Notes: generated by a model not told the origin, from the sequence alone. Positions 1 to 64,000 are shown, counted from the first letter of the stretch. The stretch: 64,000 bases of DNA from Candidatus Latescibacterota bacterium (GCA_963667175.2 CAXXXF010000003.1:513952-577951), one strand, 5' to 3'. Numbers and translations: made by a program.

Positions 1-9
1 GGAAATCGG

Positions 10-504
10 ATGGAGGAACTGAAGGAGATCGAGGCTTCCATCGAGGGACGAGGTCTCGGGACGTTGATGCTGTGGTTCTGCGTGGGGCTGGTCGGGGTGT
101 TGATCTCCAGTCATTTTATCGTGGATTCCGCCGTGGTCATCGCCAAGGCATTGGCAGTCAGCGAAGCGGTGATCGCGCTTACGGTGATCGCCATCGGCAC
201 GTCGTTGCCGGAGATCGCGACAGGCGTGACGGCCGCCCGCAGAGGACACGGTGAGATTGTCGTCGGCAATATTCTTGGCGCGGACATCCTGAATATCTGC
301 TGGATCGCGGGCGCGTCCGCGGTGGTCAATCCGCTCGTGGTGACGCCCAAAGTGATCCATTTTTCGTTTCCCGCCATGCTGGTGATCGTATTTGCGATGC
401 TCCTCATGATGCGCACAGGCTACCGCCTGACGCGAATCGAGGGTTTCGTGCTGCTGGCGATATACGGGATATATCTGGCGTTGACGGGAATCATGTTTTT
501 TTAG
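10..504 (+). CDS. Calcium/sodium antiporter (YrbG family), C-terminal part; probably begins upstream of window
   Basis: GTSLPE alpha-repeat motif, GNILGADILN, multiple hydrophobic helices. Confidence 0.85.
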   Translation: MEELKEIEASIEGRGLGTLMLWFCVGLVGVLISSHFIVDSAVVIAKALAVSEAVIALTVIAIGTSLPEIATGVTAARRGHGEIVVGNILGADILNICWIAGASAVVNPLVVTPKVIHFSFPAMLVIVFAMLLMMRTGYRLTRIEGFVLLAIYGIYLALTGIMFF

Positions 505-513
505 GGGACCACA

Positions 514-1548
514 TTGGGCGGGATATTCGTGACCGGAGGCGCCGGGTTCATCGGCTCGAACTTCGTTCGGTACTGGCTGTCCAGATATCCGGACGACAAT
601 GTCATAAACTACGATCTGCTCACGTACGCCGGGAATCCGGACAACCTGACCGACGTGGTCGCGACGTATCCCGGCCGGTACGAGTTCGTTCAGGGTGACA
701 TCGGCAACTATCAGTTGACCAGGGAACTTCTGGAACGGCGCCGGCCGGACTGTGTCGTCAACTTCGCCGCCGAGTCGCACAACAGCCGCGCCGTTGTCAA
801 TCCCGACGTCTTCTTCGAGACCAACGTGCTGGGAACACAGCGACTGTTGCAGGCGGCGCACGACGCCGGCGTGCCCAGGGTTCACCATATTTCCACCTGT
901 GAGGTCTACGGGGACCTGCCGCTCGATTCGGAGGAGAGCTTTTCGGAAACCGACCCGTATCAGCCGCGAACGCCGTACAACGCATCCAAAGCGGCCGCCG
1001 ACCTGGCGGTCCGGGCGTACCATCTGACGTTCGGTCTGCCGGTTACGATTTCCAATTGCGCAAACAACTACGGAGCGTACCAGTTTCCCGAAAAGGTGAT
1101 CCCTCTGTTTGTCACCCAGCTCCTCAACGGGAAGAAGATGACGCTCTACAAGAGCAGCCGGAACAAACGGGAGTGGCTCCACGTGGATGACCACTGCCGG
1201 GCGATCGATCTCATCCTGAAGCGGGGTAAGATCGGGGAGACGTACAACGTCGGCAGCGGCGTTGAAGTGGACGTCGAGACGGTCGCGGACACGATTCTGG
1301 ACGTGCTCGGGCTGGATGGATCGTACAAGGTTTACGTTCCGGACCGTCCCGGACACGACCGCAGATATCTTCTGGATTCGAGCAAGCTGCGGACCGGACT
1401 CGGCTGGCGCCCCGAAGTTTCCTTCGAGCACGGGTTCAGGGAGACAGTACTCTGGTACACCGACAACCGGGCCTGGTGGGAACCTCTCCTGCAACGTCTC
1501 GACGTGGACGAGGAAGCCTGGACGCAGGCGTCGACTCGCCGGTCCTGA
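514..1548 (+). CDS. rfbB: dTDP-glucose 4,6-dehydratase
   Basis: TGGAGFIGSN, D-LTYAGN, NFAAESH, YNASK, QFPEK, DRPGHDRRY motifs. Confidence 0.95.
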   Translation: MGGIFVTGGAGFIGSNFVRYWLSRYPDDNVINYDLLTYAGNPDNLTDVVATYPGRYEFVQGDIGNYQLTRELLERRRPDCVVNFAAESHNSRAVVNPDVFFETNVLGTQRLLQAAHDAGVPRVHHISTCEVYGDLPLDSEESFSETDPYQPRTPYNASKAAADLAVRAYHLTFGLPVTISNCANNYGAYQFPEKVIPLFVTQLLNGKKMTLYKSSRNKREWLHVDDHCRAIDLILKRGKIGETYNVGSGVEVDVETVADTILDVLGLDGSYKVYVPDRPGHDRRYLLDSSKLRTGLGWRPEVSFEHGFRETVLWYTDNRAWWEPLLQRLDVDEEAWTQASTRRS

Positions 1549-1587
1549 TCCGAGACACGTGTCCATGTCTCCTTGAAAGGGCGTTGA

Positions 1588-2160
1588 ATGCCGTTCCGGT
1601 TTCAAAAATTGAGAATACCCGGACTCGTTCTCGTCGAGCCCCGTGTTTTTGGAGACAGTCGCGGGTTTCTGATGGAGTCCTACAAGAGGTCGGATTTCGA
1701 AGCGGATGGAATCTTCGCCGAGTTTGTGCAGGATATCCATTCCCACTCGGTCAGGGGCGTCCTGAGGGGAATGCACTTTCAGCTGCGCCCAGCGGCGCAG
1801 GCCAAGCTGGTGAGGGTTGTGAAGGGCGAGGTGTTCGACGTGGCGGTGGATATCCGCAGGAATGCCCCCACCTTCGGACAGTGGGAAGGGGTGGTGCTGT
1901 CTGACGAAAACCACAGGATGTTCTACGTTCCGGAGGGATTTGCGCACGGGTTCTGCGTGCTGAGCGACGAGGCCGAGTTCGTCTACAAGGTCACCGCGGA
2001 GTTCGCGCCGGACCTCGACCGGGGCATCCTGTGGAACGATCCGGCCGTCGGCATCGACTGGCCGGTTTCCAATCCCGTCCTGTCCGCGAAGGACCTGGCG
2101 CTGCCCCCGCTGGCCGACGCCGAAAATAACTTCGTCTACGACACGGGCACGGGTGGCTGA
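1588..2160 (+). CDS. rfbC: dTDP-4-dehydrorhamnose 3,5-epimerase
   Basis: FGDSRG, GVLRGMHFQ, QAKLVRV, DVAVDIR, VPEGFAHGF, LSAKD. Confidence 0.95.
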   Translation: MPFRFQKLRIPGLVLVEPRVFGDSRGFLMESYKRSDFEADGIFAEFVQDIHSHSVRGVLRGMHFQLRPAAQAKLVRVVKGEVFDVAVDIRRNAPTFGQWEGVVLSDENHRMFYVPEGFAHGFCVLSDEAEFVYKVTAEFAPDLDRGILWNDPAVGIDWPVSNPVLSAKDLALPPLADAENNFVYDTGTGG

Positions 2161-2241
2161 AATTGATAGGGAATTCGACGAAATTCGGGGAGGCGACGCG
2201 GTCACGGACGTGGTACCGGGGTTGTCGGATCCGGACTGATC

Positions 2242-2883
2242 CTATCCAAGCGGGCTGCCGCCGCCGAAGAGGTCTTCTCCTTCTTCGGCGGTTTCTTCTT
2301 TGTTGGAGATGCCCCAGATCAGGCCGTGGGGATCCAGTTCGTTCAAAGGGGGGCTGTCGTAGTCCGGTTGGAGTTCGCTGCCGCAGATGGGACAGCACGC
2401 ATAGGAGGGATGATACAGGACGCCGTTGTTGCAGGTCTTGCAGGATTTCACCATCGTATCCAGCTTGTCGCCGCATCGCACACAGTGCTGAAAGTAGCCG
2501 TCGTAGGGCGTGCTCTCCCCGCACCCGGAACATTTCACCACGTCGTGCATGCCCAGTTTGTCGGCCGGCGGCTGCTCGAGCGAGATCGCCTGTCGGTCCG
2601 GCACGGAGACGTATTCGGCCTTGAACGTCTGGAATTTTTCGCGGATCTGGCTGGTCTGCACGCCCAGGTATTTTTCCGATATCGTGATCGTGAAGACCAG
2701 ATTGGGCGAAATGCCCAGGAAGTGGATGAGGTCACGCGTATTCCAGTCCCGCTGTTCCACGATGGTGGCCTTGTGGGTTTCGCACAGGCTGAGGAAGTCC
2801 TGGATTTTCTTTCGGTTCTCCCGCCGCCGGCTGTTGTCTTCACGTTCAAACTCGTACAGGGTGCCGAAGTCGACGCGGATCAT
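2242..2883 (-). CDS. Hypothetical protein with C-terminal double zinc ribbon
   Basis: Four CxxC pairs (CSGC, CVRC, CKTC, CPIC); start overlaps the uvrA stop (ATGA coupling). Confidence 0.7.
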   Translation of the reverse strand: MIRVDFGTLYEFEREDNSRRRENRKKIQDFLSLCETHKATIVEQRDWNTRDLIHFLGISPNLVFTITISEKYLGVQTSQIREKFQTFKAEYVSVPDRQAISLEQPPADKLGMHDVVKCSGCGESTPYDGYFQHCVRCGDKLDTMVKSCKTCNNGVLYHPSYACCPICGSELQPDYDSPPLNELDPHGLIWGISNKEETAEEGEDLFGGGSPLG

Positions 2884-5651
2884 GGTTCGATCACCTCTTT
2901 GAGAAAGCGGCCGGTGTGTGAGGCCGGCGCGGCGGAAACGCGTTCCGGGGGCCCCTCCGCGACGACCCTCCCGCCGGAATCGCCGCCGCCGGGACCGAGA
3001 TCGACGATCCAGTCCGCCCGTTTCACCACGTCCAGGTTGTGTTCGATCACAATGACGGTGTTGCCCTTGTCCACCAGCCGATCCAGAACCGAAACGAGCG
3101 TCCGGATGTCCTCGAAGTGCAGCCCGGTCGTCGGCTCGTCCAGAATATACATGGTTTTACCTGTTGCCACACGCGAAAGTTCGGCGGCCAGTTTGATGCG
3201 TTGCGCTTCGCCTCCGGAGAGGGCCGTCGCCGGCTGCCCCAGCCGGATATAACCCAGGCCGACGTCCGCGAGGGTTTCCAGCTTCCTCCGCGCGCCGGGT
3301 ATATCCCGAAAGAACGTGAGCGCCCTCTCGGTGGTCATCTTCAGGACGTCCGCGATCGAACAGCCCTTGTAGCGGATTTCCAGGGTCTCCCTGTTGTAAC
3401 GGCTTCCGCCACAGGCATCGCAGGTCACGTAGACGTCGGGAAGGAAGTCCATTTCGATCCGTTTGAGGCCGTCGCCCTGACAGGGCTCGCAGCGTCCCCC
3501 CTTCCGATTGAAGCTGAATCGACCGGGCGTATATCCCCGGACCCTGGACTCGGGCAGTTGCGCGTAGAGATCTCGAATGTCCGTAAAGACGTCGGTGTAG
3601 GTGGCCGCATTTGATCGCGGTGTCCGACCGATAGGCGCCTGATCGATCCGGATGATCTTGTCGATCCGGGAAAGTCCCTCGATGCCGTCGTGCCCAAGCG
3701 GTACGGCCGTGGCGTTGTGCAGCCTGTTCGCCAGCGCCGGATAGAGTGTCCCGTTGATCAGAGTGCTCTTTCCGGACCCGGACACACCGGTAACGCAGAC
3801 AAGGACGCCCAGCGGCAGCGTGACGTCAACGGACTTGAGATTGTGTCCTCGGGCGCCCTTCAATACGATCCGGCCGGTGGGTTGTCTGCTGTCGGGGGGC
3901 TGGGGGATGGATTTCCGCCCGGAGAGGTAAGCGCCCGTGAGGCATTCGCGGGCGGCCATAATATCCTCAACGCTACCCTGCGCGATCAGTTCGCCGCCCT
4001 GCTCGCCCGCTCCGGGCCCGAGGTCGATCAGATGGTCGGCGGCCATCATGGTCTCCCGGTCGTGTTCCACCACCAGAACCGTATTGCCGAGGTCCCGGAG
4101 CGTTTCCAGCGTGTCGATGAGCTTGCGGTTGTCCCCGGGGTGCAATCCGACACTGGGTTCGTCGAGGACGTAGAGCACTCCCGAAAGGCGCGTGCCGATC
4201 TGCGTGGCCATGCGGATCCGCTGCGTTTCGCCGCCAGAGAGGGAGGCCACGCTGCGTTCCAGCGTGAGATAACCCACACCCACGTCCCTCAGGAAGACGA
4301 GCCTGTTGCGGATTTCATCCAGAATCGTGTCGACGACCTCCCGGGGACCCAGTCTTCCCTTCAGGCGATCCATGAAATCGATGGCCCGGTCGATGCCCAT
4401 CGCCGATACCTGCCCGATATTGCTGCCGTCAATGGTGACCGCCAGGGCCTCCTTTCGCAACCTGGCGCCGGCACAGTCCGAGCAGACAACGGTACGGACG
4501 TACGGTTCCGGGGCGGACCCGGCTTCATCGGATGCGGCATCCGCAACCCGCCGGTTGAGGGACGGGATCACGCCGTCGAAGCCGAGGGATTCGTCGCCCC
4601 ACAGAATGGCCTCCTTCGCGCTGGTTGGAAGCGAACCGAACGGCGCGGCGACGTCGAACCCATACCGGTCCGCGAGGCGCCTGAGAAGGTCGAGCTTCGC
4701 GCGGCCCCTGGGGACGCCCCAGGGTGCGATTGCGCCCTCGGCTATGGAGCGCCCCGCGTCCGGAACGACGCAGTCAGGGTCTATTTCCGTCCTCTCGCCC
4801 ATTCCATTGCAGGCGGGACAGGCGCCGTGCGGGTTGTTGAACGAGAAAAGACGGGGCGTCAGTTCTTCGAGGGCGGCGTCGCAGTTTCTGCAGATCAACC
4901 GGGTGGAAAAGCTCAACTCACGGCCTTCGAGTACATCCAGAAGGACGATGCCGCCGGACAGGGCGAGCGCGGTTTCGAGCGAGTCGGCCAGCCGCCGTTC
5001 CATTTGCGGGCGGACGACCAGGCGGTCGATGACCGCGTCGACGGTATGCGGTCTCTTCGGGTCCAGGCGAATCTCCTCTTCCAGCGCCCGATCGCGGCCG
5101 TCGATCCGCACGCGCACGAATCCATCGCGCCGCAGGCGTTCCAGTTCCCGGTCCAGGCGACCTTTCCGGTTTCGTATCCATGGCGCCAGAATTCGGAGGC
5201 GGGCGCCCGCCGGCATCTCAAGCACCGTGTCGACGATTTCGCCAACGGTCTGGCAGGAGATGGGACTCCCGCAATGCGGGCAATGCGGCAGACCGGCCCG
5301 CGCGAAGAGGACCCTGAGATGGTCGTGGATTTCCGTGAGGGTGCCAACCGTCGACCTGGAATTTCCCGCGGCACGACGCTGTTGAATCGCTACGGCGGGG
5401 GAGAGGCCGTCGATGCTGTCGACGTCGGGTCTCTCCATCACCTCCAGGAAACGGCGCGTATGAGCGGACGTCGCCTCCACGTACCTGCGCTGTCCTTCGG
5501 CATAGATGGTGTCGAAGGCCAGCGAGGATTTCCCCGAGCCCGACGGCCCCGTGATGACGACAAACCGGTTCTTGGGGACGTCGAGATCGAGACCCCGCAG
5601 GTTGTGCTGGCGGGCGCCGCGTATTCGGATGGCGTCGTTTGCAGGTGGCAT
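2880..5651 (-). CDS. uvrA: Excinuclease ABC subunit A (start corrected to 5651)
   Basis: GARQHNL, GPSGSGKSSLAFDTIYAEGQRRYVE, zinc fingers, LSGGE signatures, second Walker A GVSGSGKST; the ORF-track extension to 5831 overlaps an RNA gene and terminator. Confidence 0.95.
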   Translation of the reverse strand: MPPANDAIRIRGARQHNLRGLDLDVPKNRFVVITGPSGSGKSSLAFDTIYAEGQRRYVEATSAHTRRFLEVMERPDVDSIDGLSPAVAIQQRRAAGNSRSTVGTLTEIHDHLRVLFARAGLPHCPHCGSPISCQTVGEIVDTVLEMPAGARLRILAPWIRNRKGRLDRELERLRRDGFVRVRIDGRDRALEEEIRLDPKRPHTVDAVIDRLVVRPQMERRLADSLETALALSGGIVLLDVLEGRELSFSTRLICRNCDAALEELTPRLFSFNNPHGACPACNGMGERTEIDPDCVVPDAGRSIAEGAIAPWGVPRGRAKLDLLRRLADRYGFDVAAPFGSLPTSAKEAILWGDESLGFDGVIPSLNRRVADAASDEAGSAPEPYVRTVVCSDCAGARLRKEALAVTIDGSNIGQVSAMGIDRAIDFMDRLKGRLGPREVVDTILDEIRNRLVFLRDVGVGYLTLERSVASLSGGETQRIRMATQIGTRLSGVLYVLDEPSVGLHPGDNRKLIDTLETLRDLGNTVLVVEHDRETMMAADHLIDLGPGAGEQGGELIAQGSVEDIMAARECLTGAYLSGRKSIPQPPDSRQPTGRIVLKGARGHNLKSVDVTLPLGVLVCVTGVSGSGKSTLINGTLYPALANRLHNATAVPLGHDGIEGLSRIDKIIRIDQAPIGRTPRSNAATYTDVFTDIRDLYAQLPESRVRGYTPGRFSFNRKGGRCEPCQGDGLKRIEMDFLPDVYVTCDACGGSRYNRETLEIRYKGCSIADVLKMTTERALTFFRDIPGARRKLETLADVGLGYIRLGQPATALSGGEAQRIKLAAELSRVATGKTMYILDEPTTGLHFEDIRTLVSVLDRLVDKGNTVIVIEHNLDVVKRADWIVDLGPGGGDSGGRVVAEGPPERVSAAPASHTGRFLKEVIEP

Positions 5652-5666
5652 GCGGGATTGGCGAGG

Positions 5667-5696
5667 CAAAACCCCGATCGGGCGACCGGGGTTTTG
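5667..5696 (-). terminator. Intrinsic terminator hairpin (bidirectional form) just after the tRNA-like gene
   Basis: CAAAACCCC...GGGGTTTTG inverted repeat with T-tracts on both strands. Confidence 0.75.
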
Positions 5697-5698
5697 GA

Positions 5699-5766
5699 TG
5701 GCGCGGCAGAGAGGACTCGAACCTCCAACCATCCGGTCCGAAGCCGGATGCTTGAACCGCTGCCGC
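5699..5766 (-). tRNA. tRNA-Arg(UCG)-like RNA lacking a D-arm (68 nt, encoded CCA)
   Basis: GCGGCAG-cggttcaagca-TCCGG-CTTCGGA-CCGGA-tggtt-GGAGG-TTCGAGT-CCTCT-CTGCCGC-G-CCA: perfect acceptor and anticodon stems, canonical T-arm, only 11 nt where the D-arm should be. Confidence 0.8.
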
Positions 5767-5780
5767 GGAGGCGTTGGATA

Positions 5781-5808
5781 AATATACGCACCGCCGGCGC
5801 CGTTGCAA
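5781..5808 (-). promoter_or_regulatory. Putative sigma70 promoter of the tRNA-like gene
   Basis: TTGCAA-16 nt-TATATT on the minus strand, 14 nt upstream of the mature 5' end. Confidence 0.6.
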
Positions 5809-5824
5809 GCCCAAAAATCGCCAC

Positions 5825-5853
5825 TTGACAATGGCGGACGAAATGGGAAAATT
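5825..5853 (+). promoter_or_regulatory. Possible divergent promoter for hemL
   Basis: Consensus TTGACA at 5825-5830 with a weak -10 (AAAATT) 17 nt downstream. Confidence 0.35.
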
Positions 5854-5912
5854 AGGGACTTGCCGCAGCTGAGCTGAAATCCGAAAGCGGCCGTTGTGTC
5901 AGGGGGTATGTT

Positions 5913-7202
5913 GTGAACAACCGTTCGGCAGCGTTATTCGAAGCGGCGCAGCGGGTGATTCCGGGCGGCGTGAACAGCCCGGCGCGTGCTTTCGGCCCCG
6001 TAGGCGGCCAGCCGCTGTTCATAACGCGAGGAAGCGGGTCGAAAGTTTTCGATGCGGACGGGCGGGAGTTTGTCGACTACGTCTGTTCGTGGGGACCGCT
6101 GGTTCTGGGCCACGCGCCGCCAGGCGTGGTAGAAGCGCTCAAGCGGACCTGCGAGCAGGGTACGAGTTTCGGGGCGCCCACTGAGACAGAGGTTGAAATG
6201 GCCCGGCTGGTCACCGAACGCGTGCCCGGTGTGGAAATGGTGCGCATGGTGAACTCGGGTACCGAGGCCACGATGTCAGCCGTGCGTCTGGCCAGGGGGG
6301 TTACGGGACGCGAGAAGGTGATCAAGTTCGAGGGCTGCTGGCACGGGCACGCCGACAGCTTTCTGATTCAGGCCGGGTCGTCGGCGCTCACCACGGGCGT
6401 GCCCAGCAGCCCCGGCGTGACCGCGGGCACGGCGGCTGGCACCCTCACCGCGCCCTACAACGACCTCGAGGCGGTTGAGCGGATCGTGGCGGAGAACCCG
6501 GACGAGATCGCGGCGGTCATCGTGGAGCCGGTGGCAGGCAATATGGGTGTGATTCCGCCGGCGGACGGATTCCTGGAAGGATTGCGGGAACTCACCGCGG
6601 ATTCGGAGATTGTGCTCATATTCGACGAAGTAATCACCGGATTCAGGGTTCATCCGGGCGGCGCCCAGGCGTTATACGGGGTCACGCCCGATCTGACCAC
6701 GCTCGGCAAAATTATCGGCGGCGGGCTGCCGGTGGGCGCCTTCGGCGGCAGGCGGGAGATCATGTCGCATATTTCGCCGCTCGGCAAAGGGGTATCGCAG
6801 GCCGGGACGCTATCGGGAAATCCCCTCGCGATGACGGCGGGCCGCGAGACGCTCAGGCAACTCCGGGAACCCGGCGCGTATGAATCGCTGGAAGCCAAAG
6901 CCGCCGCCCTGGAGGCCGGCTTCCGGGAAAACCTGAGGTCGCTCGGATTGCCGTTTCAACTGAACCGGGTCGGGTCCATGATGACCCTGTTCTTTACGGA
7001 CCGTCCCGTGACGCGATACGCGGCCGCCGTCGCGTGCGACCAGGAGGTTTTCGCGCGTTACTTCCGGCTGATGCTGGAACAGGGCGTCTATCTGGCGCCT
7101 TCCCAGTTCGAAGCGACCTTTGTCTCGCTGGCGCATACGGACGCGGATATCGACCGGACCGTGGAAGCGCAGTACAAAGCCTTGAAATCATGCGCAGTCT
7201 GA
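5913..7202 (+). CDS. hemL: Glutamate-1-semialdehyde 2,1-aminomutase
   Basis: [61 protein letters not shown]. Confidence 0.95.
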
Positions 7203-7654
7203 GAGTCATTCTCCTCCTGTCGCTCGGGGCGCCGGGATGCGGCGGCGAAAGCGATCACTTTACCCGGCTCCGTTCCGGCACGCCGCAAGAGCGCGAGGAT
7301 GCGGCGGCGTATCTCGGCGCCCGCCGGATTCCCGGATCGGCGCCCTATTTGCGACAGGCGCTGAGGGATACGGTTCCGGAGGTGCGCGCCAAGGCGATCT
7401 GGGCGCTGGGGATGCTGGGCGCCGTCGAAGCGCTTCCCGATCTGGCGCCATTCCTTACGGCCAACAGCCGCCGGTTGCGCCAGCAGGCCGCCGTCGCGAT
7501 GATGCACATCGAACAGCCCGAGGCGATCGCCGTTCTTGAGCTGGCGATGCAGACGGAGAGAGACCCGTGGGTCAGAAGCGATCTGGCGAGGGCGATAGCG
7601 CACCTCAAGCAGTTCGTGGGAGAATCCGACGTCGCGGAGGGCACGTTCCGTTAG
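7190..7654 (+). CDS. HEAT-repeat protein, likely lipoprotein
   Basis: N-terminal hydrophobic stretch ending in GCGG; repeats of the L..AL.D..PEVR..A..ALG type; overlaps the hemL stop. Confidence 0.75.
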
Positions 7655-7924
7655 CAGTCCGTTGAAAAAGTCGCTCTGCAGGCGAGACCGAGTCATTGTG
7701 GCCGAAGACAAGGCGCGCCTGTCTGCGTGCCTGCCTGCGCCGAGACGTGCTCGGCAGGCAGGCGGACACGCACAGGCAGGCGACCGACGCGAATGCCTGG
7801 ATTCGGGGAGGGAGCGCCTGCCTGCCGCAGGCAGGCAACGCCGTATTTCGGTCACAAGGGCCGGACGCCTGTCTGCGTGCGAACGCACAGGCAGGCAGCC
7901 CGGATGGACTTTATCAACGGGCTG
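7655..7924. mobile_element. 270-bp MITE with 18-bp terminal inverted repeats and TTAG target duplication
   Basis: CAGTCCGTTGAAAAAGTC (7655-7672) versus GACTTTATCAACGGGCTG (7907-7924), 16/18 match; TTAG at 7651-7654 and 7925-7928; no transposase. Confidence 0.75.
7719..7895. repeat. Cluster of CCTG(T/C)CTGC...CAGGCAGG palindromes inside the MITE, one nested in another
   Basis: Copies near 7719-7781, 7817-7835 and 7868-7895. Confidence 0.7.
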
Positions 7925-7983
7925 TTAGGCGGTTTCGGCCTTGCCCTTTTTCAGGGACATGACATTACGGGGGCATTTCACTT

Positions 7984-10158
7984 ATGAATCGATGGTTTGA
8001 ACCTCGCATTCTCACGGCCTTCCTCATCGGCGTCCTGCCGATGGGTTCGCCGACGTCCGCTGCCGCCTCGGATTGGACGCACTGGCGCGGACCGATGCAA
8101 TCCGGCGCTTCACCGGAGATGGGTCTGATTTCCAGATGGTCTCCCGAAGGTGAAAACCTGGTCTGGCGCGCGGCGTTCATCGGCCGGTCCACGCCGGTCA
8201 TTCTGAACGGGCGGGTCTATGTGATCGGACGTGCGGGGGACGGGGTCACCAGGCAGGAACACGTCGCCTGTTTCGACGCGGAGAACGGACGGCTGGTATG
8301 GGAGCGCAAGTTCAACGTGTGGCATTCCACCATCACGTTCAACCGTCTGGGCTGGGCGAATCCGGGCGCCGACGTGGAAACCGGAAACGTGTACGCGCAC
8401 CTGGTGAACGGTCTGCTGCTGTGTTTCGACCGCGACGGCCGGATTCTCTGGACCCGGTCGCTGACCGAGGAGTTCAACAGGTTTTCGGGCTACGGAGGCA
8501 GGCTGCATACGCCCGTCGTCGAAGGAGACCTGGTCGTGATCAGCATGGGCAACAGGGGCTGGGCGGATCGCCCGCCCTCCCACCGGTACATGGCGTTCGA
8601 CAAGCGGACCGGAGAGACCGTCTGGATGGCGCGGCCGGGTGGAGGCGGGCAGGCCGACCTGACCGTTTATTCCACCCCGGTGGCGGCGACCGTCGACGGC
8701 CGGCGGTTGCTGATCGCGGGCAACGGAAACGGTGGCATCTTCGCATTCAAGGCCGGGACAGGCGAGGTCGTGTGGGGCTTCCCGTTGAGCAGGCGGGGCA
8801 TCAACACCTCTCCGGTTGCGGCTGACAATCGCGTGTACGCGACCCACAGCGAAGAGAACTTGGACAATACCACGATGGGTCGGGTGGTATGCCTCGACGC
8901 GGGTACGGGCAAAGAGATCTGGCGCCAGGACGGAATCGCGGCAGGGTATGCTTCTCCGGCGCTTCACGCCGGGCGTCTGTACGTCATCGACAATTCGGCG
9001 AACGTGCACTGCCTGGACGCAAAGAGCGGGCAGAAGTACTGGGAGCACAATGTCGGCACGGTGGGCAAGGGCTCACCCACGTGGGCCGACGGGAAACTGT
9101 ACGTGACGGAGGTCAACGGCGGATTCCGCGTTCTCAGAGTGGACGACGAAGGCGCACAGGTCCTGGAGGAAGAACAGATCAGCATGCCGGGCGGGAGGCC
9201 CGCGGAAATCTACGGTTCGGTCGCCGTCGCGTACGGCCGGATTTACTTCGCAACCGAAGCCGGACTCTTCTGCCTGGGCGACCGGGACTCGCCCATCTCG
9301 CCCGCGACCACGCCCATTCCCGATCATCCGCGGGCGCCGTCGGACGCCGAACCCGCCTCGCTGCTGGTCTTCCCGGCCGAGAAAACGCTGACCTGGGACG
9401 AAGCGTTGCCATTGAGCGTCCGGGCGTACGACGAGCGGGGCCGGAAGATCGGCAAAGTCGATGCCGAATGGTCCCTGGAAGGACTGGACGGCCGCGTCGA
9501 CAACGGTCGGTTTACTCCGGCAGAACGCGGACAGGCAGGGTGGGTGGTCGCCAATTCAGGCGGGCTGACCGCGCGGGCATGGGTCCGCGTGGTTCCCAGT
9601 CCGCCCTGGACCGAAGACTTCGAGGGGATTCCGGCGGGCAGGAATCCGCGCCACTGGGTGTGGGGCGGGCGGGGGTTCCGGGTCGAGGAAAAGGATGGAA
9701 ACAACGTGCTGGTGAAGCCGCCCGCGGCGCGCGGACTGGACCGTTCCAATCTCTACATAGGTCCGCCCGGCATGAGGGGATATACTGTCCAGGCCGATCT
9801 GATGGGCGGCACGCGCCGGCGCTGGCGTCCGGATATGGGCCTTATCGCGCACCGATACATCCTGGATCTGCAAAGCGCCTATCAGCGCCTGGAAGTCCGC
9901 TCGTGGTCCTCGGATCTGAGGATGGTCCATCGCGTGCCCTTCGAATGGGCCCCCGACGTTTGGTATACGATGAAGTTGAGGGTGGATATCGAGGGCGATC
10001 GGGCCGTTGTCCGGGGAAAGGTCTGGAAGCGGGGCGACGCGGAACCCGGCGCCTGGACGATCGAGGCGGAGGATCCGCTTCCCATAAGGGAAGGCAGCCC
10101 CGGACTCTACGGCTACTCACCGGCGAACGTCTACTACGACAACGTAAGCGTATATTGA
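7984..10158 (+). CDS. Secreted PQQ-binding-like beta-propeller (BamB-like) protein with C-terminal lectin/DUF1080-like domain
   Basis: Signal peptide, WTHWRGP, repeated CxDAxTGxxxW blades. Confidence 0.8.
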   Translation: MNRWFEPRILTAFLIGVLPMGSPTSAAASDWTHWRGPMQSGASPEMGLISRWSPEGENLVWRAAFIGRSTPVILNGRVYVIGRAGDGVTRQEHVACFDAENGRLVWERKFNVWHSTITFNRLGWANPGADVETGNVYAHLVNGLLLCFDRDGRILWTRSLTEEFNRFSGYGGRLHTPVVEGDLVVISMGNRGWADRPPSHRYMAFDKRTGETVWMARPGGGGQADLTVYSTPVAATVDGRRLLIAGNGNGGIFAFKAGTGEVVWGFPLSRRGINTSPVAADNRVYATHSEENLDNTTMGRVVCLDAGTGKEIWRQDGIAAGYASPALHAGRLYVIDNSANVHCLDAKSGQKYWEHNVGTVGKGSPTWADGKLYVTEVNGGFRVLRVDDEGAQVLEEEQISMPGGRPAEIYGSVAVAYGRIYFATEAGLFCLGDRDSPISPATTPIPDHPRAPSDAEPASLLVFPAEKTLTWDEALPLSVRAYDERGRKIGKVDAEWSLEGLDGRVDNGRFTPAERGQAGWVVANSGGLTARAWVRVVPSPPWTEDFEGIPAGRNPRHWVWGGRGFRVEEKDGNNVLVKPPAARGLDRSNLYIGPPGMRGYTVQADLMGGTRRRWRPDMGLIAHRYILDLQSAYQRLEVRSWSSDLRMVHRVPFEWAPDVWYTMKLRVDIEGDRAVVRGKVWKRGDAEPGAWTIEAEDPLPIREGSPGLYGYSPANVYYDNVSVY

Positions 10159-10266
10159 CCGGCCTCGAGTCACTCATGCGCCGGAATTCGCTTGTGTGCA
10201 GGATGCCTGAGTAAGCATCGAAAAAGTGTGTATTGAAGTCATGAATTCATATAGAGAAAGGCACAC

Positions 10267-11694
10267 ATGAAATCGAAATGGATATTGAGCTGCATCGTGA
10301 TTCTCTTCCGGTCGGCGTCGGGCGCGGGCGCGGAGGAGACCTCGATGTGGGGATTCACGCCCTCGCGGAACCTCGTGTCGGACGAAAGGAACCTGCCGAT
10401 CGATTGGAATACGGCCACCGGCCAGAACATCAGGTGGAAGGCCGACCTCGGCTCCCAGTCCTATGCCGGACCGGTCATGCTGGGCGGCAAGGTGTTTATG
10501 GGGACGAACAACCACGCCGAACGGAATCCCGACGTCAAGGGCGACCGCGGCGTGGTGATGGCGTTCCGGGTATCGGACGGAGAATTCCTGTGGCAGTCCG
10601 CCCATCCGAAGCTGCCCGCGGGAAGGGTGAACGACTGGCCGCTGCAGGGGGTCTGCTCCACGCCGTACGTCCAGGGCGATCGTCTGTACTACGTTTCCAA
10701 CCAGGGGCGCGTGGTCTGCGCGGACACGGAGGGTTTCCTGGACTCGGAAAACGACGGGCCGTATCGGGACGAAGACGTCACCGCCGCCATCGGCGCGGAT
10801 ATCGTCTGGGAATACGATATGATGAGCGAGCTGGACGTGTTCCCGCACAATCTGGCCACCTGTTCGCCCGTGGGAGCGGACGGCATGCTGTTCATCATTA
10901 CCAGTAATGGCGTGGACGAAGGCCACGTGGCCATTCCGTCCCCGTTTGCGCCCAGCTTTATCGCCCTCAGTCTGAAGTCCGGTGAACTCGTCTGGGAGAC
11001 GGCCTATCCCGGCACGAATATCCTGCATGGGCAGTGGTCGAACCCTGCCTACGGCACGATTAACGGAAAACCCCAGGTCATCCTTCCGGGCGGGGACGGG
11101 TGGGTCTACGCCGTCGCGCCAAAAACGGGCGAACTGATCTGGAAGTTCGATTGCAATCCGAAGGATTCCGTGTGGGAGCTTGGCGGACGGGGCACCCGGA
11201 ACGCGATCATCGCCACGCCCGTGATCTACGACAACAAGGTCTTCATCGGTGTGGGACAGGATCCCGAACACGGCGAAGGGGTGGGCCATCTCTGGGCGAT
11301 CGACGCCACGGGAAAGGGCGACGTTACGGACACTCACGCGGTCTGGCATCTGGGAGGCAAGGATTTCAACCGGACGATGTCCACTGTCGCCATCCACGAC
11401 GGCCTGCTGTACGCGGCGGACCTGAGCGGATTCGTCTACTGTCTGGATCTGAAGAAGGGCAAGCCGCACTGGACCTACGATGCCTACGCCGCCATCTGGG
11501 GGTCGCCGTTCGTGGCCGACGGAAAGGTCTACATCGGCGACGAAGACGGTGACGTGATGATCTTCAAGGCATCGGCTAAGCTCGAGAAGATCAACGAAAT
11601 CAACATGGGCAGCGCGGTATATACAACGCCCATTGCGAAAGACGGGGTGCTGTACATCGGGACCCGCAATACGCTGTACGCAATCGGGAAATAG
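10267..11694 (+). CDS. Secreted PQQ-binding-like beta-propeller protein
   Basis: Signal peptide, MWGFTPSRN, repeated GExxW blades, SPxxxDGKVY. Confidence 0.8.
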   Translation: MKSKWILSCIVILFRSASGAGAEETSMWGFTPSRNLVSDERNLPIDWNTATGQNIRWKADLGSQSYAGPVMLGGKVFMGTNNHAERNPDVKGDRGVVMAFRVSDGEFLWQSAHPKLPAGRVNDWPLQGVCSTPYVQGDRLYYVSNQGRVVCADTEGFLDSENDGPYRDEDVTAAIGADIVWEYDMMSELDVFPHNLATCSPVGADGMLFIITSNGVDEGHVAIPSPFAPSFIALSLKSGELVWETAYPGTNILHGQWSNPAYGTINGKPQVILPGGDGWVYAVAPKTGELIWKFDCNPKDSVWELGGRGTRNAIIATPVIYDNKVFIGVGQDPEHGEGVGHLWAIDATGKGDVTDTHAVWHLGGKDFNRTMSTVAIHDGLLYAADLSGFVYCLDLKKGKPHWTYDAYAAIWGSPFVADGKVYIGDEDGDVMIFKASAKLEKINEINMGSAVYTTPIAKDGVLYIGTRNTLYAIGK

Positions 11695-11787
11695 GACGCG
11701 ACGGACAGCGGAACACGGCCGGCCGATCGGGGATGTCGTTGTCCTGCAGCCGAATTCGATCAACCCACTTCCGGGACAGGACACAGG

Positions 11788-12522
11788 ATGCCGCTGGAAA
11801 ACAAGGTGATTCTTGTAACCGGGGGGGCCTCGGGTATCGGACGAGCCGCGTCGATGTGTTGCGCGCGGGCCGGCGCCCGCGTGGCGGTGACGGACTGCGA
11901 TCGGGACGGCGTTGCGGCAACCGTTCGCGAAATCGAAGGTTCCGGCGGCGAAGCCCGGGGTTTCCGGGTCGACGTTCGCGACGAAGCCGGCGTCCGGACG
12001 ATGGTGAAGGACGTGGTCCGGGCGTTCGGTCGGATCGACGGTCTGATTCATTCCGCGGGGATCCTGGACGGCGCGCTGGTGCCCGTCGATCTGTTCGAAG
12101 CGGACACGTGGGACCGGGTGGTCGACGTCAACCTGAAGGGCAGTTTTCTGCTGTGCAAACACGTGGCCCCGGTCATCGAGCGGTCCGGCGGCGGCGTGCT
12201 CGTGCTGGTATCTTCCGGCGCCGGGGTGCGGGGAGGCAGTTCGTCGGCGGCATACGGATCGAGCAAAGGCGGCGTGCACGGGCTCTCTCTGGTGCTCGCG
12301 CCGCAACTGGGGCCCAGGGGAATCCGGGTACACGCGCTGTGTCCCGGGAGCCTCGACACGCCGTTGAAGATCGTCGCGCTGAGGAAACAGGCTGAAGCGG
12401 AGGGGCGATCGCTGGAGGCGTTGAGATCGGGACTGGGCGATCCCGAAGGCGTGGGCAAGGTGCTGGCGTTTCTGGTTTCGGACGATGCGGACTACGTGAG
12501 GGGGACGGTCCATACGAGGTGA
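11788..12522 (+). CDS. SDR family oxidoreductase
   Basis: TGGASGIG, VNLKG, YGSSK. Confidence 0.9.
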   Translation: MPLENKVILVTGGASGIGRAASMCCARAGARVAVTDCDRDGVAATVREIEGSGGEARGFRVDVRDEAGVRTMVKDVVRAFGRIDGLIHSAGILDGALVPVDLFEADTWDRVVDVNLKGSFLLCKHVAPVIERSGGGVLVLVSSGAGVRGGSSSAAYGSSKGGVHGLSLVLAPQLGPRGIRVHALCPGSLDTPLKIVALRKQAEAEGRSLEALRSGLGDPEGVGKVLAFLVSDDADYVRGTVHTR

Positions 12523-12606
12523 GGCGGATCGGACGTCCGGTTCGGCTGCCCGGTCGTCGGGACCGGCCGCGTGCGAACGGGCTGATAGGGGAAAGGGAGG
12601 TAGAGA

Positions 12607-12792
12607 ATGCAGCGCACGATGAAAATCGCGCTGATCGGCGCGGGGATGTTCGGCGGCGACGTACACGCCAGGGCGTTCGCCGATTTGCAGCGGATGGGAA
12701 TCAGTGGAAATCTGGGGCGGGTCGGGCTGGACCGGTGGGCGCGTGACCTGGCGGACGTGCGGTTCGATCTGGTGGCCGTGGCCACGCGGTCC
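12607..12792 (+). CDS. Gfo/Idh/MocA oxidoreductase, N-terminal fragment cut at the apparent junction
   Basis: KIALIGAGMFG Rossmann start and LVAVATRS; the sequence then changes family abruptly. Confidence 0.6.
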
Positions 12793-13422
12793 ATCATGGA
12801 CTACGAGACGGCGGAGAACATGATCCGCGCCGCCGAGCTCTCCGGCACCACGCCCATCGTCCGCATCGGCATGAACGACCAGCAACACATCCAACGCTAC
12901 CTCGAAGGCGGCGCGCAAGGCGTGATGATCCCGCTAATCAACGATGGAGAGCAAGGTCGTCGCGTCGTAGATTCCGTCAAGTATCCGCCCGTCGGCAAAC
13001 GCGGCGGTTTCTCCGGGCGCAGCGCGATGTTCGGCATCCAAGACCAGGCCGAATACGTCAAGCAGGCGAACGAAGAGACCTTTGTGTGCCTGCAGATCGA
13101 GACGCCCGAAAGCGTCGAAAACGCCGACGAGATAATCGCCGTAGAAGGCGCCGACTGCATCTTCATGGGTCCCGGCGACCTTTCGCTCAACATGGGCTAC
13201 CCCGGGCAGATTTCGCATCCCGAAGTCGTATCTGCAATCGAAACCCTCGTCAAGAAAACGCACGACGCCGGCAAAATATCCGGCACCTTGGGCGTCACCG
13301 TCGAACAGGCGCAGTTCTGGCACGAACGCGGCGTCCAATGGATCGTCAGCGGCGCATCCCGCTTCCTGCTAGCCGAAGCCCGCGCCTATCTGGACGAGAC
13401 ACGCAGCTCGGGGATCGGATAA
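12790..13422 (+). CDS. HpcH/HpaI aldolase family, N-terminally truncated
   Basis: GAQGVMIP, KYPPVGKRG, LQIET, FMGPGDLS; begins just after where the conserved DxEH motif would lie. Confidence 0.8.
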   Translation, partial: SIMDYETAENMIRAAELSGTTPIVRIGMNDQQHIQRYLEGGAQGVMIPLINDGEQGRRVVDSVKYPPVGKRGGFSGRSAMFGIQDQAEYVKQANEETFVCLQIETPESVENADEIIAVEGADCIFMGPGDLSLNMGYPGQISHPEVVSAIETLVKKTHDAGKISGTLGVTVEQAQFWHERGVQWIVSGASRFLLAEARAYLDETRSSGIG

Positions 13423-13505
13423 AATCGCAAACAACGCATTCGAATTCACAAGTCTCGTCTTGATCGTATTCGTTTGAGTTAGCATAGATGTCACGGAGGT
13501 CAACC

Positions 13506-13703
13506 ATGCAGACTAAGGACCTAGAGAAAGACGCCCTGACCGAATCATTCGTCGAGAACGAAGCTGGTGTCGCCGACATGATCGAGCTGTACGAGCGCAT
13601 CGAGAGTGTCTATGTCAAAGCCTCTGAAGCAGTTTACGATGCGCCGGTTACGTACACCTCAGACTCGACTAACATAACCTCGCCACATGCCCACTTGGGG
13701 TGA
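13506..13703 (+). CDS. Small acidic hypothetical protein (65 aa)
   Basis: GGAGG Shine-Dalgarno at 13495-13499; overlaps the downstream protease start by 17 nt. Confidence 0.6.
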   Translation: MQTKDLEKDALTESFVENEAGVADMIELYERIESVYVKASEAVYDAPVTYTSDSTNITSPHAHLG

Positions 13704-14721
13704 AATTCTCACCGAACTGAGTCAAACTAACCCTCCCGATTTCGACGGGGTTCGTCGCAAATACCTCCGACAACTCCACGCGGTGACCGGCAGGGCTGTG
13801 ATTCTTTACGCCTCTGCTTGGTTCGAGTCGCGTCCGATCCCGCCAGCGGATTTGCAGGTATCCAATACCGATGTAGGCGGCTTTATGGAAGCGGTTTCCA
13901 ACATACACGAAGATGAGCTCGACTTAATCGTGCACAGTCCTGGCGGATCGGCAGAAGCTGCCGAATCGATCGTCGAATATTTGAGGTGCCGCTTCAAGAA
14001 AATCAGGGTGATCGTTCCCGTTTCCGCGATGTCGGCCGCGACCATGATCGCTCTTTCTGCGGACGAAATAGTAATGGGCCAACATTCCCAACTCGGTCCG
14101 ATTGATCCCCAGTTCATTATCTCGACCCCTGAAGGACCCAGAACGGCACCTGCAAAGGCGATTTTGAACCAATTCGAACTTGCCAAAAAGGAATGTCGGT
14201 CTCCCGAAAATCTTGCTGCGTGGATGCCGATACTGCGGACATACGCTCCGGGCTTGCTTACCCAGTGTGAGGATTCGACAAGGCTGGCGTCAGATATGGT
14301 CGCCGGTTGGTTGAAAAGGTACATGCACAAGAAAAACGAAGCAAAGGCGGCGAAAATCGCCAAATGGTTCGCGGACTATGAATCGTTCCGTTCGCACGGG
14401 CGCCGGGTAGGAAGAGATCAAGCTCGCGATGTTGGCGTCACAATCGCGGACTTGGAGGGCGACCATAAGATCCAAGATGCGGTTTTGTCGGTGCACCACG
14501 CCACGATGCACACCTTCGCATCGACAGCTGCCGCCAAAATCATCGAAAACCACCACGGCAGGGCTTGGGTTCGCCATAATTCCGCAGGCATGCCTGTGCC
14601 CGTACCCATACCAGTACCAGCCATTCCTGTCGAACCGACTGAAACGCAGGAGCAGGGCGTTCGCCGATTGCCACGATCTGAGCGACGCCGTCTCGAGCGA
14701 GAACAGCGGAAAAGGAAGTGA
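13687..14721 (+). CDS. ClpP-fold serine protease (SDH_sah/S49-like)
   Basis: HSPGG, AMSAATMIAL (catalytic Ser), SQLGPIDPQ, SHG. Confidence 0.85.
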   Translation: MPTWGEILTELSQTNPPDFDGVRRKYLRQLHAVTGRAVILYASAWFESRPIPPADLQVSNTDVGGFMEAVSNIHEDELDLIVHSPGGSAEAAESIVEYLRCRFKKIRVIVPVSAMSAATMIALSADEIVMGQHSQLGPIDPQFIISTPEGPRTAPAKAILNQFELAKKECRSPENLAAWMPILRTYAPGLLTQCEDSTRLASDMVAGWLKRYMHKKNEAKAAKIAKWFADYESFRSHGRRVGRDQARDVGVTIADLEGDHKIQDAVLSVHHATMHTFASTAAAKIIENHHGRAWVRHNSAGMPVPVPIPVPAIPVEPTETQEQGVRRLPRSERRRLEREQRKRK

Positions 14722-14808
14722 CCCAGAGAACCGCTCGTAGTTTCCAGTTGTTGTCGCACGCTAGTTTGACGGATGCCGCGCCCACCGAACGCCCCTGAAG
14801 ACCGCCGC

Positions 14809-15753
14809 ATGAACCGGCGACAGACCAATCCTTTGCCCCAACCGGATCACGCCGTTGTAACTGGTGCCTTTAGCTACACCGGCGGTTACATCGCGGAGCG
14901 ATTGCTTCGTTCGGGCGTCGAAGTCACGACGCTGACTCGCCATCCTGATCTGCAAAACCGATTTCGCGGTGAGGTCGGCGTCGCGCCGCTGAATTTTTCG
15001 GACCGAGGTCGGCTGACCGAATCGATGCGCGGAGCGGATGTTCTGTTCAATACTTACTGGATACGGTTTGAACGAGGGGAAACCACCTTTGATGGCGCCG
15101 TGGAGAACTCCAAGACGCTATTCGAAGCCGCAATCGACGCGGGGGTCTCCAAGATTGTCCACATATCGGTCTCGAACCCGTCACCCGATTCTCGACTGCC
15201 TTATTTTTCCGGCAAATGGCGAGTAGAAGAAGCGCTGAAAGGTTACGGGATTCCCTACGCCATCATCCGCCCTACTCTAGTCTTCGGCAAAGATGACCTC
15301 CTCCTCAACAACATCGCATGGGCTCTCAGACGCTTCCCGTTCTTCCCGATATACGGCGACGGCAACTACAAAGTGCAACCGATCTTCGCTGAAGACCTCG
15401 GCGAACTGGCGGTCCAAGCGGCGAACGCGGTCGAAAACTTCACCGCCGACGCCGCGGGTCCGGACACTCTGTCCTTTGATGCACTGCTCCGCCTGATGAC
15501 ATCGAAAATGCGCGTGTCCTGCGGTATATTGCGCACACCGCCGAGCATCGGACTCGCACTGACCAGCGTGATCGGACTATTGATGCGCGACGTAATCCTC
15601 ACCCGCGATGAAGTCGATGGGCTGATGTCCGACTTGCTCGTATCCGATGCGCCACCCACCGGCACAACCCGTTTCGCCGACTGGTTAACCCGAAATGCAG
15701 ACGATCTGGGTCGCAACTACCAATCCGAACTCGCTCGCAACTTTCGGCTTTAA
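14809..15753 (+). CDS. NAD(P)-binding epimerase / atypical SDR
   Basis: VTGAFSYTG, YFSGK, IRPTLVFG. Confidence 0.8.
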   Translation: MNRRQTNPLPQPDHAVVTGAFSYTGGYIAERLLRSGVEVTTLTRHPDLQNRFRGEVGVAPLNFSDRGRLTESMRGADVLFNTYWIRFERGETTFDGAVENSKTLFEAAIDAGVSKIVHISVSNPSPDSRLPYFSGKWRVEEALKGYGIPYAIIRPTLVFGKDDLLLNNIAWALRRFPFFPIYGDGNYKVQPIFAEDLGELAVQAANAVENFTADAAGPDTLSFDALLRLMTSKMRVSCGILRTPPSIGLALTSVIGLLMRDVILTRDEVDGLMSDLLVSDAPPTGTTRFADWLTRNADDLGRNYQSELARNFRL

Positions 15754-15773
15754 CATTTTGGGGCAGCCAGCGA

Positions 15774-16655
15774 TCAACCACCGACCTCAATCACAAGTCT
15801 GCAATGGTCGCTCGTTCCCCACTCTGAGACACAACTGAGTGCGCGCGTGGAAATGCTCTCATGTAAACCCCGAGACGCGAAAACGTGATCCAGTTGCAGC
15901 TGTGCAGTGGTGGGCGACATTGAGTTGGACTTAAACGTCGGCACGTTCTTCGTGTCTTCTGGCAGATGTTCCGGCCGTGGGTCCGCCATTCGCCCGTTTG
16001 GGTACTGAGGACCCAGCCACTCAAACCCCATCACGCTAAATCTATCCCAGACTAGCTGTGCCCTTTTTCCGGTCCAACTGACTTTGTCATCTCGCCATCC
16101 TTAATCGAGATTGATATCGCCGGCTGCCAACACTCGGTGCGTGAACGGATCCTCGCGGCCGACAAAAAGCGATAATAGATCGGAGATGATTCGATGCACC
16201 GACGTGTCTGGCATTCCCGTCCACCGTTTCCTTCCTGGTGGCGGATGCGACCCCATCCAACGTCCGTACATCGAGACCACAGTGAACGGATCTATGTCTT
16301 TGTCTTTCGGTTTCACTTTCGCAGCGGCGATCGTGCCGATCCCGCTGACAGGTATGGTGCCGTCGGGCGGGTCGGCAACCGTTGGAAACTGCGTCAACCA
16401 CTCAACGTCGACTCGATCGGACAGCTTGACGACGCGGCACCACCGGTCATAGAGATTCGACCAGTAGCGCCGGTGAGAACTCGAATATACCGCGTGCGAA
16501 TCGTAGTGACCCCACGGACCGTACTCCACCGAATCCTTGAGATCCCACGGAGGGTCGACCGATTCTTGCAACAACGCGACATCCGCATCCATCTCCAACA
16601 GATCCCGCCACGGCTGCCTCCGTTTAGCAATGTTCCAACTCACGATCTTGATCAT
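15774..16655 (-). pseudogene. Endonuclease/exonuclease/phosphatase family gene with one in-frame TAA at 16101-16103
   Basis: IVSWNI, DVALLQE, AGDIN before the stop; QLDHVFAS and SDH after it in the same frame. Confidence 0.75.
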
Positions 16656-16807
16656 CCTGCACTCCTTTAGCATCAATCCGCGTTTGACATCTCGGCCTAA
16701 ATCGATATCCGAGCCGATTCCCAAACATCTGCATTGAATCCGAATGTTGCGGTCATCTCTCACTCCCTACTTGACGACTCAGTTTCTTGTCCGAGACGAT
16801 CAAACAC

Positions 16808-17359
16808 CTACGTTGCAGTGCTATCACCAAATATTCTCCGCATCTCCATCCCTTCGCGCCAATCGCTCACGATCCGATCATCATGCTCAAACGCCAACTT
16901 CGGCATCGCATCCAACTCGAAAATCCGCGCTTCCGCCGTCTCATCTCCAGCCACCAACTGACCTGAAACCACATCCGCGTGATACACGACCAGTACCACT
17001 GCCTGACCCTCTTCGCTGTAAACACCGACAAGCTGTTTTACGGTCACCACCAGACCGCACTCTTCGAAAACCTCGCGCTCCAGCGCGCGCTCGAGCTTTT
17101 CGCCCCTATCCACGTACCCAGACGGGAAACTCCACTCGCCGATCTGCGGTTCTATCGCACGTTTCAGCAACACAATCCCATCGCCCATCGGGATGATCGC
17201 CGCCACCGCGACTTTCGGATCCGAGTAGATGATCCGATCACACTGCACGCACCGATGATGTCCACCGGCGACCGGTGTCAACGCGGGCAGTTCCGGATGA
17301 TGGCCGGTCGTGTCGATCCCTTCCATCGCGATCCACATATCTGGATTGCTGAATGTCAA
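16808..17359 (-). CDS. NUDIX hydrolase with N-terminal zinc ribbon remnant (start uncertain)
   Basis: GYVDRGEKLERALEREVFEECG Nudix box; CVQC; LAFEH. Confidence 0.85.
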   Translation of the reverse strand: MTFSNPDMWIAMEGIDTTGHHPELPALTPVAGGHHRCVQCDRIIYSDPKVAVAAIIPMGDGIVLLKRAIEPQIGEWSFPSGYVDRGEKLERALEREVFEECGLVVTVKQLVGVYSEEGQAVVLVVYHADVVSGQLVAGDETAEARIFELDAMPKLAFEHDDRIVSDWREGMEMRRIFGDSTAT

Positions 17360-17375
17360 TTGCCGGCTGTGGTAT

Positions 17376-17765
17376 TCACTGTTCGACCACCAGTTTTCCG
17401 CTGAGGCTCAACCGGTAGATGCGACTTGGTTCGGCGTTGGTTTGTTCAGCGATTTCCGGCCAGGCCTTGATCAATTTCCAAGCGACATCCCAGTACGGCA
17501 TACTATTCCACGCTCGGTTCAGGATCACCCAGGTCAGATTTGGTTGGCTGAGAATATCCGCCTCACTCCGCATCTTATCGCGAGTGAGAATCGACCAATT
17601 TTCGTTACTCTGCGCCAACCGACTGATCCACTGACGATCACTGTAACCTGACCACTTGCTGTCTCGCACGCTTACCACCTGACTCCCTGGATTGTCACGA
17701 GCGTGCAGGGCACTGATCGCGACTGCCAACCGATGCGGTAGATTCTCGTCCAATAGGTAGTTCAT
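17376..17765 (-). CDS. PIN-like toxin (VapC45/DUF5615 type)
   Basis: YLLDENL, D.QWI, ILTRD; translationally coupled to the upstream gene. Confidence 0.75.
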   Translation of the reverse strand: MNYLLDENLPHRLAVAISALHARDNPGSQVVSVRDSKWSGYSDRQWISRLAQSNENWSILTRDKMRSEADILSQPNLTWVILNRAWNSMPYWDVAWKLIKAWPEIAEQTNAEPSRIYRLSLSGKLVVEQ

Positions 17766-18565
17766 GCCTCGACAAGGGCGAGTCGCCGTTCCTTTTCGCG
17801 CTCAAATTCAAGCGCAATATTCACGGCTTCGGTGGAAACATCGTAGGTTAATGCCGCCGCCTGCAAGTCTCGCCCCTCGGCAAAGAAAGAATCTCTCAAG
17901 GTTTCGGTTCGAACGCGGTGCTTTGTCAAAATCGGGGACCCGAAAGCGTACGCCGGGTCAAGACAGATGTATCTAGGATCGAACCGCAACCCCCATTCGC
18001 CTATGGGGTACCATCGGATAGGTTCGTAACGATCGTAATCGATCGGTTCAAAAAGCGAAGGGTCGACCACCTCCTCGAACCCCCATCGTTTGCGATGTGA
18101 AACATTCTCGAAACCGATAGCAGTGTCGACGAACCCATCGTTGTCTTTGGAGACGATTCGCGGGTACGGGATGTCGTTGACGCTGATCGTAGCATCAGCC
18201 AAAATTCCTTTTCCGTCAATCTCGGACCATCCATCAGAATGATTCTCGATCCCGATACGGGTTTCGGCAAAAACCTCTGCCCCTTCGGTCAGGAACCGTC
18301 GGTCTGAGAATGGGTAATTGGTGTCGAAGCGCGTCCGCGCACGGCGAGCGGTTTCGGCGAGCACCGACAACTGAACTCCGGATTGATGGAACGAGTGGAT
18401 GTTGCGGATCTCGAGCAGGTCTCCGAAAGACAGCACGTAGAACCTGCCAGTGCGCAGATCGCCGTTGGACGCTCTGGTTCCGCTACCCAATATCCGCTTG
18501 ATCACCGCATAAACGAATTGCTTTTTCGCGCCGACCATGGCGCAGACTTCACTCGTCCGGTACAT
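17762..18565 (-). CDS. VapB45-like antitoxin (HTH plus DUF433)
   Basis: LSFGDLLE, YPF, LDPAYAFGSPI..RVRTE, YDVSTEAV..ALEFE. Confidence 0.75.
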   Translation of the reverse strand: MYRTSEVCAMVGAKKQFVYAVIKRILGSGTRASNGDLRTGRFYVLSFGDLLEIRNIHSFHQSGVQLSVLAETARRARTRFDTNYPFSDRRFLTEGAEVFAETRIGIENHSDGWSEIDGKGILADATISVNDIPYPRIVSKDNDGFVDTAIGFENVSHRKRWGFEEVVDPSLFEPIDYDRYEPIRWYPIGEWGLRFDPRYICLDPAYAFGSPILTKHRVRTETLRDSFFAEGRDLQAAALTYDVSTEAVNIALEFEREKERRLALVEA

Positions 18566-18911
18566 ACCACTTTGTATACGCTCAATCGACAGGTCTCACC
18601 CTCCGACTTCTTTTTTGAGACGATCTGATCCACGTCGTAAACGATATCAGACATCGTTACCCGACAGCTTGCCAGATAGCCAAAGCAGTGTTTTGGTGTT
18701 CAAACTGTGAAACCTCGGGGTTGGAACGAACGTCATGTCTCCAGCTGGCCGTTTGATTATCGCTAGACAGAATCCCGTTTCCTCGATGCACTAACAAATG
18801 CCAAACTACCATCACGGCGCGAACGACGCATGAGGGACGATGCACACACGCGCTTAGACTCGTTTCGCTTCTCGCAACCAGTTTGGCGGATCTGACTGGC
18901 CCGAGCGCGAT

Positions 18912-20225
18912 TCAAACCATCTCCGCGAAGACTGGCTTGAGTTTTGCACGTGCGGCGGTTTCTTTCTCGCCGTCCTGCGACTCGAATATGGGCATCTCTT
19001 CGTCCAAGTCTGCGTTCAGGTTATACAACTCGCCAGTTTCGTACAGCTTCCAGTCGTGATCGCGAACCATTCGGATGCGTCCTAGATCGGTACGATTCGC
19101 GGTCATCGGGTCGTAATGGAAGAAGATCCACTCTTTCGGGTCGCCTTTTTCGCCCTTGAGCTGCGCGTAGAACGATCGACCGTCGATCACATAGCTTTCC
19201 GGAGGTTCTGCGCCCGCGGCGTCCAACATCGTCGGGAGAAAGTCGGTTACGTCGATCAAGTCGGAGTTCACCACGCCGGCGGGCACAGTCCCCGGCATCT
19301 GAGCGATCAAAGGCACGTGCGTGCCGTGGTCGTTCGTCGTGCTTTTGCCGCCGCAAATCTCGTTGTGGCGGTGGACGATTGAGCAGACCTCTTGAGGTGA
19401 GCCGTTGTCGCCCGTGTAGATGACGAGCGTCTCTTCGCTCAATCCCTGTTCCGCCAGATAGTCCAGAAGCCTCCCGATCACTTTGTCGTGGTACTCCACC
19501 ATGTCTTTGTAATAACGAGGATGCGCATCATCGCCGTCGTCTCGGAGTTCACCCCAAGTCCGCCCGCCGAAATTCTTGTTCGACTGCGGTTCGAATCCCT
19601 CCCATTCAGGGCTGTCCGGTGTCGGCTCGAACGGTCCGTGCGTCAACGCCATTGGCCAATAGACGAAAAACGGGTTGTCGTCGTCCTTTTTGCGCTCGAT
19701 GAAATCGATGATGTAGTCGCAGAATAGATCGTCGCCGTACTCGTCTTTCGTGTCATCCCGATATGAGCCGTTCTCGTAGATGACGGGATCCTTGTACCGC
19801 GATCCTTTGTGTTCGGTGTGATGAGCGTGCCAGACACAAAACTCATCGAAACCGGCATCCTCAATCTTCTGACCCTTGTTCCGCATCTCCGGCATCACAT
19901 CGGGCGGATTGTAGGAATACAGCTGCCACTTACCGGAAATGCAGGTGTTGTACCCAGCCTCGGTGAAGAGGTGCCCGAATCCCACTTCATCGGGTGGAAG
20001 CAATCCGAATCCGATGTAGTTGCGGAAGTTGTGCTTGCCCGTCATCAGCGCTACCCGTGACGGTGTGCACAACGGCAGCACGTGTCCTTGGTCGAACCGC
20101 ATGCCGTTCGCCGCCATCTCATCCAGGCGCGGCGTCGCATACGAGGTTCCGCCATTGACTCCGATGCACTCGTACCCGAGGTCATCGGACATGATCATGA
20201 TGATGTTCGGACGTTTCGAGGGCAT
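18912..20225 (-). CDS. Sulfatase (Cys-type), paralog 2
   Basis: RPNIIMIMSDDLG, CTPSR, GKWQL, GDNG. Confidence 0.9.
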   Translation of the reverse strand: MPSKRPNIIMIMSDDLGYECIGVNGGTSYATPRLDEMAANGMRFDQGHVLPLCTPSRVALMTGKHNFRNYIGFGLLPPDEVGFGHLFTEAGYNTCISGKWQLYSYNPPDVMPEMRNKGQKIEDAGFDEFCVWHAHHTEHKGSRYKDPVIYENGSYRDDTKDEYGDDLFCDYIIDFIERKKDDDNPFFVYWPMALTHGPFEPTPDSPEWEGFEPQSNKNFGGRTWGELRDDGDDAHPRYYKDMVEYHDKVIGRLLDYLAEQGLSEETLVIYTGDNGSPQEVCSIVHRHNEICGGKSTTNDHGTHVPLIAQMPGTVPAGVVNSDLIDVTDFLPTMLDAAGAEPPESYVIDGRSFYAQLKGEKGDPKEWIFFHYDPMTANRTDLGRIRMVRDHDWKLYETGELYNLNADLDEEMPIFESQDGEKETAARAKLKPVFAEMV

Positions 20226-20241
20226 GTTGTTCGTTCCTGCT

Positions 20242-21552
20242 TCAGACCATCTCCGCGAAGATGGGGTTGAGTTTCGCGCGCGCTGCTGCTTCATTCTCGC
20301 CGTCTTGGGATTCGTAGATCGGTATCTCCTCGTCCAAGTCGGCGTTTAGGTCGTAGAGCTCGCCAGTTTCGTACAGCTTCCAGTTGCGGTCCCGGACGAA
20401 TCTGATACACCGCGCCGTGTTGCGTGCGCTCATCGGCTCAAAGTGGAAGAAGATCCAATCTTTCGGGTCGCCCTGTTCGCCCTGTAGCTGCGGGTAGAAC
20501 GATTCGCCGTCGATGAAATATCCATCCGGGGCATCAACGCCGGCCGCGTCTAGCATCGTCGGCAAGAAGTCCGTCACATCGATCAGATCGTCGTTCACTG
20601 CCCCGGCGGGAATGGTGCCCGGCATCTGCGCGATCAAAGGCACGTGAGTCCCGCGGTCGTTGGTCTTGCCCTTGCCGCCGCAGATCTCGTTGTGCTGGTG
20701 TTGCATCGAACACACATCGTGCGGCGAACCGTTGTCGCCGGTATAGATCACTAGGGTGTCCTCGCTCAACCCTTGCGCCTCAAGGTGATCCAACAGCCGA
20801 CCGATTACCTTGTCGTGATACTCGACCATGTCCTTGTAGAAGCGCGGATCGTCCGCGAAAGCGCCATCCTCTAGTTCCGCCCAAGTTCGGCCGCCGCGCG
20901 TCCGGTTTGTGGGCGGATCGAAATCGGCGAACTCCGGGCTGTCTGGCGATGGCTCGTGCGGCTTGTGCGTCAACGCCATCGGCCAATATACGAAGAACGG
21001 GTTGTCGTCGTCCTTTTTGCGGTCGATGAAGTCGATGATGTAGTTGCAGAACTCGTCATCGCCGTACTTGCCGTCGGTGTCGTCGCGATACTTCCCGTTC
21101 TGGTAGATGATCGGATCCTTGTAACGGGAACCCTTCTCCTCGGTCTGGTGCGCGTGCCAGACGCAGAATTCATCGAAACCCGCGTCCTCGATCTGCTGCC
21201 CTTTATTCCGCATCTCCGGCATCTCGTCTGGCGGGTTGTAGGAATAAAGCTGCCACTTGCCAGAGATGCAGGTGTTGTAACCGGCGTCTGAGAAGATGTG
21301 CCCGAACGTCACCTCATCGGGCGCGATCAGACCGAATCCGATGTAGTTGCGGAAATTGTGCTTGCCCGTCATCAACGCGACCCGCGTCGGTGTGCAAAGC
21401 GGCAACACATGCCCCTCGTCGAAGCGCATCCCATTCGCTGCCATCTCGTCGAGGCGAGGCGTCGCGTAGGATGTACCACCGTTGACGCCGATGCATTCGT
21501 AGCCGAGATCATCGGACATGATCATGATGATGTTTGGTCGTTTTTCTGACAT
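20242..21552 (-). CDS. Sulfatase (Cys-type), paralog 1
   Basis: RPNIIMIMSDDLG, CTPTR, GKWQL, GDNG. Confidence 0.9.
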   Translation of the reverse strand: MSEKRPNIIMIMSDDLGYECIGVNGGTSYATPRLDEMAANGMRFDEGHVLPLCTPTRVALMTGKHNFRNYIGFGLIAPDEVTFGHIFSDAGYNTCISGKWQLYSYNPPDEMPEMRNKGQQIEDAGFDEFCVWHAHQTEEKGSRYKDPIIYQNGKYRDDTDGKYGDDEFCNYIIDFIDRKKDDDNPFFVYWPMALTHKPHEPSPDSPEFADFDPPTNRTRGGRTWAELEDGAFADDPRFYKDMVEYHDKVIGRLLDHLEAQGLSEDTLVIYTGDNGSPHDVCSMQHQHNEICGGKGKTNDRGTHVPLIAQMPGTIPAGAVNDDLIDVTDFLPTMLDAAGVDAPDGYFIDGESFYPQLQGEQGDPKDWIFFHFEPMSARNTARCIRFVRDRNWKLYETGELYDLNADLDEEIPIYESQDGENEAAARAKLNPIFAEMV

Positions 21553-21668
21553 AGCGTTTCTCCCCTGTCAAACAATAACACTACCGACGCCAAAGGCGCG
21601 ATTTGCTCGGCGTGTCTCTATACAATCGCAAACAATGTCCAGACATATCTCGGCGAAGCAGGAAAACC

Positions 21669-22523
21669 ATGACTAACCGAACTCCAGTAATCGATGTCCA
21701 AGTCCACGCCTACGAGCGCGATCGACCCGAACGCCCTTGGCACGACGTCCTCGCCGGTCCCGAAGAGGTGACCGGTGATGACATGGTAGCGGCGATGGCA
21801 GACGTCGGAGTCGACGGCGCGCTCCTCGTTTCGCCGTTCTCGATGTACCAGTACGACGCGAGCTACGCGCTGGAGGTCTACGAAAAGCATCCCGGCAGTT
21901 TTGGTCTGATCCGACCGTTCGATCCCGATTCCGACACGATCGAGGCAGAGATGGAGGATTGGACGAGCCGGCCCGGTGTCGTCGGCGCGCGCATCATGCT
22001 CGCTCGAATCGAGATCGAGGCGAATCACCCCGGCGTCAATCGTATCCTCACCGCCGGCGCCAAGGCAGACGTACCGATCAACGTCATGTGCTCCGGGAAG
22101 TTGGGCATCTTTCGCGAGATGGCGCGCAACCATCCGAACACCCAACTGGTCATCGACCATCTTGGACTTGCCCAGCCGTACGAACCACCGGCGCCCGACG
22201 ATGCATGGTCCGACCTGCCCGAAGTTCTAGCGTTGGCTGAATTCGACAACGTCGCGATCAAGATTTCCGGTGCATGCACCCTTTCGAAGGAACCGTTCCC
22301 CTATCCCGACATCTGGGAACCGCTAGGGCAACTCTTCCGCGTCTACGGTTTCGACCGATGCATGTGGGGAACCGACTGGACGCGAGCCGTCAACCTGCTC
22401 ACCTACCAACAAGGCGTAGAAGCCTTCCGTGTGACCGACGAACTCAGCGACGCCGAACGTGCGACTTTGATGGGCGGCTCCCTCCAAAACATCTACAAAT
22501 GGTCACCGGCTACCGCGAGTTAA
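21669..22523 (+). CDS. Amidohydrolase 2 family protein
   Basis: IDVQVH, VIDHLG, KISG, MWGTDW. Confidence 0.85.
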   Translation: MTNRTPVIDVQVHAYERDRPERPWHDVLAGPEEVTGDDMVAAMADVGVDGALLVSPFSMYQYDASYALEVYEKHPGSFGLIRPFDPDSDTIEAEMEDWTSRPGVVGARIMLARIEIEANHPGVNRILTAGAKADVPINVMCSGKLGIFREMARNHPNTQLVIDHLGLAQPYEPPAPDDAWSDLPEVLALAEFDNVAIKISGACTLSKEPFPYPDIWEPLGQLFRVYGFDRCMWGTDWTRAVNLLTYQQGVEAFRVTDELSDAERATLMGGSLQNIYKWSPATAS

Positions 22524-22566
22524 CTACGCTTCCGAGCGGTCATTCTCCGTTTAGACGGGTCTAGAG

Positions 22567-23346
22567 ATGCCGAAAACCGCGTTGATAATCCGCCACGACG
22601 AATTTGAGACGCTCGGTGGCAACTTCACGACGGTATTGGAAGAGCGCGGATTCGAGATGAGGGAATTGAACGTTTTCGAATCCGCTCCTACATTCGACGA
22701 ATTTCGACCTCCGCCGACGAGTGACCTAGACCTCATCATCGCTCTCGGCGGCGCGCTGTCTGCCAACGACGACTACCCAGCGATCCATGCCGAACGCGAC
22801 TTTTTCGCTGACGCGATGGCGTCCGAGATACCGGTTTTCGGCGTGTGTCTCGGCGCGCAGATCATGTCTCGAGCGCTTGGTGGCAAAGTTCAGCCGACTG
22901 GGGGCTACGAATTTGGGCTAAGGAAAATCTGGATCACGGAGCAAGGTGCAGCAGATCCGGTTTTCGGCAAAATCCGCGTTCCATTGGTGCCGATGCTTCA
23001 CGGCGAGTGCTTCATTGTGCCGAGCGGTGCCGTTGAACTCGCATTCGGCTACATGTTGTGTCGCGACGGCACATTCAGGCGACAGAGCCTCGCGTTCCGA
23101 TACCGCGACTCGTATGCGTTCCAGTTCGAACCGCAACTCACGCTCGAGGAGTTGCGAGTTTGGAATCGTGAGCTAGCCGGCGATTACGAACTGATGGGCC
23201 CGCAGTTCGACGCGGAATCTGAAGCCGCGACGCATCTTCGCGAGTTCACCAACTACGCGCCGATCTATGAGGCTCAATCGCGAGAGATGCTGATCGCATT
23301 TCTCGAGAATGCGGGGCTAGTTCAAGACGGGCGCGCTGGCGAGTAG
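22567..23346 (+). CDS. Type 1 glutamine amidotransferase-like protein
   Basis: LGG, GVCLGAQ; FQFEPQ in place of QFHPE. Confidence 0.75.
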   Translation: MPKTALIIRHDEFETLGGNFTTVLEERGFEMRELNVFESAPTFDEFRPPPTSDLDLIIALGGALSANDDYPAIHAERDFFADAMASEIPVFGVCLGAQIMSRALGGKVQPTGGYEFGLRKIWITEQGAADPVFGKIRVPLVPMLHGECFIVPSGAVELAFGYMLCRDGTFRRQSLAFRYRDSYAFQFEPQLTLEELRVWNRELAGDYELMGPQFDAESEAATHLREFTNYAPIYEAQSREMLIAFLENAGLVQDGRAGE

Positions 23347-23645
23347 TCTACGCCTCGCTTGACGATTTCGTCCATCGTCGAGGGTTCGATGAGGACGGTG
23401 GTCTTGACGGCGGCGGTGCCCGCGGCGGAAATTCGCAAGGATACTGCCCCAGCTGCCACCTCGTCCGGGAGTTCGGCGATGATGTATGCATCGTCACCTC
23501 CGAACGCGTAGTAGAAGGACTCCAACTCGCCGCCAACACTAGACAACAGCTCTCTGACCGCTTGTTCGCGATGCGATCCGCCTACCTGCAACAGGCCGTT
23601 CACGCCTTCGTTGGTGTAGGACACGTCAAACTTGTACTTCGGCAT
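23322..23645 (-). CDS. GYD domain protein
   Basis: GG.LESFYYAFG.DD, AELPD, KTTVL. Confidence 0.8.
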   Translation of the reverse strand: MPKYKFDVSYTNEGVNGLLQVGGSHREQAVRELLSSVGGELESFYYAFGGDDAYIIAELPDEVAAGAVSLRISAAGTAAVKTTVLIEPSTMDEIVKRGVDYSPARPS

Positions 23646-23786
23646 TGTCTCTCCCTTCGCAACACCAGTCATGACAACCAGCATCAGCATTTATCTGGAT
23701 ACGAAATACCATTCTAAATCCGGGACGTTCCAGCAATTGCTCGCATGGAGCGGAAGGTTAGGCTTAAGTATGCCTCGCGGCGGCGA

Positions 23787-24761
23787 CTACTCGTACCATC
23801 CCGATCCGAATATCAGCCCGTCATGAAGCACGACCCACGTATGCTTTTGCTCGAACTCCCCCGTCTCTGGATTGATCCGTACGTAGTTCACCCAGGTGCC
23901 ACTATCGGTGGCCGCCATCAGGTCGGGCCCGTACAGCCTTCCCTCAGGGTCAGTCAGGGTGCTGACATCGAGCCCTAGACGTTGAGGGTCGTAGTGAGCC
24001 GCCATGCGACCGTCATGGCCGACGATGAATATATACCACTGCCCATCTGCACTTACCTTGGAGTTGTAATAGGCGAGCGTGTCCTCACGCCCGATGGCAT
24101 CGTATAGGTCAATGGCTCTGGCTACAAAATTCTTCGTATATCCCGGGGCATCCGACTTCTGGATTCCGCGCTCATACCAACCCGAGCCGAAGGTCAGACC
24201 ATCGTATTCAACCGACCAAGAATGTTTCGCTTCGACTATCCCGGATACTGGATTAGGAAACTCGAAACTGAACCAGGCTCCATCCTCATCGGCAACCGAC
24301 ACGATAGCCTCTCCAGCGGGGTAGTTATTTTGGGCTACAGCCTCCGATGCTGGGCGTCCAACGAGGGCCGGAATGACAGCGTGCGCCAGCATTATATCGT
24401 TCTGATCCAGAATGAAAACGTACCACTGACCATCAACACTCTCCTTGCTGTTGTAGTAGTCGATAGCGGCATCGAGACCTTCTGAGTCATATCTGCGGAT
24501 CGCCTCCTTCACGAAGTACTGGGTGTACTCGTCGGGTTCCCACTTGGGTGGAACGGGCTCCAACTCTTCCTGCATACCCGCGATTAAAGCCTCGATCATC
24601 GCATCATCGATAGCCATAGACTCTCCGGCGGGACCTGGTGGACCAGCAGGTCCGGTCGGGCCAGCCGGACCCTGCGGACCGGGCGGACCAGTCTCACCTT
24701 GGCAAGCGGCCATCGACATAATCAAAACGGCGGCAAGAATAGCCACTATCGATGTGAGCAT
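23787..24761 (-). CDS. Lipoprotein with collagen-like linker and two single-Cache-like domains
   Basis: MAAC lipobox; nine G-X-Y triplets; duplicated DGQWY.FI...AH...KH.W...DGL.FGSGWYE. Confidence 0.75.
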   Translation of the reverse strand: MLTSIVAILAAVLIMSMAACQGETGPPGPQGPAGPTGPAGPPGPAGESMAIDDAMIEALIAGMQEELEPVPPKWEPDEYTQYFVKEAIRRYDSEGLDAAIDYYNSKESVDGQWYVFILDQNDIMLAHAVIPALVGRPASEAVAQNNYPAGEAIVSVADEDGAWFSFEFPNPVSGIVEAKHSWSVEYDGLTFGSGWYERGIQKSDAPGYTKNFVARAIDLYDAIGREDTLAYYNSKVSADGQWYIFIVGHDGRMAAHYDPQRLGLDVSTLTDPEGRLYGPDLMAATDSGTWVNYVRINPETGEFEQKHTWVVLHDGLIFGSGWYE

Positions 24762-24945
24762 CTTCAATCTTCCATTCGGGTTTATCAGTTGTAATTTTGG
24801 CCGCGCTTCGCGTCGAAACATAACTGATAGATTCTATGCTTCGCGCTTATTTCAGACGGAGTGTGCATTCGAGACTCCGGCAAAGCCACAGTCATTAACG
24901 CGCAGGCAACACGAGCGAACGTCCGCAGGAGAAGGAGGAAAAAGA

Positions 24946-25022
24946 TGGTGGGCCCGGACGGATTCGAACCATCGACCTCTACTTTATCAGAGTAGCGCTC
25001 TAACCGACTGAGCTACGGGCCC
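24946..25022 (-). tRNA. tRNA-Ile(GAU)
   Basis: GGGCCCGTAGCTCAGTCGGTTAGAGCGCTACTCTGATAAAGTAGAGGTCGATGGTTCGAATCCGTCCGGGCCCACCA, full cloverleaf. Confidence 0.97.
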
Positions 25023-25131
25023 ACGTGCCACCTGACGTGCATCAGGCAACATACCGACAATTCTAACTGATGGAAAACCGTGGCTTCCTTGTCGAACCAT
25101 CACTGGGGCATCTGCCTCACGTCGGAGCGGG

Positions 25132-26448
25132 ATGACCCAATCGATCGCGTGGTACCCTAACCCAATGCAAACCACAAAACCGCGTTCATTGCTCTCAACC
25201 GCATCCTGGGCGATCTACGACTTCTCGGACACCATCTTTTCGGCGTCGATCCTGACGTTTTACTTCCCGCTGTGGGTGACGGAGGACAAAGGCGGCACCG
25301 ACACTCATCTCGGACTCGCGCTGTCGGCGTCGATGTTGATCGTCGCGCTGACCGGACCGTTTCTTGGCACGCTATCTGACCGTCTCAATCGGCGCGTACC
25401 ACTGCTCGCGATGAGCGTCGTTTTTTGTGCCGTATTCACCGCGCTGATCGGCGCCTTTGGCGGCTTGACCACCGGTTTGCTGCTGTTCATCGCGGCAAAC
25501 TTCATGTACCAGACTGGCATCATCTTCTACAACTCGCTCATCATCAACGTCAGCTCCGAAGGCGGGCGCGGCATCGTTTCTGGCATTGGAATCGGTGCCG
25601 GATACATCGGCTTGATAGCCGCGTTCCTAATCATGCGACCGATCGTCGATGACTATGGCAACCAAGCCGCATTCCTTCCGACCGCCGGGCTGTTCGTCCT
25701 TTTCGCCTTGCCGTTGATACTCATCGTCAAGGAACCCGGAGCACGCGGGCACGTAGACAAAACCCTTTTCCAGAACTCCTACCGCCAGCTCTACGAAACC
25801 TTCCACCGAGCTCGCGAGCACGTCAACCTGTTCCGATTCCTTGTTGCTCGTTTCCTGTACATGGAAGCGATAAACACCGTGACTTCGTTCTACGTCTTGT
25901 ACTTGATCAACGTCGGCGGATTCGACGACACCGAGGCGCAGACCATGATCATCGCTGTCGTGGTCATCGCCATCTTCGCGTCTTGGGCGACCGGCTTCCT
26001 AGTTTCCAAATTCGGCCCGAAACGCGTTCTGACCACCGCGCTAATTGGATGGAGCGCGCTCGCGGTCGTAGCCGTCGTCGCCGATGCCAAATGGACCTTC
26101 TGGACGATCGCAATCATCATGGGCGTCTTCTGGGCCGGACCTCAAATCTCCGATCGCGTGCTGCTCACCTATCTCTCGCCAAACGGGCAAGTCGGCGAGT
26201 TCTTTGGACTGTTTCAGATGTCGGGGCGTCTCTCCGCCGTAATCGGCCCCGCGCTTTGGGGGTTGACGATCTGGGCGCTGTCCGAAACGGGCGAACTCGC
26301 CTACCGAGTGGCACTCGCCACCCTCGCAATCTTCCTGATCCTAGGCTTGCTCGTGCTACGCGGCGTCAAGGTGACCCGCGAGGATTCCGACCTAGACGTG
26401 ATCGAGCCGGGGGAGGTTGTGGAAATACACGATTCCAGCCCAACGTGA
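25132..26448 (+). CDS. MFS transporter (ATG22/UMF1-like; start may be 25165)
   Basis: SWAIYDF, PFLGTLSD, FYNS, GEFFGLF, about 12 hydrophobic helices. Confidence 0.85.
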   Translation: MTQSIAWYPNPMQTTKPRSLLSTASWAIYDFSDTIFSASILTFYFPLWVTEDKGGTDTHLGLALSASMLIVALTGPFLGTLSDRLNRRVPLLAMSVVFCAVFTALIGAFGGLTTGLLLFIAANFMYQTGIIFYNSLIINVSSEGGRGIVSGIGIGAGYIGLIAAFLIMRPIVDDYGNQAAFLPTAGLFVLFALPLILIVKEPGARGHVDKTLFQNSYRQLYETFHRAREHVNLFRFLVARFLYMEAINTVTSFYVLYLINVGGFDDTEAQTMIIAVVVIAIFASWATGFLVSKFGPKRVLTTALIGWSALAVVAVVADAKWTFWTIAIIMGVFWAGPQISDRVLLTYLSPNGQVGEFFGLFQMSGRLSAVIGPALWGLTIWALSETGELAYRVALATLAIFLILGLLVLRGVKVTREDSDLDVIEPGEVVEIHDSSPT

Positions 26449-26559
26449 TGAACGCGCAAGCGAAACCACCTGATTTGCGAGCGATATCCGTACCCGCGGA
26501 TAGCAGGGTCGTTCATGAGGGGCAACGTCAACCACCAGCTGCAACGACAACCGTGAACT

Positions 26560-26596
26560 GCAACGTCATTCCGGCGGAAGCCGGAATCCATAGGGG
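26560..26596 (+). repeat. CGTC-type palindromic repeat, left flank of the GIY-YIG gene
   Basis: GCAACGTCATTCCGGCGGAAGCCGGAATCCATAGGGG. Confidence 0.9.
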
Positions 26597-26641
26597 ATTG
26601 AGTCGGATCTCGGAATAGGTTTGAAACTGGAAATTTATCTC

Positions 26642-26929
26642 ATGCGACCGAGTTACGTCTACATGCTCGCTTCCAAACGCAACGGCACTTTGTATATCGG
26701 GGTAACTTCCGATTTAGTTCAACGGATTTGGCAACACAAAAACGACGTGGTCGAGGGATTCACCAAACGGTACCGCGTCCATACTCTGGTTTGGTACGAA
26801 GAGCATGGGTCAATCCAAGACGCGATTCAGCGCGAGAAAAACATCAAAGAGTGGAAACGCGCTTGGAAGATCGAACTCATCCAGCAATCGAATCCGTCTT
26901 GGCGCGATCTATATTCGGACATCATTTGA
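26642..26929 (+). CDS. Stand-alone GIY-YIG nuclease (YhbQ/UPF0213-like)
   Basis: YVYMLASKRNGTLYIGVT, RIWQH, FT.RY, LVWYE, AIQREK..K.W.R.WK..LI. Confidence 0.92.
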   Translation: MRPSYVYMLASKRNGTLYIGVTSDLVQRIWQHKNDVVEGFTKRYRVHTLVWYEEHGSIQDAIQREKNIKEWKRAWKIELIQQSNPSWRDLYSDII

Positions 26930-26983
26930 TGTCTAGCCCTGACGCGCAACGGCGTTACCAAGATTAGCTACTGCCGTTCCTCG

Positions 26984-27020
26984 CCCCTCTGGATTCCGGC
27001 TTCCGCCGGAATGACGTTGC
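26984..27020 (-). repeat. CGTC-type palindromic repeat, inverted right flank of the GIY-YIG gene
   Basis: Reverse complement matches 26560-26596 at 36/37 positions. Confidence 0.9.
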
Positions 27021-27041
27021 CTGTACCCGCAATAACACGTC

Positions 27042-28181
27042 TCAATAAATCCCCGGGAACAGCCGGTACTTCACTCGCTGTTTGTACTCGTTCCACTTCT
27101 CGGTCCCGTACTTCTCCTCGCACACCTTGTCGTCGTCGAATTGGCGCCAGGTGAACAGTGACACGATGAAGATCATGTACGTCCATGCCCACAAGTTTGT
27201 GGGGTAGCCGAACACCAAGGCGACCGACAACGCGAGGAATCCCTCGCCCATGTAGTTGAAGTGCCGGGCGACGCCCCAGATGCCGCTGTACAGAATCTTG
27301 CGGTCGCCGGCGACGATGTATTTTTGCTCGATGATGCCCAAGAACTTGCGATCGGGCCACCGCTTGAACCAGTACTTCTGCAAGTTGCCGGCGCGCGAGA
27401 TGCTCCATCCGAACAGGAACAGCACAATCATCGCGCCGAGCAGGATGTTCGAGACCATCGGCGAATAATCGGGGGCGGGATGCACCGCCATCCCCCACAT
27501 CGGCAGGATGTACAGCCAGCCGTAGATGATGAGACCGCCCCAGATCAGCTTGAAGCCGAGATTCTCGTGGATCAGGTCGTAGGTGTAGAGCTGGACGCGC
27601 TCAAATATGAAGTAGTCGAAGATGTAGAAGGTGAAGAACGCGGCGTAGACGTAAACGCCGAGGTTGGCGTTGTCGCCGTGAAGATCGTGATGGTACGCCG
27701 CGCCGGACAGCGCGTTCAGCACCAGCATCGTACCGCCAACGACGTAAAGATACATCTTGAAGTCGACGCGGTTGTTGATGAATGAGTGCTCTAACGCCCG
27801 GCCGTGCCACCAAGCCAGAAACCAGTTCTTCTCCTCGCCTTGCGGCTGGCTCCAGAACGCGATGGTCGCAAAGATGGCGCACAGGACCGTTCCGCCGGCA
27901 ACCGCGTACACCGAAGACTTGTAGAACCATTCGCGCTCCAATCCGAACGGCTCAATCGCCCACACGGCGATCGCGATCAAAAATATCACCAAACCGTTGA
28001 GGCGATAGTCCCTAGGTGCGCCAGTTTTCGCGTCGATGACGTAACCGGGCACCCGCCTCGCCGGGATGACCAGCTGCGCCACGAAAAACGCGATAAAGAC
28101 CGCCAACGGGGTGAGGAACCCGGCGATCGCTCCCATTGCGGAAAGCTCGAATAGATGACTGATACCAAGCCATTCAATCAC
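27042..28181 (-). CDS. ERG4/ERG24-family sterol reductase, paralog 2
   Basis: YRLNG, DLIHENLGF, QKYWFK, SGIWGVARHFNYMGE, DDKVCEEKYG..W.EY...VKYR..PGIY; GTG start aligned with the paralog. Confidence 0.88.
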   Translation of the reverse strand: MIEWLGISHLFELSAMGAIAGFLTPLAVFIAFFVAQLVIPARRVPGYVIDAKTGAPRDYRLNGLVIFLIAIAVWAIEPFGLEREWFYKSSVYAVAGGTVLCAIFATIAFWSQPQGEEKNWFLAWWHGRALEHSFINNRVDFKMYLYVVGGTMLVLNALSGAAYHHDLHGDNANLGVYVYAAFFTFYIFDYFIFERVQLYTYDLIHENLGFKLIWGGLIIYGWLYILPMWGMAVHPAPDYSPMVSNILLGAMIVLFLFGWSISRAGNLQKYWFKRWPDRKFLGIIEQKYIVAGDRKILYSGIWGVARHFNYMGEGFLALSVALVFGYPTNLWAWTYMIFIVSLFTWRQFDDDKVCEEKYGTEKWNEYKQRVKYRLFPGIY

Positions 28182-28306
28182 GACGATTTCACCTTTCTCC
28201 AGAGACGCAGTCTCCAACGCGCCCATTGGTCAGGCTACAGAATAACCCATCCGCGACTGCGCGCAGCGTAAGCAGGAGCCGCTCCGTCAACTGACTGATT
28301 ACCTCA

Positions 28307-29449
28307 TCAGTAAATCCCGGGGATGATGCGGTACTTGACCTTTGCCTGGTACTCAGCCCATTTTTCATCGCCGTACTTCTCGGCGCAGAGCCGATCATCG
28401 TCGCGTTGCCGCCAGGTGAAGAGCACGAGAACGTAGATGACGTAGAGCCACGCCCACATGTTGGTGAAGAAGTAGCCGAATGCCAAAGCCATCGCGACGG
28501 CGTAAAACAACTCTCCGAGATAGTTGAGATGCCGGGCGAGCCCCCACATTCCGCTGTGCAAGATCTTCCGATCCCCGGCTTGAATGTACCGCGGCTCGAT
28601 CAAACCCAAAAACTTACGATCTGGCCAACGCTTGAACGTGTACTTCTGCATGTTGGCGCCACGCGAGATGATCCAACCCATCAGATACAGCGCTGGCGTG
28701 CCGATCAGCAAGACGTACGTCCACAGGTCCGAGAGGTCTGGAGCCGGATGCGCCGCCATTCCCCACAGCGGGATGATGAACAGCCAACCGTAGACCATCA
28801 GTCCGCCCCAGAACATCTTGAAGCCCAAGTTTTCGTGAATCACGTCGTACGTGTAGAGCTGCACCCGCTCGAAGATGTAGTAATCCACTACGTACCACGT
28901 CCAGAACGCGGCGTACAAGATGACGCCGGGGTTGAAATCATCACCGTACTGTTTGTAGTTGTACGCCGCGCCGGACATTGCGTTGAGGGACAACATCGTC
29001 CCTCCCACGACATAGAACCACATCTTGATGTCGACCCGCTCGTTGAAGAACGATATCTCCCGAACTCGTCCGTGCCAAAGCGCTAAGAAACGGTTCTTGA
29101 CCTCGCCTTCTGGGTACCGGAACACGGCAATCAACGAGAAGATGAAAGTGAAGACCGTACCGCCAGCCACTGCGTACAGCGACGATCGGTAGAACCAGTC
29201 GCGCGGCATACCGGTCAACTCGAACCACCAGACCAAGACGGCGATCGCAAAGACCAGAATCCCGTTCAAGCGGTAGTTTCGTGGCTCGCCCGTCGCCGGA
29301 TTGATCACGTAACCCGGCACCCGTATCGCCGGCAGGACCGCTTGCGCCACGAAGAACACCACGAAGATCGCCAACGGCGTGAAAAACGCCGCGGTGGCTT
29401 CCATTGCCGATAGCTCTGTCAGGTGCTCAATGCCGAGCCACTCGATCAT
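28307..29449 (-). CDS. ERG4/ERG24-family sterol reductase, paralog 1
   Basis: YRLNG, DVIHENLGF, SGMWGLARHLNYLGE, RDDDRLCAEKYG..W.EY...VKYRIIPGIY. Confidence 0.88.
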   Translation of the reverse strand: MIEWLGIEHLTELSAMEATAAFFTPLAIFVVFFVAQAVLPAIRVPGYVINPATGEPRNYRLNGILVFAIAVLVWWFELTGMPRDWFYRSSLYAVAGGTVFTFIFSLIAVFRYPEGEVKNRFLALWHGRVREISFFNERVDIKMWFYVVGGTMLSLNAMSGAAYNYKQYGDDFNPGVILYAAFWTWYVVDYYIFERVQLYTYDVIHENLGFKMFWGGLMVYGWLFIIPLWGMAAHPAPDLSDLWTYVLLIGTPALYLMGWIISRGANMQKYTFKRWPDRKFLGLIEPRYIQAGDRKILHSGMWGLARHLNYLGELFYAVAMALAFGYFFTNMWAWLYVIYVLVLFTWRQRDDDRLCAEKYGDEKWAEYQAKVKYRIIPGIY

Positions 29450-29614
29450 GGCGGGGTGCCCCTTGCGTTGAAATCATTGAAACGTCGGACATGGGCAAAG
29501 ACTAACTCAATCATGCGACACCCGTTGACTCAAGAGCGGACCTGCTCCGCTTTGGAGTACCTCGCGAACCGACCTCTCAATCAAATCTCGAGGGACTTCA
29601 CCCTTGTTGCGACT

Positions 29615-30202
29615 CTATCCAACCTTGACCACAACGGTATCGAACATCCGGTCATGCCATCCCCTACCACGATCATCCATCGCCATCCATACATGATTCG
29701 CTAGCGTCAAAACCGCCGCAACTCCCCATCCCCAGATCAACCAAAAGACTTGCACCGTGCCAAGCAAGTTCGAGTTAAGCATTCCGGCAACAACGAACAG
29801 GAACGGCACCGGCAAAAAGATCGCAAACAGCAAAGGGCTACCCAAAAACAGCCTCGCCAACGCGCGGACCCTACCGATCCGGTTCCCATCGGTAGCCACT
29901 ATTCGCAGCCCAAACAGACGATGTCCAAACGTGTCCCCTTTCGACGAAACCCTGATCCCCGTTGCTACATGCCCAAAAATCATGACCACGACCGCCACTG
30001 GCAACCCGAAGTAAACGAGCCCTGCCGTGAAATTCACTTGAAACGAATACTCACCCCTAACCACCAATGCGGCAATGGTCGCGAATCCCGTTCCCGCCAA
30101 CACACCCCAACTTAGCGCCATGATCCAATCCACGACGCCCGCCGCCAACCTTCGCCAAACCAATCCAAAATCCCAGACCATCACGCTAGCCAAAAGAATC
30201 AC
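29615..30202 (-). CDS. RDD family membrane protein
   Basis: RRLAAGVVD, TFGHRLFGLRIV, GWHDRMFDTVV. Confidence 0.8.
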   Translation of the reverse strand: MILLASVMVWDFGLVWRRLAAGVVDWIMALSWGVLAGTGFATIAALVVRGEYSFQVNFTAGLVYFGLPVAVVVMIFGHVATGIRVSSKGDTFGHRLFGLRIVATDGNRIGRVRALARLFLGSPLLFAIFLPVPFLFVVAGMLNSNLLGTVQVFWLIWGWGVAAVLTLANHVWMAMDDRGRGWHDRMFDTVVVKVG

Positions 30203-30211
30203 GGACTGAAC

Positions 30212-30634
30212 TCACCGACAGTCCTGCCTCCCGGCGTTTTCGAGGTCGACAACGATCTCGACGGGCGCGTTACGTGCGACGATCAACACCAGATCATCTT
30301 TGTCGGAGGTGTTGACCGGCTGGTGGTTCGAGTCTGGCGGGACGTAGATGAAATCTCCAGGGGTGATCGGCTCTTCGATTTCAAGGTCTTTGCCGTGCAG
30401 AAACAGTCCCTCGCCGCTGACGATGTAGATCGCCGACTCGCAGTTGACGTGGTAGTGCGCCGTCGAACAACGGCCCGGCGGAACCGTCGCAATCGCCAGA
30501 TGGATGCCCGTCGATCCAGTCAATGCCTCCGAGACACCCGCGAGCCGCGTCATCGCACCGCTCGCAATCTCTACTTCAAGATTGTCGCCCTTTGTGATTA
30601 CGCAAGGGTTATGCGTGTTGTGCGGATTTGTCAC
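30212..30634 (-). CDS. Cupin domain protein (start uncertain)
   Basis: AHYH..CESAIY..SG and PGDFIYVPP...HQP.N. Confidence 0.8.
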   Translation of the reverse strand: MTNPHNTHNPCVITKGDNLEVEIASGAMTRLAGVSEALTGSTGIHLAIATVPPGRCSTAHYHVNCESAIYIVSGEGLFLHGKDLEIEEPITPGDFIYVPPDSNHQPVNTSDKDDLVLIVARNAPVEIVVDLENAGRQDCR

Positions 30635-30648
30635 GCCAGATTGAACCC

Positions 30649-31731
30649 TCACATCACCACGACCGAGCGCAGCACCTCGCCACGTTCCATCTTGTGGAAT
30701 GCCTCTTCGACGTCGCCGATTTCTATCGACTCCGACACGAAGCTGTCCAGGTCGAGACGTCCTTGCATGTAGAGGTCGATGTACATCGGAAAGTCGCGTG
30801 TTGGCAGACAATCGCCGTACCACGACGACTTCAACGATCCACCGCGTCCGAAAACCTCGATCATCGGCAGCTCGATCTTCATCTCTGGATTCGGTACGCC
30901 GACTAACACCACCGTCCCCGCAAGGTCGCGGGCGAAGAATGCTTGTTCGTAGGTCTGCGGCAATCCCACCGCTTCGATGCAGACATCCGCGCCGTTGCCG
31001 TCGGTGATGCCTTGAATCGCCTCCACCGCGTCGGTTTCACGCGAGTTGACGGTGTGCGTCGCGCCGAATCGCTGCGCCCACTCCAGTTTTTGGTCATCGA
31101 TATCGACCGCGATGATCGTGTGCGCGCCGGCCAGCTTTGCGCCGGCAATCGCCGCATCGCCGACACCGCCACATCCGAACACCGCGACGGAATCGCCGCG
31201 CGACACTCCGCCGGTGTTAATCGCCGAGCCGAGCCCGGCCATGATTCCGCAACCGATCAATCCCGCCGCTTTGGGGTCGGCGTCAGGGTTGACCTTAACC
31301 GCTTGACCAGCGGCAACCAGCGTCAACTCTGCGAACGCGCCAATGCCAAGTGCCGGAGAAAGCGGCGTACCGTCTTCCATCGTCATCTGCTGGGACGCGT
31401 TTAGGCTGTCGAAGCAGTACCAAGGACGTCCGCGCTGACACGATCGACAAGTCGTGCATGGTGCGCGCCAAGCGATGATGACGAAGTCGCCGGGTGCCAC
31501 GTTGTCGACGTTGTCGCCGACCTTTTCCACGATTCCTGCCGCTTCGTGGCCCAGGAAATAAGGGAATTCATCGCCGATCGCACCTTCGCGATAGTGCAGG
31601 TCGGTATGGCAAACACCGCTCGCCTGCACGCGTATCAAAGCCTCGCCCGGTCCCGGGTCTGGCACCAAGATCGTTTCGAGTGTAACTGGCGCGCCTTTCG
31701 CCTTGGAAGCTACTGCTTGAACCTTGTTCAT
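30649..31731 (-). CDS. S-(hydroxymethyl)mycothiol dehydrogenase-like Zn-dependent dehydrogenase
   Basis: [56 protein letters not shown] resemble actinobacterial MscR/AdhE2. Confidence 0.85.
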
Positions 31732-31927
31732 TTCAAACCCTGATGCCTTTCTTTCCTTTTCGCCTACATATCGCAATCGGGATTATACGGCATACCGAGA
31801 TTCGATACCCCAAACAAGCAGAATCGCCCCCGCGCATCTCGAGTGGTCGCAACGAGAATGGCGGGGGCGGTAATGGTTGAGGGCTAATAGGAGGCTTGGC
31901 CCTCAGAAATCCGAGCGGACCGGGCGG

Positions 31928-32137
31928 TTACTCCATCAGCGCCGGGACCGCGGTGAGGCTTATCACACCGGCAATGGCCACTAGGACGTAGACCAGTCGC
32001 GTGAAGCCGTTGGTCTCGCCGAACTTCAGATTGCCGCCGATGAATGCCACCAAGTCCCACTTGAACAGACCGACCAGGCCCCAGTTCAGCGCACCTACTA
32101 CCGCTAGAACTATCGCGATTACCTGAATGATTTCCAT
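31928..32137 (-). CDS. DUF378 small membrane protein
   Basis: VGALNWGLVGLF.WDLV, RLVYVLV; AGGAGG Shine-Dalgarno. Confidence 0.85.
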   Translation of the reverse strand: MEIIQVIAIVLAVVGALNWGLVGLFKWDLVAFIGGNLKFGETNGFTRLVYVLVAIAGVISLTAVPALME

Positions 32138-32173
32138 CTGGATTCCTCCTTTAGACTTGTGAGGGGATATAAG

Positions 32174-32220
32174 ATATATATAACATCATGCTTCATTATT
32201 GAAGAATATACACAACATCA
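32174..32220. promoter_or_regulatory. Candidate operator in the divergent intergenic region
   Basis: Direct repeats ATATATATAACATCA (32174) and ATATACACAACATCA (32206) flanking the palindrome CTTCA-TTAT-TGAAG. Confidence 0.45.
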
Positions 32221-32249
32221 ATCGCTAGCCCAGTTCCGAGACACCACAC

Positions 32250-33134
32250 ATGGTCACGAAAGCATCAATCGCCGAGGTCCGAAGTCGGTACGTCAACGCC
32301 GCGATTCTCGGCGACGCATCCCTAGCGAGGTCGGTCATCCAGCAAGCGACCGACGGTGGCGTCACGCCGTGCGAGGTCTACTTGAGCGTTCTGGCTCCCG
32401 CACAGGTCAAACTCGGCGACCTTTGGCACGCCGGCAAGATCAACATCGCTCAAGAGCATCTCGCAACTTCTATCACGATGCAGCTGATGGACCTGCAACG
32501 GCAGGCGATGAAACCGCGCAATCCCATCGGTCTGCGAGCCGTCGTCACGCCGGTCGAGGGTGACATGCACTTCATCGGTGCGAGGATGTTTGCCGACTTG
32601 CTCATCATGGACGGTTGGGATGTCGATTTCTTCTGGAACCCAGCGCCGGCTGACGACCTCGTCGAATATGTGCAACAGCGACGCGTTCATCTGCTCGCGC
32701 TCGCGTCGACCGTGCCGGAGCAGCTGCCAAACGTCGTGAGCGTCTGCGATCAACTTCGCTCCCTCGATCCGCCGCGCCCAAAGACGCTACTCGGCGGTGC
32801 CGCGTTGAACACAACCGGAGTCGATATCCACTCACTAGGGGTCGACGCCATCGCAAACGACTTAGGCGAAGCCGTCAAACAGGCGCGGGAGCTCGTCGGA
32901 TACCGCGAAGAACCGCCGACGCTGGAAGAACAGCTCATTTTCATCGGCCGCAACGTCCGCGCCGCGCGCACCCAGTCCAAACTGACCCAGAAGCAACTCG
33001 CTGAAGCCGCTGATCTCGACCGCACCTACATCAGTCTCGTCGAACACGGCAAACAGAACCCGACCATCGCCGCCCTCCTACGCATCGCCGATGCCGTCCA
33101 AACCCCCATCAGCGACCTCCTCAGTCACTCTTGA
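32250..33134 (+). CDS. Cobalamin-binding regulator with C-terminal XRE HTH
   Basis: W-x9-EH (WHAGKINIAQEH), DxH-type (GDMHFIG), LGG; C-terminal LTQKQLAEAADLDRTYISLVEHGKQNPT. Confidence 0.85.
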   Translation: MVTKASIAEVRSRYVNAAILGDASLARSVIQQATDGGVTPCEVYLSVLAPAQVKLGDLWHAGKINIAQEHLATSITMQLMDLQRQAMKPRNPIGLRAVVTPVEGDMHFIGARMFADLLIMDGWDVDFFWNPAPADDLVEYVQQRRVHLLALASTVPEQLPNVVSVCDQLRSLDPPRPKTLLGGAALNTTGVDIHSLGVDAIANDLGEAVKQARELVGYREEPPTLEEQLIFIGRNVRAARTQSKLTQKQLAEAADLDRTYISLVEHGKQNPTIAALLRIADAVQTPISDLLSHS

Positions 33135-33299
33135 GTGACCAGACCGCAACAGCCCGTTCCCTGAACCACGCCCGCGAATCCCTTGCGGACTGCCTGACGA
33201 ATGCCTTATTCCGTACGCCGAGATTCTTAACATTTCGGTTAAGGGAACAAAATCCGTCTCGCGCACGTCTTCTTCTCAAGTCGAGAGGAGAAAAACCAA

Positions 33300-34646
33300 A
33301 TGACCAAGCACTTCCAACCTGACCTGATCGCAATCAACACACGCCGTCTCTTGCACATCGCCGCGCTGATGATGCTGTGCGCCGTTGCTGTTGGCATCGC
33401 CGCCTGCGGAGATTCGGGCGATTCCGCCGAGACCGAGGTCCAGGCCGCGCCGACCATCGCGCCTACCGCGACGCTGGAACCCGAACCGGTTCACGACGAT
33501 CATGATGACGACGCAGTCGAAGCACCCGCGGCCGACGACGCTGACCACAGCGATGGCGAATCAAACGAAGAGTCAAAGTCCGACGACCACGATTCCGACG
33601 CCGACGACAGCACCGTCAGCACGTCGAATCAAGTCACCGGATCAGATTCGTTCGGTTGGTCGCAGAACGAAGCGTTGCGCGGCGCCGAACCGCTGAACCT
33701 CGTCGATTGGACGCAACTGCCAACGCTATCGCTCGGCGCCCTCGACGCGAGCGGCGTCCTCGAGGATGGCACAGTGCTTTTCGATCCCACGGTCGGTGAA
33801 GGCGCGGCGTTTGCCATCTACCACGTCAACTACGACGATGAACCGATGCTGGTGATCCTGCCGAATCTCGGGCCGATGTCGATCTGGGACACCGACCTCA
33901 CCGTAGCCGAGATGGACTACGAGTTCGAGGCAGAATCTTTCACCTTCACCGCATACTCGCCCCTGTTTTTCGACGCCACACCTTCAGACTTGAAACTCCA
34001 CGTCTACGGTTTCGACAGCGACGGCAATCCCGCGCTTCTAGCCGTTAGCGACATCGGGTTCGGCGACGGGATCATGACCGAACCGGCAGAACCGGCGCAT
34101 GACCATGATCACGAAGACGGCGAAGACTCTTCGTCGGCGTCATCCGACGAAGCCAAAGACGATCATTCAGAGCCTAACGGCGAAGACGTAGTGGTGAGTA
34201 ACGAGAATCAAGTATCCGGCGGATACGCGTTTGAGTGGACCGAGAACCAGGCCCTAGTTGATGCCGAACCGCTGGATGTGGTCACATGGACCTCCGGCCC
34301 GACGCTCGGGCTTGGCGAACTCTATGGCGAAGGCACGCTAGACATCGACGCGGTGCTCTTCGACCCGAACGTCGGCGATGGCGCCGCGCTCGCCGTCTAC
34401 CACGTCAACTACGACTCCGATCCCATGATCGTACTGCTGCCGAGCCTCGGTCCGACGATGATTTGGGAAACCGACCACACCGTCGCCGAGATGGACTACG
34501 AAGTAGACGGACGGAACTTCACCTTCCGCGCCTACTCGCCCCTCTTCTTCGACGGCAACGCCGCCGACATCAAACTCCGCATATACGGCTACGACCAAAA
34601 CCACAACCCATCCCTCCTAGCCATCAGCGACATCAACCCGCAGTAA
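33300..34646 (+). CDS. Acidic lipoprotein with two internal repeat domains and His/Asp-rich linkers
   Basis: IAAC lipobox; duplicated VLFDP.VG.GAA.A.YHVNYD..PM...LP.LGP...W.TD.TVAEMDYE...FTF.AYSPLFFD. Confidence 0.75.
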   Translation: MTKHFQPDLIAINTRRLLHIAALMMLCAVAVGIAACGDSGDSAETEVQAAPTIAPTATLEPEPVHDDHDDDAVEAPAADDADHSDGESNEESKSDDHDSDADDSTVSTSNQVTGSDSFGWSQNEALRGAEPLNLVDWTQLPTLSLGALDASGVLEDGTVLFDPTVGEGAAFAIYHVNYDDEPMLVILPNLGPMSIWDTDLTVAEMDYEFEAESFTFTAYSPLFFDATPSDLKLHVYGFDSDGNPALLAVSDIGFGDGIMTEPAEPAHDHDHEDGEDSSSASSDEAKDDHSEPNGEDVVVSNENQVSGGYAFEWTENQALVDAEPLDVVTWTSGPTLGLGELYGEGTLDIDAVLFDPNVGDGAALAVYHVNYDSDPMIVLLPSLGPTMIWETDHTVAEMDYEVDGRNFTFRAYSPLFFDGNAADIKLRIYGYDQNHNPSLLAISDINPQ

Positions 34647-34654
34647 TGGCGGTT

Positions 34655-35156
34655 TCCCCCCTTCGTACCGCAAGTTCCCCCCTTCGCACAGCGTAAGGGG
34701 GGCTAGGGGGGATGCCCTAGTAGGCGTTCCACAAGCGGCGTCCGTCAAATTGCCTGCCTGGGCATTCCCCGCTCACATCGCTTTGCTCGTTCGCGCCCCC
34801 TTACGCTGAAGCTAAGGGGGCGTACTGACATCACGCATCCCTTAGGGGCACCCCCTTGTGGGTGCCCTATGGACGCTTCATGCGTAATTCGCGCCGTTTC
34901 AGTTATCATCCCGAGCTCACAAATTGTCATTCTGAGCTCATGAATCGTCATTCCGAACGTAGCGAGGAATCTCTCCGCAACTACCCCTTCGTACCGCAAG
35001 TTCCCCCCTTCGCAAAGCGTAAGGGGGGCTAGGGGGGATGCCCTGGCAGGTGTTCCACAAGCGACGCCCGTCAAATTGCCTGCCAGCGCATCCCCCGCTC
35101 ACATCGCTTCGCTCGTTCGCGCCCCCTTACGCTGAAGCGAAGGGGGCGTACTGACA
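34655..35156. repeat. Composite intergenic repeat: two ~170-bp direct copies of CCCC/GGGG palindromes around GTAG-type and CGTC-type units
   Basis: 34659-34830 and 34986-35156 near-identical; TAGGGGCACCCCTTGTGGGTGCCC-like unit near 34842; GTCATTCCGAACGTAGCGAGGAATCT near 34947. Confidence 0.85.
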
Positions 35157-35184
35157 CCCACCAAACCGCCGGGCCCGCGCGCGC

Positions 35185-36345
35185 CTAGTTCTCCCCCACC
35201 GCGTCCTCTACCAATGCTCTCAAATCCGCCTCAATCCCTTCCCATTTCTGATTGAGATTCAACGTGTAAACCCAAAACGGATGACCATCGATCTTCGTCC
35301 GAAAATCGAGGTCGTGTTTGGTTGTTTGGGCGTATAGCAGAATGCCGGTCGCGCCGCGGTGATTGGTACCGCGATGGTCTTGCGATGCAAGATACGCGTA
35401 CATCTGGTAAAGGTTGCTGGAATGGACCGTCGGAGTGCCGAAGCGTTCCGAGACGACCGAACGGTACCACTTGGTGTCGGCTACTACGATCTTCCCGGAT
35501 TCTCGGTGCGTCAATACGATGTCGGGACGCATCGTCGGCAACCTCGCATCACCAATCGATTCCGATCCAGTTTCGTTCCACCGTTGCTGCGTTTGCGAAG
35601 CGACGTTCCAACCCCTTCCCTGCAACTCGATCATGCAGAAGTTCGCGACGAACTGCTCGAAAATCTCGTTTTCCCTCTGTTGGACCCAGTCCCGGAAATC
35701 ATCACTCACATCATCTTCCGAATCCATCGGCATTTTGGGCATGTAAAGCATCTCACAGACGCGCAACATCAGTTTGTATTCACGTTCGTTCGGACCGAGT
35801 TTTTGCATCTCGTTCGAGATCAGCGAACGGTCCAGTTCAACCCGATCGATGCCGTCCATCGTCCGAACCAGTCGTTCGACATCGAATTTCAGCGCATTGA
35901 TTTGATCGTTGTTCAATCCTTCGAAACCGCTTCGTGATTGCCGTTGCAAAGTCGTCGCGATGATCTGGTTACGAGGGACATTCAGCGAGTACTCTTGATA
36001 TTCGCAGTGCAGTTGACCCTTGTACATCAACAGGTCGCTCAACGTCCGATTGAAATCGATACGCCCTCGGACCATCTTCAGCGGCTCGGATCGGTCAACG
36101 TAGTCACCCCGCAAGCCGCGTCTGATCTGACGGTTGGTTAGTTCGACGAGAATCCGAGTCAACAGTTCTCGCAGGTTAGGCGCCGACTCCCATTTCGCAT
36201 CGAAAAGTCCTTCCAGCTCCACCAAATCCCACGCGTACAGCAGCATGTGCCACCAGTTGCGGACGGGAATCCTGTCCGTGTTTCGTTCGTTGCCGGAGTT
36301 TCGTTCATTTTCGGCAACGTACGGGCGCGCCTGTTGAGTCGTCAT
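35185..36345 (-). CDS. mcrC: McrC-family restriction nuclease subunit
   Basis: IPVRN...MLLYAWD, RRGL..DY, RGRIDF, FEQFV.NF, PDIVL...DTKWY, NLYQMYAY. Confidence 0.88.
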   Translation of the reverse strand: MTTQQARPYVAENERNSGNERNTDRIPVRNWWHMLLYAWDLVELEGLFDAKWESAPNLRELLTRILVELTNRQIRRGLRGDYVDRSEPLKMVRGRIDFNRTLSDLLMYKGQLHCEYQEYSLNVPRNQIIATTLQRQSRSGFEGLNNDQINALKFDVERLVRTMDGIDRVELDRSLISNEMQKLGPNEREYKLMLRVCEMLYMPKMPMDSEDDVSDDFRDWVQQRENEIFEQFVANFCMIELQGRGWNVASQTQQRWNETGSESIGDARLPTMRPDIVLTHRESGKIVVADTKWYRSVVSERFGTPTVHSSNLYQMYAYLASQDHRGTNHRGATGILLYAQTTKHDLDFRTKIDGHPFWVYTLNLNQKWEGIEADLRALVEDAVGEN

Positions 36346-36370
36346 TTCGAACCGCGCGTTCTACCCTAGA

Positions 36371-36580
36371 TCAAGCATCATCAAGTTCATCTCTGGATAT
36401 TCCCAAATTCTTGATGATATTCAGTGGCGTGCCGGTCCTAAGGTCCCGATTGCCATGGCGCGGAATCGTCGCCGTGGAACCCGTTTTGTCATTTGCCCAA
36501 ATTTCATGGCTGCCGCGTGCCTGACGTACTCGCACACAACCAAGCCTTCTGAGTTTGCGGGTGAGTTCACTATAGGTCAA
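36371..36580 (-). CDS. hicA: HicA-family toxin
   Basis: L.RLG..VRQARGSHEIW, IPRH..RDL..GT...I.K.LGI. Confidence 0.85.
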   Translation of the reverse strand: MTYSELTRKLRRLGCVRVRQARGSHEIWANDKTGSTATIPRHGNRDLRTGTPLNIIKNLGISRDELDDA

Positions 36581-36855
36581 ACCGAAACCTCGAGGACGCG
36601 CGGCTCCGTATAGGACTCCTCTTCGGCCGGTACCAACGCAAATCCAGCAGGAAGTTCATACCCCCGCTCACGGTATACGCTGATAGTCTCGGTCACAACG
36701 GATCTCAAGTTATCGATCGTTTCTTCTTCGGAATCTCCCCAAGCTACACAGTTCGGGAACGACGGCACCTCAGCCATGTACTTGTCAGGTTCGGTGGACT
36801 CCGACGGATCATACAGCACACATCGCAGGCGATAGTACTTAGCTTTGGTGGTCAT
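36577..36855 (-). CDS. hicB: HicB-family antitoxin (short, no DNA-binding domain)
   Basis: YMAEVPSFPNCVAWGDSEEETIDNL...G.ELP; overlaps the hicA start. Confidence 0.85.
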   Translation of the reverse strand: MTTKAKYYRLRCVLYDPSESTEPDKYMAEVPSFPNCVAWGDSEEETIDNLRSVVTETISVYRERGYELPAGFALVPAEEESYTEPRVLEVSV

Positions 36856-36904
36856 TGCGATACTCCCCAAGGTTGAGATTCAATCACAATCCTACTATCC
36901 CGTG

Positions 36905-39034
36905 CTAGCTAACGTCTGGGAGCAACTTATCCGCCTCTCTGTTCGCCGTGTCTGGCGCGTCGAACCAGTACTCCCTCAGCAGCGGTCGAATCTCGTATTC
37001 GATAACGTCGGCGTACCACTCCTTCCATCCGCCGGATGGACCGTCTGGCGGCGGGCAGAAGAACGAGTGCCCAACGGCGTAGTTGTGGTCCAATGACGGG
37101 TCTTTAGCGATCGTCGTGTTCAACGCTTGCATTTTGGCGTTGATGTCATCTTGCATCGCCGACGGCATCATGGTCTTGTCGCGCAGCCAATCCGTGAACA
37201 CCTTTTTGCCGAACTGCGGCTCCAAGTCTACGAAACCGAACCGACGCCGCATCGCAACGTTCATGCCCGTCAGCGAACGGTCGGCGAGGTTCATCGTGCC
37301 GATGATGTAGACGTTCTCCGGCACGAAGAACGTGTCGAATTTCTCGGTGCGATGCTGCAACTTCACGCCGAACTCTGGCTTCCGTTTGTCCGCTTCAATC
37401 AGCATCAGCAACTCTCCGAAAACTCGGCTCAGATTGCCACGATTGATCTCGTCGATCAGCACGACATGCTTGTTTTCGGGGTCGTTTTGTGCCTTTTCGC
37501 ACACTTCCAAGAACGGACCATCTTTGGGTTCGAAAACCATCTGTCCGCTGTCCTCATCCACTGCGGGTCGGAATCCACCGACAAAATCCTCATACGAGTA
37601 CGCCTGATGAAACTGAACGCTCGTGATGCGCTGCTCAGTCCTCTCGCCCATCAACAGGTACGCCAACTTCCGACCGATGAACGTCTTGCCGACACCCGGC
37701 GGGCCCTGCAGGATCAGGTTCTTCTTCATCCGCAGGAGGCGCAACATGCTCTTGATTTTTTGCGTATTTAGGAAGACATCTTCTTTAATCATGGCTGTGA
37801 TGTCATACTCCGCCTTTTCACCGTTGCCGTCGTTCTTGACGGAGGCGTCATCCCGGATGATGCCGTTCGCACGCAACACGGTTTGCTGGACTTCATCAGA
37901 TACAATACGAACCGTTATTTGGGGCGGCAGCAAATGACTGGGTATGAGCAATTTCTGTTTGCTTGCGTCAGACCAACGTATCTTGCGGCTGTTTGTGTAA
38001 GGACTTTCCTTTTCGAGATATGGGCGAGAGATCACCATCCCGTGATGGGTTTGTTCGTCGCCCGGCATAACAACAAAGTCGCCTATTTGCACATTAAGCA
38101 CAAAGTCGTCCAACTGTGAGACGTTTTGCCCCACACTTTGAGCCGAATCATGCGGATGATGCTCCTGGTAGACCTTACGTAGTTCCCGTTTCGTACCAAT
38201 CGTAGACAAATCAACATGTTGCAAGTCGAACGCGATGCCGACTCTGTTTTGGACAAGAAATTCTTGAACAGCGTGCCGTTTCTGGCCACCCCGAACCATC
38301 CATACTTTCGGCAACGGCGAAGGGTCGTGGTCTCTCAAATAGACCTCGTCGTTGATTTCAAAAAATGGTCGAGGGTCAGCCCCCCGCGCCGAACGGAGCA
38401 AACGCAAGTAAGCATCGCCAGTGTCGGTGTCTTTCAACGTGTTAGGCTCGAAAATTCCGTTGATTGTCTCTCGTTGCAGGAAACGTTCTGGATTAATCCA
38501 GTAAAATGCCGAGGAAAGTTTACTTATCCTGACCCCTCTTACATCCAAACTTCGATCCACAAGATCGACGAACTTCGCGCTATCGAACCGATCTCCGAAT
38601 GGATTAGCATTTGATACAAATTCAAATGTATCCCAATGATGTTGAATCCGATCTGTGTAATCCATTTGTTCGTTCCAATTGAAAAATATTGAATTGTCAA
38701 ATCGCGCGTCCGGAACGTAATAGACTACGGACTTCAATCCGTCCTCTAATTCAAACCTGCGAGCCAAATCTAAAATCAATTCCGCGCGGTGACTCGAGCT
38801 CATTTTTGAGTTGAACGCCGCGAAAAACGTGAAAGGATCGATATGGTCCACCGGCAATTCCCTCAACGGTTTCGGGACCGGCAGACCGGCGGCACCCATC
38901 TCCTTCAGCATCCCCACCAACTCCGGCTGCCTTTCCCGCCACCCGTCCTCTATCAACGTTCGCGCCAACTCGCGGTAGAAGGGTATCCAGCTATGCTCTG
39001 GACGATTGACGTTCACTTCCCGCCGGGTTGACAT
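36905..39034 (-). CDS. mcrB: McrB-family AAA+ GTPase with two N-terminal specificity domains (start corrected to 39034)
   Basis: LQGPPGVGKT, VQFHQAYSYEDFV, DEINRGN...FGEL, GTMNLADRS, MRRRF; the ORF-track extension is antisense to the LLM gene. Confidence 0.9.
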   Translation of the reverse strand: MSTRREVNVNRPEHSWIPFYRELARTLIEDGWRERQPELVGMLKEMGAAGLPVPKPLRELPVDHIDPFTFFAAFNSKMSSSHRAELILDLARRFELEDGLKSVVYYVPDARFDNSIFFNWNEQMDYTDRIQHHWDTFEFVSNANPFGDRFDSAKFVDLVDRSLDVRGVRISKLSSAFYWINPERFLQRETINGIFEPNTLKDTDTGDAYLRLLRSARGADPRPFFEINDEVYLRDHDPSPLPKVWMVRGGQKRHAVQEFLVQNRVGIAFDLQHVDLSTIGTKRELRKVYQEHHPHDSAQSVGQNVSQLDDFVLNVQIGDFVVMPGDEQTHHGMVISRPYLEKESPYTNSRKIRWSDASKQKLLIPSHLLPPQITVRIVSDEVQQTVLRANGIIRDDASVKNDGNGEKAEYDITAMIKEDVFLNTQKIKSMLRLLRMKKNLILQGPPGVGKTFIGRKLAYLLMGERTEQRITSVQFHQAYSYEDFVGGFRPAVDEDSGQMVFEPKDGPFLEVCEKAQNDPENKHVVLIDEINRGNLSRVFGELLMLIEADKRKPEFGVKLQHRTEKFDTFFVPENVYIIGTMNLADRSLTGMNVAMRRRFGFVDLEPQFGKKVFTDWLRDKTMMPSAMQDDINAKMQALNTTIAKDPSLDHNYAVGHSFFCPPPDGPSGGWKEWYADVIEYEIRPLLREYWFDAPDTANREADKLLPDVS

Positions 39035-39110
39035 GCGTTGCCTCCTTGGTTGAACCTGCGTAGTGTGTAGTGTAGTGATGGCAGTGGCGATTGTACATCG
39101 TGGCGGTGGG

Positions 39111-39236
39111 GCCCCTTTGTCCTTCGGACATTTCCCCCCGAGCGGGGGCAACCTGATGGTGAGCTTCCTTGTGAGGGGGCTAAGGTATGTAAGTGTGCCT
39201 TGTGCTGCGTGGATTCCGGCTTTCGCCGGGATGACG
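39111..39236. repeat. CCCC-type repeat followed by a CGTC-type palindrome
   Basis: GCCCCTTTGTCCTTCGGACATTTCCCCC...GGGGGCAAC (also near 49691 and inverted near 54084-54130); TGGATTCCGGCTTTCGCCGGGATGACG at 39210-39236. Confidence 0.8.
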
Positions 39237-39262
39237 TGGGCTGTGCGATAATCCGTTGCATC

Positions 39263-40432
39263 ATGATCAAGAAATTCGGAGTTCTCTACGCTGGCTGTGT
39301 CGATATGGAGGATATCGGCTATGCCGGCACGCCTGCCAATGAGCGATGGTTGCCGGACGAGCAGCTGGCTACCGTGTTCGACAAGTCGGCCGCGTTCGCC
39401 ACGACGATGGACGAGCTGGGTTTCGACACGTTCTGGGGTGCGGAACACCACTTCCAGAGGGAGGGCTACGAGTGCATCCCGAACCTGCTGATGCTGTTCG
39501 TGCACCTGGCTCACCTGACGAAAGACCTGCGCTTCGGATGCGGTTTCAACATCAACCCGATGTGGCATCCGCTCCGGCTCGCCGAGGACTATGCGACCGC
39601 CGACATCCTGACCGACGGGCGGGTGCGGTTCGGCATCGGCAGGGGCTACCATTCCCGCGAGGTCGAAGTCTTTGGCAACCCGATCATCGATCAGGACGCC
39701 AACCGTGAACTCTTCGAGGAACAGGTCGGAGTGATGTACAAGGCGTTCAACGAGCGCGCCTTTTCGCACTATGGCAAGCACTACGACATCCCGCCGCCCG
39801 TCCCGTATCGCGGCTACGAACTCGAAGAGATAACGCTGGTGCCGCGTCCGAAATACCCCGTCGAGTGGTGGCAACCCGTCGTATCGGCGTCCGAACGCGG
39901 TCTCAACTTCATGGCGAAATATGGCATAAAGGGCATGATTGGCGGTGGCGCGGCACCCGGCGGCGCGTCGGACCAAGTCGTCCACAAGTGGCAAGAGGTC
40001 CAAGCCGAACATGGACGCGATCTCGAACTTGGCGGCGACCTCATAATTTCGTTCTCCGTCTATATCGCCGACAGCACCGAGCAGGCCGTCGAAGAGTCGC
40101 GGCTCTGGGCCGAGGAACGCGTCAAGATGTTCGGTCCGCTAGGCTTCGTGCGCGGACTCTCTGACGCGCAGATCGCGGCGATCAACTCGAACGACCCCGC
40201 GCAACTGCTCTCAGCCGACTTGCCCACAATCGACGGCGACGTCAACGGCGGTGGATTCTTCGCCGGACCGGCCGACCTCGTCACCGAGAAGCTCCTCGAA
40301 GTGCAAGAGCGCTACCCCGGCCTCGAGGAGGTCAACATCGGCATCACCGGCATGGGCATGCCTGAGGCTGCCACTCTCGAACAGATGCACCGCTTCGCCG
40401 AAGGGGTCATGCCGCATTTCAACGGTGCTTAA
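39263..40432 (+). CDS. LLM-class flavin-dependent oxidoreductase
   Basis: W.AEHHF, WHPLRLAEDYATADILT.GR..FGIGRGY, RFAEGVMPHF. Confidence 0.9.
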   Translation: MIKKFGVLYAGCVDMEDIGYAGTPANERWLPDEQLATVFDKSAAFATTMDELGFDTFWGAEHHFQREGYECIPNLLMLFVHLAHLTKDLRFGCGFNINPMWHPLRLAEDYATADILTDGRVRFGIGRGYHSREVEVFGNPIIDQDANRELFEEQVGVMYKAFNERAFSHYGKHYDIPPPVPYRGYELEEITLVPRPKYPVEWWQPVVSASERGLNFMAKYGIKGMIGGGAAPGGASDQVVHKWQEVQAEHGRDLELGGDLIISFSVYIADSTEQAVEESRLWAEERVKMFGPLGFVRGLSDAQIAAINSNDPAQLLSADLPTIDGDVNGGGFFAGPADLVTEKLLEVQERYPGLEEVNIGITGMGMPEAATLEQMHRFAEGVMPHFNGA

Positions 40433-40500
40433 TCAGTGCGTGCGTGATATCATCGCAGTCATCAAAGTCTGACGAATTTTCGATTCTTGGAGGTGGCACC

Positions 40501-40881
40501 ATGGCAAGCATCACCGTCCGCGATCTCGATGAAAAAACCGAGCGGCAACTGCGGACCCAAGCCGCCGAAAATGGTCGCTCAATAGAAGAGGAAGCACGCG
40601 TAATCCTGTGTGCCGCGGTTACTCGCACCGAACATCCGTCAAACGACTTGGCGCATGAGCAAAACGGCAGCGCCGATCACCCGCTACCCGAACGCGCCTC
40701 GGCAGGTGAGCAGCCCCAGTACAAGAGCGATCTCGTGCGACGCATCCGCGCGATCGTTGATCCCGTAGGTGGAATCGACGTTCAATTGCCAGAACGATCA
40801 AGGAATCGACCGATTCCATTCCTCGGTTGGGAAGACGAGGAAGACGAGATCGATGATTCTAGACGCAAACGTAATGTCTGA
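40501..40881 (+). CDS. FitA-like ribbon-helix-helix antitoxin
   Basis: MASITVRDLD....LR.QAAENGRSIEEEAR.IL; GGAGG Shine-Dalgarno. Confidence 0.8.
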   Translation: MASITVRDLDEKTERQLRTQAAENGRSIEEEARVILCAAVTRTEHPSNDLAHEQNGSADHPLPERASAGEQPQYKSDLVRRIRAIVDPVGGIDVQLPERSRNRPIPFLGWEDEEDEIDDSRRKRNV

Positions 40882-40977
40882 AGTGGTCGCGCCGTCGCCT
40901 CCATCGCAACTCGCAACGTGCGCCACTTTGTAGGGTACGATGTCGAAATCATCAATCCTTGGGAATACGCGCTATGA
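40853..40977 (+). pseudogene. Internally deleted FitB/VapC PIN toxin remnant
   Basis: MILDANVMSEVVAPSP (PIN N-terminus) joined out of frame to IATRNVRHF..YDVEIINPW (PIN C-terminus). Confidence 0.75.
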
Positions 40978-42254
40978 AGATAACTGACATCCGCACTCGC
41001 AACATCTGCATCCCGCTTTCCACGCTCGGCGAGTATGAGCCGGTTACGATGTGGTACGGTTCGCGGTTCGCCGCCATCAAGACAATCATCTTCATCGACA
41101 CTGACGAGGGAATCACCGGGCTCGGCGAAACCAGCATCGGCGCCGGCGGCGATCAACGGCTCTTTGAGCAGATCAAGTCCCGACTCGTCGGCCGCGACCC
41201 GCATGACATCAACTCCATCGAGCGTGGCATGAACCTGACCGGGCAGGTTACGACCAAGATCGGACACCTGCTTGACACCAGCGCATCGTCGGCGCTTAAC
41301 ATCACCGGCTCCATCGACCAGGCGCTTTGGGACATCGTAGGCAAAGCCGCCAACCAACCGATCTACAACCTCATCGGCGGCAAGTACCGAGACCGCGTCG
41401 AGGCGCGCTACTGGATGGGTGCCAAACCGCCCGACAAGGTTGCTGACGAAGTGAAACGCGCCGTCGCGCTCGGTTTCAAGTCGTTCAAGATCAAGATCGG
41501 TTTGAATCCCGAATTCGACATCGAATGCGCCGCCGCCGCCCGCGAAGCCGCCGGGCCGCGCATCGAACTTGGCTACGACTGCAACGGTTCGTACTCGCAA
41601 CTGGAAGCGGTCCGAATGCTCCGAAAGATGGAGCCCTACGATCCCTCGCACGTCGAAGAACCGGTCGATTCATCGAGTGTCCGCGCCCTCGCCGAGGTCA
41701 GTCGGCACACCGACATCCCCATTCTCTGCGACGGTCCGGCGCGCACGACGAAAGAGCAGATCCTCGAACTCATCATTCAGCGCGCCTGCGACGCCATCCA
41801 CCTCGACGTCGTGATCAACGGCGGTTTTCTCGAAACGCAACGCTGCGCCGCCATCGCCGAAGCCGGCGGACTCAAGGTGTCGTGCCACTCGTCGCCCGGC
41901 GAGACCGGCATCGCCACCGCCGCACAGCTGCACCTCGTGACTGCGACTCCCAACTTCATCTGGCCCGTCGACTCCGCCTACACCAAATTACTACCGCCGT
42001 CCGAAGACATAATCTCCGAACCCTTCACCTATGACGACGGCGCGCTCACCCCGCCGTCCGGCCCCGGTCTCGGAGTTGAAATCGACGAGGACGCCATCTC
42101 CCGCGCCGAAGAACGCTACGCCACCGAACTCCCCAAATGGCGCCACCGCTTCGCCCCCGACCCCACCGTCCCATCCCGCCAACAGTACTACTTCTTCGAC
42201 TACCCCAGCAAGCGCGGCCATAACGACGGCGAGTGGCGTAGAATGTTTGAGTAG
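40974..42254 (+). CDS. Mandelate racemase/muconate lactonizing enzyme family
   Basis: TDEGITGLGE, DQALWD..GK....PIY.L.GG, KIKIG, DCN, EEP, GPGLGVE. Confidence 0.9.
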   Translation: MKITDIRTRNICIPLSTLGEYEPVTMWYGSRFAAIKTIIFIDTDEGITGLGETSIGAGGDQRLFEQIKSRLVGRDPHDINSIERGMNLTGQVTTKIGHLLDTSASSALNITGSIDQALWDIVGKAANQPIYNLIGGKYRDRVEARYWMGAKPPDKVADEVKRAVALGFKSFKIKIGLNPEFDIECAAAAREAAGPRIELGYDCNGSYSQLEAVRMLRKMEPYDPSHVEEPVDSSSVRALAEVSRHTDIPILCDGPARTTKEQILELIIQRACDAIHLDVVINGGFLETQRCAAIAEAGGLKVSCHSSPGETGIATAAQLHLVTATPNFIWPVDSAYTKLLPPSEDIISEPFTYDDGALTPPSGPGLGVEIDEDAISRAEERYATELPKWRHRFAPDPTVPSRQQYYFFDYPSKRGHNDGEWRRMFE

Positions 42255-42289
42255 CCCCTCAAGTTCGTAAAGCACAAAAGGTTTAAGAC

Positions 42290-44047
42290 ATGTCTTTCGA
42301 AAGACCTATCACGATCAAGGAAGCATTGAATCAAATCGACCGGCGAACCTACGTCTTGCCTGCGATCCAAAGAGAGTTCGTTTGGCGTTCCTCCCAGATC
42401 GAACGCCTATTTGACAGCCTAATGCGCGGGTATCCGATCGGCTCGTTCCTTTATTGGAAGGTTCGCCGCGAAAAAGTCGAAGACTATCGTTTCTACGAAT
42501 TTATATACGACTACGACCAACGCGCACCCAGAAACAATCCGATCAATCCCAACAACATCACCTCAGACATCACAGCGATCTTGGACGGACAACAACGACT
42601 CACTGCGTTAAACATCGGTATACGAGGAAGCTACGCAAGTAAGCTTCCTAGACTGTGGTGGAACAATCCGGACGCATTCCCCAAGAAAAAACTTTACATC
42701 GATCTTTTCCGCATCCCCGACGAAGACGAAGACGGCAATTCGTATTCATTCCGGTTTTTGACCAAAATGGAAGTTGAACGTTCAGGTGAAGATGCCCATT
42801 GGTATCGTATCAACGACATCTTAGGCGTCGCCGATGCTACTGACATCGTCGACGTTGTCCACGATCGCGGCATCGGGCATTCAAAGGACGCCCACAAAAC
42901 TCTATTGCGTTTGCATAATCTGATTTATAGCGATGGCGTGATCTCAAGATACGAGGAAGACTCGCAAGACTTGCATAAAGTGGTCAATATCTTCGTGCGT
43001 GTGAACAGTGGTGGTACTATTCTCTCATATTCAGACATTTTGATGAGCATGGCGACGGCGCAGTGGGACGAACTCGATGCCCGCTCCGAAATATACGGTT
43101 TGGTCGACCAGGTCAACGAAATCGGCAACGGGTTCGCATTCGACAAAGATTGGGTACTCAAGGCGGCGTTGGTTCTGAGTGATGTCTCCGATGTCGGGTT
43201 CAAAGTTTCCAACTTCAATTCAGATAACATGAAACGACTTCAACAAAATTGGGAGGGTATCAAACGTACTCTGCGTATGACGGTACGATTCTTGGCGCGG
43301 TACGGATTCTCACGGTCAACGCTCACCGCGACGAACGCGGCTATGCCGATCGCGTACTATATCCACCAACGCAAGCTTGGTGACGAACTGATCAGTAGTC
43401 ATCACTGCGCCTCAGATCGAGAAAATATCAGATTGTGGTTGACTCGTTCTTTGTTGAAACGCGGATTCTGGGGAGCCGGCGTGGACTCGTTGCTTGTGTC
43501 ACTGAGGTCGACTATTCGTGAACATGGCGGAACGCAATTTCCGATTGTCGCACTATACGACATGTTGCGCGGTCGAGGGCGGTCCCTCTCCTTCGACGAA
43601 GAAGAATTGGAAGATTTGATCGAAAACAACCGGCGAGCGTACTTGCTCCTTTCCCTTCTCTTCCCCTCAAGCCTGACAAGAGAATCCGACGTCCACATTG
43701 ACCACGTCTTTCCCAGGTCTCGATTCACTCGGACGAGGCTCACGAAAGCTGGGGTGCCCGATGATGAAGTCGAACGCTCTATCGAAAACTCAAACCGGTT
43801 GCCGAACATGCAACTTCTGAACGAAAAGGAAAACACAGAGAAGTCCGACCGAATGCCTTGGGAGTGGATCGACAAGTTCTACGCGACGGCAGAAGCCCAA
43901 GAAAGCGTTGCCAAGGCCCATGATTTAGGGGTCTTGCCGCAGGATATTGCCGAGTTCAACGATTGGTACGAATCCCGGCGGGAACGGATATTAGTAAGTT
44001 TACGAGAGATTCTCGGAGTAACAACATCGGCTAACGATGCGGGGTAG
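42290..44047 (+). CDS. GmrSD-type (DUF262 plus DUF1524) type IV restriction endonuclease
   Basis: LPAIQREFVW, LFDSL.RGYPIGSFL.W, LDGQQRLT, IFVRVNSGG, DHVFP, N..LL...EN..KS. Confidence 0.88.
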   Translation: MSFERPITIKEALNQIDRRTYVLPAIQREFVWRSSQIERLFDSLMRGYPIGSFLYWKVRREKVEDYRFYEFIYDYDQRAPRNNPINPNNITSDITAILDGQQRLTALNIGIRGSYASKLPRLWWNNPDAFPKKKLYIDLFRIPDEDEDGNSYSFRFLTKMEVERSGEDAHWYRINDILGVADATDIVDVVHDRGIGHSKDAHKTLLRLHNLIYSDGVISRYEEDSQDLHKVVNIFVRVNSGGTILSYSDILMSMATAQWDELDARSEIYGLVDQVNEIGNGFAFDKDWVLKAALVLSDVSDVGFKVSNFNSDNMKRLQQNWEGIKRTLRMTVRFLARYGFSRSTLTATNAAMPIAYYIHQRKLGDELISSHHCASDRENIRLWLTRSLLKRGFWGAGVDSLLVSLRSTIREHGGTQFPIVALYDMLRGRGRSLSFDEEELEDLIENNRRAYLLLSLLFPSSLTRESDVHIDHVFPRSRFTRTRLTKAGVPDDEVERSIENSNRLPNMQLLNEKENTEKSDRMPWEWIDKFYATAEAQESVAKAHDLGVLPQDIAEFNDWYESRRERILVSLREILGVTTSANDAG

Positions 44048-44070
44048 TTGCTGGCGTGACCGGTAGACGG

Positions 44071-44307
44071 TCAGTCCGGATTGCGCTGCGGTACGGCGTT
44101 ATCCGGGTTTGTGGACGTGTGATCGGACTGTTGCCCGTTGCCGTACCACGCCTCGTAGAGGTCCGGTAGAACTTCCTTGAGGGGTCGCGCCTCGCGGAAC
44201 CACTCCGCATCTAGTTCGAAGGTGTCGGGGTCCTCGGCGATCGCCGCGCGGATGGCGGCATCTTCCTCAGGGGTTGGAAGTATGACTTTGCGCTTTGTCT
44301 TGGCCAT
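44071..44307 (-). CDS. BrnA-like antitoxin, truncated and apparently orphan
   Basis: PTPEEDAAIRAAIAEDPD..EL..EWFREARP; the C-terminal DNA-binding part is missing. Confidence 0.6.
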   Translation of the reverse strand: MAKTKRKVILPTPEEDAAIRAAIAEDPDTFELDAEWFREARPLKEVLPDLYEAWYGNGQQSDHTSTNPDNAVPQRNPD

Positions 44308-44414
44308 GGTCGAGCAACTCCGATTGGTTCGCCCTTGCCGTACCGATTGTACGTGTTCGTCCACGTCGAAAGAATCTCGTCACCTTATACATCGATATCT
44401 ACTGCCCCCTCAAC

Positions 44415-44954
44415 TCACCGCTCCCAAAGCTGGCGCCGGCGGGTCATTCTTGCCCGCGTGATGCGAAGCAAGAGGTCGGCGACAATAAGAGACAAGAACG
44501 CTGGTCCGCTGATCGCGCCGGAAAGGTCGATGATGGTCGCCAACCAGTTTAGCCAGACGACGATGACCATCGCTTCGACTACGTGGATCGCCGTCGAAAC
44601 TCGGTTGACTTTGGGAGCATCGACGTAATCCAAGCTCTCGGACTTTCGGGCGATGGTGAAGCTGACGAAGACGCCGAAACCCAACGTAGAAAGCGCGCAG
44701 ACCGTGCCGATCACGAACAACGGCAACGGGAATTCTGGTCCGATCCAGATCCGAAACGCCGACACCATTCCCATCACAACCACGAGCGCGAACGGCAACG
44801 CGAACACCTGCATGTCAGACAGATAGCCGCCGCCAGACGCCGCGCTGACTTCTGCCGCGTGCCGCCCCGACGATTCGCGGATGTCGCTGACTCGTCGAGT
44901 TTCACGGCCCGCACTCGGTCGCACGTAGGGCCGTTGAGGTTGTTGCGAACTCAA
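44415..44954 (-). CDS. Hypothetical membrane protein (about 4 TM)
   Basis: Fills an intergenic gap; four hydrophobic segments. Confidence 0.55.
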   Translation of the reverse strand: MSSQQPQRPYVRPSAGRETRRVSDIRESSGRHAAEVSAASGGGYLSDMQVFALPFALVVVMGMVSAFRIWIGPEFPLPLFVIGTVCALSTLGFGVFVSFTIARKSESLDYVDAPKVNRVSTAIHVVEAMVIVVWLNWLATIIDLSGAISGPAFLSLIVADLLLRITRARMTRRRQLWER

Positions 44955-45054
44955 TGGATGGTGGTCCTTAGATCAAAAGGGGGATTGATACGCGGGCAAT
45001 CGTCGCGGCACTTTGCATGACATTAGCCTATCAGAGTGCTGTTTTGTCGGATAA

Positions 45055-46413
45055 TTGGCAACACGAGCGATTTATGCGAAGGACATCAGCGTGAAAGCAG
45101 AGTCGGAAATTCTAAAGCTTGGACTTTTCAGCCCGCGTCGGCAAGGAGTGCAACTGAACCTTGGCCTCTTCGCCGGAACTCTGCTCACCCTGCTATTCAC
45201 GGTACTGGCATTCTTCGCCTTCCGCGATGTCGGCACTGATAACAGCGGTTTCGCAACGTGGCGCAACATTCTGCTCGTCGTCGGAATCCTCGCCACCATA
45301 GTCGGAATTCTCACAATCATCAGAGCACTTACGACCGGCGTACGAGCGGTCGCGATGGAGGTTTGGATACGGCGCATGGGACAAGGCGATTTGGAATACA
45401 AAGTGGAGTTGGACGGACAGGACGAGATCACCGCAATCGCCGAATCGCTCGAGGAACTTCGGCAACGGTCAATAAGGGTGGTCCGCTTGAACCTCGTCGA
45501 GAAACTCGCTCGGGACCTCGAATCCAAGAACGCCGAACTCGAAGACGTCCTTGATCAACTACGCAACGCTCAAGACCAGATCGTGATGCGTCAGAAGCTC
45601 TCCGAACTCGGCGAACTCGCTGCCGGCGTCGCCCACGAAATCAAGAATCCGCTCAACTTCGTCCGCAACTTTGCCGAGGCTACCGACGAACTGATCGTCG
45701 ATATGAGAGATTCAATCCAACACCTCGATGAAGGAGAACGCGCTGAAATAGCCGGGATGGTTGACGACATCGCCGAGAATCTAGCGCGCATCAAAACGCA
45801 TGCTGAGCGTGCCGATCGCATCGTCAACGACATGCTCAACCTCGGTGGACACGGCGGCAATTTCGAACCGACCAATCTGAACAGCCTCGTCAGCGACTCT
45901 GCGGCTCTGGCGTATCACGGTTCGAGAACCATGCATCCCGATCTCGAGTTGATGATCGAAGAAGCCCTGGCACCGGACGTCGGCGAAGTCTCCATCATCG
46001 CCGAAGATATCGGCAGGGTCGTTCTGAACATCGTCAACAACTCCTGCTACGCGACAGACCAGAAGCGATCGACGATGACAGCGCCCTACACGCCGACGGT
46101 CTCGCTACGTACCGAACGAAAAGTCGACGCATTCGAAATCCGAGTCCGAGACAACGGAACCGGCATCGAACCGGACATCATCGGCAAAATCTTCAATCCG
46201 TTCTTCACGACCAAGCCGTCGGACAAAGGCACCGGGCTGGGCCTCAGCATTGCCAACGACATCGTCAGAGAACACGGCGGATCAATCGTGCCCGAATCTC
46301 AACCCGGCGAGTTTACGGAGATGGTCGTGTCGATCCCCATACGAGGTTCTGACGGTACTGGCGCCGGACCAGATAACGACGATGAAGGCGGGCACGATTT
46401 CGGATCGGCGTAA
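45055..46413 (+). CDS. Sensor histidine kinase (2 TM, HAMP), no adjacent response regulator
   Basis: AGVAHEIKNPL, LNIVNN, DNGTGI, FNPFFTTK, GTGLGL. Confidence 0.9.
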   Translation: MATRAIYAKDISVKAESEILKLGLFSPRRQGVQLNLGLFAGTLLTLLFTVLAFFAFRDVGTDNSGFATWRNILLVVGILATIVGILTIIRALTTGVRAVAMEVWIRRMGQGDLEYKVELDGQDEITAIAESLEELRQRSIRVVRLNLVEKLARDLESKNAELEDVLDQLRNAQDQIVMRQKLSELGELAAGVAHEIKNPLNFVRNFAEATDELIVDMRDSIQHLDEGERAEIAGMVDDIAENLARIKTHAERADRIVNDMLNLGGHGGNFEPTNLNSLVSDSAALAYHGSRTMHPDLELMIEEALAPDVGEVSIIAEDIGRVVLNIVNNSCYATDQKRSTMTAPYTPTVSLRTERKVDAFEIRVRDNGTGIEPDIIGKIFNPFFTTKPSDKGTGLGLSIANDIVREHGGSIVPESQPGEFTEMVVSIPIRGSDGTGAGPDNDDEGGHDFGSA

Positions 46414-46434
46414 TCCGCCTAGCTCGACGCCTCA

Positions 46435-46878
46435 TTAACACGGTTCGCCGGCGGTGATCCCCTCGGCGCGCTGCAAGTCGCGAACGTGGCAGATGATGGC
46501 GTCGATCTCCTCCGGCGCGACGTTGGGAATCGCCGGCATGTCGCCGAAGTTCCAGTGATGGGCCGGCACGCCGTTGTTCACCGCGCTGTGGAACGAAAAG
46601 TTGGGATGATGCCCGATCTCGTAGAGGATATGGACAAGAGGCGGTCCGGTTTGAGTGCCGTTTGCGGTTTCGCCATGACACACTGCGCAGCGGTTAGCGA
46701 ACGAATCTTCGCCATCGTAAACCTTCACTGCGCCTTTGGGTTCGACGTTGGTCTCCGCCACCGAACCGGCATCATCGTCGTTCGACCCGCAACCGGCGAT
46801 CAGCGCGATGATCACAGCAATCCATACACACCCAAGCAAACGGGCGGTCCGGTTTTTCGTCAAGCGGCTAAGTTTCAC
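46435..46878 (-). CDS. Cytochrome c lipoprotein
   Basis: IAGC lipobox; CAVCH; HHW.FGDMP. Confidence 0.85.
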   Translation of the reverse strand: MKLSRLTKNRTARLLGCVWIAVIIALIAGCGSNDDDAGSVAETNVEPKGAVKVYDGEDSFANRCAVCHGETANGTQTGPPLVHILYEIGHHPNFSFHSAVNNGVPAHHWNFGDMPAIPNVAPEEIDAIICHVRDLQRAEGITAGEPC

Positions 46879-47237
46879 GTTGTCAGCGGTACCAATTTGG
46901 AGCGCCTGATTACGCGATCCCGCGTGACCAGAGGAACGCCATATACGATGCTCGTCGCGGCGATCAACTCGTCGGCGGGGTCACTCCTGAAATCGAGTTT
47001 GACGGACGCTCGAGCTACGTTCATGTCAATTGGCAAAATCGACAGATCACGCAAAAAATTCTGGAATTTCCTACTGTACATCGGGAGTCTGAGTCCACGT
47101 TTTTCCACGAGGTACGCCAATTCGCGCAACACCATGGGACAGATCGCCCAGTCTTCATCCTGCATCAATGCGCGCTCGTCAGCGGTCAACTCCCCGTTGA
47201 ACGCGAATACAACGATATGGGTGTCAAGATTTACCAT
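46875..47237 (-). CDS. vapC: VapC PIN toxin
   Basis: LDTH, E, DPAD.LIAAT, LVTRD. Confidence 0.88.
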   Translation of the reverse strand: MVNLDTHIVVFAFNGELTADERALMQDEDWAICPMVLRELAYLVEKRGLRLPMYSRKFQNFLRDLSILPIDMNVARASVKLDFRSDPADELIAATSIVYGVPLVTRDRVIRRSKLVPLTT

Positions 47238-47455
47238 TGTCTACCCTTCTCCCACTGATCTCGGACGTCCATAATGTCGCCGTTGATCTCAATCTCGTCC
47301 TTCAAGCTCCCGATGTACTTGGCGAACTTGCTCGGGTACTTCGACAGCCTAGCGACTGGCTTACCATCGTCCGTGATAACCACTCCCTGATCGTCGAGTT
47401 CGTCGATCAACGCGAGTAGATCTTCTTGCGCCTGGTCGGTCGATATCCGTTTCAT
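47231..47455 (-). CDS. Phd/YefM antitoxin
   Basis: LLALIDEL...VVIT..GKPVARL; overlaps vapC. Confidence 0.85.
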   Translation of the reverse strand: MKRISTDQAQEDLLALIDELDDQGVVITDDGKPVARLSKYPSKFAKYIGSLKDEIEINGDIMDVRDQWEKGRQW

Positions 47456-47502
47456 CGCGGGTTCTCCTTTAGTGGTCATTGTAGCCGCGCCGGGAACAAA
47501 CG

Positions 47503-47530
47503 AAAAAGCGTGAGCCGAGTTGCCCACGCT
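47503..47530 (-). terminator. Intrinsic terminator of the 16S transcript
   Basis: AGCGTGGGC-AACTCG-GCTCACGC-TTTTT on the minus strand. Confidence 0.75.
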
Positions 47531-47844
47531 GTCGAGGTTCTTGCCAACTGAAGAGCGGATCGAACAGGCGTCGTGTGTTCGGTGTTTGGTTCCGGATTGT
47601 TTTTGAGGCCTGATCCGGAAAGGCCGTTCGGAACGCGCAACCTTTTCGAGGCATCTTCAACGTCTCCAATGAGCCCCTTGCCACGCCCCCGTTTCGTGTA
47701 TTCAGGATCGGACCGGAGTCGGATGCTGACGAATCGGGATTGGGAATCTCGCTCGAATCGGATCGGTATCGGATGCGGGTTGTGCGGTTAATTTGGGTAG
47801 TACTGTTGCCACTTTCCTGTCGTAATGAAAAGTGGGCTAGCACT

Positions 47845-49350
<1,506 letters not shown>

Positions 49351-49455
49351 ACTGACGTCTGTTCTTTCCGCTCTTCAGTTGTCAAGATGCTCACCGACTC
49401 ACGAAACCGCTTCTTGCCGTCGCAACGGCTCGATCCCGTCCATCGGTAACCCGAT

Positions 49456-49484
49456 AGTATACGCCATTTTCAATCGCGGTGCAA
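49456..49484 (-). promoter_or_regulatory. rRNA promoter
   Basis: TTGCAC-17 nt-TATACT upstream of the 16S leader. Confidence 0.8.
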
Positions 49485-49563
49485 GGTTTCGCGTCTGATC
49501 CTGCCGAAATCCGGCAACCTCGACGCGAAACCGACCATGCCATTCTTGACGCCTACCCGACCA

Positions 49564-49732
49564 TGTCATTCTGAACGGAGCGAAGCGGAGTGAAGAATCT
49601 CCTGCGGCAAACCAGCGCCCGTGATGAGATTCCTCGCTACGCTCGGTATGGCAGTCTGCGTTCGCAATCACGGCGGTGCGCGCGGCGGTCGCCCCCTTTG
49701 TCCTGCGGACATTCCCCCCGTCGAAGGGGGAA
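49564..49732. repeat. Inverted pair of TGTCATTC...GAATCT repeats plus a CCCC-type repeat
   Basis: TGTCATTCTGAACGGAGCGAAGCGGAGTGAAGAATCT; AGATTCCTCGCTACGCTCGGTATGGCA; CCCCCTTTGTCCTGCGGACATTCCCCC. Confidence 0.75.
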
Positions 49733-49951
49733 ACGCTGGTTTCTGTAACTGTTAACCACGATTTACGAACTATTCGCGTTCACTGGTGATGGGTTCGGTG
49801 TAACCTGCAATCAAGAAATGAGCGATTGTGCTCATAATTCGTTGCCTGCCTTGATCAAATCGGCGCGGTCGACCGTTGGTTCCATACCCATGAAACCAAC
49901 TCGGAGCCAAGCGTCCTTGAACGGGCAGGCATTGACAGAGGAGGTTTCGAG

Positions 49952-52078
49952 ATGAAACTCGAACCGAGGATGCACAAGAATCGAGCGTTCGCCGCAGTGT
50001 TGCTTGCGTTCGCGGCAGCAATATCGGCGTTTGCGATCGCCTGCGGTGGCGGTGAAACCGTGATCCACACCGTGGTCGTGGAGAAAGAGGTACCCGGCGA
50101 GACGGTGATCCAAACCGTCGTCGTGGAAAAGGAGGTGAAGGTCGCTGGCGAAACCGTCGTCCAAACCGTTGTCGTCGAGAAGCAAGTGCAGGTCGCGGGT
50201 GAAACCGTCGTTCAGACCGTCGTCGTCGAGAAAGAGGTGCAGGTCGCGGGCGAAACCGTCGTCCAGACCGTCGTCGTGGAAAAGGAAGTGGTTGTCGAGA
50301 AGGAAGTGGTCATGGAGGTGGAAAAAGAGGTTGAAGTCGAGAAGATCGTCGTGGCAACGGCGACTCCGATCGCAATGGCGATGATGGAGGCACCCGCTCC
50401 CCAAAGCGCGCCAGACACCGCGGAGATGGCAGTTCAGAACCGCGTCGGCCTCACCATGACCGGTTTGAACAGCACCGGCGCGCCGGACGGACCATGGAGC
50501 ATCGCCGAAGGCTTCTTCCAGCCGGGCGGACCCGTCGGTTCAAACATCGTCGATCCCGTTCTCGCGGAGACCTGGAGCGTCTCGGAAGACCTCAGCAAAA
50601 TCACCGTGAAGGTGAAGCAAGGTGTTGAGTTCCACCAGGGTTGGGGCGAGTTGACGGCGGATGATCTGGTCTGGAGCTTTAACGACTTGATCGCGCCCGA
50701 GAGCGTGCACAACCAGTCTGGCGACTACGCCGCGGTTTTCGAGCCGATGGTGAAGATCGACGACTACACCGTTGAAGTGCCGATCAAGCAGTTCACGGTC
50801 GTCTGGAACCAGGCCTACTTCAACACGTTCGCGGGTACGAACGGCACCTTTAGCAAGAAGGCTTTCGATGAAAACGGACGCGAGTGGGCGAACGAGAACA
50901 TCATCGGAACCGGCCCCTACATGCTCAAGGAGTTCATTCCTCAGAACATCGTGCGATTGGAATCGTTCCCTGGTCATCACATTCAGCCGGCGTACATGCC
51001 GTTCCTGAACGTGAACGAGGTGCCAGAAGAGTCGACGCGCATCGCGATGCTGCGTAACGGGCAGGCGGACATCGCCGACGTTTCGCTAAAGGCGATCCGC
51101 CCGTTGCTCGAGGAAGGCTTCAAGATGTCCGACAGCGGCAAGGCCGCGCAGGAAGGCATCTTCTTCGCTGGCAACTACTGGGAGCAGTACGACTACAACT
51201 GCTCACAAGGCAACAGCTCGGTTTCGTGTCCCGACATTACCGTCGGTGAACCGCAAGATGTTGAGGTGAGCCGCGAGGGTTATCAGCCGACTGAGCAGTT
51301 CCCATGGATCGGTGAATACGGCAACGAAGAGAGCATGGAACGCGCCCGGATCGTCCGGACCGCGATGTCAATCGCGATTGACAAAGAGACCATTAACGAC
51401 GTGATCGTCGATGGACTCGGCTGGCTAGTCCACGTCAACGCGTTCTCCATCCGGTCGCCGCATTGGGACGACAAGTGGAACATCGAGTACGACCCCGATG
51501 AAGCCGCAAGGATGCTCGACGAGGCCGGCTACCCGGTTGCGTCGCGCGGCATTCGATTCCAAGTCGACATGTACGTCACGCCGCACGTTGGCGGAGCGAC
51601 CGGCACCGCCGGCGAGATCCAAGCCGCGGTAGGTGCGATGTGGGACTCGTTGGGAATCCGAACCAGCTTGGTCAGACATGGCTACCCCGTTTGGCGTCCG
51701 ACGGTCGTCGACCGATCGCAGAACCAGCCGTTCTTGAGTGCCTGCGGTGGCACGGACGCCCGCGACTCAGTGCCGTGGGACTTCCCGAAGGGTGTCGTGT
51801 TCACAACGCTGTCGCGAGGCGGTTTCAGTTGCGCGATGGAGATCCCGTACGTCCTCGAGAACTACCTGCGGACCGCGGGCGAGTTGGACAAAGCGAAGCG
51901 CATCGCTAACAACACCGAGCTGCTCGAGTACTACCGACACTGGCGTCTGAACTCTGGAATCGCAGCGATTCCGGAACCGCTAGTTTGGAACCCGAACTCG
52001 ATCTCGTCTTGGGAGATGAGGGCCAATGCCGCCGGCACGCACATCGTCTCGCTCGACCTGATCAAGCCAGCTCAATAA
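49952..52078 (+). CDS. ABC transporter substrate-binding lipoprotein (family 5) with tandem [14 protein letters not shown] repeats
   Basis: AIAC lipobox; LAETWSVS.D, GVEFH.G..LTADD, IGTGPY, YDPDEA..LDEAGY. Confidence 0.9.
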   Translation: MKLEPRMHKNRAFAAVLLAFAAAISAFAIACGGGETVIHTVVVEKEVPGETVIQTVVVEKEVKVAGETVVQTVVVEKQVQVAGETVVQTVVVEKEVQVAGETVVQTVVVEKEVVVEKEVVMEVEKEVEVEKIVVATATPIAMAMMEAPAPQSAPDTAEMAVQNRVGLTMTGLNSTGAPDGPWSIAEGFFQPGGPVGSNIVDPVLAETWSVSEDLSKITVKVKQGVEFHQGWGELTADDLVWSFNDLIAPESVHNQSGDYAAVFEPMVKIDDYTVEVPIKQFTVVWNQAYFNTFAGTNGTFSKKAFDENGREWANENIIGTGPYMLKEFIPQNIVRLESFPGHHIQPAYMPFLNVNEVPEESTRIAMLRNGQADIADVSLKAIRPLLEEGFKMSDSGKAAQEGIFFAGNYWEQYDYNCSQGNSSVSCPDITVGEPQDVEVSREGYQPTEQFPWIGEYGNEESMERARIVRTAMSIAIDKETINDVIVDGLGWLVHVNAFSIRSPHWDDKWNIEYDPDEAARMLDEAGYPVASRGIRFQVDMYVTPHVGGATGTAGEIQAAVGAMWDSLGIRTSLVRHGYPVWRPTVVDRSQNQPFLSACGGTDARDSVPWDFPKGVVFTTLSRGGFSCAMEIPYVLENYLRTAGELDKAKRIANNTELLEYYRHWRLNSGIAAIPEPLVWNPNSISSWEMRANAAGTHIVSLDLIKPAQ

Positions 52079-52111
52079 GCACCCCGACAAGGTCGGACTC
52101 GATCAGATCCT

Positions 52112-52144
52112 GCCCCCACGTTGCGGCGAACGTAACGTGGGGGC
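52112..52144 (+). other. Intercistronic hairpin after the binding-protein gene
   Basis: GCCCCCACGTTGCG...CGTAACGTGGGGGC inverted repeat without a T-tract. Confidence 0.55.
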
Positions 52145-52191
52145 GGGTCGTTGCGCGCGTAACCTATGGTTTGGGATGACCTCATTACCCG

Positions 52192-53127
52192 ATGAGAAGG
52201 TATCTGATAAGGCGTCTGTTGGCATCAGTGGTGACGGTGATCGGCGCGACGTTCGTAGTCTTCGCCCTTTCGCGCGTCGCCGGCGATCCGTTGCTGCTCT
52301 ACGCGAATCCAGAGGGTTACGGGCGAACTCCCGAACAGATCAAGGCTCTTGAGAAACATCTCGGATTAGACAAACCCTTCATCATCCAGTACCTCGTCTG
52401 GGTCGGGCACACAATTCAAGGCGACCTAGGGCAATCGCTAGCCGGCGAGCGTCGCGTTTCAAAGGTAATACTCGAAAAGGTCGGCGCGACGACGCAACTC
52501 GCCATCGCCGGATGGGTGTTAGCGACGTTTGTAGGCGTGCCTATCGGGATCATCTCCGCGGTCTACCGCGGGACCATCTGGGACTACATCGGACGATTCG
52601 TCGCGCTATTTGGTCAGGCGATACCGAACTTCTGGTTAGGTATCGTGATGGTTTTGTTGTTTTCCGTCTGGCAGGAGTGGCTGCCGAGCGGGTTGCGCGG
52701 CGAAGGATTTGACATCAAGCACTTCATCATGCCGGCAATCGTCGTCGGAACCAGTTCGATGGCGGGGTACTTGAGGATCACTAGGTCCTCGATGTTGGAA
52801 ATTCTGGATTCGGAGTTCATCAGGTTGGCGCGCGGAAAGGGCGCGGGCCCCACCGTCGTGATTTGGAAACACGCTCTGAGGAACTCGTTGATTCAGCCGA
52901 TCACGCTGTCAACGCTGTTGCTGGCAGGGCTGTTGAACGGCACTTTGGTCGCCGAGGCGGTTTTCGCCTGGCCCGGTCTCGGTCGCACGATGCTTGAAGC
53001 CGTCAACAACAACGACTTCCCAGTTCTCACCGGCGGTGTCTTGGTGTTCGTCATCATCTACGTCGTGTTCAGTCTCGTCGCTGATCTGCTCTACATCGTC
53101 GTCGATCCTCGTATCCGTTACACGTAA
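52192..53127 (+). CDS. Peptide/nickel ABC permease, DppB-like
   Basis: GLDKP...QY, IPNFW, TRSSMLE.L, ARGKG, HALRN, F.WPGLG, DPRIR. Confidence 0.92.
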   Translation: MRRYLIRRLLASVVTVIGATFVVFALSRVAGDPLLLYANPEGYGRTPEQIKALEKHLGLDKPFIIQYLVWVGHTIQGDLGQSLAGERRVSKVILEKVGATTQLAIAGWVLATFVGVPIGIISAVYRGTIWDYIGRFVALFGQAIPNFWLGIVMVLLFSVWQEWLPSGLRGEGFDIKHFIMPAIVVGTSSMAGYLRITRSSMLEILDSEFIRLARGKGAGPTVVIWKHALRNSLIQPITLSTLLLAGLLNGTLVAEAVFAWPGLGRTMLEAVNNNDFPVLTGGVLVFVIIYVVFSLVADLLYIVVDPRIRYT

Positions 53128-53136
53128 GACTTACCC

Positions 53137-54072
53137 ATGTCCGAGGTCTCGACACACTACTACTCTGATGCCCAAGCCACGGGACGCAGTGGAAAGACCG
53201 TGTCGCCGTTCGGCCGGTTCTATTCGTTTATGCGTCGGTGGCCGGTGTTGCCCGGCATCGTATTGGCGGCGTTAGTGTTGTCGGCGATATTCGCACCGTG
53301 GGTCGCGCCGCAGGCGCCGAATGTTCAAGCCTTGCGGGACCGGAACGCGCCGCCTATCTGGATGGCGGATGAAGATGGGAAATGGACACAGAGTTATCTT
53401 TTGGGCGCGGATCAGGTGGGACGCGACGTTCTGAGTCGGATCATCTACGGCGCGCGGATATCGCTCGCGGTCGCCGGCGTCGCGTTGCTGAGCGGATTGC
53501 TCGTCGGCGTCACGCTCGGCTTGGTCGCGGCATGGTACGGAGGCGTCATCGACGAGTTGATCGCGCGGGCAGTTGACATCTGGCACGCGCTGCCCTTTTT
53601 GCTCGTCGCCATCGTCGTCGTTACGTTGTTTGGAGGCAGTTTGACCGTCCTGATGGGCGTATTGGCGATGGTCTCCTGGGCCGGGTTCGTTCGCAACGTT
53701 CGAGCAGACGTCTTGACGTTGCGTGAGCGAGAATACGTTTTGATGGCAAGAGTTTGCGGCGCATCACCCGCAAGGGTCATCGTCCGGCACATACTGCCCG
53801 GCGTGGTACCGACGATCATGGTAATCGCAACATTGGCAGTCGGCGGATTGATCCTAACTGAAGCGACATTGAGTTTCTTGGGCGCCGGCATCCCAGCCCC
53901 TACGCCCTCTTGGGGATTGATGGTCTCCGAAGGACGCGAATATCTCACCACTGCTTGGTGGTCATCCTTCTTCCCCGGATTAGCCATCTTCCTAGTCGTC
54001 ATGTCCCTAAACTTCATGGGCGACTGGATCCGAGACTTCACCGACCCCAGACTGCGCCAACTAGGCGATTAA
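53137..54072 (+). CDS. Peptide/nickel ABC permease, DppC-like
   Basis: LGADQVGRD.LSRIIYGARISL, EREYV, RHILP, EATLSFLG, PSWG. Confidence 0.92.
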   Translation: MSEVSTHYYSDAQATGRSGKTVSPFGRFYSFMRRWPVLPGIVLAALVLSAIFAPWVAPQAPNVQALRDRNAPPIWMADEDGKWTQSYLLGADQVGRDVLSRIIYGARISLAVAGVALLSGLLVGVTLGLVAAWYGGVIDELIARAVDIWHALPFLLVAIVVVTLFGGSLTVLMGVLAMVSWAGFVRNVRADVLTLREREYVLMARVCGASPARVIVRHILPGVVPTIMVIATLAVGGLILTEATLSFLGAGIPAPTPSWGLMVSEGREYLTTAWWSSFFPGLAIFLVVMSLNFMGDWIRDFTDPRLRQLGD

Positions 54073-54083
54073 AGCGGCGTACC

Positions 54084-54576
54084 GGTTGCCCCCATTCATG
54101 GGGGAAATGTCCGAAGGACAAAGGGGGCCCGCTAGCAGGCGCTACACCAACGTAGGGGCACGCCCTTGTGGCTGCCCCGGGGCGGGGTGGGGTACGCCAA
54201 ACGCACCACGATCATCAACGTCCCACCACGACGCCGAACCCGGCCATCGTTCCGCGCGCAATACCCCGTCATTCCAAACGCCGAACCCTGTCATTCCGAA
54301 ACGCAACAGCCCTTCATTCCAAACGCAGCACCATGTCATTCCGAGCGCGCCCCCTGTCATTCCGAGCGGAGCGAGGAATCTCGGCGTGATGCGCGAGGTC
54401 TGGCGGTTAGGTGCGCTTGGCGTACCCCACCCCGCCCCGGGGCAGCCACAAGGGCGTGCCCCTACGGGCGCGTTGCACAACGTCGTCATTCCGACGAAAG
54501 TCGGAATCCACCGCCAAACATCACGCGGTACGCCAAACCCCAACGTAGGGGCACGCCCTTGTGGCTGCCCCTACGG
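54084..54576. repeat. Composite REP/REPIN-like region
   Basis: ~50-bp inverted GTAG-type repeats (54151-54200 and 54417-54466), a third copy near 54544, five ~22-nt TCATTCC tandem units (54267-54382), CGTC palindrome at 54484-54510. Confidence 0.85.
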
Positions 54577-54712
54577 GTGCGTCGTTGTTTGGCACCGTTC
54601 GCGGAACGGCTGAAAATCGTCTGGCGCGGAGTTTCGCAACCGTTTGCTTGAGGGGTTAAACTTTACTGCGTAAGTTTGACGAGTGTCATGAATGATAGGA
54701 GAGACTTAGGCC

Positions 54713-56170
54713 ATGACGACTATGGCAAGTACTCGTGAAGATGTAGCCCTGATCGCGCATTTGCTGCGCCGTGCCGGGTTCGGCGCCACGCCCGATGAGT
54801 TGGATCGCGCAATCGATGCGGGTTACGACGCCACGCTCGAATCGCTGTTGAGTCCCGTCGAAGATGACGAATTGCCGTTAGACCTGATACGGCGTTATTT
54901 CGTCGATCAGTCTGACCTGCGGAGCCAACCGGCCTGCGCGGCGCATTGGATGTATCAGCTGGTTTACACCCAAGCTCCGTTACGCGAGAAGATGTGCCTT
55001 TTCTGGCACCGCGTCTTTGCCACCGGCGCGCACAAACTGATTCAAGGGCGCGTGGTGCTGAACCAGATCGACATGTTCCGGCAATTCGGCATGGGACGTT
55101 TCGACGAGTTGCTGCTCCAACTCTCGAAAGACCCGGCGATGCTGATGTGGCTCGACAACCAAGACAACCACGCCACCTCGATCAACGAGAACTACGGCCG
55201 GGAAATCCTCGAGCTCTTCGCCATGGGCGTCGGCAACTACACCGAGGACGACATCAAGGAATGCGCCCGCGCCTTCACCGGTTGGCGCGTCGTCAACCCC
55301 GATTACATGTCGATCAAGATGCGCAACAACACCGCGCGTCCCTACGGCTACATCTCTTGGCAGTTCGAGTACGACGACGAAGACCACGACCATGACGACA
55401 AGACTTTGCTCGGCGTCACTGGCGATCTGAACGGCGAAGATGCGGTTGACATCATCTGCCGCCAAGAAGCGACGCCCCGATTCATCGCCCGACATCTCTA
55501 TCACTTCTTCGTCGCCGACGAACTGCCGGTTCCGCAGTGGCCGCACATGCCGCCGAAAGAGCCGGAAGCCATCCAATTGATGGTCGATGCCTACTTCGAA
55601 TCCGACTACAGCATCACCGAGATGCTCCGCGCGCTGTTCCAGTCCGACTTTTTCAAATCCGAGTCGGCTCGATACGCGCGCATCAAGAGTCCCGCCGAGA
55701 TGGTCGTCGGAACGTTGCGACTCGCCGGCGGTTTGGAAGTTCCTTCGTCAGACGCGTACACCGCCGCAGCTACCTGCGCCAACATGGGTCAAGCACTGCT
55801 CAATCCGCCGAGCGTCGAAGGATGGCAAGGCGGCGAAGAGTGGATCAACACCGGCGCATACGTCCAGCGCGTCAACTTCGCCAGCGCGACGCTCGACGAT
55901 CCCGACAAACCCGGCATCAGATCGATCATCGATCGCGTCCGCGTATCGACCGGCGCATCCGAACTGACCGCCGAAGAATTGGTGGACCGATGTTTGGAGA
56001 TTCTGGGCCCGATCGAGACGATGGAATCGACGCGGCAAGGCATCATCAACTACGCCGCCAAGTACGGCAACATCAGCTTTGGCAATGATGCCGCAATCGA
56101 AAACGCCGAAAACGCGATTGTCGCGGTGTTGCAAATCATCGTCGCGACGCAGGAATATCAGACGGTCTAG
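54713..56170 (+). CDS. DUF1800 family protein
   Basis: HLLRRAGFG, LREKM.LFWH..FAT, DPAML.WLDN, NENYGRE..ELF.MG, ARAFTGW, PPSVEGW. Confidence 0.9.
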   Translation: MTTMASTREDVALIAHLLRRAGFGATPDELDRAIDAGYDATLESLLSPVEDDELPLDLIRRYFVDQSDLRSQPACAAHWMYQLVYTQAPLREKMCLFWHRVFATGAHKLIQGRVVLNQIDMFRQFGMGRFDELLLQLSKDPAMLMWLDNQDNHATSINENYGREILELFAMGVGNYTEDDIKECARAFTGWRVVNPDYMSIKMRNNTARPYGYISWQFEYDDEDHDHDDKTLLGVTGDLNGEDAVDIICRQEATPRFIARHLYHFFVADELPVPQWPHMPPKEPEAIQLMVDAYFESDYSITEMLRALFQSDFFKSESARYARIKSPAEMVVGTLRLAGGLEVPSSDAYTAAATCANMGQALLNPPSVEGWQGGEEWINTGAYVQRVNFASATLDDPDKPGIRSIIDRVRVSTGASELTAEELVDRCLEILGPIETMESTRQGIINYAAKYGNISFGNDAAIENAENAIVAVLQIIVATQEYQTV

Positions 56171-56178
56171 GTTCAATC

Positions 56179-57198
56179 ATGTTGACGAAGACGAAAACCA
56201 AGTTCGGTATCAAGTACCTCGACACGATCGGTTTCAACGCCGATCAAGGTGGTCGTGGCTTTCACCTGCCCACCGACATGGTGATCCGCGACGACGGCGT
56301 AATCTTTGTCGTCAGCCGATCCAACACCGTCGCGCTCAACATCGTCGGCATTCAGATGGTCAAACTCGATCACTCCTTTTTGGGTCAGGTCGGCGGATAC
56401 GGCCGCGACTTGGGGGACATGATCGCCCCCACCGCGCTCGCGTTGGACGCCGACGACAACCTTTACCTCGCCGACGAGGTGCTGCAACGTATCACCGTTT
56501 ACAACCGAGATGGCGACCCGCGTGCGATGTGGGGAACCGTCGGCGACGGGGATGGCGAGTTCGACGCACCTTCCGGCATCGTTTTCGACGCCGACGACAA
56601 CCTGTTGCTCGTCGATCACAAGAACCATCGCGTGCAGAAACTCACCAAAGGCGGCGATTTCATCGACAAGTTCGGGGAGTTCGGCGACGGTGAAGGCGAG
56701 CTCAATCTGCCCTGGGGCATTGCGCTCGATCCTGACGGTGACGTATTGGTAGCCGATTGGCGCAACGATCGCATTCAGCGATTCACCGCGGACGGCGAGT
56801 TTCTTGCGGCGTATGGTTGCGGCGGTGATGGCGATGGCGAGTTCCATCGACCCAGCCGAGTGGCAACCGATTCAGACGGCAACATCTACGTCGCCGACTG
56901 GGGCAACCAGCGCGTGCAAATCCTCGATCCGGATGGCGAATTCCTCACCAAACTTCAGGGCGAGGCGACGCTCTCGAAGTGGTCCGAGGAGTACCTCGAT
57001 TCGCAGCAAGACGAATTCCGGGCGCGGTCGACATTCCAAGAGTATTTCGATGTCGATACCGACGACAAGAGCGAAATTGCCGCCCGCATCGAACCCTATT
57101 TCTGGGACCCGGTAACCGTCGCGATAGATAAAGCAGACCGATCCTACGTCCTCGAAACCTGCCGCCACCGGTTCCAGGTCTACGAGCGCGTCAGTTGA
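56179..57198 (+). CDS. NHL-repeat beta-propeller protein
   Basis: Repeated G.GDGEF..P.GIA.D.DG..YVADW.N.RIQ. Confidence 0.88.
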
Positions 57199-58589
57199 AC
57201 TCGGCAAGCCGCGACTTACGTCGTCCGTTCATGCGCGCCGCCTCTGCCCTTGTTCTCACCGCGTCTCTCTGCGCGGCATCGATCCTCATCACGGCTTGCG
57301 CGCCACAAGAACCGGTCGTCCACACCGTTCTGGTCGACAACCGAGTCGAAGTGCCGGCAACCGTTATTGTCAAGGAAGTCGAACTCGTCGAGGTGCCAGT
57401 GCCTGAAACGGTGCTAGTGGAGAAACAGGTTGCGTTCGAGGTGGAGGTGCCCGAGACCGTCATCGTCGAGAAAGAGGTGACCGTCGAAGTGCCAGTTACC
57501 GTTCTCGTAGATCACGCCGTCGAAGTCGAGGTGCCGGCGACTGTTCTCGTCGAAAAGGTGGTCGAGGTAGAGAAGGTTGTTGAGATTGAAAAACCGGCCA
57601 CGGTAATCGTCGATCGGGTCATCGAGGTTGTAAAGATCGTCGAAGTCGAAGTGGAGACCACCGTCATCGTCGAAAAAGTAGCCGAACACTACATCGTTCA
57701 AACCGTCGTCGTCGAAAAGGAAGTTCCGGTCCAAGTCATTGTCGAAGTCGAGGTCCCGGTAACCCCTACCCCCGAAATCGCGCCCGCGAACGACACGCCG
57801 CGCATCGCGTTCAGCTCTAACCGCGATGGCAATATCGAGATCTACGTCATGAATACCGACGGATCAGAGGTTACGAGACTCACCGATGACAGTGCCGATG
57901 ATTACCATCCCGCCTGGTCTCCTGACGGACAACGCATCGCCTTCGATTCCAACCGTGACGGATTTTTCGACATCCAAGTCATGAATGCCGACGGTACCGG
58001 CATCACCCAACTCACCGACAATCTTTTTCGCGACTGGTCACCCGCGTGGTCTCCGGACGGTCAACGCATCGCATTCCTTTCCAACCGCGACGGCGGTGAA
58101 GAAATCTACGTCATGAACGCAGATGGCACCAACGTTACGCGGCTCACCGACAACAACGCTGATGACACAGCGCCGGCATGGTCACCAAATGGACAAAGAA
58201 TCGCGTTTCAATCCAATCGCGATGGGTACTACCGGATTTACACGATGAATCACGACGGATCAGACGTCCTTCAGGTCAGATATCCAGTTCGCTTTGAGTT
58301 GGCGTTAATGCCCGCGTGGTCGCCGGACGGCAAACGCATCGCATTCTACGCGAGCGGTGAAGACGATTACGAAATCTTCGTTACGGACGTTGATGGAGAG
58401 AATATCCAGCAACTCACCTCCAACGACACCACCGATTGGGCGCCGGAATGGGCGCCGGACGGCAAACGCATCGCCTTCGTTTCCGATCGCGACGGCGACG
58501 AAGAAATCTACGTCATGAACGCCGACGGCACCGGCCTCGTCCAACTCACCGACAACGATCACATCGATCGATCTCCGTCCTGGCGATGA
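57195..58589 (+). CDS. Lipoprotein with Val/Glu-rich (VEVP) stalk and TolB/PD40 propeller (start may be 57231)
   Basis: ITAC lipobox; VEK/VEVP repeats; repeated [24 protein letters not shown]. Confidence 0.85.
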
Positions 58590-58691
58590 CGATCCCGCGC
58601 ATCAACGTCGCGAACGATTAAACTACAATCCAACTACTGAAAACTTCCGATACGGCAATCCGATCCCGCCCGCGTCCCCACGGAGAATCCC

Positions 58692-59822
58692 ATGAGTGCA
58701 ACCAAAGAGCGCAAACTCGTCGTCGTCCAACTCTCTGGCGGCAACGACTACCTCAACTGCGTCGTCCCGTACGACGATCCGAGATACGTCGATAACCGAC
58801 CAAACGTGCGGATCACTGAGGATCGAGTCTTGCCGCTCGATGGCACCTACGGCTTGAACCCCGGGATGCAACCGATCAAGGAGCTCTATGACCAAGGCAA
58901 GGTCGCGGTGGTCCATGGCGTCGGCTACCCTGATCCGAACCGCTCACACTTCCGCTCAATGGATATCTGGCACACCGCTGAACCTCGACACGTCGCCGAC
59001 GAGGGATGGCTCGGCAACTCGGTTCGGCAGATGTACCCCGAGGGCGACAACGTCGTCGCGGCGGTGAACTTCGGTGGTGGTCTGCCCCGCGCCCTCGTGG
59101 CAAAAGGCGCGCCCGTCGCGTCCGTTACGGACCTCGAAACCTACGGTTTGATGGGACACCTCGGCGCAGACGCTGAGCGATCCGAAGTGCTCGAACTCTT
59201 CAAGTACATCTACTCCATGGGGCTCGGAAGCGGCCCGACGATGGATCTGATGAGCCAGACCGGCTTGGACGCGCTGCGCGGTTCCGACATGCTCAGTCAG
59301 TGCACCTTGACCTACGACTCCGAGATCGAATACGACCCGAACGCGTTTTCCAAAGCGATGAAGAGCGCGGCGCAGGTCTTGCAGGCGGACATCGGCACTC
59401 GCATCTGCTACGCCCAGCACGGCAGCTTCGACGCTCACACCAACGGCATTGCGCTGCAAGAAAAGCTGCTGCGCGATGTGTCCGGCGGAATCTACGACTT
59501 CTACTCCGACATGAAGGAACATGATCAGAGCGAAGACATTTTGATCTTGGCGTTCTCCGAGTTCGGCAGGCGTGTCAAAGACAACGGCAACGGTACTGAC
59601 CACGGTTCCGGCGGTGTTGCGTTCCTGATCGGCGACGGCGTCGCTGGCGGACAGTATGGCGATTACCCCTCGATGGACGAAAAAGACCTCGTCGAAGGCG
59701 ACCTCGCCTTCAACCTAGACTTCCGCAGCCTGTACACCGAGATCATGGAAGACTGGCTAGAAGTCGATGCCCGCGAAGTCATGGATCGAGACTACGAGCG
59801 CGTGGGTTTCTTGGCGGCGTAA
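58692..59822 (+). CDS. DUF1501 family protein
   Basis: QLSGGND.LN, GVGYP.PNRSHFRS..IW, FDAH, FSEFGRR, GTDHG, DFRS.Y. Confidence 0.9.
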   Translation: MSATKERKLVVVQLSGGNDYLNCVVPYDDPRYVDNRPNVRITEDRVLPLDGTYGLNPGMQPIKELYDQGKVAVVHGVGYPDPNRSHFRSMDIWHTAEPRHVADEGWLGNSVRQMYPEGDNVVAAVNFGGGLPRALVAKGAPVASVTDLETYGLMGHLGADAERSEVLELFKYIYSMGLGSGPTMDLMSQTGLDALRGSDMLSQCTLTYDSEIEYDPNAFSKAMKSAAQVLQADIGTRICYAQHGSFDAHTNGIALQEKLLRDVSGGIYDFYSDMKEHDQSEDILILAFSEFGRRVKDNGNGTDHGSGGVAFLIGDGVAGGQYGDYPSMDEKDLVEGDLAFNLDFRSLYTEIMEDWLEVDAREVMDRDYERVGFLAA

Positions 59823-59897
59823 CAGGGATTTCGCACCGCCTAGCGCGGGTAGTTGCAAACGTAAGGGTTTGTCCGAAAACCTGATCCGCGACTCGTT

Positions 59898-61764
59898 TTG
59901 ATAACGATGTCAATGCTCAAGTCTTCGGCGCTGACGCTGTGCGTCGTCCTCTGGTTGCTACTGCCTGTTTCATGCGCCGATTCGCAGGAGTCCGACGACG
60001 TAGATATCGCCGAACCGACGAGCGAAATCGCTGCCGTGACAGCGACCGCGCATCTCGACGATTCGGCCACTCCAGAACCGAGTCCGGTGCCCGAATTAGG
60101 AGCTGACGGCGAACCATTCTCGATCGAGTGCGGCATGGAACTGCAACCTGGGCCACCCTTGCTGGAAACTTGGGTTCTTTGGTCCGATGTGATCGTCAGA
60201 GCACGCGTCACATCATCAGAACCAAGTTACAGAATCAAGGATCGAGTTCCGGGCGATCGCCGGTTGGAAGTGGTCGGCGCCGACACCTATCGATACACCG
60301 ACCCATATCCAGACGACCCTGATGATCCCAGCAAACTGTACTGGTATTACCCAGTCAGGATCTTTGAGTTCGACGTTCTGGAGTATCTGAAAGGTTCCGG
60401 TCCATCAAAGTTGCGAATGGTCGATTTTAGTAGCTATCGCCGCGGTGTTCCCACCGGTTGCGGCAAAAGAGACCTGTATTTCGCGACCAAAGAGGAGGCT
60501 CTACGCCGTGCACCTAGTGCGCCGCCGCGTAGCAAAAACGACGCGATTCTCTTCCTCGATCGAGTCACTCCCGTCGAAGAGCACGAAAGAACGCGGTTTC
60601 TTCGTCGCGATCCCGATGAATTGACCGATGGCGCGGCCGATCCCCCTGGGTATAGCGGAGATCAGGAACTTGGCTGGTTCCGGTCGCAACTGAGTCAACG
60701 CATACCCGCCGGGGAGTCGTCCGACGCTCAGGTTTTCGAGATCGACGTCTTTGAAAACTTCCGCGGCGCCGATTCACCCGGCCGCTTGTACGTTCCCGAT
60801 CCGAACGGGGAATCCGGTTCACCGAACGCGATCGACATCGTCGGAGAGATGAACGTGGCGGAACTCCGTTGGTGGATTTCGCAGCTGAATCCCATAGAAG
60901 CGAAAGCGAGGAATCAAGCGGATCATCCGGATTTGTCCGATTGCCTTTCGCGAACTTGGTACGGTCAGCGGATGAGCAACGCTTACAGCAACACCTACGG
61001 AGATAATCCTCAATCTCACGAAGTCGTAATACTGTCGGGTCTACCCGCCGGAAACCGAGCGTTCGGAAGTCCATTAGACGCTGAGGTGTTGGGGCAATCA
61101 GTAACTGCGTTCAAACGGTCAGGAATCGCTATTCTTCGAAGTGGAAGACTCTCCCGACGGACACTCCGAGTACGTGGTGCGGATAAACGTCAAGCGCCCA
61201 ATGCCCGCGGGCATTTACGAGCTCGAGTTGGCGTACCAGCGGCAGTTGTGCGGAATCATCTCGCAACACTACAGCAGGAAGTTTTGGAACGTGGAGGCGG
61301 TCGCACCGGCGGACGTATTGCACGAAGCGATTTTCGATCCTGCCAGTTCCGCGAACGCCGATCAGGGGTACGACCATGAAGGTGCTGGTGGATACGTCGA
61401 CATAGCCCTCGGGAAGCTCGATCCGCAAACGTTCGATCTGCCGGGCGATGATCGCGATTTCACGGTACAACGGCTTGTCTGGAACGAGGGAATGATCGAG
61501 CTACAGGTCCGGCCGCACGCCGATCTCGGCGACTACGATCTGGGCATCATCGGCTTGGATGGGACAACAGAACTGACGTTGCCTTTCGGTTCGGCGACGG
61601 TGCGTGATGACGGGCGAAATCGCATTTACGTCTGGGAACAATGCGACCAGCCATGGCACTCGGGGGACGAGTTGATGATTCGGATTCGCAACACAATCTT
61701 TCCGAAGCAATACAGAGGCAGCGCCTATCCCACCCCGTGCCAACAATCGGAAACCCCCGGTTGA
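59898..61764 (+). pseudogene. Secreted hypothetical protein with a frameshift near 61110
   Basis: Signal/lipobox-like start; protein-like sequence continues in the 61141-61764 frame while the first frame becomes Arg-rich. Confidence 0.55.
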
Positions 61765-61803
61765 TTCTTTCCCTTCCCAGCGACGAGCACATCGCCACAT
61801 TCA

Positions 61804-61849
61804 CGTCATTCCAGCGGAACTACGTCATTCCGGCGGAAGCCGGAATCCA
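61804..61849 (+). repeat. CGTC-type palindrome preceded by a partial copy
   Basis: CGTCATTCCAGCGGAAC then CGTCATTCCGGCGGAAGCCGGAATCCA, core identical to the GIY-YIG flanks. Confidence 0.85.
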
Positions 61850-61947
61850 TAGAGCAATTGGCGTCACCGGCGCGTTCTCACCGACGCGTCCTTGAAACGT
61901 TAGAATGAACCCAGAAATTTCACTATGGAGAATTGGGTAGGTTTAGG

Positions 61948-63091
61948 ATGCAAGAGCCGCTGAGAGGTCTCGTTTTTGGTTCGGGATTCGCCGGGCAGGG
62001 ACACGCCGAGGCGATGCGATACTGCGGTATCGAGGTCGTCGGCATGGTCAGCCGCACCGAAGAGGTCGTGAAGCGTGTCGCGCACGATATGCAGATACCG
62101 TACGCTTCGACCGACTGGTTCGCGGCTCTTGAAGAATTGCGACCAGACATCGTGGCTATCGGCACGCCGGGCGGCGCACACTACGAGCAAACGCTCGCCG
62201 CAATTGAAATCGGGTGCCACGTCTTCTGCGACAAGCCGTTGACGACTAGCGCGGAGACTTCAAAGCATCTTCACCAAGCGGCTACCCGACAAAGGCGTGA
62301 AGACTGCATACGCCGCTTCGTTCCGGTATCAGCCGCACGCGCTCTTGGCCAAAACGTTGATAGCGGAAGGCGCGATCGGCGAGCCGTTCGAGACGGAATG
62401 CATTTCGCACTTACGAGCTGGACCCGCTGATCCCGTGGGGATGGTCGCATCGGATCCATCTCGGCGGCGGACGCTTGAGCAACAACTTCACGCACAAACT
62501 CTCCATCGTTCTGCACTCTCTCGATGCGACATTGATCGACATCAACGGTGAGGCAAGGAACGACATGCACACCGCGCCAGTCGTTGACGGCGTGCACGAC
62601 TTCCGCGAACGCGGCGATTTCGCGCCTACCAAAGACCAGTTGGAAGGAATCGAGTGGCGAGACGTCGATTCGGAATGGTCATACTCCGTGATGGCACACG
62701 TAAATCCGGCAATCAACACAAGGCAACCCGTGACCTCGATTTTCCGACACGGCGGGATGCAACCCAAGTTCGAAAATGACTACATCGCCTTCTACGGAGA
62801 CGAAGGATCGATCCACATCGGCGGCGCTTACGCGCAGGGTCCCTTGCACGTCAAGCCCCCGGCTCAGATTGGGAACCCGTCCAAGTCCCTTCAAGCATCA
62901 CCGACAGCGTCCCAAACATCGATGACGACACCCAACGCAACTGGACCGTCCTAATGTCCGAGCTAGTCGCCGACATCCGCGGCGAAGGATACACCGGCTA
63001 CCAAACCTTCAAAGACGGCTGGCTATTCCAAGAAGCAGTAGACGCCGTCAGAAGAGGCGATGGGTGGTTTGCGTTGCCTTGTAATGGGTGA
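61948..63091 (+). pseudogene. Gfo/Idh/MocA oxidoreductase with several frameshifts
   Basis: GSGFAG..H, PDIVAIGTP..H, HVFCDKP; continues across frames (about 62290, 62410-62460, 62860) to TFKDG. Confidence 0.75.
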
Positions 63092-63157
63092 GGAATAGCC
63101 CGGCACTGATCGAGACGCCACAGGCGACGGACGACGATAGCGGTACCGCGGATTTCG

Positions 63158-64000
63158 ATGTACGCACCTACGTACAAAGGGTACGATCTTACGATCCTAG
63201 ACGAGCGCGCATTGGTGGCCGGGTTAGCTAAACCGGAGTCTGGGCTCGTGAACCGACTTTTGGTTTGCACCGAATCAAGTCTGCTGGAGTTAAAGAAAAG
63301 TCGGGGCAATACCCGGATTGAAGACTCGCATAATCGCGCATTTTTCACCGATGTTTCGTTGAAACGAAGGTTCGGCGTTTGGAACTTAGAGATTGCTACT
63401 TACGGCGGAGACCTAAAATTTACCGGTGAACGTGATGAACTAGAGCGTATCGCGCAGTTTCTGCGGCGATGGGGACGCGAAACAACACATCAGACCGAAG
63501 CGACAATCGGTTCCGATGCGCGAGGGCCCCATACGGAATACGGTACCGCGACTCCAAAAGACGATGCCAGAAAATCAACTGTTCGATCACAGTGGCTTAA
63601 GGGTTGCTCACTCGTCTTTCTCGGCGTCGTCGTACTTTTCGTAGCGGTCAGGATTTTCTCCGGCTGTTCGGACTCTAGCCAAAGCATAGGCGTATCTGGC
63701 ACGCAGGAAGCAACATCGGAAGCAAGCAGACTCGCAATCGAAAAGACTCGCGCAGCACAAACCGCGACCGCGGTGGTAACTTCCTCGACCTTCGTGAGAC
63801 CAACGTACACGCCGACGCCGGACCGTTCACTCTCCCCGGCCGGTGGCGTGATTAGTTTAACTCAGGTCCGCCCGACCGCTACGCGAGTTCCTTCCCCTAC
63901 TCCGGTTCCGACCCCAACCTTCGAGCAGTTAATGTCCGAGGCGGTTGAAATCGATTACGACGATCTGTTCCGAAACAACGAACGACATATCGGAAAGCAG
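63158..64000 (+). CDS. Membrane-anchored hypothetical protein, runs off the window end
   Basis: Open frame from ATG 63158 to the end (not in the ORF track): one TM helix, PT-rich linker, IDYDDLFRN.ERHIGK start of an OB-fold-like domain. Confidence 0.6.
   Translation, partial: MYAPTYKGYDLTILDERALVAGLAKPESGLVNRLLVCTESSLLELKKSRGNTRIEDSHNRAFFTDVSLKRRFGVWNLEIATYGGDLKFTGERDELERIAQFLRRWGRETTHQTEATIGSDARGPHTEYGTATPKDDARKSTVRSQWLKGCSLVFLGVVVLFVAVRIFSGCSDSSQSIGVSGTQEATSEASRLAIEKTRAAQTATAVVTSSTFVRPTYTPTPDRSLSPAGGVISLTQVRPTATRVPSPTPVPTPTFEQLMSEAVEIDYDDLFRNNERHIGKQ

Follow-up and report, generated by a model that had tools for sequence, protein, structure and literature searches.

The hemL-uvrA intergenic region of a Candidatus Latescibacterota genome holds a 68-nt element that is most probably a pseudogene of tRNA-Arg(UCG), placed inside a conserved tRNA-uvrA promoter and leader. 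The element lies in a window of 64,000 nucleotides (the whole stretch of DNA analysed here) on contig C3 of an assembly of 18 contigs, 5.52 Mb in size and 95.2% complete, which we call G000; the sequencing runs that contain the window are mostly sponge metagenomes. The features of the region, in window positions, are as follows.

5699..5766, minus strand: probable tRNA-Arg(UCG) relic, 68 nt (ARAGORN; Rfam, 42.3 bits; alignments to orthologues)
5767..5780, minus strand: leader from the -10 hexamer to the 5' end of the relic, evolving about neutrally
5781..5808, minus strand: putative sigma-70-like promoter, TTGCAA-16-TATATT, that would serve the tRNA (or its relic) and uvrA (9 of 12 consensus positions matched in the scan)
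5668..5695, minus strand: hairpin AAAACCCCGG...CGGGGTTTT between the relic and uvrA, with an A-run, a CCCCGG...CGGGG stem and a 4-T run (folds as a long stem)
2880..5651, minus strand: uvrA (ORF list; ATG at 5651-5649)
5825..5852, plus strand: putative divergent hemL promoter TTGACA-16-(TG)GAAAAT (scan, 10 of 12 matches), part of a conserved box upstream of the relic promoter
5913..7202, plus strand: hemL, a glutamate-1-semialdehyde aminomutase-like ORF (ORF list), the divergent neighbour family-wide

The element has a perfect acceptor stem (GCGGCAG/CTGCCGC, 7 of 7 pairs), an anticodon stem TCCGG/CCGGA that closes the loop CTTCGGA with the anticodon TCG, a variable loop TGGTT, a T arm with the stem GGAGG/CCTCT and the loop TTCGAGT, and at its 3' end the discriminator G73 followed by an encoded CCA. 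All 17 pairs are intact, one G-U having turned A-U. C occupies position 8, and an 11-nt linker, CGGTTCAAGCA (= GGTTCAAGCA), stands between the acceptor stem and the anticodon stem where the D-arm would be. ARAGORN called a 68-nt tRNA-Arg(tcg), placing its anticodon at position 26. The Rfam tRNA model (RF00005), whose gathering score is 29, matched the element at 42.3 bits (E 1.3e-05 for the whole window), in an alignment that skips all D-loop positions but 2. The anatomy proposed in an earlier sequence-only reading, with its perfect 7-bp acceptor stem, anticodon stem-loop, T-arm, G discriminator and CCA, is thus confirmed in full, and so are the 11-nt replacement of the D-arm and C8 (by ARAGORN, Rfam and the sequence itself). 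The rnk leader, mascRNA, mir-8521 and Plastid-ycf2 models were rejected as the identity of the element, their scores being far under the gathering scores.

Compared with the 77-nt orthologue of relatives, the G000 element has a 9-nt deletion that left the 11-nt linker where the D-loop and the 3' strand of the D-stem had been, together with C8 and G73. The D-arm of 3-4 pairs with a 7-11-nt loop that belongs to an elongator-tRNA cloverleaf is absent. The nucleotides U8, A14, G18, G19 and A21 are conserved for the tertiary structure of tRNA; the relic has C in place of U8 and, by comparison with the intact orthologues, has lost A14-A21. The ArgRS identity set, from work in E. coli and T. thermophilus, consists of C35, G or U at position 36, and A20. 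C35 and G36 are present in the relic, and A20 is deleted.

A DNA search of the whole family (22 genomes, sponge-associated Latescibacterota MAGs) matched the locus in 22 of 22 genomes. The order hemL-tRNA-uvrA, with hemL divergent upstream and uvrA downstream, is kept family-wide; hemL adjoins the tRNA locus in 20 of the 22 loci by tblastn, and the remaining two (L013 and L015) end short on that side. Nine genomes have an intact tRNA-Arg(UCG) gene of 76-77 nt with the D-arm AGCTC-AATTGGATA-GAGC, namely seven genomes of four other genera and the genus mates G018 and G019. In one genome, G016, the gene is split in the D-loop by a 166-nt insert. A deletion of 9, 10 or 11 nt in the D-loop and 3' D-stem is present in the other 12 genomes, G000 included, all of which belong to one genus, and the deleted form is confined to 12 of the 15 species of that genus. 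Relatives carry an intact tRNA gene at the corresponding position, to which the element is orthologous, and this places it far beyond chance. The same locus shows an intact gene in 9 genomes, a 9-11-nt loss in 12 and a separate MITE lesion of the same gene in G016. The sequence-only reading had named a full D-arm in close relatives as the observation that would speak against it, and G018 and G019 carry exactly this.

Could the missing D-loop be an assembly or sequencing error in G000? Its apparent 9-nt length variant, which has an extra A, is private to the G000 assembly, a point in favour of an error. Against this, the same deletion, with at most 1 nt difference, is present in the assemblies of 11 other species, several of them single-contig, and a promoter-box pattern search found a further copy on an unrelated metagenome contig (L135) whose allele is identical to that of G006. 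The runs X1 and X2 contain 0.82-0.83 of the sampled words of window positions 5300-6300. Because the deletion stands in 12 separate assemblies and in one more metagenome contig, we consider such an error very unlikely.

The intact and the deleted forms evolve in very different ways. The intact orthologues are 98% identical over five genera, and their sole stem change is compensatory (C5-G68 to U5-A68). They have 10 parsimony changes over 77 sites, against 156 over 68 and 167 over 63 at the 4-fold sites of the flanking genes, and they evolve at no more than 0.05 times the neutral rate. The 12 deleted alleles have 43 changes over 57 non-linker sites, and 19 of their 204 stem cells are unpaired. 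The rate of the relic is 0.51 times the 4-fold rate and 0.41 times that of the adjacent spacer and leader (p ~1e-5); constraint on it is relaxed about tenfold, short of full neutrality. The slowdown is even over the arms, with 0.57 changes per site in the acceptor stem, 0.71 in the T-arm and 0.88 in the anticodon arm. A focus of constraint on the acceptor/T minihelix was rejected, changes per site being similar over the arms. The earlier reading called for a search of the uvrA-hemL region of related genomes for a conserved short D-region with covarying stems. The deletion is found in 12 of 22 genomes, and covariation in the deleted alleles stands at shuffle level, with 138 of 500 shuffles reaching the observed score and 221 of 500 reaching the observed paired fraction.

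The damage differs from species to species. In G013, the sister of G000, the loop reads CTACGTA (anticodon ACG) in a broken stem, and in G014 the anticodon is now TTG. The G007 relic has three acceptor mismatches and an altered T-loop (T55), the G011 relic has an altered T-loop (T55), and those of G012, G015 and G009 have T-stem mismatches; overall, acceptor or T stems are broken or the T-loop is changed in 7 of the 12 alleles. All stems are kept in the alleles of G000, G010 and G008. Rfam scores fall in parallel: the seven intact orthologues scanned score 67.7-69.3 bits, five of the 12 deleted alleles pass the threshold at 47.3, 46.7, 44.8, 42.3 (G000) and 38.7 bits, two lie under the gathering score at 26.2 (G013) and 24.7 bits, and the remaining five have no Rfam tRNA match at E up to 10. 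ARAGORN calls a tRNA in one of the 12. The strong purifying selection of a functional tRNA is not what the deleted alleles display; they are decaying. The fall in score, the stem breaks and the lack of covariation together read as the signature of a pseudogene in these comparisons. Two observations count on the other side. At 0.51 times the neutral rate, the relic either does not drift fully freely or its alleles are younger than the species; and the stems of G000 are all intact, which for six lineage changes has a chance of about 8% by a rough estimate.

The signals around the relic have a different history. The promoter scan of the region returned 2 sites against 0.1 expected from shuffles, the second being the divergent hemL promoter, and the relic and hemL promoters stand back to back. 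Over the 12 deleted alleles, the -10 hexamer is unchanged at all 6 sites and the -35 hexamer has 1 change in 6, the 5' strand of the hairpin stem has 0 in 6 and the 3' strand 2 in 6, and the hemL-promoter box has 5 in 25. The spacer between the hexamers has 28 changes in 16 sites, the leader 27 in 14 countable sites, and the 4-fold sites 1.40-1.53 changes per site. Promoter hexamers and hairpin stems together evolve at 0.085 times the 4-fold rate, including in species with a wrecked relic, and therefore something besides the tRNA needs them. Downstream, the uvrA ATG is 16 nt past the T-run of the hairpin and 47 nt past the CCA of the relic, and the uvrA N-terminus (MPPANDAIRIRGARQHNL...) aligns at the same ATG in all genus mates. 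Consensus scans of G000 and three other genera found no second promoter-like site between the tRNA and uvrA. The promoter and hairpin stay strongly conserved even with a wrecked tRNA, and the scans show nothing else like a promoter ahead of uvrA, so the transcription unit probably serves uvrA. The simplest reading would be a tRNA-uvrA transcription unit with a dead tRNA, with co-transcription inferred from this arrangement. The RNA runs X19 and X20 contain 0.06 of the sampled words of the window.

Of the signals named in the sequence-only reading, the promoter TTGCAA-16-TATATT holds and is conserved, whereas the terminator holds in part: the hairpin is real, and the terminator scan made no call there because the four T that follow it are too few. 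The hairpin may be a weak terminator or attenuator, or else the 5' stem-loop of the uvrA mRNA. In G006, the uvrA N-terminus (L022 ~1626-2503) matches in two pieces with a gap at residues 104-126, where a frameshift, a small deletion or an assembly error is possible.

The position of the relic also bears on whether its fold is still used. A D-arm-less fold could still have a role in the uvrA transcript and be maintained by weak selection, either as an RNase P/RNase Z cleavage module that frees the mRNA at a protective hairpin or as a leader that tunes expression. RNase P requires only the acceptor/T-arm helix, the relic evolves at about half the neutral rate, three alleles (G000, G010 and G008) keep all stems, and the relic, flanked by a conserved promoter and a conserved hairpin, ends 47 nt short of the uvrA ATG, the scans showing no second promoter-like site. 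However, constraint has no peak on the acceptor/T-arm minihelix (0.57 and 0.71 against 0.88 changes per site), seven of the 12 alleles are damaged in the acceptor stem, the T stem or the T-loop, the locus is still kept in G016 where the 166-nt element splits the gene, and interspecies recombination alone could lower the apparent rate. We regard a retained fold of this kind as possible but unlikely. The suggestion of the sequence-only reading that the element is a regulatory leader for uvrA is accordingly upheld in a weaker form, for the promoter and hairpin, which are conserved where the tRNA is wrecked, and not for the tRNA-like fold itself.

The insert in G016 is 166 nt long, with the terminal inverted repeats GAAGCTGT.../...ACAGCTTC and a TCA duplication (L008 ~1326-1491). 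We take it as a MITE because G000 has four near-full copies of it (C3:74393-74554, C13:129732-129861, C16:52287-52477 and C9:16486-16696). One G000 copy lies directly behind tRNA-Arg(CCT). The 9-, 10- and 11-nt deletions can all be aligned with the same left edge, after AGCTCA, which is the exact MITE insertion point in G016; this is suggestive of the deletion being a MITE excision footprint. A second MITE family (~168 nt, TTAA ends, dozens of G000 copies, at ~7651-7927 in the window) occurs variably between hemL and the promoter; six genus mates have it in this spacer (L002, L006, L008, L009, L014 and L018).

Besides the deletion, the deleted alleles share C8 and C29-G41 (against U-A), which together argue for a single origin. 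The species tree does not follow this grouping. In the tree of rpoB and secA, G010 (deleted) is sister to G018 (intact), in a clade with G016 (MITE) and G019 (intact), and the 12 deletion carriers as one clade were rejected (AU p 0.0007) in a test whose constrained carrier group had been named after a first tree was seen. The relic alleles are homoplastic on the species tree (consistency index 0.68): G013, G006 and G011 have states in common although they belong to different clades, and cross-clade shared derived states occur in columns 8, 17, 19, 23 and 58 of alignment A1 (L002/G010 against L007/G018). Such discordance would need either interspecies recombination or parallel change, the second of which would be a hint of selection. 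The pattern suggests short-patch recombination between co-resident congeners at the locus, which would make the alleles younger than the species and so explain part of the half-neutral rate without function; the alternative would be weak selection acting on a tRNA-shaped portion of the uvrA leader. A broader scenario combines these elements: the allele would have arisen once, possibly as the footprint of a MITE aimed at the D-loop, gained C8 and the stronger C29-G41, spread by short-patch recombination among co-resident sponge symbionts, and been retained by weak purifying selection in some lineages, G000 among them, where its tRNA-like shape would serve the uvrA transcript in processing or stability, or would act as a minimal tRNA that is charged poorly. 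We hold this scenario as a whole to be unlikely.

By ARAGORN and Rfam, the tRNA-Arg set of the G000 assembly consists of UCU, CCU, CCG and the UCG-like element, and neither program found a tRNA-Arg with ACG or GCG there, a gap that might have rendered the element essential. BLAST of the ACG gene of the genus against G000 returned other tRNAs only; the ACG-locus flanks of 6 relatives and 80 kb of G017 returned paralog-level matches only, and for G017 this covers at least 80 kb around the gene. We found no synteny break at a G000 contig end near the missing ACG region. ARAGORN at a permissive threshold made 1784 calls on G000 and was uninformative for ACG. Stretches of L059 that had no cover in some runs were uninformative as well.

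Elsewhere in the family, tRNA-Arg(ACG) is present in 20 of the 21 other genomes, the exception being an assembly in 320 contigs. Thirteen genus mates have it at 100% identity and the fourteenth at 99% (0-1 change). All 11 other deletion carriers have it, the G000 assembly being without it, and G014, a complete genus mate with the deletion, carries a normal copy. The G000 TadA is intact (165 bits against a cut-off of 150), and to our knowledge tRNA-Arg(ACG) is the only bacterial substrate of TadA. In a rough count over long ORFs, CGT and CGC make up ~44% of the G000 Arg codons and CGA ~12%; the ACG tRNA is needed because of that ~44%. The run X2, which also holds the window, yielded a 2064-nt contig spanning the ACG gene, ~93% identical to the G013 locus, in line with the 95% identity of G000 and G013 in rpoB and secA; X2 is apparently a mixed sample, so this contig supports but does not prove the gene in the organism. 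The G000 assembly is also without tRNA-Glu(CTC), which lies 18-21 kb from tRNA-Arg(ACG) in G014 (C1:4344045-4344121 and 4365368-4365440) and in G017 (C2 ~662365-680780), within a region to which G000 has matches at paralog level only. Most likely, the ACG gene is missing from the G000 assembly, in an unassembled region, and not from the organism.

If the relic were instead a working minimal tRNA-Arg(UCG), charged with arginine and used for CGA codons or as a non-ribosomal Arg donor, it would be the first natural D-armless bacterial tRNA. Three arms (acceptor, anticodon and T) are whole, its sequence has C35, G36 and the CCA, its Rfam score exceeds the gathering score, the G000 assembly is without tRNA-Arg(ACG), and CGA accounts for ~12% of Arg codons. 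An engineered D-armless tRNA is also reported to work in E. coli (PMC11551756).

The balance is nonetheless against such a tRNA. A20, G18, G19 and U8 are gone, the copy of the sister G013 is wrecked (26.2 bits), covariation is not in excess, and ARAGORN is silent on 11 of the 12 deleted alleles. tRNA-Arg(ACG) is invariant in the genus with TadA intact. The G000 ArgRS, encoded on contig C15, is canonical, with the N-terminal Arg_tRNA_synt_N domain (PF03485, 67.3 bits); this domain reads the D-loop, A20 being the nucleotide read. In rpoB and secA, CGA use barely differs, at 238 of 2360 Arg codons (10.1%) in the deleted species against 53 of 395 (13.4%) in two intact genus mates; a shift in codon use after the deletion was rejected as evidence, two genes from related genomes being too weak a basis. 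We therefore judge a working minimal tRNA distinctly improbable. The sequence-only reading saw in the intact stems and signals the work of selection on a minimal tRNA, a donor of Arg or a nuclease decoy; the full D-arm at the locus in G018 and G019 and the decay of the deleted alleles in most congeners do not support this. Its own alternative, a decaying dispensable tRNA whose codon CGA can be read by ICG, is now favoured, with tRNA-Arg(ACG) and TadA present in the lineage.

The pseudogene reading can be set beside known systems. Like other bacterial tRNA pseudogenes, the relic has an internal disabling deletion, an intact positional orthologue, relaxed constraint, stem breaks and a redundant isoacceptor. 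Unlike the usual ones, it is unusually long-lived (12 species), its promoter and downstream hairpin are near-invariant, it evolves at about half the neutral rate, and its distribution conflicts with the species tree. With the canonical tRNA-Arg(UCG) (RF00005; G018, G019 and four other genera) it shares the same three arms, anticodon, CCA, promoter and position, but it is without A14-A21 and part of the D-stem, has C8, C29-G41 and G73, and scores 25 bits lower. A protein gene directly behind a tRNA gene has a precedent in E. coli, where thrU-tyrU-glyT-thrT-tufB is a tRNA-mRNA co-transcription unit. The likeness lies in a tRNA gene that immediately precedes a protein gene of the same orientation, with the sole recognisable promoter ahead of the tRNA; at uvrA, however, co-transcription is putative, and in most species of the genus the tRNA of the pair has died.

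The D-armless tRNAs of animal mitochondria (tRNA-Ser(AGY) and nematode types; PMC7609411, PMC4013460) likewise have a short linker for the D-arm. The mitochondrial tRNAs are conserved and essential and have co-adapted factors, whereas the form of the relic is recent, limited to part of one genus, decaying and redundant. The conserved form and sole-decoder role of the mitochondrial type are absent here, as normal tRNAs cover CGN. The likeness to the mitochondrial tRNAs extends to shape alone (PMC7609411). Edelmann et al. (2024; PMC11551756) report that E. coli uses an engineered D-armless 'mini HisT', limited by degradation, that EF-Tu, the ribosome and one synthetase accept the D-armless fold, and that all known bacterial tRNAs are canonical. 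Mini HisT is, like the relic, a bacterial tRNA body without a D-arm. It is artificial, however, and HisRS is independent of the D-loop, whereas ArgRS reads A20. Since an engineered D-armless tRNA of this kind is usable in E. coli, a small probability stays on the minimal-tRNA reading. The literature search listed no account of a tRNA without a D-arm, or of a decayed tRNA gene, in Latescibacterota.

We propose the following course of events for the locus. In this family, an ordinary tRNA-Arg(UCG) gene stands between hemL and uvrA, immediately before uvrA and on its strand. In most species of the genus, 9-11 nt of the D-loop and 3' D-stem were lost, taking G18, G19, A20 and the partner of U8, and with them the tRNA elbow and the D-loop that ArgRS reads; we infer that arginylation was lost. 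The UCG isoacceptor would have been dispensable because tRNA-Arg(ACG), as ICG after TadA editing, and tRNA-Arg(CCG), which is present in G000, can cover all CGN codons. After the deletion the relic has drifted, its three remaining stems happening to be intact in G000 and not so in the sister species. The promoter and hairpin are still under strong selection, most likely as expression signals of uvrA, for which there is no space to have separate ones. Transcription of the relic probably continues, with the relic making up about the first 68 nt of the uvrA transcript.

Some further observations concern RNA genes elsewhere. The 16S rRNA gene of the window (47851-49350, minus strand) has no 23S rRNA in the 47 kb downstream within the window, and the nearest tRNA-Ile(GAT) (24946-25022, minus strand) is 23 kb from it; the rRNA genes appear unlinked. 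ARAGORN reported seven more odd-length tRNAs in G000 (81-102 nt, one of 77 nt), which the Rfam tRNA model did not report and which are likely false positives or other tRNA-like elements. They are located as follows.

C6:528073-528163, odd-length ARAGORN call
C18:248993-249073, odd-length ARAGORN call
C16:36547-36648, odd-length ARAGORN call
C17:32226-32317, odd-length ARAGORN call
C13:52656-52736, odd-length ARAGORN call
C13:71681-71761, odd-length ARAGORN call
C15:832564-832640, odd-length ARAGORN call

A working D-armless tRNA at this locus would overturn the statement that all known bacterial tRNAs are canonical (PMC11551756). For annotation, tRNA finders report relics as genes, ARAGORN and Rfam both calling the G000 element, and intact stems in one genome are weak evidence of function. 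Those who study recombination in sponge symbionts may be interested in the half-neutral rate, in the alleles shared between species and in the MITE that coincides with the deletion's left edge. For this family, the comparative data provide a clear and datable case of a redundant bacterial tRNA gene dying, by one internal deletion and then slow decay, in which the promoter of the gene outlives the tRNA, apparently since the neighbour uvrA depends on it.
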